Both the position numbers and the translations under genes were made by a program. Positions 1 to 64,000 of a stretch of 64,000 nt of DNA are shown in pieces. Positions within the stretch are counted from its first letter, which is position 1. Every line of letters starts with the position of its first letter. The DNA is from Entomortierella parvispora E1425 (taxonomy: Eukaryota; Fungi; Mortierellomycota), in assembly GCA_020891255.1 (NCBI GenBank), contig BQFW01000001.1, positions 1,798,001-1,862,000 on the forward strand, written 5' to 3'. The notes beneath the pieces were generated by a model that was given only the letters and a program-made list of their open reading frames with translations, did no database searches and was not told the origin of the DNA.

Positions 1-1614
1 CTATCCCTCATGAATCGCAGAAAGCTATTCATAAAGTGGAGTAGTGTTTAGAAAGGGATCTTCGGCATGGTACGCTTTCTCTCTGCATAGCAATATGATA
101 CCATACCCTTGCTTAGTCTCTGTCTGACTTGAGCTTCCTCCTTCCGGGACCACAGGCAATGATGAGGCGCTTGACCTGATGAGGGACGGATTGATGACAT
201 TCGTTCAGAAAAGAAAAGAAAAGAAAAGAAAAAAAAAGAAAAAAAAAAAAAAAAGAGTGACAATTTGAGATATCTTACCTTGCGGTTGGTTTGGTCCGCT
301 TGTTCCTGTTTGAGAAATCGCATAGGGGAGAAAACAAGTCAGTACTGCTGTCCTTGAGTGCCTTTCAATAGGACAAACGCTTGACACTTACCTATATCGA
401 AGCTTGGAGACTTCATTCACGATATGCAGCATCAAGTGGTCGACGAGCTTTGCCGCATTATCCTCCAATATGATGCCGGTGTCTGTATCCTCCTTATTGT
501 CGACGAAGATATCCACGCTGTTCTCAAAGACAGCCTGATCGATCGAATTCTGAGAGCAGAACTTCTTGACGTAGTCGACTGCCTTTGGCATGTCTGGCAT
601 TTCGTCCATGTCGCGGATGGTATCCACAATCTTGGTAAGGCTTAGGCCGGGGACCTTTCGATCGTAATCATTCTCTGCCAGAACTGCCACAGCTTGCCAC
701 TGTTCATAAGACAGCTCAAGACTCCCGAGAATGGCCCCGATATCATATTTGTAATACCGGCCGCCTTGAGGACTCTTGCGCAACACGTATGAAGCTCCGT
801 GGAAAACATTGTCGCTATCAGCCGACGCGACCACCGTGTCTTCCTGCTCTTCTTCAGCATGCCTACTGATGCAGACATCAGCCTCCCCTGGGCAGGCGTG
901 TACCTTCCATCCCTTTGAGCCGAGTTGATTGCCAAGTGTGTGCCAGTCCTTATGAGTGATTGCCTTTGTATTTATCCACGCCTTGAGCAGTGGGCCGCGA
1001 ATCCTCTTCACTAACCGAAGTAGTTGGTTCTTTGTTGGCTTGGCCTTTCCGGCTGCAGTTTTCAGGGACACTTGCGATTGCAGATGGGCAAGATGGGACA
1101 AAACGGATGATGCCTTGTGGACAAACGCTGCAATCGCTCCGATTCGAGAACGATCTCTTTTCTGGCGGGCGTATGTCTTTTGGATGGATCTGGCGCCGTC
1201 AAAGTGGAGTATTCCTTGGTCTTTAGAAAACTTTTTCGACAGTGTTTTGTCGATCGCCGCCGAGATGTCGATCTCAAATAATGCCGAGGGGACTGGAGGG
1301 AGCGTAGACTCGGAGCCGATCAGTGATAAAAACTCCGTGTTGCTCTTGATGGCATCAGTCTCAAGAGGAGGGACTTTGGTCAAAAAAAGAGAGATCTCAA
1401 CGGGAAGCATGTAGGGCGCCTCGAGGTTGGCCGAGGAGTTCATGTGATTTTTCATTTCCGCAAAGATCTTGTTGCAGCGGATGCTTCTCGCAAGCGCAAA
1501 CAAGATAGCAGGAATGTCGATGTGGACTCTCGGGAAAACATCTTTTGGCACAACTTCGGGATACTCCAGGCCTTCGATGTTGGCCAAATACGGCCAGGTG
1601 CTGGCCACGCCCAT
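1..1614 (-). CDS. XPG/FEN1/Exo1-like (PIN-fold) structure-specific nuclease domain protein; 3' part runs off the left edge of the window
   Basis: ORF 388-1614 shows the XPG-family motif order: MGVASTW N-terminus, VHID, HFDG..K..R..R, CPGEAD, SADSD..FHG, and H3TH-like AENDY...PGLS. The apparent stop at 388 lies inside a GTAAGT donor (intron starts 391). In-frame exons follow at 305-279, 175-107 and probably 24-1. Confidence 0.8.
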
Positions 1615-2105
1615 CTATCACACCAAAGACGATTACACAGCTTTAGTTAGATGGATATGTACTACGCTGACTACAGTTCACTCTCCTGATGGATCTAAGA
1701 GTCCGACTCAAAGAGGACAGCGGAAGTTTGCGCTCTTTTCGCTGTGCATATGCCAAAAGCCTTGTCTCGAAAAGATACACTGTTTTTGTCCATAGAGCGT
1801 GATCCTTACAGTCGGTGACGGCAAGCTCTGAGTGTCCAAGGGCGGTGATAGATGATGATGAGTGCAGAAAAGTAGTAGTTTGTAATATTCAGTGAATAAA
1901 GCAGGGATGGTGAGAAAGGAAAGGCGCGGGGAAAGTAAAGGAGCAAGAAAGGACGAGTGGATGATCGATAGCCGATGGTTCAGGCCATCAGATTTCCCAA
2001 AAAAACCTAGGATAATTTTTATTAATGATGCCCCTCGCAGTTGCACCCTACAAACACAATAACACTAATATATTATACATAATGAACTCCATAAAACGAA
2101 ATTAT

Positions 2106-3014
2106 TCATTTCGAGAAGTTCGTCTGTAGAAGAATTTTCAGGTCTGATTTGAGAATCCAAGGTGCATTTGAGGACTCTGTGAATTCATAGCAGTGATTCA
2201 CGAACTGCGACATTGTTGGTGGAAGTGGCGTCTTTGCTTCCAGCGCAATGAATTGGTCTTGAATCAATTGCTTTGTCTTCGTGTCGGAGAAGAGTACTTC
2301 TGTGCAGGCGTATAATGCTACTTGTTCAGAACATATAGACCTGTTGTTTCGAATGGCGTTGGGAGCAACTGTTGTGCAGAAGACATGGATTAACTTATCT
2401 ATGAATTCACCATAGTCGTCAGCGCTCTCCAGCTCTTCCAATAAGTGGTAAGCAGTTGTTAATCCTCCCGCGTCATCTTTGTTATCTCCAAATCTGTGCA
2501 CAAACGGAATAGACGTTTCCTTAAAGCCATATCTCTGATGTCTGTTCTCCTTCCGATCGGGATTATTGGTGACAGACGTTGATTTCAAGTACGGACTGAG
2601 AAGAGTCACTTCGTAATAGAGATGAGGAGGAATACATCCATGAGGCTCCGACATCTCGGGCGGAAAACTACCCCAGGCATGTGGCGTTCCTGAGAGAAAC
2701 ATATGAGAATCGGCGGCCTTTCCACTCCTAATGATAGTAGCGCCATCCGACATTATAAGCGTGTCTTTTTCAGGATGGAAGACGGCCCAGAAGCGCTTCG
2801 GTTGATCGGTACGATTGTGTTGGTGGTAAGGGTGACTTTGGTGGCAACTTGGTCCAATTTTCTCCCTGTGAGAATGATTGGGATCTTGCGTGCCCAATGA
2901 ATCATGGCCAGTAAATGACAGCAAATCGCATGGCTCATGGCCATAGAGGAAGTAAGCTGTACCCTCAAGAAGCCTTCTTGTGCTGCCTATGGTTGGTCCT
3001 GTGCTTGTGGTCAT
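2106..3014 (-). CDS. Hypothetical protein, intronless, ~302 aa from the ATG at 3014
   Basis: Long stop-free ORF with globular-looking composition; no family recognised. The upstream ATG at 3083 gives a less plausible N-terminus. Confidence 0.55.
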   Translation of the reverse strand: MTTSTGPTIGSTRRLLEGTAYFLYGHEPCDLLSFTGHDSLGTQDPNHSHREKIGPSCHQSHPYHQHNRTDQPKRFWAVFHPEKDTLIMSDGATIIRSGKAADSHMFLSGTPHAWGSFPPEMSEPHGCIPPHLYYEVTLLSPYLKSTSVTNNPDRKENRHQRYGFKETSIPFVHRFGDNKDDAGGLTTAYHLLEELESADDYGEFIDKLIHVFCTTVAPNAIRNNRSICSEQVALYACTEVLFSDTKTKQLIQDQFIALEAKTPLPPTMSQFVNHCYEFTESSNAPWILKSDLKILLQTNFSK

Positions 3015-3448
3015 TCCTGCTGTCCTCTTGGTTTGGTGAAAGACACACAAGAAGGCGAGTCGGCCCTTTTTTTTTGCCGCCAAAGTGGCCAGTCCATTAT
3101 TTCCAGGCAGAATTGAACGCTATTTCCAGGCACTGATTTGCATTGTCCGTTCGTTCGTTGGGCCCATTCCATGCATTCCGCCAGACGGGCAGACAGCCAG
3201 GACAGAGACGGACCAAAAAAAAAGGACGACTTTCCTTGGCTTCCAACCGACCGACTGACCGACCGACCAACTGCCCCCCTCCTGTGCTCTCTCCTATCTC
3301 CTTTACTCGCCATCATTAGGCGCACTCCATGCCAGGACTGACCCTCTCAACCAGCCTTTAATTCCACAGGAGAACGCCCCAGTCCCTACCTTCGTGTTTC
3401 TTTTTATCCTTGTCTTGGCCGTCAGGACAATTGATTGAGCAAGACGCA

Positions 3449-6400
3449 ATGAGTGCTCAGAGCGATTCGGCGATGCTGCAGTCCTCGGCGGAGCTACCCT
3501 CGGAAATATCACCTCATATACTCCCAGTCGCGGAACGGCCGGCGTCCTGGACATCCTCACAGGGAGACGAAACGGAGGAGGTGGAGCATTTACAAATGCT
3601 GGACGAAGGCGACGACGACGAGGAAGAGGAAGAGGACGATGAAGAAGACGATGAAGACGATGACGATGACGACGATGATGACGATGAGGATGAAGACCAC
3701 GACATGCAAGACTCAGACCCAGATACCACCGACAACTTTGACCAAGATGTCGAAGACCATGTAAATTGTCACGACCGTCGCCCTCCAATGCTCGGGGTCA
3801 ATGAGAAGAATATACTAATGAACCGTTCATTACTCTCATCATTCATGCACAGGAGGAGGATGACTTGGAAACAAAGGTATGCAGAAATATGCCTTTGCGA
3901 GAGTCACGCATTGGACCATGGGCACCTCTGGCCTTGAGTGATCATGAAATCTAACTTTGCCCCTCACTTTAATGTTTGTCTGTCGCATAGATGGACGAAC
4001 TATATCATCAACTACAAGTGGAAACCAAAGCAAAGGAGTCGGCGGAAAGTTTATTGGAGGTACTTCATTTGACACCGTAGCCATCGCTGGACTCATGGGG
4101 GTAGCATTATCTAACGACATTCTTATTCGTAGGTCTACAGGAGTAAGGACGTTGGCAACACAGGAAACAACAAACTGAGAAATCAGGTCGAACATGAGCT
4201 TCAGGCAACTATAGAGCGGATTGTAGAGATCAATGCTCAATTGGATTACTACAAGCAACGCGCTTTCGACCCCCCATCATTTGGTATGTTTGCGACGCCG
4301 TTTTCAAACGTCATGAATCTTCAGTGCTGCGCTGACTCTTTAATACTTTGACTGTGCAGGTTTTCCTTCTGAGAGCGTCTTGAAAGAGTCAAGTCAATCG
4401 TTTCCAGTGTCAACAGGAAGAAGTCACTCCAATTCGTTTTCGACTAGTGACTTTGCTGACAACGAAGATGGTGAGCACAAGCAAAACAGGGATGTTGAAC
4501 AAGTGCAAGAGTTAGCAACTGATGTACCGCCCTTCCTGTATTCGTTAAACCAGATCGTCAAAGCATACACTCTGCGCTTGGAGATATCATGGCTTCTCTT
4601 CGAAGCTTGCTGGATGCGCCATCGGTCAGGCTAGAGCACCTTTCAAGGCTAGTGAATATCTTGAAGCAAAACCCACATGCTCATCCTGGCTACCCCTTGC
4701 ATGAACTCGTCCAATGGTATGTTGTTTTATCTCGCGAATGGCTGATGAAGGCTGCGAATCTCGCCTACTAATCGAAAATATATTTTAGCCTACGGTTCTG
4801 TCTCGCCAGCACTGTCCGAGAGATTCGACTGAACGCTTTCAGATGCCTTCGACTGCTTTCCGCTACGGGTCCTCTCGGCCCCGTTTTGTCTGTGTACAAG
4901 ATCGACCTTTTTATTATTAGGTAATTTTCTTTCTATGTATTTTTTTTTCTAGTTGATCCCATCTCTGGCGGAATACTGACCAAAAGTTGGATTAATATCA
5001 TGCTCTAGATCACTCATGGCAGACCATCGGTTAGAATCAGAGAGGATTGAGGCGCTCAAGCTTGTACGATGCTTCATCACCACCAAAGAAGGCATGCGAC
5101 AGGTATCTGATGGAGTACTGAGGGCCGTTATTGCGATTGCGGAACAGTCAGACGAAAGATTACGAAATGCCTGCTTGGAGACATTGGGCGAGATGGGTAT
5201 GCGGACTTGGCCAGGATTTCCTTCGCAAAAGCTATATTTCTAGCTGAGTTACTCACATGCTTTTCTGCTTCACTTTAGCTATGGCGGATCCAAAGCCTGT
5301 AGCGCGATGTGGAGGGTTCAGAGCGATTTTAGTGGCCCTATCAGACAATCTTCAGGATTTGGCGGATGCACTACTCAAAGTGTTCTTATACATGCTCGAG
5401 AGCCCGGAGACTAGATGCTACGTTAGGCAGGGGTTGGATTCAGAGGTAGGTTAATGGGATCTTAGTCCACATGAATACCAGAAGAGGCCTTATAATTAAT
5501 CGCTAACCCCTATCCCTTTGTAATAGATGGTCATGGCAGTGTTCACAGACATTTATTCTCTCGGCCCTTCTTATTTGGACAGAGTGAAAGCGTCAGGTCG
5601 GATAGTAACGTCGATGGTTCGGTCATGGGCCGGCTTGATTGATCTTTGCGCTAACGACAAACGGGCTGTTCGATCCTTGGTACAGTCGATCAAGCTACCA
5701 ATCCAAGAAAACAGGGTACGCGGCAGCGCTATAAAATGGAACTTTGACAATATGACGGTTGACTAAATCACACGACATCTGTCTTTGCCCTCTCTAGAGA
5801 GTTCTCCTCGATATGTTGTACGAGATCTTTCGTATTCAGACTCCTAGGTGGCTCAAAGTATTTCTGGACGGAAAAACGGGTACGGGGATTTCGTCCCTTC
5901 AAGGAAATGACATCATGGATTTCTAGAGTACTCATAGGAACACTTTCCCTTTATAGTGAAACCAACACAGGAGGACCTCGACAGCTACTGGAGTTCAAAT
6001 CTTCAACCATTAGGCCTAGTCGATCATCATCAAAGCGTTGTACTAACTGTATTTATAGACGCCGGGTTGCTGGAGGTGAGTCTAGTGAACTGGATAAAAA
6101 ACATACTTGACCACTGCACAAACGCTTACTGTAAATGAAACTGACCCTGCTCCTTTATGATATAGTCTCTAATATGGTTAATTGTTGAGAACGGCGAACA
6201 ACCAAAGATGGGAGACCTTGATTCAAAGGTCCTGAGGAAGGCAACACTCTTGGTGCCAGAACTAATGCAGCTGGCTCACAAAGTACTGCCAGCATCCAAG
6301 AGCATCCATGTACAGTCGTTACCTTTACTCTTTGAGGTTGCGTCTAATTTCCAGGATCAGGTCCTCCGTCATATTGCAACGAGCGCTTTCCGATTCATCG

Positions 6401-9400
6401 ATACCCTGAGTCGAACGACAACGGGAACTCTTCCTGAAAGGTAAGCAGACTCTAGCGATAACTACACTCAAGGTTTTCCGTTGTATCTAACCTTCTCTCC
6501 CTTTGCTACAGGCCACTTGATGGATGGGGTCAAAGAAATCTCGACCGAATCAAACTTCGCATTGGTACCCAGATGGACGAAGTCAACTTTCGGTCACTGT
6601 TGAATGACACTCAGGTACAACGCCAGTTTGTCCAGTTCCTCATGTTTAATAGCGTTCTTTGTGGCTAATGTCACATCTCCCATTTTCTACTGATAGGTTC
6701 TCAACACGAAAGACGCATCGAAATGGAAATGGAATTCCATATTGGAAATCATCCAGGGTCCAATGCTTAGCCCACGTCGAGTAGATGAAGCTGTCAGAGG
6801 CACCAAATTTACGAAGCGCATCCTTGCCTTCTATCGCCCACTGAACCAGCGCTATTCGAATCAACCCTCGAATGAAGTGAGTCATTTGATGTCGCTTGTC
6901 ATGGAGATAGCATATCAAGTACCTCGTATTAACTTTTTTTGTTGTCATGACTCAAAGCCGAATCAAATGTATACGAAGATTGGGTGTGCTCTCTTTGAAA
7001 CACTGGCAAGCACAGGAGAGGGATCAAAGTATCTGTCCCAGAACAAGATTTTACGACTTATTGCAGATGGGCTCGCCCAGTTAGACCCCGTACGTATTAA
7101 CATCTTAAAATGTCGCACAGTGCATGATCATGGAAGACTGACAGTTGGTTTTGCTTCCCTAATAGATGCGTGGCCTTCCAGGATCAGATCCTATTTTCTC
7201 GCGAGAAAGAATGGAAACAACTCTTACATCCGGATACTTTGAGATGCTCGGGACGCTGTGCAAGTCTCGGAGTGGATCAAGGTAAATCTTTGCGACCGGC
7301 TCTAGGTTGAATCGTATGGCCTGTGCTCTCTAACACAAACATTCGAATTTCTAGGCTGCTGGAGAAGTTCAAAATTTTCAATCTGTACTATCGTTTGAGT
7401 GAGCTCAGGAGTCGCGATGACATTGTGAAAAAGATTATTACCTCCATGGACTACAGTCTGTAAGTGTTTTTACCGTGGCCTTCTTTTTTGGCCACCATGC
7501 TGTGATTAATTAATTTCATCCCTTCATCATCTACTAGGGATGGCCATCCACGTGTGATCTTGTCAAAGGTCATGACCTCTGGTTACAAGCACATTCGGTT
7601 ATTCGCCACCCAACACCTTGGGACAATTCTCAAAAACGAAAAAACAGATTCCAATGACTGGGCAATCCAATTGCTCTGCACTCAGGTATGTGACATCAAA
7701 CGTGTTCAGAAAATATTCAAATCAAGATTTGGATACTGGATTAACCCACTTTTGTATGCTTTTGTTGTTTTCTTTTGTTGTTCAGCTTTGCGATCCCTCT
7801 ACAGATGTATCTCATATGGCAGTCAGAACACTAGACGAAGCTTGCTCGTGTCGGGAGAACCTTGATACTTTGATTCGACTGCGTCCAAGTTTGGATCATC
7901 TCGGGGAGGCTGGCAACCCTTTGATGTTCCGATTCCTCTCAACGTCAATGGGATTCCAGCATTTGAGTGACATGTCGTACATCGAAGGAGAGATGGATGA
8001 TTGGTTCATGGTAAGGGCAGCTGGTATGTGTTTTGGAGTAAGATCACGATGTATCCAATTGATTTAACACAGTCTTTTTTTTTTTGTTGTGTATTAAGTT
8101 CGGCAATCGCCAGTACATGATCAACACGGAGGTGAAGTTGGCGAAAGCGATGGAACTCCAGCGCTTTAATCCATTCGCAGAAGATGGCAAGTTTGAGAAC
8201 GAAGCAGAACTTCAACTGGCGTAAGTGGAGAAGGAATGAATCGACTCAAATGGCAACAGAGTTCGATTGGGATCGTAGTCTTATAACATTTGTTGTTGCC
8301 TCTACAGAAACGCAAAGCTCGTCTTGAGCGCACATTTTTACGGAGAGCTGACTAGGACGGAAGAAGGCTGCGAGCTTCTGCGGAAAAAGGAACATTTCTC
8401 GGAATACGCTCGCTATATCCGTGAACATTGTGCTGAAAGCAAGGACTCTGCTATCATTGCTGAATTGAAATCCGTCTTATGGGCAGTGGTAAGTTCTCCT
8501 TCGCGTGAGGAATGACTTTTTGAGGCGAAACAAGGTCACAGTCTAAACGTCATTTTTGCTGTGAAATAGGGTAATATTGGATCCACAGTAGGCGGTCTGC
8601 CGTTCCTGGAAGAGGAAGCCTTGATCAAATACATTGTCGGCATGGCAGAGCGCTCGAAGGTTCTTTCATTGAAGGGGTATGCAACCGATAATGGGTGGCA
8701 ATACACTCTGAGCCATGATCAAACTGACTTATGACATTTTTGATTTATAGAACTTGCTTTTATGTTCTTGGGCTGCTTTGCAAAACAACCCAGGGCATGG
8801 AAATCTTGGAAGACTATGGGTGGCAAGGAATATTGCATCTCGATAAAACACCGCGTGGACTGTGCTTACCGAGAGACTTGAACAAATTTTTGGAGGTATT
8901 TTTTCCTCTTTTTTTTTTTTTTTGCTTTACTCTATACCAGGAAAACCAGCAGGAGGAAGCATGTCTAAACACACACACACATTGTTCTCCTTAGATGCCA
9001 AAGTGGAATTATTACAGAGAGACCGTTCCCCCTCTTGTTCTACCGCTTGCCACAGAGGGAAATGCCATCGAAAAGGACATTTTGAAGATGACAGGGGAAC
9101 TTGGGAACCATATTTTGACCAATGGAGCCTCCAAGTCGTTGGCCAAGATCAAGCAGGAACATCCAGCGTACTTCATGAGCCTTAACCTGTACAACGCTGT
9201 TTTGGAGCTGCTTGGGTACTATCACTACAGGCTGCCTGTCCGGCGATTCATATTGGGCCTTTTTGATGTCAAATTCGAAGGCGCAATGTGGGACAAATTG
9301 GACTCGGATGTACCTCCATACTCTATTACATTGCCAACGTAAGAATGACAAGTTGTATTTATTCGTTGACCTGCTGGAAACTCTCATCTAATCTCGGACA

Positions 9401-11127
9401 TCCTGTATATTGATAGATACGAAAGCCAAGAAACAGCACGAGAAGTTGAAGTAGTGGTGGAAGACGAGTCTGTTCGACCCTTGATCCCTTCACCGGTATC
9501 GTTTGCAGATATAGGTTCTAGTCCAAGTAGAGAGCAAGGGCGCGTGGAACAGAACTTGGATCCGTCCAATAGGCCAGGGCCTCTGCTCTCTTCTGACTCC
9601 TCCATGAGCATCTCGCAGCCACCTATCCCTCCTCCAAGGCCAAATCCGCACGCCTACGAAATTCTTTATACCAACAAGCCTTACCACAAGAATTTCGCAA
9701 AGGAAGCAGGCTTATCGCCTCTTCCGCCAAGAGTTCGCGCTGCAACCCCAGTTCTGAGCGATAGCGATGCCTCTAGTTCCAGCTCATCATCTGATGGCTC
9801 TGTTCACACTGCAGAGGATATCTCTGTAACGGCCTCTCCGGCACCAGGATCCAGTCGTGCGAAAAGGGTCGTCGTCGGGTTTAATCCACCTCCGGCCCCT
9901 AAACCCGTCCCCAACTTTGCTGCCTTTGTAAGCTCCAGGCCCCGTCGGCAATACAATACAGCCATCCTTGCTGCTCATTCGTCTTCAACATTATCAACGC
10001 CACAAACTTCGAACCAGAGTTTGACTTTGCCAGTGATTCCACAGCTCGGAGGCACAGGAGTAGGCAATGGCACAGGCAATCCCCCACCGACTTCATCATC
10101 AACTTCAGTGTCGGACTCGCGACCAGCATTGCCAGATTTCTCGCATTTGCCGCAGACTCATCGCAGACGACCTCCCCTGGCACCAATTTTCGCCATGAAA
10201 ACTGAAGGTTCCACCGGAGGTGCGTTACAAGACCCTGCTCTCAATAGCATCCAGATGGTCCATCCCGCAAGTCGACCATCTGGTGAATTTACCATCCGAA
10301 GCGTGGCAGCCGAAGACGATCAGGATAACGACATCTCATTGACCACACCTCTGAATCTGTCTCCAAAACCCGAAAGTGGGCATATGTATGACTCTTCGTC
10401 GGGCTCTGCAAGATCTATGACTGCCCCACGACCAGTAGCACCCCCATCACCGCATGTTGCACGTTTGGTCCAGTTCTCAGAGGACGCGCCTATGATTATC
10501 CCTCCAATCCGTCAGAGCAGTACTCCAGGGATCCCAGTGAAACCTGCTGAATCTGATGTCCTGTCGCCGACGATGCTCCCTCCTCCGCCTCCGCTCGTCC
10601 CAGTGAGCAGGATCAAAAACAGGCGATGGAGCGGGGACTCTGAGGCGAGAGAGCAATCTGAACCATCTCTAGGAATAACCCGTCGCGGTTTCCGGCAAGC
10701 GTCGAACCCTGTCACAATGCCATCCTCTGGAATTGACCTCTCGACTTTGATGCCTCCCCCGATGATGGCTAGAAATCTGTCTGCTATTCCACCTCCCTCT
10801 CGGTCCTCACCGCGAATTGTTCAGGAGCAACAGTTTACCACTAACGGGGCCAACGTGTCCTTCCCTCCGCCTCCTCCGCCTCTGCTGAACGTGACGAATT
10901 CCTTTCAGAGAATGTCCCCCCTCGCTAACCTTCAGCCTCCAGCTGGCCCAAGTCCAGACTCTGCTTTGACCTCGTTTGCGCCTTCATCGCCATTGGGATT
11001 GTCGCTTCACCCTGAAGATCCATCACCCGGCGAGGGTCTTGGAGAAAATGGGACGCCGCAAATTCGATCCCTACCTGGATCAGAAGAGGCAACTAAGAAA
11101 CCGGCCATTGGATTGGGCTTGATGTAA
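3449..11127 (+). CDS. RICTOR: TORC2 subunit Rictor/Avo3/Ste20, multi-exon (about 22 introns) with a long Pro/Ser-rich C-terminal exon
   Basis: Acidic N-terminus and HR1-like segment (LRNQVEHELQATIERI). Rictor_N (DHRLESERIEALKLVRCF), Rictor_M, HFYGELTRTEEGC, LKSVLWAVGNIGS and TCFYVLGLL motifs. The intron 9339-9416 (GTAAGA...TGATAG) joins the 9454-11127 ORF in frame. Confidence 0.92.
3610..3695 (+). repeat. GAC/GAT/GAA trinucleotide-rich tract coding poly-Asp/Glu in the Rictor N-terminus
   Basis: Directly visible; translates to GDDDDEEEEEDDEEDDEDDDDDDDDDDEDED. Confidence 0.8.
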
Positions 11128-11950
11128 CCTGCTATCCAATAAATCTCAAAAAAAAAAAAAAGGGCGAAAGGTTCATGTTCATGTGCTTTTCTTTTGACTT
11201 TTCAGCCTGCTTAACTCTACATGATGGTCTTCTGAATACTACGTGCTGATTATCGCATGCGTCGAAGCGAGTAAGAATACAGAGCGGATCAGAAGGTCCC
11301 GATCTGCTTCAAGAACAAGGAGACGCTTCTACAATCGAGACTAACCTGTTTTCAGATCAACATAGTGGTCGTCGACATACGAGACACAATTCGCTGCTGG
11401 CGACAACACGAGAAGGGCCAAGTAACTCAATGCACTCACTTGATCACTGCATCCTCAAAGAGCTCGAGTTTGAGATTGCGTGTTGGAAGCAGTTTCCCAA
11501 ACCTCAGCTTTACGCGACGGACTGGAGATACCACCGACAACCATATCCCCTTCAAACCTAACAACCGAACACTAGCCCCAGCCCTACATTATACGCTTGC
11601 TCTAGAATCCAGTCAGGCCTCGCTTTTTTCTCCTTGGATTCTGATTCTGGCAGCAATTGAGCAGAACAAAGGCTGGATTTGCATGCAAATGCAATAAAGT
11701 GCCGTGGATGGTCTAGCGCAGTCTGTCTGTGTTCTGCTGCTGATCCTCAACTGGAAGCGATACTCGATTATCCACGCGTGTGCCTACAAGCCTATTATTA
11801 AGGGCAAAAAGACTGGCTGAAGGAGCTGACACGGGCCGACCTATTTGATAAGCAAGTTGCCCAGGTTGTCAAAAAAAAAAAAAAAAAGATGATCCTGCAG
11901 ACATGTTGCAAGATCCAGGACTCAGGAGCTTCATGAGCAGTGGCAAAAAG

Positions 11951-12024
11951 TGTTTGTACTCGGACTTGAACCGAGGACCGTCTGTGTGTTAGACAGACGT
12001 GATAACCAACTACACCATACAAAC
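11951..12024 (-). tRNA. tRNA-Val (AAC)
   Basis: Reverse complement GTTTGTATGGTGTAGTTGGTTATCACGTCTGTCTAACACACAGACGGTCCTCGGTTCAAGTCCGAGTACAAACA folds as a cloverleaf with GGTTCAA T-loop and anticodon AAC. A T5 terminator follows (11945-11949). Confidence 0.95.
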
Positions 12025-12135
12025 GATTGAACTCAGATGATTAGCCCAGGTTTGGGATCTACTAAAACCGGAGAATTCAAACAAAGTGCACGTGATAAAA
12101 CCGCCACCAATATTTGTCGGCAGTTGCAAATTAGA

Positions 12136-12143
12136 TATAAATA
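12136..12143 (+). promoter_or_regulatory. TATA element (TATAAATA) upstream of tRNA-Tyr, between the divergent tRNA pair
   Basis: Lies 33-40 nt upstream of the mature tRNA-Tyr 5' end, where TFIIIB/TBP is expected to bind. Confidence 0.45.
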
Positions 12144-12175
12144 GGACCAGGCTTGAAACTTGACATCAGCAACAT

Positions 12176-12258
12176 CCGAAAATAGCTCAGTTGGTAGAGC
12201 GGGAGACTGTAGTTTGTCTGTTATCTCTAGGTCCCTGGTTCAAATCCGGGTTTTCGGA
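12176..12258 (+). tRNA. tRNA-Tyr (GTA) with a ~10-nt intron
   Basis: Acceptor stem CCGAAAA/TTTTCGG and A-box TAGCTCAGTTGG. Anticodon GTA at 12209-12211, intron ~12213-12222 at the canonical 37/38 position, B-box GGTTCAAATCC. Confidence 0.95.
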
Positions 12259-12264
12259 TTCATT

Positions 12265-12292
12265 CCGCATCCGTTGGATGCGGTTCTTTTTT
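12265..12292 (+). terminator. tRNA-Tyr 3' trailer: perfect 8-bp hairpin followed by a T6 Pol III terminator-like tract
   Basis: CCGCATCC-GTT-GGATGCGG (12265-12283), then TTCTTTTTT; this is the first run of 4 or more T after the gene. Confidence 0.7.
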
Positions 12293-12294
12293 GT
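12286..12294. repeat. Left 9-bp target-site duplication of the MULE (CTTTTTTGT)
   Basis: Identical 9-mer at 21909-21917, immediately outside the right TIR. Confidence 0.95.
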
Positions 12295-12989
12295 GGATTT
12301 ATCTATTTGACAACCCAGGTTGTTCGTTTTGTTTGACAACCCACCAGTCACACTTTGGAAAATTGCATGGAAACCTGGGTTGTCAGATAGTGAGCTCCAC
12401 CTCGTTCGCAACAAGCCCGCAAACCCGAAGTTGCCGCCCGAAACCGCCTCCATGGTACCAGCCATCGGACACGGCTTTGTGGACATCATTGTACTCTGCC
12501 TTCCATGACTCGCCAACGACCTGTCCTCCTGTGAGGGGACAGATCACCAGCCCGTTGGCACCAGCCCCGTTGGCATCGGCTCAGTCGGTCGTCACTGCCT
12601 ACCAAGGAGTGTTACACTGCGCTTCGATCAAGGCCTGGACTCCAATTATTAAAGGCCCTCACTCGGTCGTGGTCGCAGTTGCTCATCAACTTATCCGTCG
12701 TCAGGATAGGGATACTCTTGCACGTATCCGGAAGACACGCGGCGAGGTTACTATTGCCTGGGAGAAGACTCAAGGCATCCGCTCCAAGATGAAGAAGCAA
12801 GCACAGCGAGGCCAACCTTGGAACAATGCATTTGCTACGATCTTACCACCAGACACCTGCCAATGCGGTAAACCTCACTCCGGCCACCACCAAGGCCGTT
12901 GCCCAGATGCCCAAGATGACCTTAAGCTGGCAGACCAGCGCTTACTGGCTGGTGTGCGTGGCCAGGTTCATATATCGACACTTTTGTAA
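12291..12989 (+). other. Long open frame inside the left end of the MULE, with no upstream ATG; possible cargo gene or gene remnant
   Basis: Stop-free for 232 codons. The 3' half looks protein-like (basic helix, CQCGKPHSGHHQGRC), but the first in-frame ATG is late (MKKQ). Confidence 0.3.
12295..12344 (+). repeat. MULE left terminal inverted repeat
   Basis: GGATTTATCTATTTGACAACCCAGGTTGTTCGTTTTGTTTGACAACCCAC matches the reverse complement of 21859-21908 at 46/50 positions. Confidence 0.95.
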
Positions 12990-13237
12990 CATTTTATTCT
13001 TTATTAAACAGCGATGAGTCGTGGCATTTGTTGCGCGGGGATTCGGGCTTCATTGTTAGTAGTTTGTTCTCGCACTTCGCTTCACTGTCTCGACATAGCA
13101 AATAATATGTAAAAAAAAAAAAAGTCCACCTCGTCCGCCATAGCATCAGAAGATATTTCGCAAGAATATTTTTATTGAATAATTGCGAACATAACCTGTT
13201 ACACTTCGTCGACGTGGGATTGCGCACTATCTGTCTT

Positions 13238-14090
13238 TCACATGTCCTCGTCGTCCTGGCAGGGGCTGACCATGTAAGATGGGTCACTCTGAAGGCCTTT
13301 GAGTGCTCGCTCGCTGACTTCCAACGTGAAAGATCGATCGCGCTTGAGTGACATGAGGTTTCTAACCTCGTCCCTTGTAAGCTTCTGCTCGGCCATTATC
13401 TCTGCTTGATTGTTTTGATGGCGATTGTAGAACACTCTCTGTTCCTCAACAGCTGCTCGCTGCATCTCAATGGCAGCTCGCTGCTCCTCGAGGGCCGTGC
13501 GCTGCTCCTCTAAGGCCAAGCGGTTATGTTCAGCGATGCTGCGCTGATGTGCCACAGCTTGTTCAGCATACGAAGCGGTGAAGGTGTTCAGAAACGACAA
13601 CTGAGACTGGGTCATGCTCTCGACGAGCTTCGCGCTCTGTCCTGTGAACGTCTCCAGGAAGGCTTGATGTTGCTCAATCAACTTTTCCTCCAGAATGCTC
13701 CCCGACGCTGCGCTCCGCTACCACCAGGGCCGTTGAAGGAGGCGCCGGCGCAACAATAACGCCATTGCCATCGCCTGCACCACCTGCACCAGGAGGAGGT
13801 GGATGTGCGATTGCATTTAGGGCGGCGTCCCTGGCAACGGCACAGTAATGGTAATGGCGATGGATCGAAGAGTTAAGGGTGAACGTCAGGCCACAGTAGC
13901 AGACGAAATCCATGTGTTTTGTGGGAATTCGACTAAAGGTGACTTGTCGATCAGTGTACCCGCACATGAACTTGATGGGGTTGTCGACGTGATACCCTGC
14001 AACATGGTTCTTCTGATTTTTGGTCTTGGGTTCGGCAGGGGGGAGGAGACCTAGCGCGCAATAGCCGTAAGTGCAAGCACCACGAGGCAT
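13238..14090 (-). CDS. MULE cargo gene: two putative zinc fingers plus a coiled coil; split by a 1-bp frameshift at 13700-13703
   Basis: ORF 13674-14090 has C-x4-C-x17-H-x4-H and C-x-C-x12-H-x3-C; ORF 13238-13681 has an EEQR-repeat coiled coil. Removing one base from the 4-nt homopolymer at 13700-13703 gives a single 283-aa ORF. Confidence 0.6.
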
Positions 14091-14247
14091 GTTGGAAGAG
14101 GTGAGAACGATGAGGAGGACAAGATACAGAACTGGATGCCGCAAGTACACATATTTATACATGTGGGAGTTGCTGACACAAGAAGCCTGGATGTACGAGT
14201 CAGTCGAGTCAGTCCCTTTGTTTCGAACCAGAAGAACATGTCGGACC

Positions 14248-17200
14248 ATCATCCTCTATGACCTAGGGGATGTCTGTCAATGGCATGCATACAGAGGGCA
14301 AAATGTATCTTTTTTTTCTTTTGGCCGACCATGGTACACGTACCGTCTTGCGAGTCCTTGCGAGTCGCCAGAAGTCCCAATTAGGAATGGTCTACTGTTG
14401 CATGCAAAGGCTTTTTTTTTATTTGACCGAGGGTTGACCGGGGGTAGATCAATACAAGAGGAAAGAAACACAGCTGATACCCGCTCCAGTCTTCTGATCC
14501 AGACAAGGTCAGAGCCCACTGGACTATCATCCTCTATGACCGAGGGGATGTCTGTCAATTGCATGCATACAGAAGGCAAAATGTATCTTTTTTTTTCTTT
14601 TGGCCGACCATGGTACACGTACCGTCTTGCGAGTCCTTGCGAGTCGCCAGAAGTCCCAATTAGGAATGGTCTACTGTTGCATGCAAAGGATTTTTTTTTT
14701 TTATTTGACCGAGGGTTGACCGGGGGTAGATCAATACAAGAGGAAAGAAACACAGCTGATACCCGCTCCAGTCTTCCGGACCGGACAAGGTCAGAGCCCA
14801 CTGGACTGTCACCCTCTATGACCTAGGGGATGTCTGTCAATTGCATGCATACAGAAGGCAAAATGCACTTTTTTTTTTCTTTTGGCCGATCATGGTACAC
14901 GTACCGTCTTGCGAGTCCTTGCGAGTCGCCAGAAGTCCCAATTAGGAATGGTCTACTCTTGCATGCAGAGGATTTTTTTTTTTTTTTTTTGACTGAGGGT
15001 TGACCGGGGGTAGATCAATACCAGAGGAAAGAAACACGGCTGATACCCGCTCCAGTCTTCCGGACCGGACAAGGTCAGAGCTCACTGGACTATCATCCTC
15101 TATGACCTAGGGGATGTCTGCCAATTGCATGCATACAGAAGGCAAAATGCACTTTTTTTTTTCTTTTGGCCGATCATGGTACACATACCGTCTTGCGAGT
15201 CCTTGCGAGTCGCCAGAAGTCCCAATTAGGAATGGTCTACTCTTGCATGCAGAGGTTTTTTTTTTTTTTTTTTGACTGAGGGTTGACCGGGGGTAGATCA
15301 ATACCAGAGGAAAGAAACACGGCTGATACCCGCTCCAGTCTTCCGGACCGGACAAGGTCAGAGCTCACTGGACTATCACCCTCCATGACTTAGAGGATGC
15401 CTGTCAATTGCATGCATACAGAAGGCAAAATGCACTTTTTTTTTTCTTTTGGCCGACCATGGTACACATACCGTCTTGCGAGTCCTTGCGAGTCGCCAGA
15501 AGTCCCAATTAGGAATGGTCTACTGTTGCATGCAAAGGCTTTTTTTTTTTATTTGACCGAGGGTTGACCGGGGGTAGATCAATACAAGAGGAAAGAAACA
15601 CAGCTGATACCCGCTCCAGTCTTCCGGACCGGACAAGGTCAGAGCTCACTGGACTATCATCCTCTATGACCTAGGGGATGCCTGTCAATTGCATGCATAC
15701 AGAAGGCAAAATGCACTTTTTTTTTTCTTTTGGCCGATCATGGTACACATACCGTCTTGCGAGTCCTTGCGAGTCGCCAGAAGTCCCAATTAGGAATGGT
15801 CTACTCTTGCATGCAGAGGTTTTTTTTTTTTTTTTTTGACTGAGGGTTGACCGGGGGTAGATCAATACCAGAGGAAAGAAACACGGCTGATACCCGCTCC
15901 AGTCTTCCGGACCGGACAAGGTCAGAGCCCACTGGACTATCACCCTCTATGACCTAGGGGATGTCTGTCAATTGCATGCATACAGAAGGCAAAATGCACT
16001 TTTTTTTTTCTTTTGGCCGATCATGGTACACGTACCGTCTTGCGAGTCCTTGCGAGTCGCCAGAAGTCCCAATTAGGAATGGTCTACTCTTGCATGCAGA
16101 GGATTTTTTTTTATTTGACCGAGGGTTGACCGGGGGTAGATCAATACAAGAGGAAAGAAACACAGCTGATACCCGCTCCAGTCTTCCGGACCGGACAAGG
16201 TCAGAGCTCACTGGACTATCATCCTCTATGACCTAGGGGATGCCTGTCAATTGCATGCATACAGAAGGCAAAATGCACTTTTTTTTTTCTTTTGGCCGAT
16301 CATGGTACACATACCGTCTTGCGAGTCCTTGCGAGTCGCCAGAAGTCCCAATTAGGAATGGTCTACTCTTGCATGCAGAGGTTTTTTTTTTTTTTTTTTT
16401 GACTGAGGGTTGACCGGGGGTAGATCAATACCAGAGGAAAGAAACACGGCTGATACCCGCTCCAGTCTTCCGGACCGGACAAGGTCAGAGCTCACTGGAC
16501 TATCACCCTCCATGACTTAGAGGATGCCTGTCAATTGCATGCATACAGAAGGCAAAATGCACTTTTTTTTTTCTTTTGGCCGACCATGGTACACATACCG
16601 TCTTGCGAGTCCTTGCGAGTCGCCAGAAGTCCCAATTAGGAATGGTCTACTGTTGCATGCAAAGGCTTTTTTTTTTTTATTTGACCGAGGGTTGACCGGG
16701 GGTAGATCAATACAAGAGGAAAGAAACACAGCTGATACCCGCTCCAGTCTTCCGGACCGGACAAGGTCAGAGCCCACTGGACTATCACCCTCTATGACCT
16801 AGGGGATGTCTGTCAATTGCATGCATACAGAAGGCAAAATGCACTTTTTTTTTTCTTTTGGCCGATCATGGTACACGTACCGTCTTGCGAGTCCTTGCGA
16901 GTCGCCAGAAGTCCCAATTAGGAATGGTCTACTCTTGCATGCAGAGGATTTTTTTTTATTTGACCGAGGGTTGACCGGGGGTAGATCAATACAAGAGGAA
17001 AGAAACACAGCTGATACCCGCTCCAGTCTTCCGGACCGGACAAGGTCAGAGCCCACTGGACTATCACCCTCTATGACCTAGGGGATGTCTGTCAATTGCA
17101 TGCATACAGAAGGCAAAATGCACTTTTTTTTTTCTTTTGGCCGACCATGGTACACATACCGTCTTGCGAGTCCTTGCGAGTCGCCAGAAGTCCCAATTAG

Positions 17201-17436
17201 GAATGGTCTACTCTTGCATGCAGAGGTTTTTTTTTTTTTTTTTTGACTGAGGGTTGACCGGGGGTAGATCAATACCAGAGGAAAGAAACACGGCTGATAC
17301 CCGCTCCAGTCTTCCGGACCGGACAAGGTCAGAGCTCACTGGACTATCACCCTCCATGACTTAGAGGATGCCTGTCAATTGCATGCATACAGAAGGCAAA
17401 ATGGATCTTTTTTTTTTTTTGGCCGACTATGGTACA
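14248..17436. repeat. Tandem array of ~11.3 copies of a 278-284-bp unit inside the MULE
   Basis: Unit starts (CCTCTATGAC/CCTCCATGAC) at 14253, 14531, 14813, 15097, 15380, 15661, 15944, 16223, 16507, 16789, 17068 and 17351 (partial). Units differ mainly in T-tract length and a few linked substitutions. Confidence 0.97.
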
Positions 17437-17691
17437 TATATGGTATATACACATAGACTGCAAATAGTGTTCGGGGTTTTGAGTTACTCTACTCGAAGCG
17501 GAGACAATGAAACGTTGGAACTTCTGATATAAAGCTACGGCAGTAGGCACCGACGAAGATTCACAAGAATCTTATAACCTCAGCCGAGCCATACTTCTCT
17601 GTACGGGGTTTGTTGTCTGTCTCGTACCTACTGAAGTTCTTTGGAGCGTTTTGCTGATACAGTCTATTTTGGCATTTAAAAAAAATATAGG

Positions 17692-20600
17692 ATGTCGTCA
17701 GCTGTTAATCATCTTGTGGACGACCCAGGGACGTCGAAAGAATCGAAAGTGATGTACAGCCAATACTGGCAAAGGCTACAAACTGGCAAGGCACTGCTGA
17801 AAATCCCCCTTCCGATTACTAAAACTTGTACCGAGGTCGAGGTCATATATGAGCTGCCACCGCCCAAAGAGAGAATATTCGAAGCCAGAGTTGCAATTCT
17901 CAAAACGCTACCTTCGCAAGATGTTGTTATGAAGGCCAACGAAATGCTGCGTAGGTTCAATAAGAGAAAACATCGGCTGCTCTTTTCGTTTAGGTGTCAA
18001 TTGGCAAAACTCCTGACCAGCACAGTTACAATATGTTTATTTATAGTTGGTGCGTCAGTGTCTCAAAAGGCGTGGGGCATTCGCATCCATGGCGTTGGAG
18101 ATTTCTCGCATGCCTCGGTCAAAATCTTACTCGGCGCGGTGCAGACGCACACTTTCATCATTCAAGCGATGGAGATGTTTAACTGGATCGATGCCGTCTC
18201 GGATCGCAACTTTGCCGATTGGATCCGCGACCTAATTTCCAATACCTCAGGCATCATCCATTGGGAGTTTCAGCCAACTTCTGAGGCGCCATTGGCCATT
18301 GGAAACGCGTTTTGTCTCATGAAGGAGTGCTTCATTAATGACGAGGTCGTGCGCACGGTGTTGCAGCTCTTTGCCGAGTCGTATGGGGCAAGCAATCGAT
18401 ACCTTTTGATCACACCTACTCAACTCAACAACTGGCGAAAGAATCTATACCTGGAATGGAAAAGGGACGAGCTCCGAAGCGGGCGAGTTGAAAAGGCATT
18501 CTCGATTGTTTATATGCCATCTCATTGGGGTGCGATCGAGGTCGATTTCGTTAAATGTCAGATCTCATTTGGGGATTCCCTCTCTTATCCCACACCTCGT
18601 GAGGCCTGTCAAGCGATACGACAATGGATAAGATGCTGTGGGCTTGATATAGATCGTTGGAGCAGCCACATCGAGCATCTCGATGTCCCACGGCAACCAG
18701 CTAGCAGTGGATCGTGCGCTGTCAACTCCATCAATGCTGTCGAGAGGAGAATGAATCCTGAAATAGAACTCTGGACTCACGAACGATCTGCACATCATCG
18801 ATTGAGGCTTTTGAAGCTGGCCACCGGCTACAACAAGGTGAATCTTTGCTTGTTTGTAACGTATGACACAAATCCCCCGTTGTCCGACCACCGTAGATTA
18901 ATACTCAATTCATCTAGATCGAACATGCAGCACATGCTTCTCGAGGCCAAGGGGTGGCAAGGGTGGCTGATCTCGATATTGTGTCGGCAAATGATCCGGA
19001 CATAGTTACAACTGACTCAATCATCACAGACAACGCCATTGTAAAAGTCGCAGTCAATGAAGAGATACCTACCGAAGATGGGGTCACTACAGCTGTAGCC
19101 GATGCGGCTATTCTAGAGGAGACCATTACAAGTGATGCTTTCTTAAATGTCGGACCCTCTTCATGTGGGGCCAGGGCAGAGGCAGCGGCCGCCGCCGTAA
19201 CCATTACAAGTGATGCTCTTGCAGCTGACGGACCCTCTTCATGTGGGGCCAGGGCAGAGGTAGCGGCTGCCGCCATAGCCATCACAGGCAACAGTGCTGA
19301 AGAGGGTGACAGCCTGCCGTGGACACCTTATATCGGCCAGTTGCATGAAACTCTTGAAGAACTAGAAGAAAAACTCCACGCATGGGCTCGCAAGCAAGGA
19401 TTTTTCCTGAGAAGGATGCAGTCCAGACTCAAGAGGATGAATGGCCAAAGTCCCCGAGGTAGGTACTTAAAATCTGCAGGTTGTTTTTTTTTCTCTATGG
19501 ATCAATTCTTTTTGACACAAGTATGGTTTGCCGATGAATAGTAATTTTTGGTTGCAAGAAGGCTGGAAAACATGTTCCGCAAAAGAATGTTGACCCAGAT
19601 AAGCACCGCAATTGCACCTCCAGCCGCGAGTGCTGCCCATGCCAAATCGTTGTTCGGTCTCCAAGGGAGTTGTTTCCACGTTGGCGTATTACTTCCCTTG
19701 TCACAGACCACTGCCACGAACTCAAGAAATGCGACATCCTGGAGTCCAACCAGCGTGATAAACGACTCAGTGCCGAAATGCTCCAGCTTATTACCACCCA
19801 TGCAGGCAAATGTGATCCCAAGTTTATTGTTTACATGCTTCAACATGAATGGCCAGACAAAGCGTTCGATCTTCGGACAGTCGCAAATGCCATCCAGAAA
19901 GCAAAAAACAGTGCTCACATCGGTGGCTCCGAGGCTGCAGAGCTCCACAAGATTCTACAGGATAAAACGCGCAACGATAAAGACTGGTTCTTTGCTACCG
20001 ATCTGGATGAAAATGGCCGGCTCAGAAGGATGTTCTGGATGAGCCCTTCTCAAAGATACCTCTACCGACGCTACCGCGATGTTGTCATCAGCGATAACAC
20101 TTACAAGACGAACCGTTTCGGCATGCCTCTTAATGTTATAGTCATTATCGACAATGCAGGAAAGAGTCGTTTGGTAGGGTGTTCATTGGTTTCTGGGGAA
20201 TCAGTGGAGGACTATGAGTGGATTCTAGAGCAACTGTTGGCGGCAAGCGACAACGTATATCCTCATATCATTTTCGTCGACGAAGATCCCGCTATGGAGG
20301 CCGCTTGTGCCACAACTATAAGCAAGACCACCGTCTTGAACTGTATCTGGCATCTGCGACAAAACCTGAACAAAAACCTCCACGGAGCGCTAGGCAAAGA
20401 CTGGAATGATTTTATATCAGCTTTTTGGACAACCCGAAACGCGCTTACGGCCTCCGATTTTGAGCGTAGATGGTCAGAGCATGTTGCGGTCTTTGGTGTT
20501 GATAAGCCAAAGATTGAGGGTTACCTGAAAAGGATAAGCGAGAAGCGCGAGCACTGGGCTTGGCCTTGGGTTGGGACAAGATTTACCGCCGGAATGCAGT

Positions 20601-21770
20601 CGACTCAGCGTGTGGAGAGTATGAATGCGGCCATCAAAAGGGCCGTCAATGGCAAGACGTCCCTTCCAGCACTGTTCGAGGCAATTGAAAAGAAGCTATC
20701 AAATGAAGCCCAGACTTCAAAGTATATTCTCTACAAGACGGATACAACGGTTGATCCCGCAACGTCGACGTTTGTTCAGCAAATGTTTGCCGATGTTATC
20801 GATGCAAACAATCGCTATCTTGGCATCGCAGCAAAAAGTCAGATGAAGTTAGAGATGTCGCGCTCTGTTTTGTATCAGTCCAATCCACACACAGGTATAG
20901 ACGCCTGTGCTCCACGATCAATCGAAGGAGGTGATTTCGAGGAAGTAAGTACTTGTACATCATTCCAATACCCAAGCGCAATCCTAAGACCAGATAGAGG
21001 TACTAAGCCGTTATTCTTCTCTTTGTCCTTAGATTGAGAGATCGTCAAAAGACGATCGCGAAATGAGCTCTCTCCAGTCCATCCAGACAATCGTTGGTTC
21101 TGATCGAATTGTACAAATCTTCGACGTGACGTTCCGCTTGGACACGGAGCGAAAGTCACTTCAGCACATACTTTTACTGGCTGATGGCTCGTACATTTGT
21201 ACTTGCCTCCTCCTCCAAAACAGCGGATTTGTATGTCGACACTATTTCCATCTGATGCAAGTTAGTGACAGATGCAAGTATCATGTCAGGCTTATTCCGA
21301 TGCGGTGGTTTAAAGAAGAACTGCAGGACCTAACAGATCTTGATCTCTCAGGGGCGTTTTTGAGCGCAAAAACGCAGAAGACGGTCGCTCAGGTGGGGAG
21401 TGCAGAGGGAGAGCCTGCTTCTTCTTTCATGAGCGATATCATGAAGGTTTTCCCCTCAGTGCCATCCCTGTCGGGGGTTGATAAACGCAACCTTTCCAAA
21501 AAACGCCGCATTGGAGAGATATCTGGCCTGATGAAGAATATCATGGACACCGTGAACTCCAATCCAGAAGTATTCGAAACAGTTAAAGATGGCCTAAACC
21601 GTGTCATTGTGAGGGGGGCAGGCGAAGAAGGTATGAAGGATCCTCACTATACAAAGACGAAGGGCAGACCGAGGACTTCTCGGATAAAGAGTAGCATGGA
21701 GACAAAAAAAAAATCAACGAAGTGTGGAGTGTGCAGCGGGGAAGGTCACAATTCTAGACAGCACTCATAA
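17692..21770 (+). CDS. Ulp1/C48 SUMO-protease::FAR1-MULE DDE-SWIM transposase fusion; predicted 5 exons, ~1243 aa
   Basis: Ulp1 motifs FINDEVV, HW, GDSL and Q..SSGSC. FAR1-type domain (WARKQGF...FGCKKAG...CCPC...WRI...DHCH). DDE motifs SDNTYKTN, VDEDPAM, CIWH and TQRVESMN. SWIM CTC..NSGFVCRH; C-terminal KGRPR and CxxCxxxxH. GT-AG introns 17951-18046, 18838-18917, 19459-19541 and 20945-21032 keep one frame. Confidence 0.85.
19122..19277 (+). repeat. 78-bp tandem duplication in the protease-transposase linker
   Basis: ACCATTACAAGTGATGCT...GGACCCTCTTCATGTGGGGCCAGGGCAGAG at 19122 and 19200; encodes TITSDA....GPSSCGARAE.AAAA twice. Confidence 0.9.
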
Positions 21771-21858
21771 AAATAAACGTTTGTTTGGCAACCTGGGTTG
21801 TCAATTGAGGAATGACAGGTGGGTTGCCGAATAAAAAACGAGACTAACCAAATATAGA

Positions 21859-21908
21859 GTGGGTTGTCAGGTAAAACGAACAACCTGGGTTGTCAAATAG
21901 ATAAACCC
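21859..21908 (-). repeat. MULE right terminal inverted repeat
   Basis: Reverse complement GGGTTTATCTATTTGACAACCCAGGTTGTTCGTTTTACCTGACAACCCAC. Confidence 0.95.
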
Positions 21909-21917
21909 CTTTTTTGT
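21909..21917. repeat. Right 9-bp target-site duplication of the MULE (CTTTTTTGT)
   Basis: Identical to 12286-12294. Confidence 0.95.
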
Positions 21918-22033
21918 TGCACTTTTGATCGACGACCCTGTCGTTGGTTAGTTTCCTGCCGACTTTGTCTCTCAACGACCAACACTTCGTTAAGGAAGGT
22001 AATAGTTTTGGTATAATTTCAGCTTTTTTATTT

Positions 22034-23440
22034 TCATTTTTTTTCTGTGTGTAGGCCATCCTCAATTTGTCTCCGCACAACGGACCGAATATAAACGGCT
22101 CTTGCATCTGGTTCAAGCCCTAGTAGCTTTTCATGTAGGCTGAGCATAACCGAGTCTGGTTGAGTAGATGATGATAAGCTGCCCCCTGTTGTATTCGTTG
22201 CTCCGTTAGCGATGGCCAAGGCTCCGCTCGGCATTGTGCCATTGCGGTTTGTTTGCGAAGAAAGTCGTTCGTGCAAGGATTGAAACCTTCGATGCAGTGT
22301 CTCAAGGCTGTCCCGAACAAAAATCATTGTCTGAGGAAAAGGCAGGACTAGATGGGACAAAATGTTGTTCAACGTTAGCATCAAGAAGGCAGTAAAAGGT
22401 ATCACTCCTCCAAAAAAGTCTTCCCCATTTGATTTTTACCATCGCTGTATTCCTTTGCTGCTTCTCTCAAAAATTGAATCTGTTCCCGACATTTGTTTAG
22501 CTGTCGCCTCCGGTTCTCCTCAATCTCCAATTCCTTTCTCAGTCTGTAGTTCAATGCCTTGGTCTAGAGCCAGGAAATTGAACCAACCGTAAACGTCATT
22601 AATTCACAGACGGATTGATGAGCCATATTGCCTTTGACATCCAACATTCCAACATAAAAAAAACTTACTGCAATGACACGTCTTCGCAAAATCTCAAGCT
22701 CTTCATCCAGCGCCTGCTCCTTCTCCACGCCAATGTCGAAATCCAGGGCTTCATAATGAGGCAGCACAATATCGACATTCTCTCCAACACCAAACAATCT
22801 GTTGAGGGCGTACAGCTCAAACCGATCAAAATTCTTGTCCACAGAGGATTCCAGCAATGTCTCGAATTTGTGCATACACTAGAGTCAAGAAGTGAAAGAT
22901 GCTTTTTTTAATCATTGTTCTCTCACATGAAGCCCCGGTGATCAATCATGAGACTGCCAAGGGTGTATTTTCTTTTCTTTCTATATTTACCTGTTCACTC
23001 TCGGTCTTCACGTCAAAGTTCGAATCCAGTTGTCCATTGGCTTCAGCTCTGGTAGTGATTTCGTCCATTTGGACTTCTACAAACTCTTGCAGGGCCATTG
23101 AGGCCTGATAGATCATGTTGTTGACAGAGTTGATCACATCGTCGATGAATGATAGGGGTTGAAATCCAAAATGTTCCATCAACAGCTGCTCCTGGTGATT
23201 TTTTCGTGCTTTCATCCAGGATTCCGACTGGCGTCCAGTCGAGTCACTGGTAGGAACTAGTCCTGTCGTTGTGGTGCTTGCAGCATCATGTGCAGAACTG
23301 GTGGTGGCGTAGTGCCCATTGGCTGAATGATTTCCGATGCTCGTTTTGGTGAGATTCCATGATGACGCTTGTGAGACAGGCACAGTTCGAGTGGCCGTGG
23401 TTCCCGCGCGTGTTTGTTGTGGTACCTGACTGCGTTGCAT
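22034..23440 (-). CDS. MIS12: Kinetochore MIND complex subunit Mis12/Mtw1, 4 exons
   Basis: EQLLMEHFGFQPLSFIDDVINSVN and LLESSVDKNFDRFELYALNRLF are Mis12-domain motifs; GT-AG introns join the ORF pieces in frame. Confidence 0.85.
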
Positions 23441-24238
23441 ACGTTTGTTCAATTCCTGAGCGGATCCCGATGTTTGTGTGAGCTTTCGATGCAGAATGAA
23501 AGAAGAAAAGAATGGGTGCCCAGGCACGCGTCAAAAAAAAAGATAAATAGGTCACATGATTCAAATATTGGCGGCAAAAAAAAAAAAAAAAAAAAAAAAG
23601 TTCGTGAGCTTCATCGCACGCACAACACACAGACCAGCAAAAGGTGAACAGAGGGCAACTATGCTGTTGTCGCTGGATTCATGGTCTTCGCGTGGACCTG
23701 TTCGGTGCGGTACTTGCATCATCGCTTGCTCCTAAGCCCGCGCCCATAAAAAACAACAACAAGAAACGAGATAAAACACGTTCTAGCCTTTGGTCAAAAA
23801 AGGCGCCAAAAAGATGTCATTGCTCATCGAGTCGTACGCTGCGTCTGAGCAACACCACAGAACCACAACAATAAAAAGTAATCACAAGTTGTTTTTCGAC
23901 CGCCTGTTCCGTTCCCTGTGCGCCAGAGGGTAGAACCGACAAGTTTCAAGGGTCACCATCAGTTGGTGCGTCGAGAGTGATCGAGATGTAACTGCGGGCC
24001 GTTATCAGGTCAATGAGGTGACGGCCACAAGAAAAATGGATGTAACTGTGAAGAACCTCGGCGCACAGGACGTTTGGACAAACAGGAAACAGGACTTCCA
24101 CAATCAGACCGAAGTCAAGAGGGACAGCTGCTCTTGTCTCTTTGTTACGGTATCTCTTCTTTTCTCTTTCTTACCTCTCCTCCCTCTTTCCTTCTACAAC
24201 TTCTACAGCTTACTCCCAATCCTTCAACTATCCCACCC

Positions 24239-26434
24239 ATGACACCCATGGAAGGAATGAAGAAATCCACCCTTGGCAAGGCCTTCTCGCGTACCTTCAA
24301 TCGCAAGTCGCTACAATCTTCGCTATCCTCCCCATCCACCTTACACCTTCAATCAACAAAGAAGCAAGGTGTTGCTGAACCAGCCAAAGCCCTTGCGCCA
24401 ATTGTCACAACCACGACGATTGTAGACAATGCGGATGCGGATGCGAACGCCATTGGCAATGGCAGGTCGACGAATGACGGCCCATTGTCACCAATCTCTC
24501 TCGTTTCTCTCACAGAGTCCAATAGTGCATCCTTGGTGACTTCGCCCACACGATTTGTATACGAGGAAGAGGAAGCGTTGCCTCGTCGCTCGACCACACA
24601 TGTCCGGGACTGGACTGCCATGTCTAACGCAAGCACTGTCAGCTGCCTTGGCATGTCGGGTTCTGAGGATAACAACCAGGACGCGAGTTCGAACCCTGCA
24701 GACATTCTCCTCAGACGTCTTGTGGCCTATAAAGCGGTGATTAAGAACCTGCAGCAGTATTTCGCGGAAATTGCCCTGATCGAATCGGGTATCGCAAAGT
24801 CAATGAACAAAGCCTCTAATTTGGTTGTCATCCCTTTCAAAGATGGCACTCAATTTCTTGGCAGGGGTGGACTTCAAGACGTCTGTGCTGGTGTGAGAGA
24901 CTCTTCGAAACTCCGAAGCGAACAACATGCAAACGCAGCCCGGTTTTTGGAGGAAACGATAGTCAGGAGTTTGAGGCGCTTGAAGCAGGATATTAAGAAC
25001 AGGATCAAGGCCATCAAGTCCGATGCGAACCTCTACAGCACCCGCCTTTTCAAGGAGCGGGAATTAACTCAGGAACGTATCGGCAAACTTGCCAAAGCCA
25101 TTGGCCTTTTTGAGATGGCAGGCGGGCTCCAAAGGGACATGGAGAAATTGGAGTCAGACCCCTACGTGATAAACTTGTGTAAGTGGACTGAACGGTAGTT
25201 TTAGTCCTTACGACTTTACATGTGGAAAATGACAACATCTTATTGATTACTGTTTTACCCATTCCAGCGTTGAAAAGGCAACTTGCCAGACAGGTTCAAG
25301 AAGAAACCCTCTTTGCTCGAGCCCTGCAACAGTGCCAAGAGCAGGTCGCTTCCTTTGAAGGCCATATCATCAAGGCAGTGAAGGAAATTCTGGCTGCGTT
25401 TTCTCAGTACCAGCTTGATCATGCCAACTCAGGCTTTAGTCAGTCTTGGGCTTCAGCAGAGATCGCACTGGATGTTTTGCAAGAGGACACAGAGTGGACC
25501 TATTTTATGGAACGCAATGAACATCGACTGTTACCTTCCGAATTGGTTGATTCCAACCCAGACGACTTGGACTATCCCCACAAGAGTAATCCCTACGTGT
25601 TACCGATCATGACAGCCCACATGAGCCGAAAGTCATCTGTTCTCAAGAACTGGAAAAAGGGCTTCTTTGTCTTGACGCAGGCGGGATGGCTGCATGTATT
25701 TGCAACAGACGATGTATGTCGGGATCCTTTGCCCGATCGATCTATCCACCTTTTGACTGCTGTTTTAGGTCCACATACCGAACCTGGTCAGAAGCAGCAC
25801 GTTTTCTCTATAGACGGCAAGGGAATGGGTGGTCTCCTGCACCGAGATGCCCAAACGTTCACGTAAGTCGAAAACTTAGGACCCTCGTTCTCCGAGGCGG
25901 GCTCCTTTCAGCTGCTAACAAGATCATTCATTTCGTATTCGTAGTGTTCGTGCTAATTCACGCGAGGAAATGATTTCATGGTGGAGCGAGATCTCAAAGC
26001 TCACTCACTCAACAACATATACCAAACTTGGCGACGGTGGACTCGATGGAGGCGCTCTGTCACGGACAAGAACGAGAGCGTATTCAACTTCCAGTGTGAG
26101 GCTCGTAAGAGGCAACGGAGCAAAGACCCCCGATCCATACCAACAAGGATCTTTGCCCCCCTATGCTTCAGCAGGCAAGTCGGAGTACTTTGCTCTGGAC
26201 AAAACCGAATACACTGCTCCCAACAAATCAGAGTACACTGAATCTAGCGCTGCTACAAGCTCATTGCCTACAGTGGTAGTAGCCGCCAGACCTGTTCGTA
26301 GACTTAGAGGTGCCTCTTCGATAAGTGATATCAAGAGTCGGCCATTGCGGCTTTCGAGGCACAACACAGGATCCACTGTCTCTTTGGACTTTAGTCGACC
26401 CTCGAGAGCAGGAACCACCAAGATTTCTACTTAA
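24239..26434 (+). CDS. Slm1-like BAR/F-BAR plus PH domain protein, 3 exons
   Basis: Helical region (DILLRRLVAYKAVIKNLQQYF) followed by a PH domain (SRKSSVLKNWKKGFFVLTQAGWLHVF...VRANSREEMISWW). Introns near 25.18-25.27 kb and 25.86-25.94 kb. Confidence 0.75.
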
Positions 26435-26681
26435 CTATCAACTATAGTACGCTACTATGCTACTACGCCTTTAACATGATGATATGATGATATCCTTCCT
26501 TTTTATATAAACGCAATGTGCATCGATGTATCGAGTCGGAACGACGGCTGCGATTGCTCTCCTGAAGACGCGACTTTTTTTGGAACTCTGGATCCAATCA
26601 AATAACAGTCACGGCGTGTTTTTTTTTTCTTGTCCTTCAGCATGTCTTCATGTCGAAAGTATTACACCATTCATCAACAAC

Positions 26682-28287
26682 ATGGCCAAGGCAAAAAGAC
26701 AACCTAGAGGACTCGGACGCTCTGCGGCGGCGGCGGAAGAAAGCACATCCCAGGATGGTCAGAAGAATGGTGTCCGCTTCAACCCTTTAAGCGGTGAGCA
26801 AAAGGAAAAGTCCAGCAACCAAGCCGAGTCAGGAGCAGCCGGGAGCGAATCAACACCTATGGAGGGCCAGGAGGAGACGGCAAGTCTGGCATTGAAAGAA
26901 GGTGAAGCCGGCGATGAGTTGGCAGAGCTTCGCCAAACTTATGAGGCTGCCCAGAAACAGTTTGCCGAGACTGGAGCTCAGGAATATCTCCGAGGAACTA
27001 TTCACGAGTGCGATCGCATGTTGAGAAACTGTGGAAAGGAGGTCTACCCTTCAAGCGAGTTCAACTACATCTACGCCTCAGCCTTGCATGATTTCTCATT
27101 GATCGGAGCGGAACCTGAGGAACTGAACGGATTCGTGGAACTGGCGTTGGAGCATATCAGCCATGCCGCAGATCTCTTGGAAGGCGACATGGAAAATACA
27201 GAGGATTGGAAGTGGAAATACTATTTGGTTGCAGGAAAGGTGTACCTTCAGAAGGTATGGATTTCAGATCCTCCAGGATTGATGAGCTGCCACAACGTGA
27301 ATTTGAATTCTGACGGCCCTTTTCTATATATATTCTTATTTCTGCAGGCTGACTCTCTGTATGAGGCTCAGGAAGCCTCCGACTCCAAAAAAGAGTTTAC
27401 GCGTTTGGGAAAAGAGATCAACACAACATTGGCTCAGGCGACCAATCTCTTGGACGCAGGATTCAAATTGATCCCAGAAGGCGAGGAGAAGCACGTTGTT
27501 CGACTCGACTCAAAGTCGATCGAGAAAGTTGGTGCTAAGGAGCATGAGATGGTTTCTGCAGCAGTAAACGTTGCGCTCCACGCGGATAGATTCGAAGAGT
27601 ATGACCAAAGGAAGAAGTGGAACACTTGGGCACTTGACGCTTATCGCATGGTTGCCAAAGGTATGATCCGGAGAACAGCGATGGAAAGGACATTTTACGG
27701 GGGCATAGTCAATGGGCTTGTTTGCTCACGCGTCATTCTAATGTTGTGCATCTTTATAGATACCCCCGAGAGCGTGGAAGCGTGGCAAGGAATTGCGACC
27801 TGTCTGCACTCAATTGTTGGATGGTGGGCAGACCAGGCAGACGACGAAGACGAAGAGCAGGACGATGATGAGCCCGAGGATGAATACAGCCTCCCAGTCT
27901 ACTCCACTGAGCGCGGCGTCATGTCACTAGAGGCTCTGGAAGCTATTAAAAAGGCAATTGAGCTTGGCCGCAAATCAGACTCTCTCAGTAGCGACCTCCT
28001 GACTTTGGTAACTATCTATCTTGGAGGACGGGCGACTGGAAGAGTGCAAAAAGAACTTATTGCAGAGAGACTAACGTGCTTTATAACTTGCTCTCTAGGG
28101 TGCTGAGTGCCATTTGAACTTGGTCAACATTGCAGTCGGCGATGCAGCTGCAGCAGAACAATCCAAGTTAGCTGTTGCTCTAATCAAGGAGGCGATTGCA
28201 ACTTTCCCTGATCCAGCACTCGAAGAACGATATGCTGAGGTCCTTGCAGAGTTCGAAGAGATTGCAGGAAATGAAAAGAAAGAATAA
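26682..28287 (+). CDS. Ett1/Nro1-family protein (enhancer of translation termination / negative regulator of Ofd1), multi-exon
   Basis: YLRGTIHECDRMLR resembles the Ett1/Nro1 HECDR motif, followed by TPR-like helices; several in-frame introns. Confidence 0.7.
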
Positions 28288-28476
28288 AACGCATGGTGCA
28301 AACAGTCACATTTCTTTTTTCGCTCCTTTTTCTCTTTCAAAAATAGCCATCCTTCTCCACTCCTCCTCTGGTCTTTCCTCTCGTTTCTCCTCTCGTCCGA
28401 TTCATAATCCTACCTAGCTTTCCCTTTAGCACCCACAATCGATACAATCGATATTGCTGCCAGCTGACCACCTACA

Positions 28477-29103
28477 ATGTCGTATCCAACTGAGAAAAGC
28501 TTCGACCAACTGAACCAGGTTGGGTACTCCACAGGAGCCCAAGAAGGGCAAGGCCAGTTTGCCAACAACAGCTCCAACTACGCGCCTCCTATGGTTAGCG
28601 GAAACAACAGTGGATCAACCGCCGCAGCGTATGGTTATGAACACGATTATAGCGTTCCAGGTGCACCCGTCGGAGCCGCTGGGTACCCAGGAGCGACTTC
28701 TGGAACGCCATCTGCCTTTTTGGATCCAAACGAGCCCCGACCTAACGACATCCTGCCCTTACACCCCGCTATCATTGAACAACGACAAATCGCTGCCTCC
28801 TTGCCTCCTTGCCCACAGGGTGGATACCACGAACTGAGAACTCATCAGTATGACATACCACTTTACTTCAACCCGCAAACCAAGCTACAAAAAAAAAAAA
28901 AAAATGTCTCACCATGTTGTCTGGCAGCAGCTGACAGTTTTTTCTCTCTGTCTTTCTTCCATTCCGATAGTGCCCTTGGCGCCAACCCCGGCACGTTGTT
29001 GTCGATCTTGTGCTTCCCTATTGTCTATTGTTGTGTAAGGAATGATACAGTGTGTATCAAGTGTCACCAAAAATTCAACATCAGTCTCCCAGCTATTTAT
29101 TAA
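28477..29103 (+). CDS. Small BRI3/LITAF-like Cys-rich membrane-associated protein, one intron
   Basis: Pro/Gly/Tyr-rich N-terminus, then CPQGGYH, a hydrophobic LLSILCFPIVYCC segment and CIKC. GTATGA...GATAG intron at ~28848-28970. Confidence 0.55.
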   Translation: MSYPTEKSFDQLNQVGYSTGAQEGQGQFANNSSNYAPPMVSGNNSGSTAAAYGYEHDYSVPGAPVGAAGYPGATSGTPSAFLDPNEPRPNDILPLHPAIIEQRQIAASLPPCPQGGYHELRTHQYDIPLYFNPQTKLQKKKKNVSPCCLAAADSFFSLSFFHSDSALGANPGTLLSILCFPIVYCCVRNDTVCIKCHQKFNISLPAIY

Positions 29104-29243
29104 ATGCCTAAATGCCCAAACTTCATAATCATAATCTAGCACCACCGAAATAAAAAAAAGTCAGAGTCTAGTCAGCTTTCTATGTTCTTCGTTGGTCTTC
29201 GGGTACGAGAGAAAAAAATGAGAAAATGTGAAAAAGAGAAGAC

Positions 29244-29317
29244 CGCTCCCGGGTGGGCTTGAACCACCAACCTCCTGATTAACAGTCAGACGCGCTAACC
29301 AATTGCGCCACGGAAGC
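29244..29317 (-). tRNA. tRNA-Asn (GTT)
   Basis: Reverse complement GCTTCCGTGGCGCAATTGGTTAGCGCGTCTGACTGTTAATCAGGAGGTTGGTGGTTCAAGCCCACCCGGGAGCG forms a cloverleaf with anticodon GTT. Confidence 0.95.
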
Positions 29318-29352
29318 AGGGTGAAGATCTCATTGGATGAATTTCACGTGGA

Positions 29353-29960
29353 TGTCGTGAATCAGACTGCTTTTATCCCCGCCAGCTCCGCGTCTGATCA
29401 CATGACTTACGATCACCTGACCGCCGACACGCCTGATGAATGGACCCTTGTTGCGCGCCCTCATTGCACTTGTGCCGCGCGTCATCGTCGTTGACTATCA
29501 CCAGGTCGACTACCCTCAACCGTGTATACTCACGAACGGAGCATTTCATGTTTCTCCGACATTAACCTACCAACCGTTGCCAATCAAAAGCTTGTCTCCA
29601 CGCCGGTCGACCAAGCTCTTTGAAACCTCGGACGTTAGGGCCCCTATTCCAGAATAGTCATAAGCCCTTCACTATTTATTTCCATAGTGTCAGCAGTATA
29701 GTCTCACTTCACTACCTTCAGTATATAAGTAGCTCTGTATCGAGACTTAGAACGGCATCCTTTCTTTGCCCTTCCATCTCGATTACAGGTAACCCTCTTG
29801 AGAACCCTATCAGTAGTAACACACAGAATATCTTATTAAACATATCCTTTCTTTGCCCTTCCATCTCGATTACAGTCAAGGTAGCTGACTGTGGTGCCCA
29901 GTGTAGAAGAACACGCTCGACACACCCTAAGGATCAGTCGTGATACCGAGAGTCACGACA
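29353..29960 (+). repeat. 5' LTR (608 bp); TATATAA at 29722-29728
   Basis: Direct repeat of 34886-35493. I saw no difference by eye, and ORF-track translations across both copies are identical. Confidence 0.97.
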
Positions 29961-29964
29961 AATT

Positions 29965-29977
29965 TGGTAGCAAAGGA
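29965..29977 (+). promoter_or_regulatory. Primer-binding site, probably tRNA-iMet (TGGTAGCAAAGGA)
   Basis: Begins 4 nt after the LTR. TGG complements CCA; 12/13 match to the complement of the metazoan-type iMet 3' end (TGGTAGCAGAGGA). Confidence 0.75.
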
Positions 29978-30110
29978 CAGTAGCAGTCCTACCGCCACGC
30001 CCATCCAAAGGACAGTAGCAGTCCTACCGCCACGCCCATCCAAAGGACAGTAGCAGTCCTACCGCCACGCCCATCCAAAGGACAGTAGTAGTCCTACCGC
30101 CACGCCCATT
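29971..30110 (+). repeat. Four tandem copies of a 35-bp unit in the retrotransposon 5' leader
   Basis: CAAAGGACAGTAGCAGTCCTACCGCCACGCCCATC at 29971, 30006, 30041 and 30076 (the last copy has 2 substitutions). Confidence 0.97.
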
Positions 30111-30146
30111 CAAGACGACCACCTTCCCTACCCACTTCCTTACATC

Positions 30147-33100
30147 ATGAATCAACATCAACACAACTTCGACGACGATATTGACGATGAACCCAACACG
30201 TCAAGCTATCACGCCGCCTCCACCTTCACCGTTCCCGAACCTGTGATCCACAATGATCGTCCCAAAAAGAACCTTTTGCCCTCGGATCATGAAACTTTCA
30301 ATGGCACCTGCTCCCACCACGAGGCCCGAGCATGGTTGCTACAGACAGAGTTGATTGCAGACATCAGTGAGATTCCTAGACCGAAATGGCCCAGAGCCGC
30401 GATTGCCAAGCTTCGAGGTGACGCAAGAGTCTGGGGCCTGAATTACAACTCACTCCACACCAATGCCACGTGGGACACTTTCTCAGCCGCCTTTTTAAGT
30501 CAGTTCAGCTCAGAAGACTTGGAAGAGACCCTTCGCAACGAACTCGATAGTGTTGTCTGGGAAAAGACAGACACCCCCAACACCTTCTTCCACCGTTTTC
30601 AGTTTGCTTTGATGCCTCTTGGTACCAATGTATCTGAAGGAGAAAAAGTACACGTCTTCAAGACCCGAAGTCCACAATTTTTGCGAAAATTTCTGATCGA
30701 ACACCAAGTCAAAACCTGGCAACAAGTCCGCCAACACTGTGAAATCCGAACAGAGATGAGCACAAGCCTTGGTATCATTTCCCAATCCGCGCAGAACCGA
30801 ATCAACCAAGCCAGACAAACGCCGCCGTCTCGCCCTTTTGTTGCTCCATCACGCTTTGGTTCCCCAAGACTTTTCCAACACCACGCTGCTGCAACAGCCC
30901 CGCCCCCTCGTCCCTCTCACATTACTGGAAACCCCACTACTGGTTTTTCAACTGGAAAACGCGTTAGTTTCTCTGGTCATCCGTTTTCACGCCCTCCAGA
31001 TCGACGAGACAGCACCCAAAACCAAAATCAAAGTCAAGGTCGTCGATCTTCGATGGATATGGACGTTGATGTGTTCAACATCGAGTGCCACAATTGCGGA
31101 GACAATCACAAGGCCGCAGAATGCCCCAAGCCGCAAACTTGTTATAACTGTGGACAGCGAGGACACTACAAACGCGACTGCCCTCAAGGAGGACAAAACC
31201 AAGGACGACCACAACGAAGGAATCGCCCAAACGTGAACATCAACATGACCCATATCGATCCACAAGATTTCAAGCCCGAAACTTGCCCATTGATGGTCGT
31301 ACCCCTCTACGTCGACGGTTGGCAATTCGACGCCCTTTTTGATAACGGCGCCAACGTCAACGTTATTTCTTCTCGTGCCCTCGAAGTTATCCGTGAAGAA
31401 TCCCCGGAATCCATCCTCGATGAAAAACGAATCTATGAGCCGACCCCTGTACGAACAGCCCATGCAGGAGACCTAGGTGCTAAGGCACTAGGCGAAGTCA
31501 TCCTTCGAGTTGTTATTGGAGAACACACCTGCCGTTTCACAGCCACGGTTGTTCCCGACCTAGCTCACGATGTTTTCATTGGACTTCCATGGATGTTCCG
31601 CTACAAACCTCAAATCAATTGGGATCGCTACTCATTGACTTGGCAAGTCAATGGCCGAAAACACGAAGCCATCGCCAGATCTCAGCCCGCCAGTACCCTT
31701 CTGCAGAACGAACAGGTACCTGAACTTGCATATGTGCAGACGAACGCACAGCGGTTCTTACACACCATGGCCGCCGATGATACACAAGAAGCAGGAATCG
31801 TTTGGTTAATGAAAACCCACGTTCCAGAACACACCCGAGCAGAAGAGCTCATGACCAACCCGGACCTGACAGTAGAACAGCAAGCTCAAATCGATGAGAT
31901 AGTGAAGGAGTACCAGCAGGATGTATTCGCTCCACTCTCAGAGATGCCACCAGCCCGTCCCGGTTTCGATCACCAAATCCCCACTGGAGTAACAAGTCCT
32001 GTGGTCAAGAAGATATATAAGATGTCACCCCTCGAGCTCAAGACTCTCAAAGAACAGTTGGATGAGCTGTTACGGTTGGGGTACATCCAGCCCTCAACGT
32101 CGCCGTGGGCCGCACCAGTCCTGTTCGTCAAGAAGGAAGATGGAACATTGAGACTGTGCATCGACTATCGTGGACTCAACGCCGTCACGATCAAGAACAA
32201 GTATTTTCTCCCGCACACCGATGAATTTTTCGATCGCATGCGAGGAGCCCGTTATTTCAGCAAGTTGGATCTCCAGCAGGGATATCATCAACTTCAAGTT
32301 GCAGAAGAGGACAGACCCAAGACAGCGTTCTCTACCCGATATGGACACTACGAGTACTGTGTCATGGCTTTTGGTCTTACCAACGCGCCCGCGTCGTTTC
32401 AAGCCTTCATGAATACGATTTTCAGTAAAGAGTTGGATCAGTTCGTTGTTGTCTACCTCGATGACATCCTGATCTACTCCAAGACTTTCGAAGAACACTT
32501 GAAGCACATCCGAACAGTGCTATCAACGCTGCGAAAACATCACCTACATGCCAAGCAGAGCAAATGTGCGTTTGGATTATCCAGCATCACCTTCGTCGGA
32601 CATGTGATATCCTACGATGGAATTCAAGTGGATCCAGCCAAGGTCGCAGTTGTCAAGAACTGGCCCACCCCAACCAACGTACAAGAGCTTCGTTCATTCA
32701 TTGGATTTGTGAACTACCATCGCCGTCATATTTTCCACCATGCCGAAGTCACTGCTTGTCTTACAGACTTGTTGACCACTGGTCCAGGCCCAAACAAAGG
32801 AAAGTTGCGACCCGTGCCTACTTGGGGCCCAGTTCAACAAGCCGCTTTCGATGGAATCAAAGAACTTCTAGCGACTACCCCTGTATTGTGCCTTGGACAC
32901 CCCGATGAGCCGTACTATATGGAAACCGATGCATCCGACATTGCCACAGGAGGAGTCCTTTATCAGATGCACGAAGGCAAAAGACACCCAGTTGCCTATG
33001 AGTCACGAAAACTTAAGCCAGCCGAGAAGAACTACCCGGTCCATGAGAAGGAACTCCTCGCCATTGTTCACGCATGCAGAGCATGGCGCACGTTTATTCT

Positions 33101-35027
33101 TGGCGCCCCCGAAAACGTGGTCTACACTGACCATGCAAGTCTACGATTTTTGTTGACCCAGCCACACCTGAGCCCGAGAATGACCCGTTGGGTTGAATTT
33201 TTGGCCCCCTACAACCTGTCGATCCAGTATAAGGCAGGAGCCACCAACATCGCTGCAGATGCGCTTTCCAGATTGCAAGTCAACAATGTGACAGCAGGAC
33301 GTCACATCGACACTTGGGATTGGCCGTTGCTTGTCCCTGCATTTCTGGATGATGGTTCTTTTCCGCCCCATACCGATGGAGACACCAAGAAGAGAGTCCG
33401 CAAGGAGGCTCATAACTTCACGACTGATGACGACGAATTGCGCTACATCGTTGAAGGAAGAGCAGTTCCCTTCGTTCCGTTTGCAGAGCGCGCAGATCGT
33501 CTCATTGAGTTGCACACCGACATTGGACATCTTGGAGAGTCTGGAACGTTTGATTTGGCCAAGACTCGCATGTGGTGGCCCAGTCTTCGAACAGATATCA
33601 AAGCAGTAGTACGTGAATGCAAGCCGTGTCAATTGGTCAAGCCCGGTGGTGACCGCTCTGTTGCACCGTTGCATCCATTGGCGCCAGCACGTCCGTTTGA
33701 GCGCTGGGGAATTGATTTTATTGGTCGCATGCCAGCCACCAAGAAAGGAAACCGTTGGATCATTACCGCAATCGACCATGCCACGAACTGGCCGATCGCA
33801 AGAGCCTTGCCAGAAGCAACCGCCGAAGCCGTTGCTACTTTTCTCTATGAAGAGATCGTCTTACAGTTTGGCTGCCCTAGCGAGATCGTTAGCGACCGAG
33901 GAGCCAACTTCATGTCTGACGTTCTTCAACGCTATTTGGAGAAGCTGCACATCAAACACAAGGCTACGTCTGCTTACCATCCAAGGTCGAATGGAAAGTG
34001 TGAGCGTCTCAATGGTGTTATCGGACACATGTTGAGCAAGTATGTGGGTACACACATCCACAGCTGGGATCAGTACCTGCACCAGAGTCTGTTCGCTTGT
34101 CGCGTACACATCTCTCAGCGAACCAAGGTCAGCCCATTTCAACTTGTTTATGGACTTGAACCCCGTTTGCCGCAAGATCCAGTACGCCCATTCTTGTTTG
34201 ATTTTCAAGATCAAGACGATTTTGCAGAACATCGTCGCAAGACTTTTCGAGAAATCGACGCCCTCCGAGAAAAGCACCTGCAGGCCCAGCAGACCGCCGC
34301 AGATGATATGGCCGCACACCATGAAGAGACACACACGGTCACCGATCATAAGTTCGCAGTTGGTGATTTTGTCCTGGTCAAGAACTTCGGCCGTACGAAG
34401 CTTCAACCCCATTTTTATGGCCCGCTGGAAGTGATCCGTATTACGCCCTTGTCGACTTATCAGCTCCGCTGGGGAGATGGTGAGTTGAAGACGGACTTAG
34501 TACACCAAGACCGTCTTAAGCGTGCTTATCCGCCAGATGAAGCATCTGCACGCCGTGCTTGGGTCACTAAGACAAAGCACACCATGGAGCAAGCCAACGA
34601 CAACTCTGACGATGGTCTTCCAATTGAAAGCCGCACTGAGGAGGAACAGCGCGTGGAGGAGGCCCTCGCTCTTAGAACCGCCAATGAAGATTACCTTGCC
34701 CGTCGCGATCAACTTGGCACTTACGAACCGCCTATGATGGGTTCCGCCGCTGAAGCTGCCCGCGTGTACAGACAGGCACTTGCTGCTTCTGCCCCGAAGC
34801 CTCGTCGCCGTGGCCAACGTACTCGCGAACCCAGAGTCAATCAGTTGCAGGCAGGCCGAGGACGGCCTGAAGCCTGTGGGGGGAGTGTCGTGAATCAGAC
34901 TGCTTTTATCCCCGCCAGCTCCGCGTCTGATCACATGACTTACGATCACCTGACCGCCGACACGCCTGATGAATGGACCCTTGTTGCGCGCCCTCATTGC
35001 ACTTGTGCCGCGCGTCATCGTCGTTGA
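30147..35027 (+). CDS. Gag-Pol polyprotein, single ORF of 1626 aa
   Basis: Retrotrans_gag helices and two CCHC knuckles. Protease LFDNGA, RT YLDD, RNase H ETDAS/EKELLAIV/TDH. Integrase HHCC, GIDF, SDRG, E, and GPY/F-like YGPLEV. Confidence 0.97.
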   Translation: MNQHQHNFDDDIDDEPNTSSYHAASTFTVPEPVIHNDRPKKNLLPSDHETFNGTCSHHEARAWLLQTELIADISEIPRPKWPRAAIAKLRGDARVWGLNYNSLHTNATWDTFSAAFLSQFSSEDLEETLRNELDSVVWEKTDTPNTFFHRFQFALMPLGTNVSEGEKVHVFKTRSPQFLRKFLIEHQVKTWQQVRQHCEIRTEMSTSLGIISQSAQNRINQARQTPPSRPFVAPSRFGSPRLFQHHAAATAPPPRPSHITGNPTTGFSTGKRVSFSGHPFSRPPDRRDSTQNQNQSQGRRSSMDMDVDVFNIECHNCGDNHKAAECPKPQTCYNCGQRGHYKRDCPQGGQNQGRPQRRNRPNVNINMTHIDPQDFKPETCPLMVVPLYVDGWQFDALFDNGANVNVISSRALEVIREESPESILDEKRIYEPTPVRTAHAGDLGAKALGEVILRVVIGEHTCRFTATVVPDLAHDVFIGLPWMFRYKPQINWDRYSLTWQVNGRKHEAIARSQPASTLLQNEQVPELAYVQTNAQRFLHTMAADDTQEAGIVWLMKTHVPEHTRAEELMTNPDLTVEQQAQIDEIVKEYQQDVFAPLSEMPPARPGFDHQIPTGVTSPVVKKIYKMSPLELKTLKEQLDELLRLGYIQPSTSPWAAPVLFVKKEDGTLRLCIDYRGLNAVTIKNKYFLPHTDEFFDRMRGARYFSKLDLQQGYHQLQVAEEDRPKTAFSTRYGHYEYCVMAFGLTNAPASFQAFMNTIFSKELDQFVVVYLDDILIYSKTFEEHLKHIRTVLSTLRKHHLHAKQSKCAFGLSSITFVGHVISYDGIQVDPAKVAVVKNWPTPTNVQELRSFIGFVNYHRRHIFHHAEVTACLTDLLTTGPGPNKGKLRPVPTWGPVQQAAFDGIKELLATTPVLCLGHPDEPYYMETDASDIATGGVLYQMHEGKRHPVAYESRKLKPAEKNYPVHEKELLAIVHACRAWRTFILGAPENVVYTDHASLRFLLTQPHLSPRMTRWVEFLAPYNLSIQYKAGATNIAADALSRLQVNNVTAGRHIDTWDWPLLVPAFLDDGSFPPHTDGDTKKRVRKEAHNFTTDDDELRYIVEGRAVPFVPFAERADRLIELHTDIGHLGESGTFDLAKTRMWWPSLRTDIKAVVRECKPCQLVKPGGDRSVAPLHPLAPARPFERWGIDFIGRMPATKKGNRWIITAIDHATNWPIARALPEATAEAVATFLYEEIVLQFGCPSEIVSDRGANFMSDVLQRYLEKLHIKHKATSAYHPRSNGKCERLNGVIGHMLSKYVGTHIHSWDQYLHQSLFACRVHISQRTKVSPFQLVYGLEPRLPQDPVRPFLFDFQDQDDFAEHRRKTFREIDALREKHLQAQQTAADDMAAHHEETHTVTDHKFAVGDFVLVKNFGRTKLQPHFYGPLEVIRITPLSTYQLRWGDGELKTDLVHQDRLKRAYPPDEASARRAWVTKTKHTMEQANDNSDDGLPIESRTEEEQRVEEALALRTANEDYLARRDQLGTYEPPMMGSAAEAARVYRQALAASAPKPRRRGQRTREPRVNQLQAGRGRPEACGGSVVNQTAFIPASSASDHMTYDHLTADTPDEWTLVARPHCTCAARHRR
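34878..34885 (+). promoter_or_regulatory. Polypurine tract GGGGGGAG
   Basis: Immediately precedes the TG of the 3' LTR. Confidence 0.85.
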
Positions 35028-35493
35028 CTATCACCAGGTCGACTACCCTCAACCGTGTATACTCACGAACGGAGCATTTCATGTTTCTCCGACATTAACC
35101 TACCAACCGTTGCCAATCAAAAGCTTGTCTCCACGCCGGTCGACCAAGCTCTTTGAAACCTCGGACGTTAGGGCCCCTATTCCAGAATAGTCATAAGCCC
35201 TTCACTATTTATTTCCATAGTGTCAGCAGTATAGTCTCACTTCACTACCTTCAGTATATAAGTAGCTCTGTATCGAGACTTAGAACGGCATCCTTTCTTT
35301 GCCCTTCCATCTCGATTACAGGTAACCCTCTTGAGAACCCTATCAGTAGTAACACACAGAATATCTTATTAAACATATCCTTTCTTTGCCCTTCCATCTC
35401 GATTACAGTCAAGGTAGCTGACTGTGGTGCCCAGTGTAGAAGAACACGCTCGACACACCCTAAGGATCAGTCGTGATACCGAGAGTCACGACA
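34886..35493 (+). repeat. 3' LTR (608 bp)
   Basis: Direct repeat of 29353-29960, followed by TSD TGGA. Confidence 0.97.
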
Positions 35494-35762
35494 TGGAAAC
35501 GTAATTTTCTGTCATATATGAGTTCAATATCAATCACGTGATCACGAGTCTACGTCATTATACCCCTTAATGAGTAATTCCGACCGCGTCTTAAGTCCAT
35601 CGAGAGGTTCAGCATTCATCGTTGACAAACTGCCAACACCACACTCATACACGACACATCGTCGCCGTCCACATTTTCACCACCATCGCCCCGGGCACTA
35701 TCATTCGAAATACCCACCATCGCGTCACATAGAGTCAGAACAATTATTTATCCTGACCAACG

Positions 35763-38580
35763 ATGGCTACGCGGAAACTGCAAAGTAATTGAACAGGTTT
35801 TCTTTGCGGACTCCCATGCTTAATCTGGATGCAGCCAGAACATTACTCCAAATTCAACAACAACGATATTGCTGCAAGGGCAACTTTGATATATTTCTGT
35901 CTAAGAGCTCTCAGGACAATGGGCGATGAATACTGCGTTTGTCTAAAGTCAAAGGAGGCAACTCTTTTTTTTACAAAACGGCCGGATTGACTGATGGGAT
36001 TTCTCGTTTTTACCCCCTTTCTCTCCTTTCCATTCTCCTTTCTGTGGCATCCACCTATATTCCCTTTCGTCAAATTAGCCGAAATCGACAAGGTCTTGAA
36101 AAAGGTCGCAGAAGGAGTCGAAACATTTGAGGAAACGCTGGAAAAGATTGAAACCTCAACCAACGCAAACCAAAAGGAAAAGTACGAAGCTGACCTGAAA
36201 AAGGAGATCAAGAAGCTGCAAAGGCAACGAGACCAGATCAAGACATGGATTTCCTCAAGCGATATCAAGGACAAGAGGGCACTCTTGGACAACCGAAAGT
36301 TGATCGAGCAGGTAAATGGAGCGACGATTCGCTTTTTCTAAATTAAGTTACGCTCATTATTCTGACCACCAGTGGCCGTTTTCATTGAAAAATAGCAAAT
36401 GGAGAAGTTCAAGGCTATTGAAAAGGAGATGAAGACAAAAGCATACTCCAGAGAAGGCCTCATCATGTCTGGGCGAATGGACCCTAAGGAAAAAGAAAAG
36501 GCGGAGACCTGTTCCTGGGTCACAGAACGAGTCGAATCTCTCAACATCCAAATCGAGGCGCTGGAAGCCGAGGTAGAAACGCTGCAAGCTGGCGCAAAAA
36601 AGGGAAAGAACAACCCAGCAAAGGAGAGGATATCTGAGCTCGAGGAAAAGATTGAGCGACACAAGTGGCATCAGGGCCGTCTAGAGTTGATATTGCGATT
36701 ACTGGAGAACGGACAAATCGAGACAGAAAAGGTACCCACTTTGACTCTTGGACGAGGCGATCGGCGTAAACCCTTGTATTGTTGAGCTAACGTTTTTACT
36801 TTTGCCCTGCAACTTCCAGATCCAAGGAATTCAAGAAGATGTGAATTATTATGTGGATGAGAACCTAGATCCTGATTTTGCTGAGGATGAAGAGATCTAC
36901 ACAGATCTCAACCTTGAAGAAGAGGAGGACTACTTTGCAGTGATCACAGATGACCATCACAGCACCCACGATGATACGAAGTCAGCGAAGGATGAAGTCG
37001 AGGATGCACCACCAAAGCGTACAACGAAGGAAGCAGAGCCAGAGCCAGCACCATCACCGACAAAAACTGTTGCTCCAAAACCTACACCAACAAAAAGTGA
37101 GTTCACACAATTGTAATTTTTGTTTTTTTTATTTCTATTTTGTCGAAACGTAATATCTGACCCTTCCTATCTTATTATTTTTCTTGCAGAACTGTCCATG
37201 TCAGAGTCAAAGGAAACAAAACCAGCGCCAACAAGTCCATCAATGGTGGTGCCAAAAGCAGTCAGTCAAACGCCAGCTCGTCCAGCAGCAGTACCTCGCC
37301 CTGTAGACCCACCAGTGATTCAGTATGCAACTGCAGTAGCCGCCAATCTCCCTGTAGTGGAATCTCCTCGCATCTCCAATGTTTCCGCATCTCCTTCTCC
37401 TTCGCCTAATGTCACACCGGCTGTGCTTGCACAAACGAGCAGTGTTCTTCATGAATCCCCAAAGACAACCAGCGCCACAACAGTGTCAGTACCATCTCCC
37501 AAGGCGGCTGCTCAGACTACCATTGTCCCTGCAACTGCTGCTGCCGCTGCTGCCGCTGCCACATTAGCATCAAAAGCCCAGGCTACCCCACCACTGGAGG
37601 AAGCTAAGACCACAAAGTCAAATGTATCCACACCCTCGGCACCCTCATCTACTGCTGCAAAAGCGACGGATGCTCCTTCAGCCCAACAAAGCACGAGTCA
37701 GTCCCCATCGGAGGTATGATGAACATATGTGTTGCCACTTTTCTAGGTTCTTTGAAAAGCTTCTCTTTTAACACCCTATTTTTGCCTTGGTATCATCCTA
37801 GAAGTCTACGCAGCAGGAAGCGACACAACCTCAACAACAACAACCGCAGCAGCAACAGCCACCATCGCGGTCAGAGCCAGAAATCCGCTTGCCCGATGCC
37901 TTGGCAGATTTGGCTCACAGTTTCGAGACGTCGAAGGAACGCGCCATGTCCAAGGATGTCGGATTTTTTGCCAGTCAAATGCTGGAGGCCAGTTATCAAT
38001 TCCTCCCTGAACAAGCTGACACGGAGCGGTAATTGCTGTTTCCACCACACTGGAAACTGAGAATATGTGTGAAGGCGCTGTACTAATTTTGCACTGCTTC
38101 CCTCTATCCCATCGTATGAAATTAGACCCAAGTTTTATGTCCCCAAGAACCCTTACCCTACTCCATCGTATTACCCTCAAACGCCTCCTCCTGGGCTCTT
38201 TGAGTCTGCAGCCATGTTTGAAAAGTTCGATATCGACACCTTGTTCTTCATCTTTTATTACCAGCAGGGAACATACCAGCAGTAAGTCGTTGATTGAGTT
38301 GATGAATTAGCGAGGACATATTGTGCAAGGATATTCTGTCAACACAGTTTCTCAACGTGTCACTAGATACCTGGCTGCTCGAGAGTTGAAGAAGCAATCA
38401 TGGCGATTCCACAAGAAGTACCTGACGTGGTTCCAGCGCCATGAAGAACCCAAGGCCATTACAGACGATTATGAGCAAGGAACATACATCTATTTCGATT
38501 ACGAGGGTGCGTGGTGCCAACGAAAGAAGGCTGACTTCCGATTCGAGTACAAGTTCCTGGAGGATGCTGAGCTTGTTTAA
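35763..38580 (+). CDS. NOT3: CCR4-NOT complex subunit Not3/Not5, multi-exon
   Basis: MATRKLQ|[17 protein letters not shown]...[27 protein letters not shown]-terminal domain; NOT-box C-terminus [29 protein letters not shown]...YFDYE. Confidence 0.95.
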
Positions 38581-39896
38581 ACGTGATGGAATGCAAGGCG
38601 TGGGCTAATTCCACCGAGCTGGAGGGAACGAAAACAAGCTGAAAAGAAGGAATGGATAGCAACACCATTTCCATTTCCTTTTTGTTTTTTTTGCCTGCTC
38701 TCCTACGCTAGAAGTATTATTTTCCTTTTGTTTTCTGTTTGTTGGTTGTATGTCATTCGTTTTGCGCTTCAACGTCCCCAGCCTTTCCCTCCCCTCCTAT
38801 ATTATTTGTAGTTTTATTTTTTGTTTTCTTTTCTTTCTGCCTGCTGCTGAAAGTAAAAAAGTGATGTTTTTATGACGAACGGTCAAGATCGATTTTTTTT
38901 TGTATAAGATCGCTGATGGCTCTCCTACATTCATACATACAATCTTTCATTTGTATGAGGATAGGATCCCCACGTGTGAGAGTCAAACACATTTATCGGC
39001 ACAGTTTGCATTCTGCCTTGCACAATATCCGGCACTGGGAGCAGTAGGCCAGTTTTGGCCATCCAAAAAAAGAGGGGAGAGCATTTGCTTTTCGAGCACC
39101 TTCCAATCAGAGATGGTTCTCCAGTGGAACGTGATGGGGAAAAGATGTCCTTTTGGGCGAAGTGCTGCGTCGAAAATATTTGAATGAAAAGTTCATGGCC
39201 TGGGCACAAATCAATTTACCCGTCATATCCGCTGTTTTTGCAGAGAGGGTGTTGTTAGAGAGTGGTCAGGGCCATGGTCAGGCCTTCACCCCCAGCCCCT
39301 TTCCTTCTTTCTGGAAGAAAAGAAAGAGCAAGTATACTGTTCACAGCAAACCGGAAGGGCCGACTATCGCGTCGCTTTGTCCACTTTTTTTTGGATCAGC
39401 CTCGGGGGGTCATTCGATCTGTTGGACATCACTTCTTTCTCTTTTACTCCCTTCTCGTACCCCTTCACTCCTACCTCCATCACCAACCCATCCCCTCGTT
39501 CCTCCTTTAACTGGTTCTCGTGTCAAGACTGTCCATCTCATTCTGCTCTTTCCTTCTGGGATCTTTCCAATTTCACCCCTCCCTCTAAAAAGGGGACTTG
39601 CATCCCTACTTTATCGACAGATGGTGCTCACATTGACATATTGATTTTGGTACGTGCCCGCCTCCTCGTTTCCTGGGTGATCTTCTCACTTCTCATCCTT
39701 CCCTGGACCTTTTGTGCGGTAGTGGATTGTCCAAAGCTCCACGACAGTTCACTGAAGCCATTCATAAGAGCTGCCGCGTCTTTTCTTCAATCGTCTTCAA
39801 TTCGCGGTTAAGAGTCAACGACCAAGTTATTAACGCTTTTTCTGCTTTTATATCTTCTAAACCCATATTCCCCAGCTTCTTCTCTATCTCTACCTT

Positions 39897-39920
39897 CACA
39901 CACACACACACACACACACA
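39897..39920. repeat. (CA)12 microsatellite
   Basis: Directly visible. Confidence 0.9.
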
Positions 39921-40058
39921 CGCACTTACCCTCTCCTTTCCATCTCGAGCCCATCCCCTGGTCAATTCCCTAGTCGGAGTAGCGAGTCTCCGGGTTCTCC
40001 TTGCATTCTCCCCCTCCCCTTTCCTATTTCCTTCTTTTTTCTTTTTGCAAAAGCAACG

Positions 40059-43000
40059 ATGATCCGGAAAGCTGCTTACCAGTCTGTCGTGGTCGTGGAC
40101 CCCGCGGTCAGCAAACAAATCTCAGCCCTGCTGCAGCAACAGCAGCAATCGCCCTCATTACTGCCGACTGCAGTGCCGCCTCAGAAAATTGTTCACAAGG
40201 TTCCTATCTATCTCGTCCAGCGAACCCGCTCAGTGTTGGTCAAAGATTTGGAGAAGATCCTCGGCCCCGGAAGGCGACTAGAGAGTGTTCAGGCAGACGA
40301 TGGAACGATTTTGTTGCCTCCACCACAGTCGATTGTCGCCTCCTCTACTTTTGCATCTAGACCAACGGTCATCCCTGTTAGGGACGGTGGGGCAGGTCGG
40401 ACCAAGTATCGGAATGGACAGGACGAGGGGGAAGAGGAGAAGGAGGACGTCTGGTTTATCCACCCGATTGTTGCTCCAGCAACTGGAGCATGCGTCTCTC
40501 CTACACCACCGTCGCCATCATTGCCACTGATCGAAAGTCAAGCAGACAAAGCAGCAACCGTAGCAACAACAACAGGCTCCTTGATCCCCTCCCATCCTTG
40601 TTCTCGTTCCGGTTCTTGTTCCTCCTCCTCCTCCACGTCCCAGTCCTCCTTACCCCAGCAGCAGGAAAAGACTGAGCAAGGAGAAAAAACGAGAGGAGAG
40701 CTTAATTTCCATGATCAGCAAGCGAGCAAAGACCAGGCGAGAGCAGAGCCACCGATACCCACCCAAATGACGACAAGGAGCAGCACTTTTTCCGAGCAGC
40801 AACAGAAGGACCAATTTGAGCCAAAGGTTGAACATCAGACGCGTTCTTTTAGAGCAACGATGGCCACATCTGGCCAATCATTGGGCGATCCATGGACACG
40901 GTCTAGGATCAAACGGAGCACCCTGCAGCACGAGGACAAGGAGGACGACGCTCTGGATGCGGTCGCTGCTGTTCCTCGCCGGTCCATTGGTGAGCGTGGC
41001 AGTGGCAAGGGTAATGACAACGATGAACACGATAAAGTACAAGCGGTCGAGAAGAGGACTGACGTCAATGGCAGCAAGGATTCTTCTGTTCAAGCTCCTC
41101 TTTTCTCTTCCTCCCCTTCATCTCTCAGTTTTCCTCCTTCTTCCGCCTCAATCCCGACCTTCCCTTCTCAACCAACCATGGCTTCTACATCAACCTCAGC
41201 TTCAGCCCTTCCTCTCTCGCCCTCATCGCTGTCGCCCTCAACCTCTACAGACACAATACTGATGCGACAGCAACTCCTTCAGATGGCCAACGCTCTCGTC
41301 TCGATCGCAGACCGTGGTGACGATATCGCACAGGACAGGGGCCATGCAAGAACACTGGCCCTTCAAGTACTGGAATCTTACACCCATGCTCTCGCCGGTT
41401 CTACATCTCCACCGTCATCTAGCGACAAGGTCGACAGTGGCCCTCCACCATCCTCGTCCGTTGGGATGGATACACGCCATGGGATGATCACTCCAGACGC
41501 CACGCCTCAATCCACACCCGTCATCCCGTCCTCTTATCGCCTGTCCTCTCCCAACACCGATACGCGCTCCAGCAACGACACCATGATCTCTTCTCCTTCG
41601 TCCACCCCTTTCTCTTCGCCTTCCTCTTCAGCTTTGCCCTTGGAGTCGCCCACTTTGATGGCGCATCAGATTCACTGCCCGCCCTCCCTTCCCGACGTTG
41701 GCAGCGCCGACTTTTGTACAAGCCTGCGATCGTCGATCTTCTCACTGCCACCTTCGTCTCTACAAGGGCAGGAACAGTGCGCTCAACCGGATCCTAATAT
41801 AGAACAACACTCGTCGTCGTCGTCGTCGTCCCCCTCTGCCTCCCAGTCTTTTACTGCTTTAGACCAACCGACGTCCACCCTCCCTACGACGATCCCCGAA
41901 GCACGGAAGGGTTCAAAGAAAGGCAACAAGACCGGACTCGCAAGAATATTGAGGTCCAAGAGCTCGTTTGGAGCCATGTTTGGATCGAACAAAAGCAGGT
42001 CCTTGATGACCACCCCCGAATCAGAGGAAAGCACTGACGTTTTTGACCAAAGTTTACAGGAGACGATGAGCAACTCGGCTCGGAAAGGCAGCGCTGATAG
42101 CAGTGATGGCAGTAGCCAGAGAGGCAGCAGCAACAACAGCCACAGCGATGACAGTCAGCGTAGCGGCAGTAATAGCCACGAGGAAGTCATGTCGACCGCA
42201 TCAACCCCTGCCTCCACTCCTACCTCGACTCCTGCCTCTTCCAACACTCCCTGGTATAAGATTCAGCAGCGACGAAGAGAAAGTCGCGCCAGCTCCGTTT
42301 CTGAATCCGGATCAGGTTCCAACAGCAACAATGGCAACAATAGCAATAGCAGCAGTAGCAGCGGCACTACCACGTCAACAAAGGCTGATAATGCTGGGCG
42401 CGAGCTAGGCTCGCGTCGGTTTTCTTCCCCCTTTGGCTTCCGTGCAAAGCCCGTATCTACAACAGAAACCAGGCAGCGCGCCTCAGTTTCTCATATCCAA
42501 TCCCAACCACAACCACAACCACAACAGCAACAGCAAGAGCAACAACAATACCCCCATCACCCTAGCCACCAGCATCATACCCAACATACCCAGCATACCC
42601 AACAACACCAACAACCCCCATCATACTCCTCCTCGACACCCACTCTGCAGAAGCAAGTGCAACTGCAAAGACACTTGTATTCAGCAGACGCCAGGATTGG
42701 AGGCCGCAGATCTGTTACACGAACGGCGACCGGATCCTTCTTTGATACAGTGTCAGACTCGGATTCGGACGAGGAAATCGCGCACCCAACATATCTCCAA
42801 CAGCAGTGTCAGTACCAGCCTCAGTATCAGCAAATGCAGGGTCAGGAACGAACAGTTCGCCGAATGACCTACCCCACTGCATCCACATCTGTGGGACCAA
42901 CGGTCTTGCCCACCTCCTCGTCTCGTTTTATTCAGAGTGATCCTCGGACGCAGGAGCGACTGCGCCAGCAAGAAGAGCAGCAGGAGCAGAGTCATCCTCG

Positions 43001-43799
43001 ATACCAGGTCTATGACAGTGATGAGAGCGACTCTGAGGATGAAGACGATAGTGAGTTTGATGAAGACGAAGACGACGATGATGATGAGGAGGAGGACGAA
43101 GAAGAAGAAGAGGAGGAATGCCTCCAAAGGTCTCAACGACAGCCTTACGCTCCAACTCGCGTGTTGGTTGACCCAGAGTCTCTGGAAGGATACGTCCACC
43201 AATTTGACGAAGCACCTCCACCATCCTATCATTCTTTGGTTCGTTCGGGGTCCGTCTCTGTGAGTCCACTTGCCAGTCTAAGTCAACTGTTGGAGCTTCT
43301 TCATCACTTCAAGGATCACGTCCTGGATACGTTCAAGACCCCAGACTTCCGGATTAAGGGCATGCCTTCCTCATCCGCAACAGCGTCACCATCGACCACA
43401 GAATCGACCTCTCTTACGTCGGATCGGCACCATACTCGCCGAGAATCGTGGCAGAGTCGTCGTCCTCAGACCGTGGCCTCGTTCGCGTACTTGTTGATTG
43501 AACTGGAGCAGAACGGACTCGTGTTCCCCGCCAACGCCACCCTCTTTTTGATTTCCGCTGCATCGTCCTCGGCTTCTTTGTTCTGTCGTTCAGAACAGGA
43601 TTGGTTGGCCAAGACTGGGAACGCGACCACGGTCTCCCAACTGGCCATGGCTCTGTTGACCTTGGAGCAGACTTGTCAAGACCAGGCCATGATGGATCTC
43701 AACCGTTGGCGCAGTTCTTCCTCAAGCGCTGGTACTTTTAGTCCTTGTGCAAGGGATCAATGGATCGTTCAGGTTCAAGGTCTTTCCACCGTTGTCTGA
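40059..43799 (+). CDS. Large intronless hypothetical protein (1246 aa), mostly Ser/Gln/acidic low complexity, with a helical C-terminal domain
   Basis: 3.7-kb stop-free ORF. The C-terminus has three related amphipathic motifs (LSQLLELLHHF, VASFAYLLIELEQ, VSQLAMALLTLEQ). Confidence 0.8.
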   Translation: MIRKAAYQSVVVVDPAVSKQISALLQQQQQSPSLLPTAVPPQKIVHKVPIYLVQRTRSVLVKDLEKILGPGRRLESVQADDGTILLPPPQSIVASSTFASRPTVIPVRDGGAGRTKYRNGQDEGEEEKEDVWFIHPIVAPATGACVSPTPPSPSLPLIESQADKAATVATTTGSLIPSHPCSRSGSCSSSSSTSQSSLPQQQEKTEQGEKTRGELNFHDQQASKDQARAEPPIPTQMTTRSSTFSEQQQKDQFEPKVEHQTRSFRATMATSGQSLGDPWTRSRIKRSTLQHEDKEDDALDAVAAVPRRSIGERGSGKGNDNDEHDKVQAVEKRTDVNGSKDSSVQAPLFSSSPSSLSFPPSSASIPTFPSQPTMASTSTSASALPLSPSSLSPSTSTDTILMRQQLLQMANALVSIADRGDDIAQDRGHARTLALQVLESYTHALAGSTSPPSSSDKVDSGPPPSSSVGMDTRHGMITPDATPQSTPVIPSSYRLSSPNTDTRSSNDTMISSPSSTPFSSPSSSALPLESPTLMAHQIHCPPSLPDVGSADFCTSLRSSIFSLPPSSLQGQEQCAQPDPNIEQHSSSSSSSPSASQSFTALDQPTSTLPTTIPEARKGSKKGNKTGLARILRSKSSFGAMFGSNKSRSLMTTPESEESTDVFDQSLQETMSNSARKGSADSSDGSSQRGSSNNSHSDDSQRSGSNSHEEVMSTASTPASTPTSTPASSNTPWYKIQQRRRESRASSVSESGSGSNSNNGNNSNSSSSSGTTTSTKADNAGRELGSRRFSSPFGFRAKPVSTTETRQRASVSHIQSQPQPQPQQQQQEQQQYPHHPSHQHHTQHTQHTQQHQQPPSYSSSTPTLQKQVQLQRHLYSADARIGGRRSVTRTATGSFFDTVSDSDSDEEIAHPTYLQQQCQYQPQYQQMQGQERTVRRMTYPTASTSVGPTVLPTSSSRFIQSDPRTQERLRQQEEQQEQSHPRYQVYDSDESDSEDEDDSEFDEDEDDDDDEEEDEEEEEEECLQRSQRQPYAPTRVLVDPESLEGYVHQFDEAPPPSYHSLVRSGSVSVSPLASLSQLLELLHHFKDHVLDTFKTPDFRIKGMPSSSATASPSTTESTSLTSDRHHTRRESWQSRRPQTVASFAYLLIELEQNGLVFPANATLFLISAASSSASLFCRSEQDWLAKTGNATTVSQLAMALLTLEQTCQDQAMMDLNRWRSSSSSAGTFSPCARDQWIVQVQGLSTVV

Positions 43800-44053
43800 G
43801 CAACTCGTGAATACCCCCCCCCCCCCTCCCACCTAACTCCCACTTGTAAAATATCAGTCCTGAAAATAAAAAATGTCAATTTTTTTTATATGATTCTAGC
43901 AACAATGTATGGATGGTGAAGATGGCAGGTGACTTGGATATGAAGGTGAAAGAGGAGAGAGTCAGATATCATGATGACTTTTATGTCGAGAGGCGCGAGG
44001 AGAATAACAGTGAGATTCTAGCAGAATGGATGGGGGATGAGATCAAGAAGATC

Positions 44054-46590
44054 TTATACAGCGTTATAGCCACGGGCCGTGGCTGCCGCAACACCACCCT
44101 CGTTCTGGCACATCTCAGGTCGACAGTGATCACTTGCGTTCGATTCTGTCTCCAGCTGAATGGTCGAGTGATGGATCTGGAAGCGGCCACAGACCACGTT
44201 TTGGGCCTCTGTCAAAATACGGTCGTAGTCGGCCATAGTCAAGCTGCTCTTGGTCACAGTGCTAACTGGGGCCAGCTGCAAATGAACAGCCAGGGATGGC
44301 TATGTTGCAGAACAGAAGAATAGAAAAAATCGCGTTAGTCGTGAAAAGCTGTCAATCATATCGTACCTAGAAGCAGCAAAATTTCTTCACGGTTCCATAT
44401 AAGGCAGCGTTTCTCGTATTTTCTTTTTCGCCTTCCTCCTTGGACCTTGTTTTTTTAATTACCTTGCCCGCAGTCAAGTTCCAGACGTGCAAATCGTGAA
44501 CGAGGGTCACTCCTTCAATTTTCAAAAGCGCTTCCTCAACTTCCTCAGGGTCAATGTGAGTAGGGGTGCCCTCCATCAAAATTCCAAGACTGTCCCAAAC
44601 CAAGCGATAGGTAGTGAACATGACAAGGATCGAGAACAAGACTGTGCAGATGGGGTCAACAATGGTCCATGTGGGCTTGATCATGATGATGACCGACGCA
44701 ATCAAAACACCCTAAGACAGTATATAAAAAAACGTTAGCCCTAAATGTCCAGATGAAGGTCTCTTCTATCCATGGATGGGGATTGAGAGACTGTTTTTAG
44801 CTTAGCCACTTACGACAGACGAGATCAGATCACCAATGACATGCAAAGTGGCAGCCTTGACGTTGAGGTTCATCTCCTGTAAGGATGATTAGCCCAGATT
44901 CAAGAGAGGAACAAAGTCAGTAAAAATAAAATCAAAGACCTTTGATGGCGACGCAAAAAAGTGCTCTGTCCAATCACGCACCTTTTTATGAGCAACGGTG
45001 CCATGATGATCGTGTGAATGAGACTCGTTGTGGCTATGGGAGCCACTGCCGTGTTCGTGCGAATGGTCGTGGGAGTGGTTGTGGTCGTGGTCGTGATCAT
45101 GGCCATGGCCGCCGTGTGAGTGATCATGTCCCAAGGCGAACGCCAAGCTATTTTGAGTACGAGAACATGACCATTTTAGTCCATTAGCGCAACGTCAAAA
45201 AAAAAAAAAAAAAAAGAGACAGGATCAGATAACAAAAAGAAGGGTAGGGAAGGAGGCAGCTGCCGCTTACATGATGTTGATAGCGACACCAATACTGGCA
45301 ACAATGCACATGGTCTTGCCATCGATCGCCTGTGGGTTCTTGATGCGCTCAAAGGCCTCCATGAGGAGGAAGGCAGTCAAGATCCAGATAATGAAGACTG
45401 ACATGAGCGCAGCAAGGACCTCTGCACGATGGTATCCAAAAGAGTGGCGCTTGGTGGCAGGTTGCTCAGAGAGCCAAATGGCAATCAATGACACCATAAA
45501 GCTGACAACGTCTATTGAGTGACAAAAAAGGTGTTTGTTAGAGATGTCTACCCGCCATGAAACGAGATGGTTCAAACAGGCAGAAGGTCGAGAATGGAAT
45601 AAAATCTCTGTGGTTTAAGAGATGCGAGAAAAAAATGTAGTCGGCGGGTTGTATTGCATGCAAGGGGTCAAACGGTAGAGAGATCCTGTCCGTTGGGCCA
45701 ACCCAAAAAAAAATGCCTCGATCCATTTTGACAGGTTGAGGTTACACTCCTTGCGCCCAAGATGTGACATATCAAGATGACAGAAAGTATATATCAGACA
45801 TACCCGACAATAGATGGAAAGCATCTGACATCAACGCAAGAGACTTTGCAAAGTAACCTCCCACCATCTCCAATGCAAAGAAGCAGAGGCAGAGGATCGT
45901 GACAAAGACAAGCTTGCGCTTGTTCTTTGTAGACTCGTTCGTGATCAAGACGCCCTTGCAGGCGATAGGGGGAGGGGTAGAGGGGCGGAGAGGAGGCGAG
46001 TTGACATCGTGGGGGCCATGATGGAACTCTTCGTGGCTATGGCCGTTCGCATGGTTGTGCTTGCTAACAGCGGGTCCGTTGTTGCTGCCGTAGCTCTGGC
46101 CAAGAGAGGCCTTCAAGGGAGTCGAGCTAGAAGGGATGTTGTGAATGACACTGTGGCTGTCAACGGTTGACTGGGGTCCATGGACCCCCTTTCCATTGTG
46201 AGCGCTGTGCTGGTGGTCATGATCATGGCTGTGATCGTGATCATGTTCATTGGACTCTGATGCGACAGTTGCAGAAGTAGCTCCAGAGGGCAATGTGGGC
46301 GAGCGCTGAGGGTTGCGCGAGTGGGAAAGAGCCAAGGGCTGGTTAGAACCAACAGGGACCGCGTGGTTGTTTGTGGTGGATGAAGGAAGGGAAGGGGAGG
46401 ATGCAATGGAAGAGATTTGATCATCAGCAACGACCGCGGGGGATGGAAGGACCAATGCAGAGGGAGTGGTGCTTTCGACCGGGGATGCAGATCCAGTGGG
46501 GGATGCAGACTGGGAGGCCACTTGGGCCTGGAGCGAGGCAAGGGTCTTTGGCTTTGGGCCGGTGGACTTTCTCTTTGACTTTGGGCCCAT
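44054..46590 (-). CDS. Cation diffusion facilitator (SLC30/ZnT-type) zinc transporter, multi-exon
   Basis: FFALEMVGGYFAKSLALMSDAFHLLSD, SFGYHRAEVLAAL, His-rich loop HDHSHGGHGHDH, HVIGDL and VHDLHVWNLT. Confidence 0.93.
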
Positions 46591-47235
46591 GGTGCGAAGG
46601 AAGGGAGGGAAGTGAAGGAAAGGGATTGAAGAGCGAAAAAGAGTGGAGTGTGCTGGGAAGAAGAAAAAAGAAATCAAAAAAAAAAAAAAAGAGCTTATGC
46701 GGATGCGATGTGTGCAAGTGGTGTGTGCAAGTGGTGTGTGCCACTCGCAGAGGAGAAGGAAGTCGCACGCCGTCAGTGCCCCGCGCTTCTTTTTTATTTT
46801 TTTTTTCTTCTTCCCTCAATCTCTTCTCTTCCCTCACATCGCGAAGTCGTCGGTGGTTGAATCTCTGTCCCATCTGTCCCTCTGGCTGTGTCCCTCTGGC
46901 TCTGTCCATCGCAGGTGGCGTGCTGGAAAGAGGGCTCTGAGAACGTGCGGATCTGCTCCGCTTCCCTCTCTCACACCCTGTGGCGTCCATCTGTCCGTCC
47001 ATTCGGTGACACAGCCTTTTTTTTTTTTTTTTTTTTTTTTTCTTCTTTTTTCTCCTCTCTCATTCTCTTCCTCATTCAGTACATTGGTTTCCGTCAGTGT
47101 GTTTTTCCGCCTTCCTCCCATCCCATTCATTCATTCACCGCCTCGATCGCTCACCCTTGCCTCTCCTTGCTCAATCGCTCTGTTCTTTCTCAGACTTGCA
47201 CGTTTTCCCGCTCTCAGATTCCAATCCTCTAACAA

Positions 47236-49437
47236 ATGGCATTCTCCGGAGCATTGACCCTTTCGGACTTGAACGATTTCATCTCGCCTTCGCAAGCATG
47301 CATCAAGCCCGTCGAGGTTGCAAAGACCTCCGAGACGCAGGTATGACGTCTGCTCTCTATGTACTTGTGCAGGCATACTCTCTTCTATGAGCGTCGTTTT
47401 GCACGTTGTGCCTTGAAATTGGTTGTTTGCCATTTATCCGCAGCGCTCTCGAGAAACTGATGTCCGAACTCCTCTCTATTGTTCTTTAAATGCCTCAGGG
47501 CGCTATCAAGGTTGACAACTCGGGATCATACTACGAGGTATCTCAAGATGGACTCGAGACCAAGCTCGAGACCGCAACCATTAGCTTGAACGATTGTCTT
47601 GCATGCAGGTAATGTACGAGGACTGCGTAAGCCCGATTTGATCTGTGTATGATTACAATTGACTAATAATAGTATTACTCATCATGTTGTTCAGTGGGTG
47701 CATTACCTCGGCCGAAAGTGTCCTGGTGACACTGCAGTCGCAAGAAGAGCTCTACAACATTCTCCAGCAAAACAAGGTCGCCATCGAGGTATGAGAGGGA
47801 TAGCCGCTGCGGGGGAAAATCGTATTTCAAAATCTCGGAAAATGGCGGGCAAATAAGGATAGATCGCTGACAATGACTCCATTTTCTCGTTATTGGTCTG
47901 TGTCACAAACGTTTTTCTTGCTTGCAAATCAACAGACAAACGACCGAAGCACCCATCGCACTGTCGTCGTGTCTATCTCCCCACAAACAAGAGCATCCTT
48001 TGCAGCAAAATACAACCTGACCCCTCTACAAGTTGCTCGGAAGCTCACCTGGTTCTTCAAGAACCTCGGAGTCCACATGGTCTTTGACACTTCCTTCTCC
48101 AGAGATCTTGCTCTTTTGGAAACTGGGCGCGAGTTTGTCTCTCGATACAGGAAAGCGGTGGCTAAGGGAGTTATCAAGACACCTAATCTTGATGGATCAG
48201 CGCCAGAGTCAACTACAGCGGCAGGCGACATGGAGCTGGACACACCTCAGGAGGTTGCTCCCAAGCCACGTAAGAGAATAGTGCGCAGAGGGGCTGCCAG
48301 TGATGAACCTGCCGCCGCAGTCGAAACAGAGAGTGCGATGCCTATGCTTGCATCTGCCTGCCCAGGTATAATTCTCTACTAGTGTTATCTACATGAAGAA
48401 AGTCATTGACTTGATCTAACCTTTGTGCGCTGTATAGGTTGGATTTGTTACGCAGAGAAGACTCATGGATACATGCTCCCTTACATCAGCGAGACAAAGT
48501 CGCCCCAGCAAATCATGGGTTCACTAGTCAAGAACCATTTTGGATCACTACACGGATTGACGTAAGGAGCCGCATCATTCGCGTCTGGTCAAAGTTTTTT
48601 CTCAACATTGCTAACCAAAGGCGCTTCTCCATTCATAAAATTAGCCCAAACCAAATATACCACGTCTGCGTCATGCCATGCTACGACAAAAAGTTGGAGG
48701 CTTCTCGATCAGACTTTTACTCTGATTTGTACCAAACTCGCGACGTGGACTGCGTAATCACATCGACAGAAGTGGAAAAAATGTTTGGAGAGCAAGGTCT
48801 GACCGATATGAGCGCCTTTGGAGAGAGGGACATGGATCTGGGTTACAACAGCGTCATCAAGGATCCTTCTACAGGCCAAGATCAGGTCCTGGTCGGCGCT
48901 GCTGGCAATGCATCGGGAGGATTTTTGGAATATGTGATGCAATATGCGGCCAGAGAGCTGTTTGGGATTGACGGCGTAGATGTCGATCAAGCCTTGGGTG
49001 TGGAGGTCAAAACTGTTCGTAATGCTGATTTCAAGGAAGTCACCTTGGAGCTTCCCGGGCAACCAGGAGCAGAGCCTCTACTCAAGTTTGCCGCTGCTTA
49101 TGGATTTAGGAATATCCAGAACCTGGTCCGAAAAGTCAAAACTGGCAAGTCACCCTATCACTTTGTGGAAGTCATGGCCTGTCCTTCTGGATGTATCAAC
49201 GGCGGCGGACAGCTCAAGCAGGACACTTCGATTCCATTGAAGGACTGGATCATCCAAGTTGACGAGCAATACCGCAATGGTGTCATGGCCCGTAAGCCTG
49301 AAGACAACCCCGCCTTGGCGCAGTTGTACCGAGAGTGGCTCGGAGGTGTGGATACCCCCAAAGCCAAAGAGCAGCTCCGGACTGGATACCATGCAGTGGA
49401 GCAGAACTTGGTGAACCCTCTGGCTGTCAAGTGGTAG
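47236..49437 (+). CDS. NAR1: Cytosolic Fe-S assembly factor Nar1/CIAO3 (hydrogenase-like), multi-exon
   Basis: [86 protein letters not shown] and C-terminal LAVKW. Confidence 0.96.
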
Positions 49438-49534
49438 AATCTAAACTCGAGTGTTGTACAATAAAAAAAAATAGATTTCATTTTCTGTTCTTTTCATTTT
49501 CATTTTTTCCATCTCCCAACCCAACGATCTCGTC

Positions 49535-51037
49535 ATGTTTGCTGCTATTGATCCAACCACAACCGACATGGTCCATCTCGTTGTCGGCATAAACTCGACC
49601 GGCAGCTCTCCTTATCTAGCACAGCGTCTAGGCACAAGAGCTCAGAGCCAAAGTATCCAACTTCATCTTGATGGTTTCTCTGGCAGCTTCAAGGACAGGA
49701 CTCTGGAGTTTTACTCTACCCTTCTCGGAGGACTTGTGCTACACCTTTGGCCTGCTGGGATCCGCCCCGTGCTCTGGATCGCGTTCGATGATTCCTGGAG
49801 ATTGGACGAACTCCGACATTTATTGCGCACAATCAGACTCGAGCTGGTGGACAAAACTCTAGATGTGGTAATCAAAAGCGCATCTGTTGAACAGATCTCA
49901 GAAGAGATGCTGGAGATTTGCATGAACTTTAGATGTACCCTCTGTACCACTCTGGCCACTACAGAGCGGATGATACGGTGTCTTGAAGGGGCAAAGGACC
50001 CCATTGCCAGGCCAATGTCAGCCCGCTCGTCGTACGGGGTATCGGTCGAGTCATTGCCTTTTTACGAAAGGCATTCGCCTTGGTGAGGCACTTTTGAAGG
50101 ATCGAAACATCAGTCAAAAATCAGTCAGGCGGATTTCTCTGCGCAACCGCACAATACGACCGAGGTCTGATAATCATTTTTTTTTTCTTTTCTTTTTTGA
50201 CAAACACAATAGGTACATCTTGACCAACTTTGCCCTGGGTCTGCCGTTCACTTGCGAGGATAGCATGCAGCGGTTTGAAACGAGCGAGCATTATTGTAAA
50301 TGTCTTAGGGCATGGGATATCCCATTTTGTTATCCATATTGCAAGGGAAGGAGTTCCAAATCAGGCTCACGCAAATAATACCTCTGGTTTATTGGCGTCC
50401 TAGTCCAAGCCCACAAATGCTGCAATGTTGAGGATTTTGAAATCGTCAAGAACGCACCGACGCCCCGGGAGGCATTTCAGCTGGCTAAAGCCTCTAACAG
50501 TCTGCGATGGTACTGGGACATGCAATGCCGATGTGGACGTCTCTTCAAGGAGGAAGTCATGCTCAAGGCCCTCCTCCTCAAATTTTCGGCTGACCAAGGA
50601 CTCGAGAACAAAAGAGCACGCTATCAATTGCTTTCGACCGGCACCTGTCAGTTGGTAAGTGAGCGACAATGAACGGGACGGTAAACTGAGGCCACAGGCG
50701 TCGTGGAGCGCAGACAAGGGTTGTTTCTACAAAGCCATCGAATTCAACAACTGAGTCAAACGTCCATCTGATGTAGGTCGAGAGATCTTTTCGCGATGAT
50801 TACTGGGGTACAGGTCCGGAAGGCAAGGGTCTAAATCGCCTCGGTTACCTCTTGGAACGTGCACGAAGAATCATCGTGAAAGAGGAGTTTCAGAAGCGAG
50901 GCCTGAGATTTGACGACTACTACCAAGAAGATGAGTCCATCTGAGCAGCCGAGTACTAGCGTTTTTCCCTTCATTTCAATGTCAATGAAATCCAAACCGT
51001 TTGGCAATCGTCCGTAATATATTTCTTCATTTTTCAA
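49535..51037. pseudogene. Unresolved region of short coding-like fragments, probably a decayed gene or genes
   Basis: Short ORFs on both strands (49535-50086 +, 50400-50717 -, 50831-51037 -). Some resemble beta-propeller strands (KTLVLGCSDGLIFLV). I could not build a consistent gene model. Confidence 0.25.
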
Positions 51038-51058
51038 AAATGTCAGACGAGGTTTTTT

Positions 51059-53014
51059 CTATCCATAAACAAAACGTTGCCAATTCCGGGAAGTAATCTG
51101 AACAGTCTGCTCGATGGACCATTCACGGACTGCCGCTATTTTTTGAACCATTTCTATCAACAATGGGTCGACCTCCGCATGGGAATGATGATCCGACTCG
51201 ACTAACAGCCGATCCTCAGGCACCGCCAATATTAATTCACTCAGTTTCTTCTCCTGAAGGCGTCCATTGATCAGTATCGAAAATGAAAAGTACATCTCTG
51301 GAGGATGGTCCATTCTAGTGAAGGCCTTTAGCATATCAACTGATCCACCATAGCTATGCATACAGAGTCTCGGAGGAAGAATGGGCTCATATACTTGTGG
51401 CGGGGCAAGAACAGAGGCAGCAGAGGTAGACGTTGGAAGAGAAGATGAAGAAGCATCCTCCGTAATAGGAGCTGCTCCAAACGTGTTGGACTGATCCTGA
51501 GATCCACCATCCTCCTCATCCGAGTCCTCCTCGTCCGAGGATTCTTGAAGCGTAGAAGCGACATGGCGTTCCCATGCAGCATCGATTGCCTCACGTCGTA
51601 ATCGTTCCGCACCACGCTTGCTAAGTCGGCCAGTCGTTGGACTGATCAGGGATGTCGGCAAAGGCGCCGTTCCTCCATGGGATTCCTGGATCTGCTGCAT
51701 CTGAAGGTGGAATTCCTGCTCAGACTCGATCTGCTTAAGCCGCCGCCCTTCCTGGATCAAAAAGTCATGCCAGTGACCATAAGCCTGCACGCAATGAAAG
51801 CTCACAGCCCGGTTCAGCGAAGCAGCGATTTTGAGTTGCTCCCGAACAATGTCCAATTGATGCTGTATTGACGTCAGCGCCAGTGTTATCTTTTTTTGAG
51901 GCGCCTCCTTCTGTCCGTCCTTCTCTGCTCCAGAGTTGGTCGCGGCAGGAGCTGTTGTCGCGTTAACAGAAGGTTCCGGTACGCGTGCGGTTCGATCCAG
52001 GCCGATTTCTCCCAAGAGCGCGTTCGGGTGCTCCTCCAGCTTCCTGCGCAACTCTTCCAGTGCAAGCTCGAGCACCCTTGGCTCTGGCAAACGAGTTGAT
52101 AATTCCTGGAGATAGTTCTCCGGAGCAGAGTTGGGCAGACCCAGCACTTGTTTGTAATGCTCAAAACTTGAAATCCGATGTTGATCTGAAGTGCTCAATT
52201 CGATTGGGTTGTGAGGCACCGGATTTTCTTTGTCCTTCCCTGCCGCAGCGAAAGATTCAACTCTAGCGGTGTTGGCTGAGTTACTCTTGTTAGCATCCTC
52301 CTCCTTCCCTTCATCCTGATCTTGGTCCTTGTTCATATGATCCTGCAGTTGCTTTGACATGGCCAAGAAAGCCTCACGTCCAACGCCGGATTCCGGCACT
52401 GCTGTCACGGCTGCAGACGAGAACGAGAGGGATGGTGAAGCTTCTGTAGCAGCTGCGGTGGCGCGTTCATGCCCACGAAGCTCCAAGAGAGGACCGGTTC
52501 GCTCTTCGGCCGGTCGATACTTGTGCGTGAACCAAGGGTGGATTCCGAAGCAAGGGACAAACCGATCCGGATGATTATGAGCGAGTTTGGAGACCAGATC
52601 CCAGTCGCCCTTTGTATCTGTCTCGTTCCAAGATACCGTGAAAACGGGTGTTGACGAGGCCGAGATTTTGTTAGGGATAAGTGAGAGTGAAGAAGAGACC
52701 TTGTCTGCAATCTCACTGTCTACGTTGTTGCCTGGTTCCTGGTCGTGCAGTCCGAGGTCCTTGGAGGGCTGTACGCCCATGAGACAGACCTTGGACGTAC
52801 GCAATGGACGCACATTGGGACTATCAGTGTGCTCAGCATCGGTGTTTGCATCTGGGTGCGTTGACCAGGATTGAACCAGTTTCTGAATGTTGACTCGATC
52901 ATCTTGAATATGGCAATGGGCATCGGTCAAGGACGCAAACAGCTCCTCGGGAAATAGCTGTCCCTCATAGTGAGGCTCGTTGGCATCGAGGTGGTGACCG
53001 TCTCCTCCACACAT
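51059..53014 (-). CDS. TatD-family metal-dependent hydrolase/DNase (Scn1-like), intronless, 651 aa
   Basis: DAHCH, PCFGIHPW, LGEIGLD, FHCVQAYG, CMHSYGGS, YFSFS and RLLVESD in TatD order. ATG at 53014 (MCGG). Confidence 0.88.
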   Translation of the reverse strand: MCGGDGHHLDANEPHYEGQLFPEELFASLTDAHCHIQDDRVNIQKLVQSWSTHPDANTDAEHTDSPNVRPLRTSKVCLMGVQPSKDLGLHDQEPGNNVDSEIADKVSSSLSLIPNKISASSTPVFTVSWNETDTKGDWDLVSKLAHNHPDRFVPCFGIHPWFTHKYRPAEERTGPLLELRGHERATAAATEASPSLSFSSAAVTAVPESGVGREAFLAMSKQLQDHMNKDQDQDEGKEEDANKSNSANTARVESFAAAGKDKENPVPHNPIELSTSDQHRISSFEHYKQVLGLPNSAPENYLQELSTRLPEPRVLELALEELRRKLEEHPNALLGEIGLDRTARVPEPSVNATTAPAATNSGAEKDGQKEAPQKKITLALTSIQHQLDIVREQLKIAASLNRAVSFHCVQAYGHWHDFLIQEGRRLKQIESEQEFHLQMQQIQESHGGTAPLPTSLISPTTGRLSKRGAERLRREAIDAAWERHVASTLQESSDEEDSDEEDGGSQDQSNTFGAAPITEDASSSSLPTSTSAASVLAPPQVYEPILPPRLCMHSYGGSVDMLKAFTRMDHPPEMYFSFSILINGRLQEKKLSELILAVPEDRLLVESDHHSHAEVDPLLIEMVQKIAAVREWSIEQTVQITSRNWQRFVYG

Positions 53015-53374
53015 TGCGGTTGATGGATCCGGACAAGAGGTTTCTGAGAGATGGAAATGAATGGAACGTGAAGGAAGGAAGAAAAGAGAGCAAGGATGTC
53101 TATGCTTGTTGTTGCATGTGTGGCGGTGTGTGTGTTCGCGAATCGGTCGCTCGTGCGCGTCGGTGAGAAGGAGGGAAGTCGGGGGCGCAAATTTGCTCCT
53201 GTCTGGCAATGCATTGAATAAAAAATAAAATAAAATAAATCGATATGATCACGTGTGTTCCACACCGATTAAATTATTGAAGTGAGGAGCAGGCATTCAC
53301 TTTTTCATTCATTCATTCATTCATTCACGACAACGCTGTTAGGGACAGGACCATTCACAGGACAACTGTACACG

Positions 53375-55047
53375 ATGACCGCCTCATGGTCGCCAGCACC
53401 ACTCATTCCGCCATTCAGATTCGGCACAGTAGAACCAGAGCTGTACAGAGGGGCATACCCCAAACCACGGAATCTTCGTTATTTGAAGCGGTAAACATGG
53501 AGTTTGCATTGTTTCGACTAGACACTTGTTCGCCTACAGGAGGGCATACATCGTTTTCAACAACTGCTGACACTCACGTTTCTCCCCGACATCTTGCATC
53601 TCTAAAGACTAAAACTTAGGACCATCCTTTCACTTATACCCGATACTCCCGATGATGTATTTCAAGAGTTTTGTCGCAAACAAGGAATTCGAGTTATCCA
53701 TTTGCCAGTGGACAAAGTCAAGGATAACGTTCCGCTCACGTACAATCGCGCCGTAGAAGCAGTTCAGGTGAGGGTCATTGGAATAATATTGGGCCTTCAG
53801 CAATCGCTTTGCCTAATGCTAATCACATCCTGATTAGATTATGATCGACCCGGACAACCTGCCGATATATGTACATTGCCTGGATGGCGCTAGCGTTACA
53901 GGGTTGGTCGTATGCTGTCTCCGTAAACTGCAAACATGGAATATATCCTCGGCTATGGGCGAGTTTCTCAGGTAAGGATGTACATCCTCCTATTTTCCTT
54001 TACTAGATTAGTGGCGTTGACCATGTTTTTTTTTTTTTTTGTTTTTTTTTGTTGAATAGATATTTGCGAGGAGGAGTGATCAGTTCGGAAGAATCTGTAT
54101 TCGTGGAAAAGTTTGCGTCCGAGATCGAAATCTCAAAACCTATCCCTCCTTGGTTGTGGGAGGGTCAAGTCACATTCAAGAAACATCCTACACTGAAACT
54201 CAACTTCACCATGCCAACAGCGTCACAGAGTCAACACCAGTATCTTCAGCAGTACATCAGCACGCCTGTATCCAGCACGGGAGGCATGCCTAATAACAAT
54301 GGAAATGGCAACAATAACCACCATGGAAGTAGCTCCTCACCGAAGCAACCTCCTCATCATTATCCACATCAGCAAAGCACTCTTGCCACACCCACGATTG
54401 CAGCCCTTGCTCGGATCAAGCGTTCCAATCTTGGTGGCCAAAATCCGTTTACGCAGCAGTTGCCTCCACCTCCTCCGCAACATCAGCAGCCAAGTCAATC
54501 ACAGTCTTATGGTACCGCTGTTTCAACGTCACTCTCTTCGTCTACAACATTTTTGCAGGACAAGGGCGAATCTGAAGCAGTGGCAATTTCAAACGGTAAT
54601 GGACAGTTGCCCTCTGGACTGGGTGTACGCCTGAACAATGCCATGATACCAAATCTCTCTGGATCGGCGCCGCTCACATTATCAACAACACCTACAAGTC
54701 CGGGTCTAAGCCCATCTCAATCGGGATCCGCCCTTATCTCTGTAATTCATCACCGTACTGGAGCCGGATCTGGAGCATCTCAAGGAGAGTACTACACTTC
54801 TGGAAATCAAGGTGCAGAAAATGAAGTGACCGGAATGGCCTCTGGACAAGGCAAGGATGGGCCACGCCATGAAGAAAATAATGTCCAGCAGCAAATAGTC
54901 TCATCCGCTGGCAAGAATTCTCCAGCCGCCAATGCCTCTACTTCAGTGAACGCGAATGTGAGTGGTTCGAATGCAGAGCCCGTAGATGAGTACTACGAGG
55001 TGTCCATGACTCTCAAGGCCTTAGCATTAGAAGGAGCTGATTTCTAA
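53375..55047 (+). CDS. Oca/Siw14-type tyrosine/dual-specificity phosphatase-family protein (Oca6-like), 4 exons
   Basis: LIPPFRFGTVEPELYRGAYPKPRNLRYL, YVHCLDG..VTGLVVCCLRKLQ.W, then a low-complexity tail. Confidence 0.85.
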
Positions 55048-56807
55048 AAAAAAAAAAATAAACAAGTTAACTCTTATGATGGCGTCGTGCCGAGATATCT
55101 GGTTTTCACTTAATATGGAGGGGCAGAGCGTCTACGCCTCTTGGATACTTATTGTCTGAGAGATCCTTTCGATCTGGATATGCAGACCTGCGCAGCTGCA
55201 GAGACAGTTTCCGGATTGGAGACTTGTCTGAGCGCCAACTGAAGCGGGCATTTCCGCAGGACGTCCAAAGGGAGATCGGAGAAGTTTACCTTTCATGTTT
55301 AACTTTCTCCATTGTCTCCAATCCGAACTCCGTAGGAATGGGCCGTTCATCAAAGACCCAAAACGAATGCAATATTGGCGGTCAGCCGGAGAACCTGCCG
55401 CTGCACTTTTGAAGCATTATTCAATATTTTTACAACTGTTGGTTTTTTTGCCCTGCGTGTTCATGCATGGGGTTCCAAGCTGGTTGAGGTGACGTTACAC
55501 CATAAAGAGTGGGGCCACTAGACTACCGTACCAACATACAGTTCAGTAAAAAAATGTCTATTCGACTTTAACTCAAGCCCACGTAAACAATGCGGAAAAG
55601 AGACAAAATGAAAAGACTGGTCCGCAGCTGGAGGGCCCCTCTTTCCCGAGACAAGCGACAGGAGGAAAGAAAGTACCTAAGAAGGATCGAGAGCGGCGTG
55701 CATTTTTCTTCTAGATTGTCTCTCATCGTTATGCCTTCTCTCTTGTTCCTTTCCCCGGGACGCTGCGGACGATTACATCGTTCTTGTGATTGGACTGAAA
55801 CCCTTTGGAGAAGCGGTGCGAAGCAAGAGGCAGGGGCGAGTGTAGAGACGGGGCGTGGAATGCAGGTTAGGCGACTTTTTGTTCTAGATGGCGAAGCAGA
55901 AATGCATGAAGTTCTTGAAGGAAGTTAATGGTACGAATGACCGATATCAATGGCAGGATTGACGCCAGAAGTGGTGTCGAGTCGAAGCGCTGTGTCCTTT
56001 GTTTCCCGGGATAACATTCAAGCGGCCAGTTTTCCTTGTAGTTTCTACTTTCTCGGCATGTAAGACACAGAGGGAAGTAGATCCAAACGATCCAAAAGGC
56101 ACCATCCAGAAGGCAGGGGTTCGTCCCCCTTTTCAATTTTATCTTTTTTACCTTTTAACCTTTCTTCTCTGCCCGCTGTCGGACAGACGGACGGAGCAAT
56201 TGAATTGGCCAAGGCAAACAAGAAAAAGAAAAAAAGAGAGAGCCAAGAGCACTGGGAGCGAAAAAGGAAATTTGCTGCGAGGCTGTTCTGCAGGGAGCAG
56301 AGCCAGTGCGGCCTGGTCTGTCTGACCACGACCGCCATCGTTCTGTGCACAAGGAAAGTTGAAGGTTGCTTGGCAAGCCTTGCTGTGGATAGGAGCAAAC
56401 AAGGTTTTTCCCTTTTTCAATCGCACGCTGGTTCCATGCCGCACACCCAAGGGACTAGCACAATCGCCATTTTTGGCCACCATTCAAGCACTGTTATAAA
56501 GACCCCTCCTCGGTGCCGCCTTTCCCTACCCTCTTTTTCCTTGTCTTTCTCTCTCTCTCTGTCGCTCTTTCGCTCCTTGTCCTTGCCCTCTTTTCTATCC
56601 CCCCCCCCCTATACCATCCCATCGCCCTCAATTGATCTCTTGTTCCCACTCAGATCCACCGACGGGTTCTCGCCCCCCTTTCCCAGACACAGACCACAAC
56701 ACGGCCAAATATTCCCTGTTGTTGTTCTAACTCTATTCGTTTCTCATCTCTGAATCGAATCTCTTCATTCCTTCTCTCCTCATCCTCATCGCTTCTCCAG
56801 GTCCGGA

Positions 56808-59800
56808 ATGTCTGCTGCTGCTGCTGCCGACAACAACCAAAAGCAAGAGCACGAGCTCGTTGCCTTGGAACAGCCGCACATTGTCGACATTGCTGACTCT
56901 GACCGTCAGGATATCACAGCTACACCCTCGACGGTCAACTTCCACAACGAAAAGGGCCCTGATGCTCCACCCTCAGAGTCCAGTGATGATGACAGCGACA
57001 AGAAGAAGAAGAAAAAGAAGGATGACGATGAGCCCAAAGTCTCGTACCTGCAGCTCTACCGCTTTGCTTCGCCCTTTGACTGGGCCTGTGTCGTGTACGT
57101 TACCGGATACCTCTTGTACCCCTTGTTACTGCTGCAGGCTGCAGAGGGTCTTGCCTATTGCTAACTCAAATATTCATCTCTATTCTGTATGCTCATAGTC
57201 TCGGAACCCTTTGCTCGTTCGCCAACGGCATCGGTCAACCTTTGGTTGCTCTGTTGATGGGTAGTGTTGTCAACGGCATTGCCGAGAACCCTGACGATCT
57301 CCCTGCGGCCATCGCTAAGCTCCGTGTCATCGTTATCAAGTTCACGATAGTCGGAGCCGTTATGTTCTTTGTCGCTTACGGCCAAATGTGTCTTTTCACG
57401 CTCTCGGCCGAGAGTCAGACCAAGCGCATCCGTGAAAAGTATCTCCATGCCATCCTTCGCCAGGACATCTCTTGGCACGACATTGGCAAGAAGTCAGAGT
57501 CCCTCAACTCGCGCCTCAGTGCCGACACTCAGTTGATCTTTGATGGATTGGCCGACAAGGTCGGTCTGTGTCTCAGTAGTTTGGCTACCTTTGTTGCCGG
57601 TTTCGTCGTTGCCTTCACTCACGGATGGAAGATGAGTTTGGTTCTGTTTACTGCCGTTCCCTTGATGGCTGGTGAGTGACATTCCATCTTCATGTATTAG
57701 CTGTCCTTCAAGTCAATTGTATGGATTGACTCTAGTTCGTTGACTCTAATCCTCTCTCTCTCTCTCTCATGTCTCTTTGGTTAGTTACTGGTGCCCTCAT
57801 GGCCAAGTATTCAACCGAAACCTCCTCTGATGGTCAGGACTCATACGCTGTTGCTGGCGGTTACGCCGAGCAGGCCATTGGAAGTATTCGTACTGTCGTC
57901 GCCTTTGATGGTCAGAAGCGCGAGCTGAAGAAGTTCGAAGAGGTCCTCAAGGACGCTTACAAATCTGGCGTCAAGAAGGCCTTCGCCACTGGTCTTGGTA
58001 TGGGAAGCTTCATGATGATCATGTTTATGAGTTACGCCCTCGCTTTCTGGTACGGATCCCGTCAGGTCCGTGACGGAAACATGTTGCCCGGTGATGTTCT
58101 CACTGTCCTTTTTGGAACCGTTATCGGTGCCTTCTCCATTGGAAATGTTGGTCCCAACATTGCCGTCTTTGGCAAGGCTCAGGCTGCTGCCTTCACTATC
58201 TTCAAGACAATTGACCGTGTGCCCGATATCGACTCGACTGATCCCTCTGGAGCCAAGCCCGAGAACTTGACCGGTCACATTGTTGTCAAGAATGTTGACT
58301 TCGCGTACCCTAGTCGCCCTAATGTTCCCATTCTCAAGAACATGAACATTGAGGTCAAGCCCGGTCAGACAGTCGCTTTGGTCGGCCACTCTGGAAGTGG
58401 AAAGTCGACCATCATTGGTCTTGTCGAGCGTTTCTATGACCCCAGCTCTGGTTCCATCTCCATTGACGGTATCGAAATTAAGGACTTCAATATTCGTCAC
58501 TTGCGTGACAGCATCGGTCTGGTCTCGCAAGAGCCTGTTCTCTTCAATGCCTCCATCAAGCAAAACATCATGTATGGTATCCGCAAGGATCAGTCCCCTC
58601 CTACTGACAAGGAGATCGAAACCGCCTGCCGATTGGCGAATGCCCACGATTTCATCTCAAAACTCCCCCAGGGCTACCTTACCATGGTTGGCGAGAAGGG
58701 TGCTCTGTTGTCTGGAGGTCAGAAGCAACGTATTGCCATTGCCCGCGCCTTGATCAAGAACCCATCCATTTTGCTTTTGGACGAGGCTACCTCGGCCCTG
58801 GATACCGAGTCTGAGCGTATTGTCCAGGCAGCCCTCGATAACGCCGCCACCGGCCGTTCCACTATTGTTATTGCCCATCGTCTGTCGACCATCATGTCTG
58901 CTGATCTGATTTATGTCATGGATCGTGGAGTTGTTCTTGAGTCTGGTACACACGAGTCTCTCATGGCCCTTGGAGGCACGTACACCGATTTTGTTGCCAA
59001 GCAGCAGCTCAAGACGGGTGGTACTGATGTCGAGAAAACCGAATATGACGAAACCGCCATTACCCCTTCCAATGCCCCTCGTATTGCCATCGCCGACTCG
59101 GCCTTTCCCCAGGATGGCGCCCGCACTGGTCGCAAGATGAGTACTCTGCTTCGCCGAATTTCGTCGCACCAGTCCAGCCGCTCAGACAAGTCTGGAGATG
59201 GTGTCGTTGAAGTCGTTGAAGATCAAGAGATGTCTGAGGCTCGTCTGAAGAAGGAGGCAGCCAAGAGGCTCAAGATGCAGAAGGCCCCTATTGGTCGTAC
59301 CATCAAATATCTTCGCAACGATGTTTCCCTGTGTTTGTTGGGTGTCTTCTTTGCATGTATCCAGGGCGCACTCTTCCCTTCGTTCTCCCAGCTCTTTGCC
59401 GGTGCCATCAATACTCTGAACGCCTATAGAGAGGACTCGTTTATTCACGACGCCAACATGTGGTCCCTCCGTTTCCTCATTTTGTCTTTTATTGGATTTG
59501 CCGGTTTCTGTGGAGGCATGACGTGCTTCCTGATTGTTGGGGAGCGTGTGACAAGCCGTTTCCGTCTTCTCAGTTACAGATCCATCCTCAGTCAGGAGAT
59601 GGCCTTCTTTGATCGTCCCGAGAACTCTACTGGTGCCTTGGCCAGTCGTTTGGCCACGGATTCGCAACAGATCTTTGATATGGTTTCTCAGGTTATCTTG
59701 ACAACGGTTTCCTCCCTTGCCACTATTGCTGTTGGTCTTGGCTTCGCCTTCAAGGCCACCTGGCAAATGACTCTGATTATCCTCGCCGCTGTTCCTATTA

Positions 59801-61026
59801 TCGGTCTTGGTCAATATCTCGAGATCGCTGCCCTCACTGGATTCGGCGAAAAGACTCGCAAAGCTTACGAGCAATCTGGAAAGGTTGCAGGAGAAGCTAT
59901 TGCCAACATCCGTACTGTTGTCTCCTTGGCTAAGGAGGATGTCTTTGAGGCTCGTTACTTTGAGGTGACCCGCGAACCCCACGCCTACGCTCGCAACAAG
60001 GCCTTGTATGCCTCCTTCGGCTTTGGCATGTCTCAGGGTGTCTCATACTGGGCCAACTCTATCGGTTTTTATGGTGGATACCGTCTGGTCGAGGCTGGCA
60101 TCATTGAGTTCCAGGACATGTTCAACTGTATGTTTGCCATTGTCTTCACCGCCATGAGTTTGGGACATATCACCTCGGAATTGCCCAAGTTTGCCAAGGG
60201 CAAGCAGTCGGCCATCAACATCTACGAGCTGCTGGACAAGGATACCACTATTGATGCCGACCGCGAGGGTGTCGAGTTGGATACTATTCACGGCTCTCTT
60301 TCTTTGGAGAAGGTCGAGTTCAAGTACCCTACTCGCGAGAACATCCAAATTTTCAACGGTGTCGATATCAAAGTTCACCCTGGACAGACCATTGCTTTGG
60401 TGGGTCCCTCTGGATGCGGAAAGTCGACTATCATTGCCCTCTTGGAGCGTTGGTACGATGTCAACGGTGGCAAGGCCGTGATCGACAACCATGACATCAG
60501 AGACTTGCAATTGCACAACATTCGCAACCATATGGCTTTGGTCGGTCAAGAACCCGTCTTGTTTGACATGTCGATCAAGGACAACATCCTCTACGGTCTT
60601 CCCGACAGCCATGGAACCATGGAGCAAGTGGAAGCCGCTGCTAAGTTGGCCAACATCCACAACTTTGTCATGGGTCTTCCCAAGGCCTACGACACCTCTG
60701 TCGGTGACAAGGGATCTCAGCTCTCAGGAGGTCAGAAACAGCGTATCGCCATTGCTCGTGCTTTGATCCGCAACCCAAAAATTCTTTTGTTGGACGAGGC
60801 CACTTCAGCCTTGGATTCTGAATCCGAGAAGTTGGTCCAGGAGGCGTTGGACAAGGCCCGTTATGGACGCACCACAATCGTGATTGCTCATCGTTTGAGC
60901 ACAATTCAGGATGCAGACTTGATTCTTGTCGTCAAGGATGGTCAAGTGGTCGAGTCTGGCAGACATTACGAGCTCGTTTCTTTGAACGGAGTGTATGCCG
61001 ACTTGTGCCAGAAGCAAAACTTGTAG
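56808..61026 (+). CDS. Full-size ABCB1/MDR1-type ABC transporter, 3 exons
   Basis: Two TMD-NBD halves; Walker A GHSGSGKST and GPSGCGKST, signature LSGGQKQRIAIARA, Walker B ILLLDEATSALD, H-loop IAHRLST. Confidence 0.97.
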
Positions 61027-61661
61027 AACTCAAGAAAAAAACTATGTTCCCTTTGCATTCCACTTTCCCTTCCACCTATATAATTGTATACCAATCTCTA
61101 CCACATAGTCCCATAGTTTAGCGCCATCTTTTTGATAAAGATATAATGAATTCAAAAGTACTTGATTCTCAAGCGCGTAGCTGAGCATGCTTGAAGAGGC
61201 GAATTGTTTGTCAGGGGCTGTCTTGATCTGTTTCCTCGAGATCCCTCTCCACGTGTTGTAGCCGGTAAAGCCGTGAAGTGTGTGCTATTGTCCAAGAGAC
61301 CCGTGCGATGCATGCCGGCCCCACTTCGAAGTTTTGACATCCGGCTACTGCTCCTTCAGGGCCGTAACCATCTTGTCCTTCCCCTTTGTGATTCCGCGAC
61401 CCCGCCCGGGCTGTTCCGGCCTCCCCTTCAATGGAACATTCAGTAATCCCACAACCAGGGAATCCCACCATAGAATCAGAGCTGGTCTTATCTCACAGTT
61501 ATAAGCATGCCGATCGTGGGATTCAAAAGCACTTGTGTCGCTTGCAGATTGTGCTCCCAACTCTGGGGTAGTAATTAGATGCGACTTCTTGAACGCCCCC
61601 GAGGCTCGACGCGATCATAGCAAATATCCCTTTTCAATCACACTTTGGCCATGCTCTTGTT

Positions 61662-62108
61662 ATGACCAATGTTTATGATCCCCAAGTTATGTTTGCCGAT
61701 CAAGGGTATGAAAATTCGAAGCACAAGCACGACCAAAAGGGCCCGTCCAATATTGGAGTAAAGAGCTCTACATTTGGGTTCACGTCACCGTGGACGCGCC
61801 TGCGAACAAATGGGTGCTTAAAAAAACCGAGTTTCAGCTCAAGTCTTGTAGACCGTCTCCAAAACGTTGGCGCTAGCCGCAGTGATCAACTTGTTGCAAC
61901 TTCATATGCGGAGGAGAATAAGGAATGGGTAATTCAGCCCGACAGAAGTGGCGCCTTTACGACCAGCCTATCCCCTCGATTATGGCCCGCCAACCTTTGG
62001 GCCTTGACCAAGGATTCTGCAGGCGCGAATGTTGTTCTCCGACTCGCTGCAGATATTCCCTCAGACGAACAGTTGTGGAAGATTACGCCTGATCCCCTCC
62101 AGGAGTAA
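61662..62108 (+). CDS. Small hypothetical ORF; C-terminal half weakly resembles a beta-trefoil (ricin-B-like) domain
   Basis: 148-aa ORF with xxW-hydrophobic repeats (KEWVIQP, EQLWKITP). The N-terminal half is unconvincing, so it may be a remnant or partial exon. Confidence 0.3.
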   Translation: MTNVYDPQVMFADQGYENSKHKHDQKGPSNIGVKSSTFGFTSPWTRLRTNGCLKKPSFSSSLVDRLQNVGASRSDQLVATSYAEENKEWVIQPDRSGAFTTSLSPRLWPANLWALTKDSAGANVVLRLAADIPSDEQLWKITPDPLQE

Positions 62109-62320
62109 AATCCATAGTGTCCAGCGAAATGCAAATCTCCTGTTGACAGATCACTCAGCCACTCAGGCACATGGGCGCACTGCCACCGCAACGGTCGGCG
62201 GTGATTGGCGCTGCCCTGAATCTTTTTCACTTAAGGGTGCATCCGTCTTTCTCGGTATCTTGTCCTCGCCTTTCTTCTCGGAGCTTGGACCATCTTCTCA
62301 TCTCGCTCCTCATCCCACCC

Positions 62321-64000
62321 ATGGCATCCTACCAGCTCCTACCGTTGACTGCGGGTGAGGAACAAGGAGGTGTCCAGAGCTCACACGGAAAACCCGTAGG
62401 CAAGCCTGCTCGGTACCTGGCCTCGGTCTTGCCTGCTACCAGGACGAGGCGTCGAATTGTCCTCATTGGTCTCATTCTCTCCACAGGACTCCTCCTCCTC
62501 ATTAGTCTTGGGCAGTCTGTGGACTTGACTCTTGGGCGAGGAGAGTCTGACTCAAAAGGCAATACCAACGTTCCCCCAGAGGCCCAGTGGACAGCAAAGA
62601 CTTTTGTACAGGATTTTGAACTTCCCGAGGCTACCTGGACTTGTACGGACGATGGTCTCAGCAAGAATGAGCAAGAGTCAAAGTCCAACAAACGATCCCG
62701 TCAATGTATAGTCGAAAATTTCTGTGTTGACCGGAAAGGTAAACATAGGACAACGTACTTGTCTGGCCTTGCATTGTCGGCTCGTGATAGTTATGCATGT
62801 TGGCAACGCGATATGGATCAAGGATCCACTTCTCATTTTTTTCTCTCGCAAACTGTTGGATCTAGGCGGATTCATTCGAAAGGATGGAATCTTTAGGAAA
62901 AACGTACCAAAAGTCAACCTTATGTCGTCAGATGAAGAGTCTGATCAAATCTGGCAACCAAGGATGGAGCGGTCGTCATGGTTCGGGAGCAAAACTATCA
63001 GGGCTCACTATGTCAACGATACCGTCTTTGTTCATTCGTTCTACTCGCCCTATCACTTTTCTCACTGGTTATTCAACGGCATGACCCCTCTGTACAGGTA
63101 TAGATGGTTTTTAGTATCAATATGAAGGCGGTGAATTGGGACGACCATTCTAACCCACCCTGATCTGGTAAACACCACAGCACCATGAAACGATTTGGCC
63201 ACACGAAGGATTCATGGACATTCCGCGCAGGTCGGTTTTGGGCCGACCCTATCGAGCGTCAAGGAACTTGGGAGATGGATCATTTCTTTCAAACAGGTAG
63301 AGAGCTTGTTCTTCATGAGGAAGAGATCTCAACACCGTTTCAAACCTTGCCGCCGAAGGAGGCGCCGATCTGTTTCCGAAGGGCCGTGATCGGCCTTGGT
63401 TCGCAATGTGCTCTAAGCTACTGCGAGAAAAATATTCCAACAGAGCTCTACAAGTCTTTCAGGAAGGAGATCGCTGATTATTACTGGAAGACACCATTAA
63501 CATGGCAGAGGCATCTGGAAAATGCTCAGTACGCGATCGACCATGGACTGGATCATCAGGAGCACGAAAACGGCGGACATAAGATGAAGAAGCGGTGGAT
63601 CCACGATAGTGAGGACTTTGAGGAAACCCAAGAACCAGGCAATAGGTCGAGTATTGCCAGCATGCCAGAGAAAAGGCAGGAAAAGGGTTCAGACGATGCT
63701 ACCACCCAGCTCAAATGCCTGGAAATCGCCCGCTATTACAATTTTGAGCGAGCTGTCCCAGGACATGGTCAGGAGCAGGGCGAGGTCTCCAGTCGTGTGG
63801 GTCAGAGTTACCCAGATCTCGTTGACTTGGAAGCAACCTATGAAAATACAGTCACGCCTGGAGGCAAGCGCCAGCTGGTTGTCGGCATCCTTCAACGCGA
63901 GTCTTCCCGACGACTTTTGAATGCCGACGAGATGGCCGAAAAGTTGGCCGAGGCAGGGTTCCGTGTTAAGTGGATGAGTTTCGATCATGGCTGCGGAATT
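62321..64000 (+). CDS. Type II membrane glycosyltransferase, GT61/DUF563-like; truncated at the right edge
   Basis: N-terminal TM (RIVLIGLILSTGLLLLISL), RQCIVENFC, PYHFSHWLFNG and VVGILQRESSRRLLN; introns near 62.74-62.87 kb and 63.1-63.18 kb. Confidence 0.75.

Follow-up and report, generated by a model that had tools for sequence, protein, structure and literature searches.

All eleven independent insertions of a Mutator-like element (MULE) identified in the soil fungus Entomortierella parvispora E1425 are located 24-69 bp 3' of different tRNA genes, in both orientations. This position downstream of tRNA genes is the strongest result of our analysis and the most distinctive property of the element, which spans 9,614 bp (positions 12295-21908 of the window, meaning the whole 64,000-nucleotide stretch of DNA that was analysed). 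The element, an autonomous and very recently active MULE of E. parvispora E1425, is a cut-and-paste transposon that has TIRs of 50 bp and makes TSDs of 9 bp. Considered jointly, the results probably describe a young autonomous MULE whose choice of site is guided by pol III and whose internal tandem array serves its genes as a shared cis-regulatory region.

Boundaries, copies and transposase

The element has the exact boundaries given to it in the preliminary description of this DNA. The left TIR (12295-12344, plus strand) and the right TIR (21859-21908, minus strand) are each 50 bp long and 92% complementary over 50 nt, and the 9-bp TSD CTTTTTTGT is found on both sides (12286-12294 and 21909-21917). 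The motif TGACAACCC occurs three times per element end, with two occurrences inside the left TIR followed by a third at 12377-12385, and on the right a subterminal one at 21795-21803. At least eleven almost identical copies are present in E. parvispora, each at a different locus with a different TSD, and 50-bp TIRs and 9-bp TSDs accompany all eleven. Between full-length copies there are no substitutions, only single-base indels. Three deletion derivatives make up one mobile non-autonomous subfamily. A search of metagenome contigs with a conserved 16-mer of the TIR returned at least 120 loci; the matches listed were all due to chance, agreeing at no more than 15 of 34 flanking positions, and the known relatives were not among them.

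A third, orphan frame (12291-12989, plus strand) had also been listed among the parts of the element, and as a gene it had to be abandoned. The six substitutions of the non-autonomous subfamily in this frame are one nonsense and five missense changes, none being synonymous, and the region is missing from the sister family (L002). It is non-coding filler.

The transposase CDS, spliced by hand (17692..18837, 18918..19458, 19542..20944, 21033..21770), encodes 1275 aa and contains three GT-AG introns, and its product aligns gap-free to the public protein that is annotated on the same copy. Support for the introns comes from the public AUGUSTUS model, which was built with cDNA hints (PMC8759367), and from the word share of run X2, which holds 0.84 of the words of 17441-21908, equal to the exon fraction. 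This run derives from the same sample and is labelled 'DNA?', its RNA nature being deduced from the depth profile, the adapters and PMC8759367. The four exons lie on the plus strand. Exon 1 (17692-18837) carries a Ulp1/C48-like domain (approximately 18061-18837), and exon 2 (18918-19458) a linker with an in-frame repeat of 78 bp x 2.1 (19122-19286), after which a FAR1/WRKY-type DNA-binding domain begins. Exon 3 (19542-20944) completes the FAR1 domain and holds the MULE DDE domain (approximately 20081-20365), while exon 4 (21033-21770) contains a SWIM finger (CxC-x9-CxH, 21198-21242) and, at the C-terminus, a CCHC knuckle (21723-21761).

In Pfam searches, the MULE/MURA-type DDE domain was recognised by PF10551 (5e-20 with the ORFs of the window, 1.2e-19 with the annotated protein) and PF00872 (1.8e-5); such a domain and TIRs with TSDs of 9-11 bp are features of the MULE superfamily. 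The FAR1/WRKY domain matched PF03101 (6e-10; 40.2 bits, the cut-off being 28.1). The SWIM finger was read directly from the sequence, the Pfam SWIM model giving no match on this transposase. An N-terminal FAR1/WRKY-GCM1 domain combined with a C-terminal SWIM finger is the arrangement of the eukaryotic MURA/FAR1 clade.

The Ulp1-like domain was recognised through its relatives. Pfam gave no Ulp1 match for exon 1 in the raw ORFs, and no match at E < 0.1 for this part of the transposase alone; the match to Ulp1 came with a family profile. A total of 157 homologues of the region were collected, of which 36 were sampled and 16 matched Peptidase_C48 (PF02902), and the profile of the homologues matched yeast Ulp1 (1EUV) at 5e-12 and SENP1 at 7e-9. 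The His-Asp-Cys triad and the oxyanion-hole Gln of Ulp1/SENP proteases (MEROPS C48) are all present on the plus strand: predicted catalytic His278 (SHWGA, 18520-18534), Asp295 (FGDSL, 18568-18582) and Cys342 (GSCAV, 18709-18723), and oxyanion-hole Gln335 (PRQPA, 18688-18702), which align respectively with HW, DS, C and QQ of 1EUV. In the family H278, Q335 and C342 are nearly invariant, and D295 is flanked by a near-invariant G294 and an invariant S296. Four longer relatives have the same Ulp1-FAR1-MULE fusion. At the family level the Ulp1 assignment holds, for what is a putative protease. The Ulp1::FAR1-MULE-SWIM gene anticipated earlier is one transposase, with an N-terminal Ulp1/SENP-type domain spliced onto FAR1/WRKY, MULE-DDE, SWIM and CCHC modules.

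Insertion downstream of tRNA genes

The copy in the window begins 36 bp past the 3' end of a tRNA-Tyr(GTA) gene (12175-12259, plus strand) predicted by ARAGORN. The tRNAs adjoining the eleven insertions are Tyr (twice), Gln, Glu (twice), Pro, Val, Cys, Ile (twice) and Leu, representing 8-9 amino-acid identities, and the insertion distances occupy a range only 46 bp wide, on the 3' side in every case. A narrow and fixed distance whatever the identity of the tRNA, as seen in all eleven copies, characterises the pol III-gene-targeted class of elements. All insertion points are past the first T-run terminator of the tRNA gene, which is therefore kept intact. The genome of E. parvispora contains 192 tRNA genes per 38.66 Mb (PMC8759367), and from these figures the chance expectation for eleven tRNA-proximal insertions out of eleven is about 9e-39.

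Proximity to tRNA genes could in principle arise otherwise than by targeting, through a preference for T-rich DNA, the purging of insertions elsewhere, or both. The TSDs lend this some credit, as seven of the eleven are T-runs on the tRNA sense strand, but the remaining four are not. Runs of at least 7 T/A numbered 261 in the 194 kb sampled and only 18 of these were located 3' of tRNAs, so that such runs are about 15 times commoner than tRNA 3' flanks even in samples rich in tRNA genes. On these counts a preference for T-runs was ruled out as the explanation. No common target sequence was found among the eleven insertion sites. Purging fares no better: the absence of substitutions between copies implies that selection had little time, and the distances are confined to 46 bp and never fall on the 5' side. 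We therefore regard an origin of the pattern without targeting as very improbable.

The distribution of insertions in this one genome points to pol III-linked targeting. The element would choose its integration site through contact with the transcription complex of pol III, or with the chromatin of that complex, and not by a DNA sequence, in a manner comparable to Ty3, TRE3 or Skipper-2, and the flanks of tRNA genes may offer it a safe harbour in a compact genome. This habit may be specific to the present E. parvispora family, because no tRNA was seen beside the single visible end of the relatives from other species, L006, L017 and L018 (transposase end) and L002 (accessory-gene end), each of which is known from one element end, the other being out of view.

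The molecular basis of such targeting may be sought in the Ulp1-like domain. Enrichment of SUMO and its ligase at the tRNA genes of yeast and mammals is reported (PMC6128692). As a targeting module, the domain might bind pol III, TFIIIB or TFIIIC in SUMO-modified form where tRNA genes are active and thereby put the insertion a few tens of base pairs behind the gene, which would make the element a SUMO-guided DNA transposon; the repeat array and the accessory Cys/His coiled-coil protein would then form a separate module for the control of expression. We offer this as a decidedly speculative proposal, with little probability attached.

Accessory gene and tandem array

The accessory CDS (13238-14090, minus strand) codes for a protein of 283 aa (P0002) with an N-terminal Cys/His region followed by a helix of about 140 residues. 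The preliminary description contained a divergent zinc-finger/coiled-coil gene with a repaired frame of 283 aa. The gene is real and its length correct, but the label of zinc finger amounts to nine conserved Cys/His residues, no Pfam family being matched at significance, and the frameshift belongs to the assembly and not to the gene. Logan contigs from both runs of the source sample lack the spurious base at 13700 in 100% of their depth. Since these contigs are based on short reads, the frameshift is an error of the Nanopore assembly, and the accessory gene is intact. The published assembly, which comprises 19 contigs, was produced from Nanopore data with Pilon polishing (PMC8759367). Decay of this particular copy was discarded as an explanation in view of the same read-based contigs and of the single-base indels that are the only differences between full-length copies. 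In AlphaFold models of the protein, computed from the single sequence and with four sequences, the N-terminal 127 residues have pLDDT < 50. Look-alikes in the Atlas are all C2H2-like, with a best score of 0.85, and serve as leads only.

The gene is represented by an approximate single-exon transcript (13164-14111, minus strand) delimited from the depth profile of X2, in which the covered unit measures about 950 nt. A TATA box conserved in L002 (14152-14159) and an AATAAA signal (13171-13176) lie on the same strand. Summed depth in X2 over 13164-14111 reached 46,000-251,000, versus 87 on adjoining element DNA, summed contig depth being a poor gauge of expression. An RNA library from E. parvispora E1425 exists (PMC8759367), and strand-specific RNA-seq data of the strain carry the accession DRA013164. 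The accessory gene appears to be abundantly transcribed.

Comparison with a metagenomic relative gave a dN/dS of 0.24, and all seven of the substitutions counted in the non-autonomous subfamily fall outside the accessory CDS (p = 0.011). Linnemannia elongata, of a second genus, has full-length homologues in multiple copies (KAK5798811, KAK5799203 with its copies, and KAH7048819), one homologue being spread over 9 contigs, and the known relatives of the protein are restricted to Mortierellaceae and metagenomic proteins. To judge from its sequence, the accessory gene is a genuine component of the element under purifying selection. It is not needed in cis, because two non-autonomous copies share the same 2-nt deletion in this gene and yet occupy different insertion sites.

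A function in targeting could also be assigned to the accessory protein, as a MURB-like cofactor of integration or targeting that uses its coiled coil to link the transpososome with TFIIIB, TFIIIC or pol III, in which case the array would be incidental. A strict and sequence-independent targeting requires a protein-protein tether, the modelled protein is mostly one long helix, as is typical of scaffolds, and its gene, under purifying selection, is intact in the non-autonomous L001. However, the protein was not found to resemble any known tether or factor of pol III, the sister-family copy L002 possesses the gene but no tRNA at its visible end, and the tether could just as well be the Ulp1 domain. 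A cofactor of this type appears unlikely.

The two divergent genes share a 3.2-kb upstream region built of a 283-bp repeat. This tandem array (14243-17440) comprises 11.4 copies of the unit with 95% matches and stops 153 bp from the ATG of the accessory gene (14090) and 252 bp from that of the transposase (17692), in keeping with the array reported earlier between divergent ATGs. Each unit contains TCCCAATTAGGAATGG, TCAATTGCATGCA and a second TGCATGCA, with GCGAGTC motifs and T-runs present twice each. The cores of the unit motifs have 11-22 occurrences, almost all of them in the array, and two of these cores are kept 5' of the accessory gene in L002. In this sister family the DNA of the accessory gene is about 73% identical and part of the array unit is still recognisable upstream. 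The array would be a cis-regulatory region common to the transposase and accessory genes, and its conserved palindromic motifs may be binding sites for a protein encoded by the element, the accessory protein being the first candidate. Derivation of the array from a tRNA or SINE, or a role as carrier of TIR motifs, was discarded, as Rfam at E <= 5 gave chance matches only, with no RNA family or tRNA-like structure, and TGACAACCC is absent from the array.

Minisatellites expand inside many DNA transposons, and the array could be a neutral one grown inside the element, serving only to space the promoters. Two variants of its unit are intermixed, with about 5% divergence between units, it is not associated with any RNA family or tRNA-like structure, and the number of units varies without loss of mobility, from 11.4 in most copies to about 7 in L011 and at most 4.8 in the non-autonomous subfamily. 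Neutrality is harder to reconcile with the two motif cores still recognisable upstream in a family at 73% identity and with the several units retained beside the accessory-gene promoter in every copy seen. We consider a neutral array possible, though clearly the lesser prospect.

Relation to other elements and significance

VANDAL21/Hiun of Arabidopsis encodes the transposase VANA, the protein VANB, described as Ulp1-like, and the anti-silencing protein VANC, and to our knowledge VANDALs are not targeted to tRNA genes. Short motifs are multiplied in VANDAL21/Hiun into tandem repeats within non-coding DNA next to genes (PMC5735166). The element of E. parvispora likewise belongs to the Mutator superfamily, and the VANDAL-like layout previously ascribed to it stands for the transposase, the Ulp1-like domain, the extra gene and the motif-bearing non-coding repeats beside genes. 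It does not extend to the Ulp1-like domain as a separate VANB gene, since this domain is fused in frame to the transposase, nor to the ends, which are good 50-bp repeats whereas VANDAL TIRs are degenerate (PMC10398659). One large 283-bp array is present here, in contrast to several short and fast-changing repeats in VANDAL21. As the preliminary description had itself stated, the accessory protein has no homology to VANC at the sequence level, and by this comparison the likeness to VANDALs stays architectural only.

An anti-silencing function by analogy with VANC would have the accessory protein bind the array motifs and, with Ulp1 activity, keep the chromatin of the element open and its genes transcribed. 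The adjacency of a conserved and apparently highly transcribed accessory gene to the array agrees with such a function, as do motif cores that are nearly restricted to the array and kept upstream of the gene in the sister family. We nevertheless find it doubtful, given that the searches revealed no likeness to VANC in sequence or domains, that Ulp1 is part of the transposase and that the TIRs are intact. Moreover, the array is nearly invariant among copies, only L011 having about four fewer units, without the rapid turnover of VANDAL21, and a frameshift in the accessory gene did not prevent copies from moving.

MuDR of maize is also a two-gene autonomous Mutator element, in which mudrA (transposase) and mudrB (helper) converge from TIRs of about 215 bp. 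In both systems the second gene is lineage-restricted and its biochemical role unclear. The genes of the E. parvispora element, in contrast, diverge from an internal array, its TIRs measure 50 bp and its accessory protein has no similarity to MURB. Ulp1-bearing Mutator and Ginger1 transposons are described from hydra, lancelet, Arabidopsis (Kaonashi), melon and rice, and share with the present element a C48 Ulp1 domain that is either encoded by a DDE transposase or fused to one (PMC2836005); here, however, it is N-terminal to a FAR1-MULE-SWIM transposase and found in a fungus of the Mortierellomycota. The literature searched contained no account of this fungal Ulp1-MULE clade or of a link between Ulp1 and target choice.

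Retrotransposons directed to pol III genes include Ty3 and Ty1 in yeast and TRE5, TRE3, DGLT-A and Skipper-2 in Dictyostelium, with position-specific integration beside tRNA genes of any identity, downstream also in TRE3 and Skipper-2 (PMC5633606). These elements use an integrase or target-primed reverse transcription, unlike the cut-and-paste DDE element described here, which is 24-69 bp from the tRNA gene compared with about 100 bp for TRE3. In the literature searched, pol III-linked targeting was found for retrotransposons only, the DNA-transposon case Dada being sequence-specific and intragenic. Dada DNA transposons encode a DDE transposase that is a distant relative of MuDR, and they occur in association with tRNA and snRNA genes; their insertions fall within a particular small-RNA gene, at one specific sequence there, and produce TSDs of 6-7 bp (PMC3706591). 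The E. parvispora element shares with them a DDE transposase and the tie to tRNA genes, but its insertions are outside the gene, beside many tRNAs, with 9-bp TSDs and without a common target sequence.

Together, two proteins and 50-bp ends would represent a compact system in which the recognition of the pol III machinery by a transposase can be studied, with a possible use in safe-harbour gene delivery. The copies are apparently intact and identical, and the strain is culturable, with DNA, RNA and Nanopore (GridION) data in existence. Transposition assays in yeast have a precedent in Muta1 (PMC5499845). A fungal two-gene Mutator element also opens to direct testing the VANC-like idea of an element protein acting on its own array. 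We know of no explanation so far for the Ulp1 domains carried by many transposases, for which the present element suggests a concrete candidate function. Convergent evolution toward a safe harbour has a textbook example in position-specific integration next to pol III genes, and with a cut-and-paste DDE transposon inserted 24-69 bp behind any tRNA gene this convergence would reach a new class of elements.

A young two-gene Mutator-like element and its copies

The sequence at 12295-21908 is a genuine Mutator-like element (MULE) of 9,614 bp, intact, very young and with two genes, and what the preliminary description had observed of it is largely confirmed. Its boundaries stand as first drawn, with 50-nt terminal inverted repeats (TIRs) at the element ends, 92% complementary, and the 9-bp target site duplication (TSD) CTTTTTTGT on both sides; the first 32 nt of the TIR have no other match in the 64-kb window.

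Annotated proteins served as handles to locate further copies, and 11 independent ones were fetched, including the window copy, to which locus L010 is identical. TIRs are present in all 11. Seven copies measure 9.6 kb, one measures 8.5 kb with about four fewer array units, and three measure 4.3-4.6 kb. Full-length copies show zero substitutions relative to the window and only scattered single-base indels. The three short copies have in common a deletion from the tandem array (~15585) to exon 3 of the transposase gene (20596), as well as seven left-arm substitutions, and form a non-autonomous subfamily with at least three transposition events behind it. The seven substitutions all fall at 12524-13131 and none in the 855-bp piece of the accessory CDS (p = 0.011). 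Two of the three carry the same 2-nt deletion in this CDS at different loci, so that an intact accessory gene in cis is dispensable for mobility. One non-autonomous copy (L016, 7480-11772) has a 21-bp in-frame deletion in its accessory gene. Genes of Gypsy-type retrotransposons (RVT_1, rve) lie less than 10 kb from two MULE copies, at 22219-23842 of L010 and 12245-17127 of locus L013.

A third orphan frame had been proposed at 12291-12989 (+). This stretch is non-coding: the six subfamily substitutions that it contains comprise one nonsense, five missense and no synonymous change, and a sister family known from soil-metagenome contigs lacks the whole of 12398-13271, its TIR directly adjoining the accessory gene. 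Within the left arm, a stretch of about 150 bp (12927-13084) shows a summed depth 3-8x above its surroundings. High-depth contigs of other, element-free isolates also match it, at 90-95% identity, and it resembles a piece of a different high-copy repeat that the element has captured. Sampled words of the transposase region were absent from nine runs (X3-X11) on other samples labelled as this species; either the family may occur in strain E1425 alone, or these isolates may be too divergent.

Transposase gene and its Ulp1 domain

Four open frames (17692..18837, 18918..19458, 19542..20944 and 21033..21770) join into a transposase CDS of 1275 codons, with three introns of 80, 83 and 88 nt whose junctions, read from the sequence, are all GT-AG. 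The public protein annotated on the window copy (GJJ68155/GJJ76279, 1164 aa) aligns gap-free over its residues 6-1164 with residues 117-1275 of this model; the public annotation was made by AUGUSTUS with cDNA hints, the RNA library coming from the same strain (PMC8759367). Pfam searches detect the MULE transposase domain in ORF 19670-21037 (5e-20), and FAR1 (6e-10) and MULE (1.2e-19) in the annotated protein, while exon 4 reads as a SWIM motif (CxC-x9-CxH) with a terminal CCHC knuckle.

Exon 1 by itself has no Pfam match. An exhaustive search retrieved 157 homologues, with close relatives in Mortierella, Dissophora and soil metagenomes, and Peptidase_C48 was matched by 16 of 36 homologues sampled. 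A profile built from these 36 sequences matches yeast Ulp1 (1EUV; 5e-12) and SENP1 (7e-9), and Ulp1's catalytic positions HW, DS, QQ and C align with transposase residues H278, D295, Q335 and C342. The same Ulp1-FAR1-MULE order is found in longer relatives, among them a further family of E. parvispora and a protein from Tilletia. The Peptidase_C48 matches, the 1EUV profile match and this recurring fusion order thus bear out the label Ulp1::FAR1-MULE-SWIM, its Ulp1 part at the level of the family. Ulp1 domains were already known in Mutator and Ginger transposases of animals and plants (PMC2836005). In the Ulp1-FAR1 linker, an in-frame 78-bp x 2.1 repeat occupies 19122-19286. The corresponding part of the linker in a relative with 53% identity (L018, 794-1194) bears a 33/66-bp x 12 repeat, which makes the linker prone to repeats throughout the family.

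Accessory gene and tandem array

The accessory gene is encoded on the minus strand (13238..14090). Its frame from the ATG at 14090 breaks at ~13700 and continues in another frame, and EMPS_02794, from a paralogous copy, is an uninterrupted 283-aa protein. In contigs built from the two source-sample runs and aligned to the window, one letter at 13700 is missing at 100% of the depth of each run; the contig from the first of these (X1) is otherwise identical to the window over 12941-14240. The frameshift is therefore an error of the assembly, which was built from Nanopore reads and polished with Pilon (PMC8759367), and the accessory gene is intact.

The second run (X2), labelled "DNA?" yet unlike genomic DNA in its behaviour, consists of short contigs, ~24 Mb in total, with Illumina adapters at their ends. 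Its summed depth reaches 46,000-251,000 over 13164-14111, versus 87 on 12295-13163 and 0 on 14112-14240, and of the words sampled from 17441-21908 it contains a fraction of 0.84, compared with an exon share of 0.857 before subtracting junction words. Since a TruSeq RNA library exists for the same strain and project (PMC8759367), these features together lead us to infer that X2 is an RNA-seq library. Provided that it is RNA, the accessory transcript would be a single exon of ~950 nt and very abundant; a TATA box (14152-14159) and an AATAAA signal (13171-13176) are present.

The sister element (L002-L005) has an accessory gene with 73% nucleotide identity, decayed by two frameshifts and one stop, and comparison of the window family with this decayed copy gives a dN/dS of 0.24 (dS ~0.88, 238 aligned codons). 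Full-length homologues of the protein occur in Linnemannia elongata (39% identity over 98% of the length), the sequence of one being found on nine contigs. Nine Cys/His residues are conserved across genera (C6, C11, H29, H34, C42, C65, C67, H79 and C83), and the spacing F-x-C-x-C-G-x2-F-x7-R-H-x3-C is reminiscent of the classical zinc finger in a C2HC variant. AlphaFold predicts the C-terminal half as one confident helix of ~140 residues and gives the N-terminal 127 residues a pLDDT below 50. No Pfam family is significant for the protein, and "zinc finger", as in the original naming of a zinc-finger/coiled-coil gene, is a plausible but putative designation.

The tandem array reported between the two genes was recovered by Tandem Repeats Finder at 14243-17440 (period 283, 11.4 copies, 95% matches). 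Its units differ by ~5% and fall into two intermixed variants. Neither the terminal motif TGACAACCC nor a recognisable RNA family was found in the array. Each unit carries the near-palindrome TCCCAATTAGGAATGG and TCAATTGCATGCA, which occur 11 and 12 times in the window, respectively, with one mismatch allowed, and always in the array. The sister family has, upstream of its accessory gene, 320 bp that can be aligned with the proximal promoter, TATA box included, and that hold recognisable TCCCAATTAGGAATGG and TCAATTGCATGCA cores together with the GACTCGC repeat. The co-divergence of array motifs and accessory gene that had been suggested as a check is not what the sister family shows; the motif cores are conserved, which modestly supports a cis-acting role for them.

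In Arabidopsis, the anti-silencing protein VANC binds short motifs built up as dynamic tandem repeats in non-coding VANDAL21 DNA (PMC5735166). The parallel drawn with VANDAL holds only as architecture, that is, an extra gene with repeated motifs beside it. Unlike VANDAL, however, the element has its Ulp1 domain fused to the transposase, a single stable 283-bp array, integration directed to tRNA genes, and intact TIRs, whereas those of VANDAL are degenerate (PMC10398659). As in the preliminary description, the accessory protein shows no homology to VANC. By analogy, an anti-silencing function of the accessory gene and array is conceivable but improbable.

Integration beside tRNA genes

Each of the 11 copies sits downstream of a tRNA gene, with 24-69 bp separating it from the gene's 3' end, the targets being tRNA-Tyr, Gln, Glu, Pro, Val, Cys, Ile, Leu, Glu, Ile and Tyr. 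The accessory-gene end faces the tRNA in three copies and the transposase end in eight (binomial p = 0.23). All 11 gap sequences, as read, retain the first T-run downstream of the tRNA, and the insertion lies beyond it, which leaves both the tRNA gene and the terminator undamaged. Assuming 192 tRNA genes in 38.66 Mb (PMC8759367), the chance that 11/11 insertions would fall within 70 bp downstream of a tRNA is ~9e-39. A preference for T-runs could in principle cause such proximity and was rejected: sampled sequence of 194 kb contains 261 runs of at least seven T/A, of which 18 sit 3' of tRNAs, and the TSD is not a T-run in 4/11 copies. As the copies are without substitutions, selection had little time to act. 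Directed integration beside pol III genes is the best reading.

At the window locus, tRNA-Val(AAC) (11950-12024) and tRNA-Tyr(GTA) (12175-12259) form a divergent pair 150 bp apart, with the element behind Tyr only; a tRNA-Asn gene lies at 29243-29318. In L016, five extra bases (GGATT, identical to the start of the other TIR) separate the T-run from the element end, and the TSD is therefore not clean.

Integration beside pol III genes has been reported for the retrotransposons TRE5, TRE3 and Skipper-2 (PMC5633606), and Dada DNA transposons represent a sequence-specific form with insertion inside the gene (PMC3706591). In the literature searched, we found no report of tRNA-adjacent integration by a Mutator element. 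For relatives in other species, one end each is visible and has no tRNA beside it, and the habit may be specific to this E. parvispora family.

Equally open as an alternative to anti-silencing, the accessory protein or the Ulp1 domain could tether the element to the pol III machinery. The presence of SUMO at tRNA genes, along with its ligase Siz1, has been reported, and pol III ranks as a major target of SUMO (PMC6128692). A Ulp1 domain that reads SUMO is thus a candidate open to testing; that such a domain guides integration is speculation. The element is of interest chiefly for the tRNA-directed integration of a DNA transposon and for its conserved accessory module.
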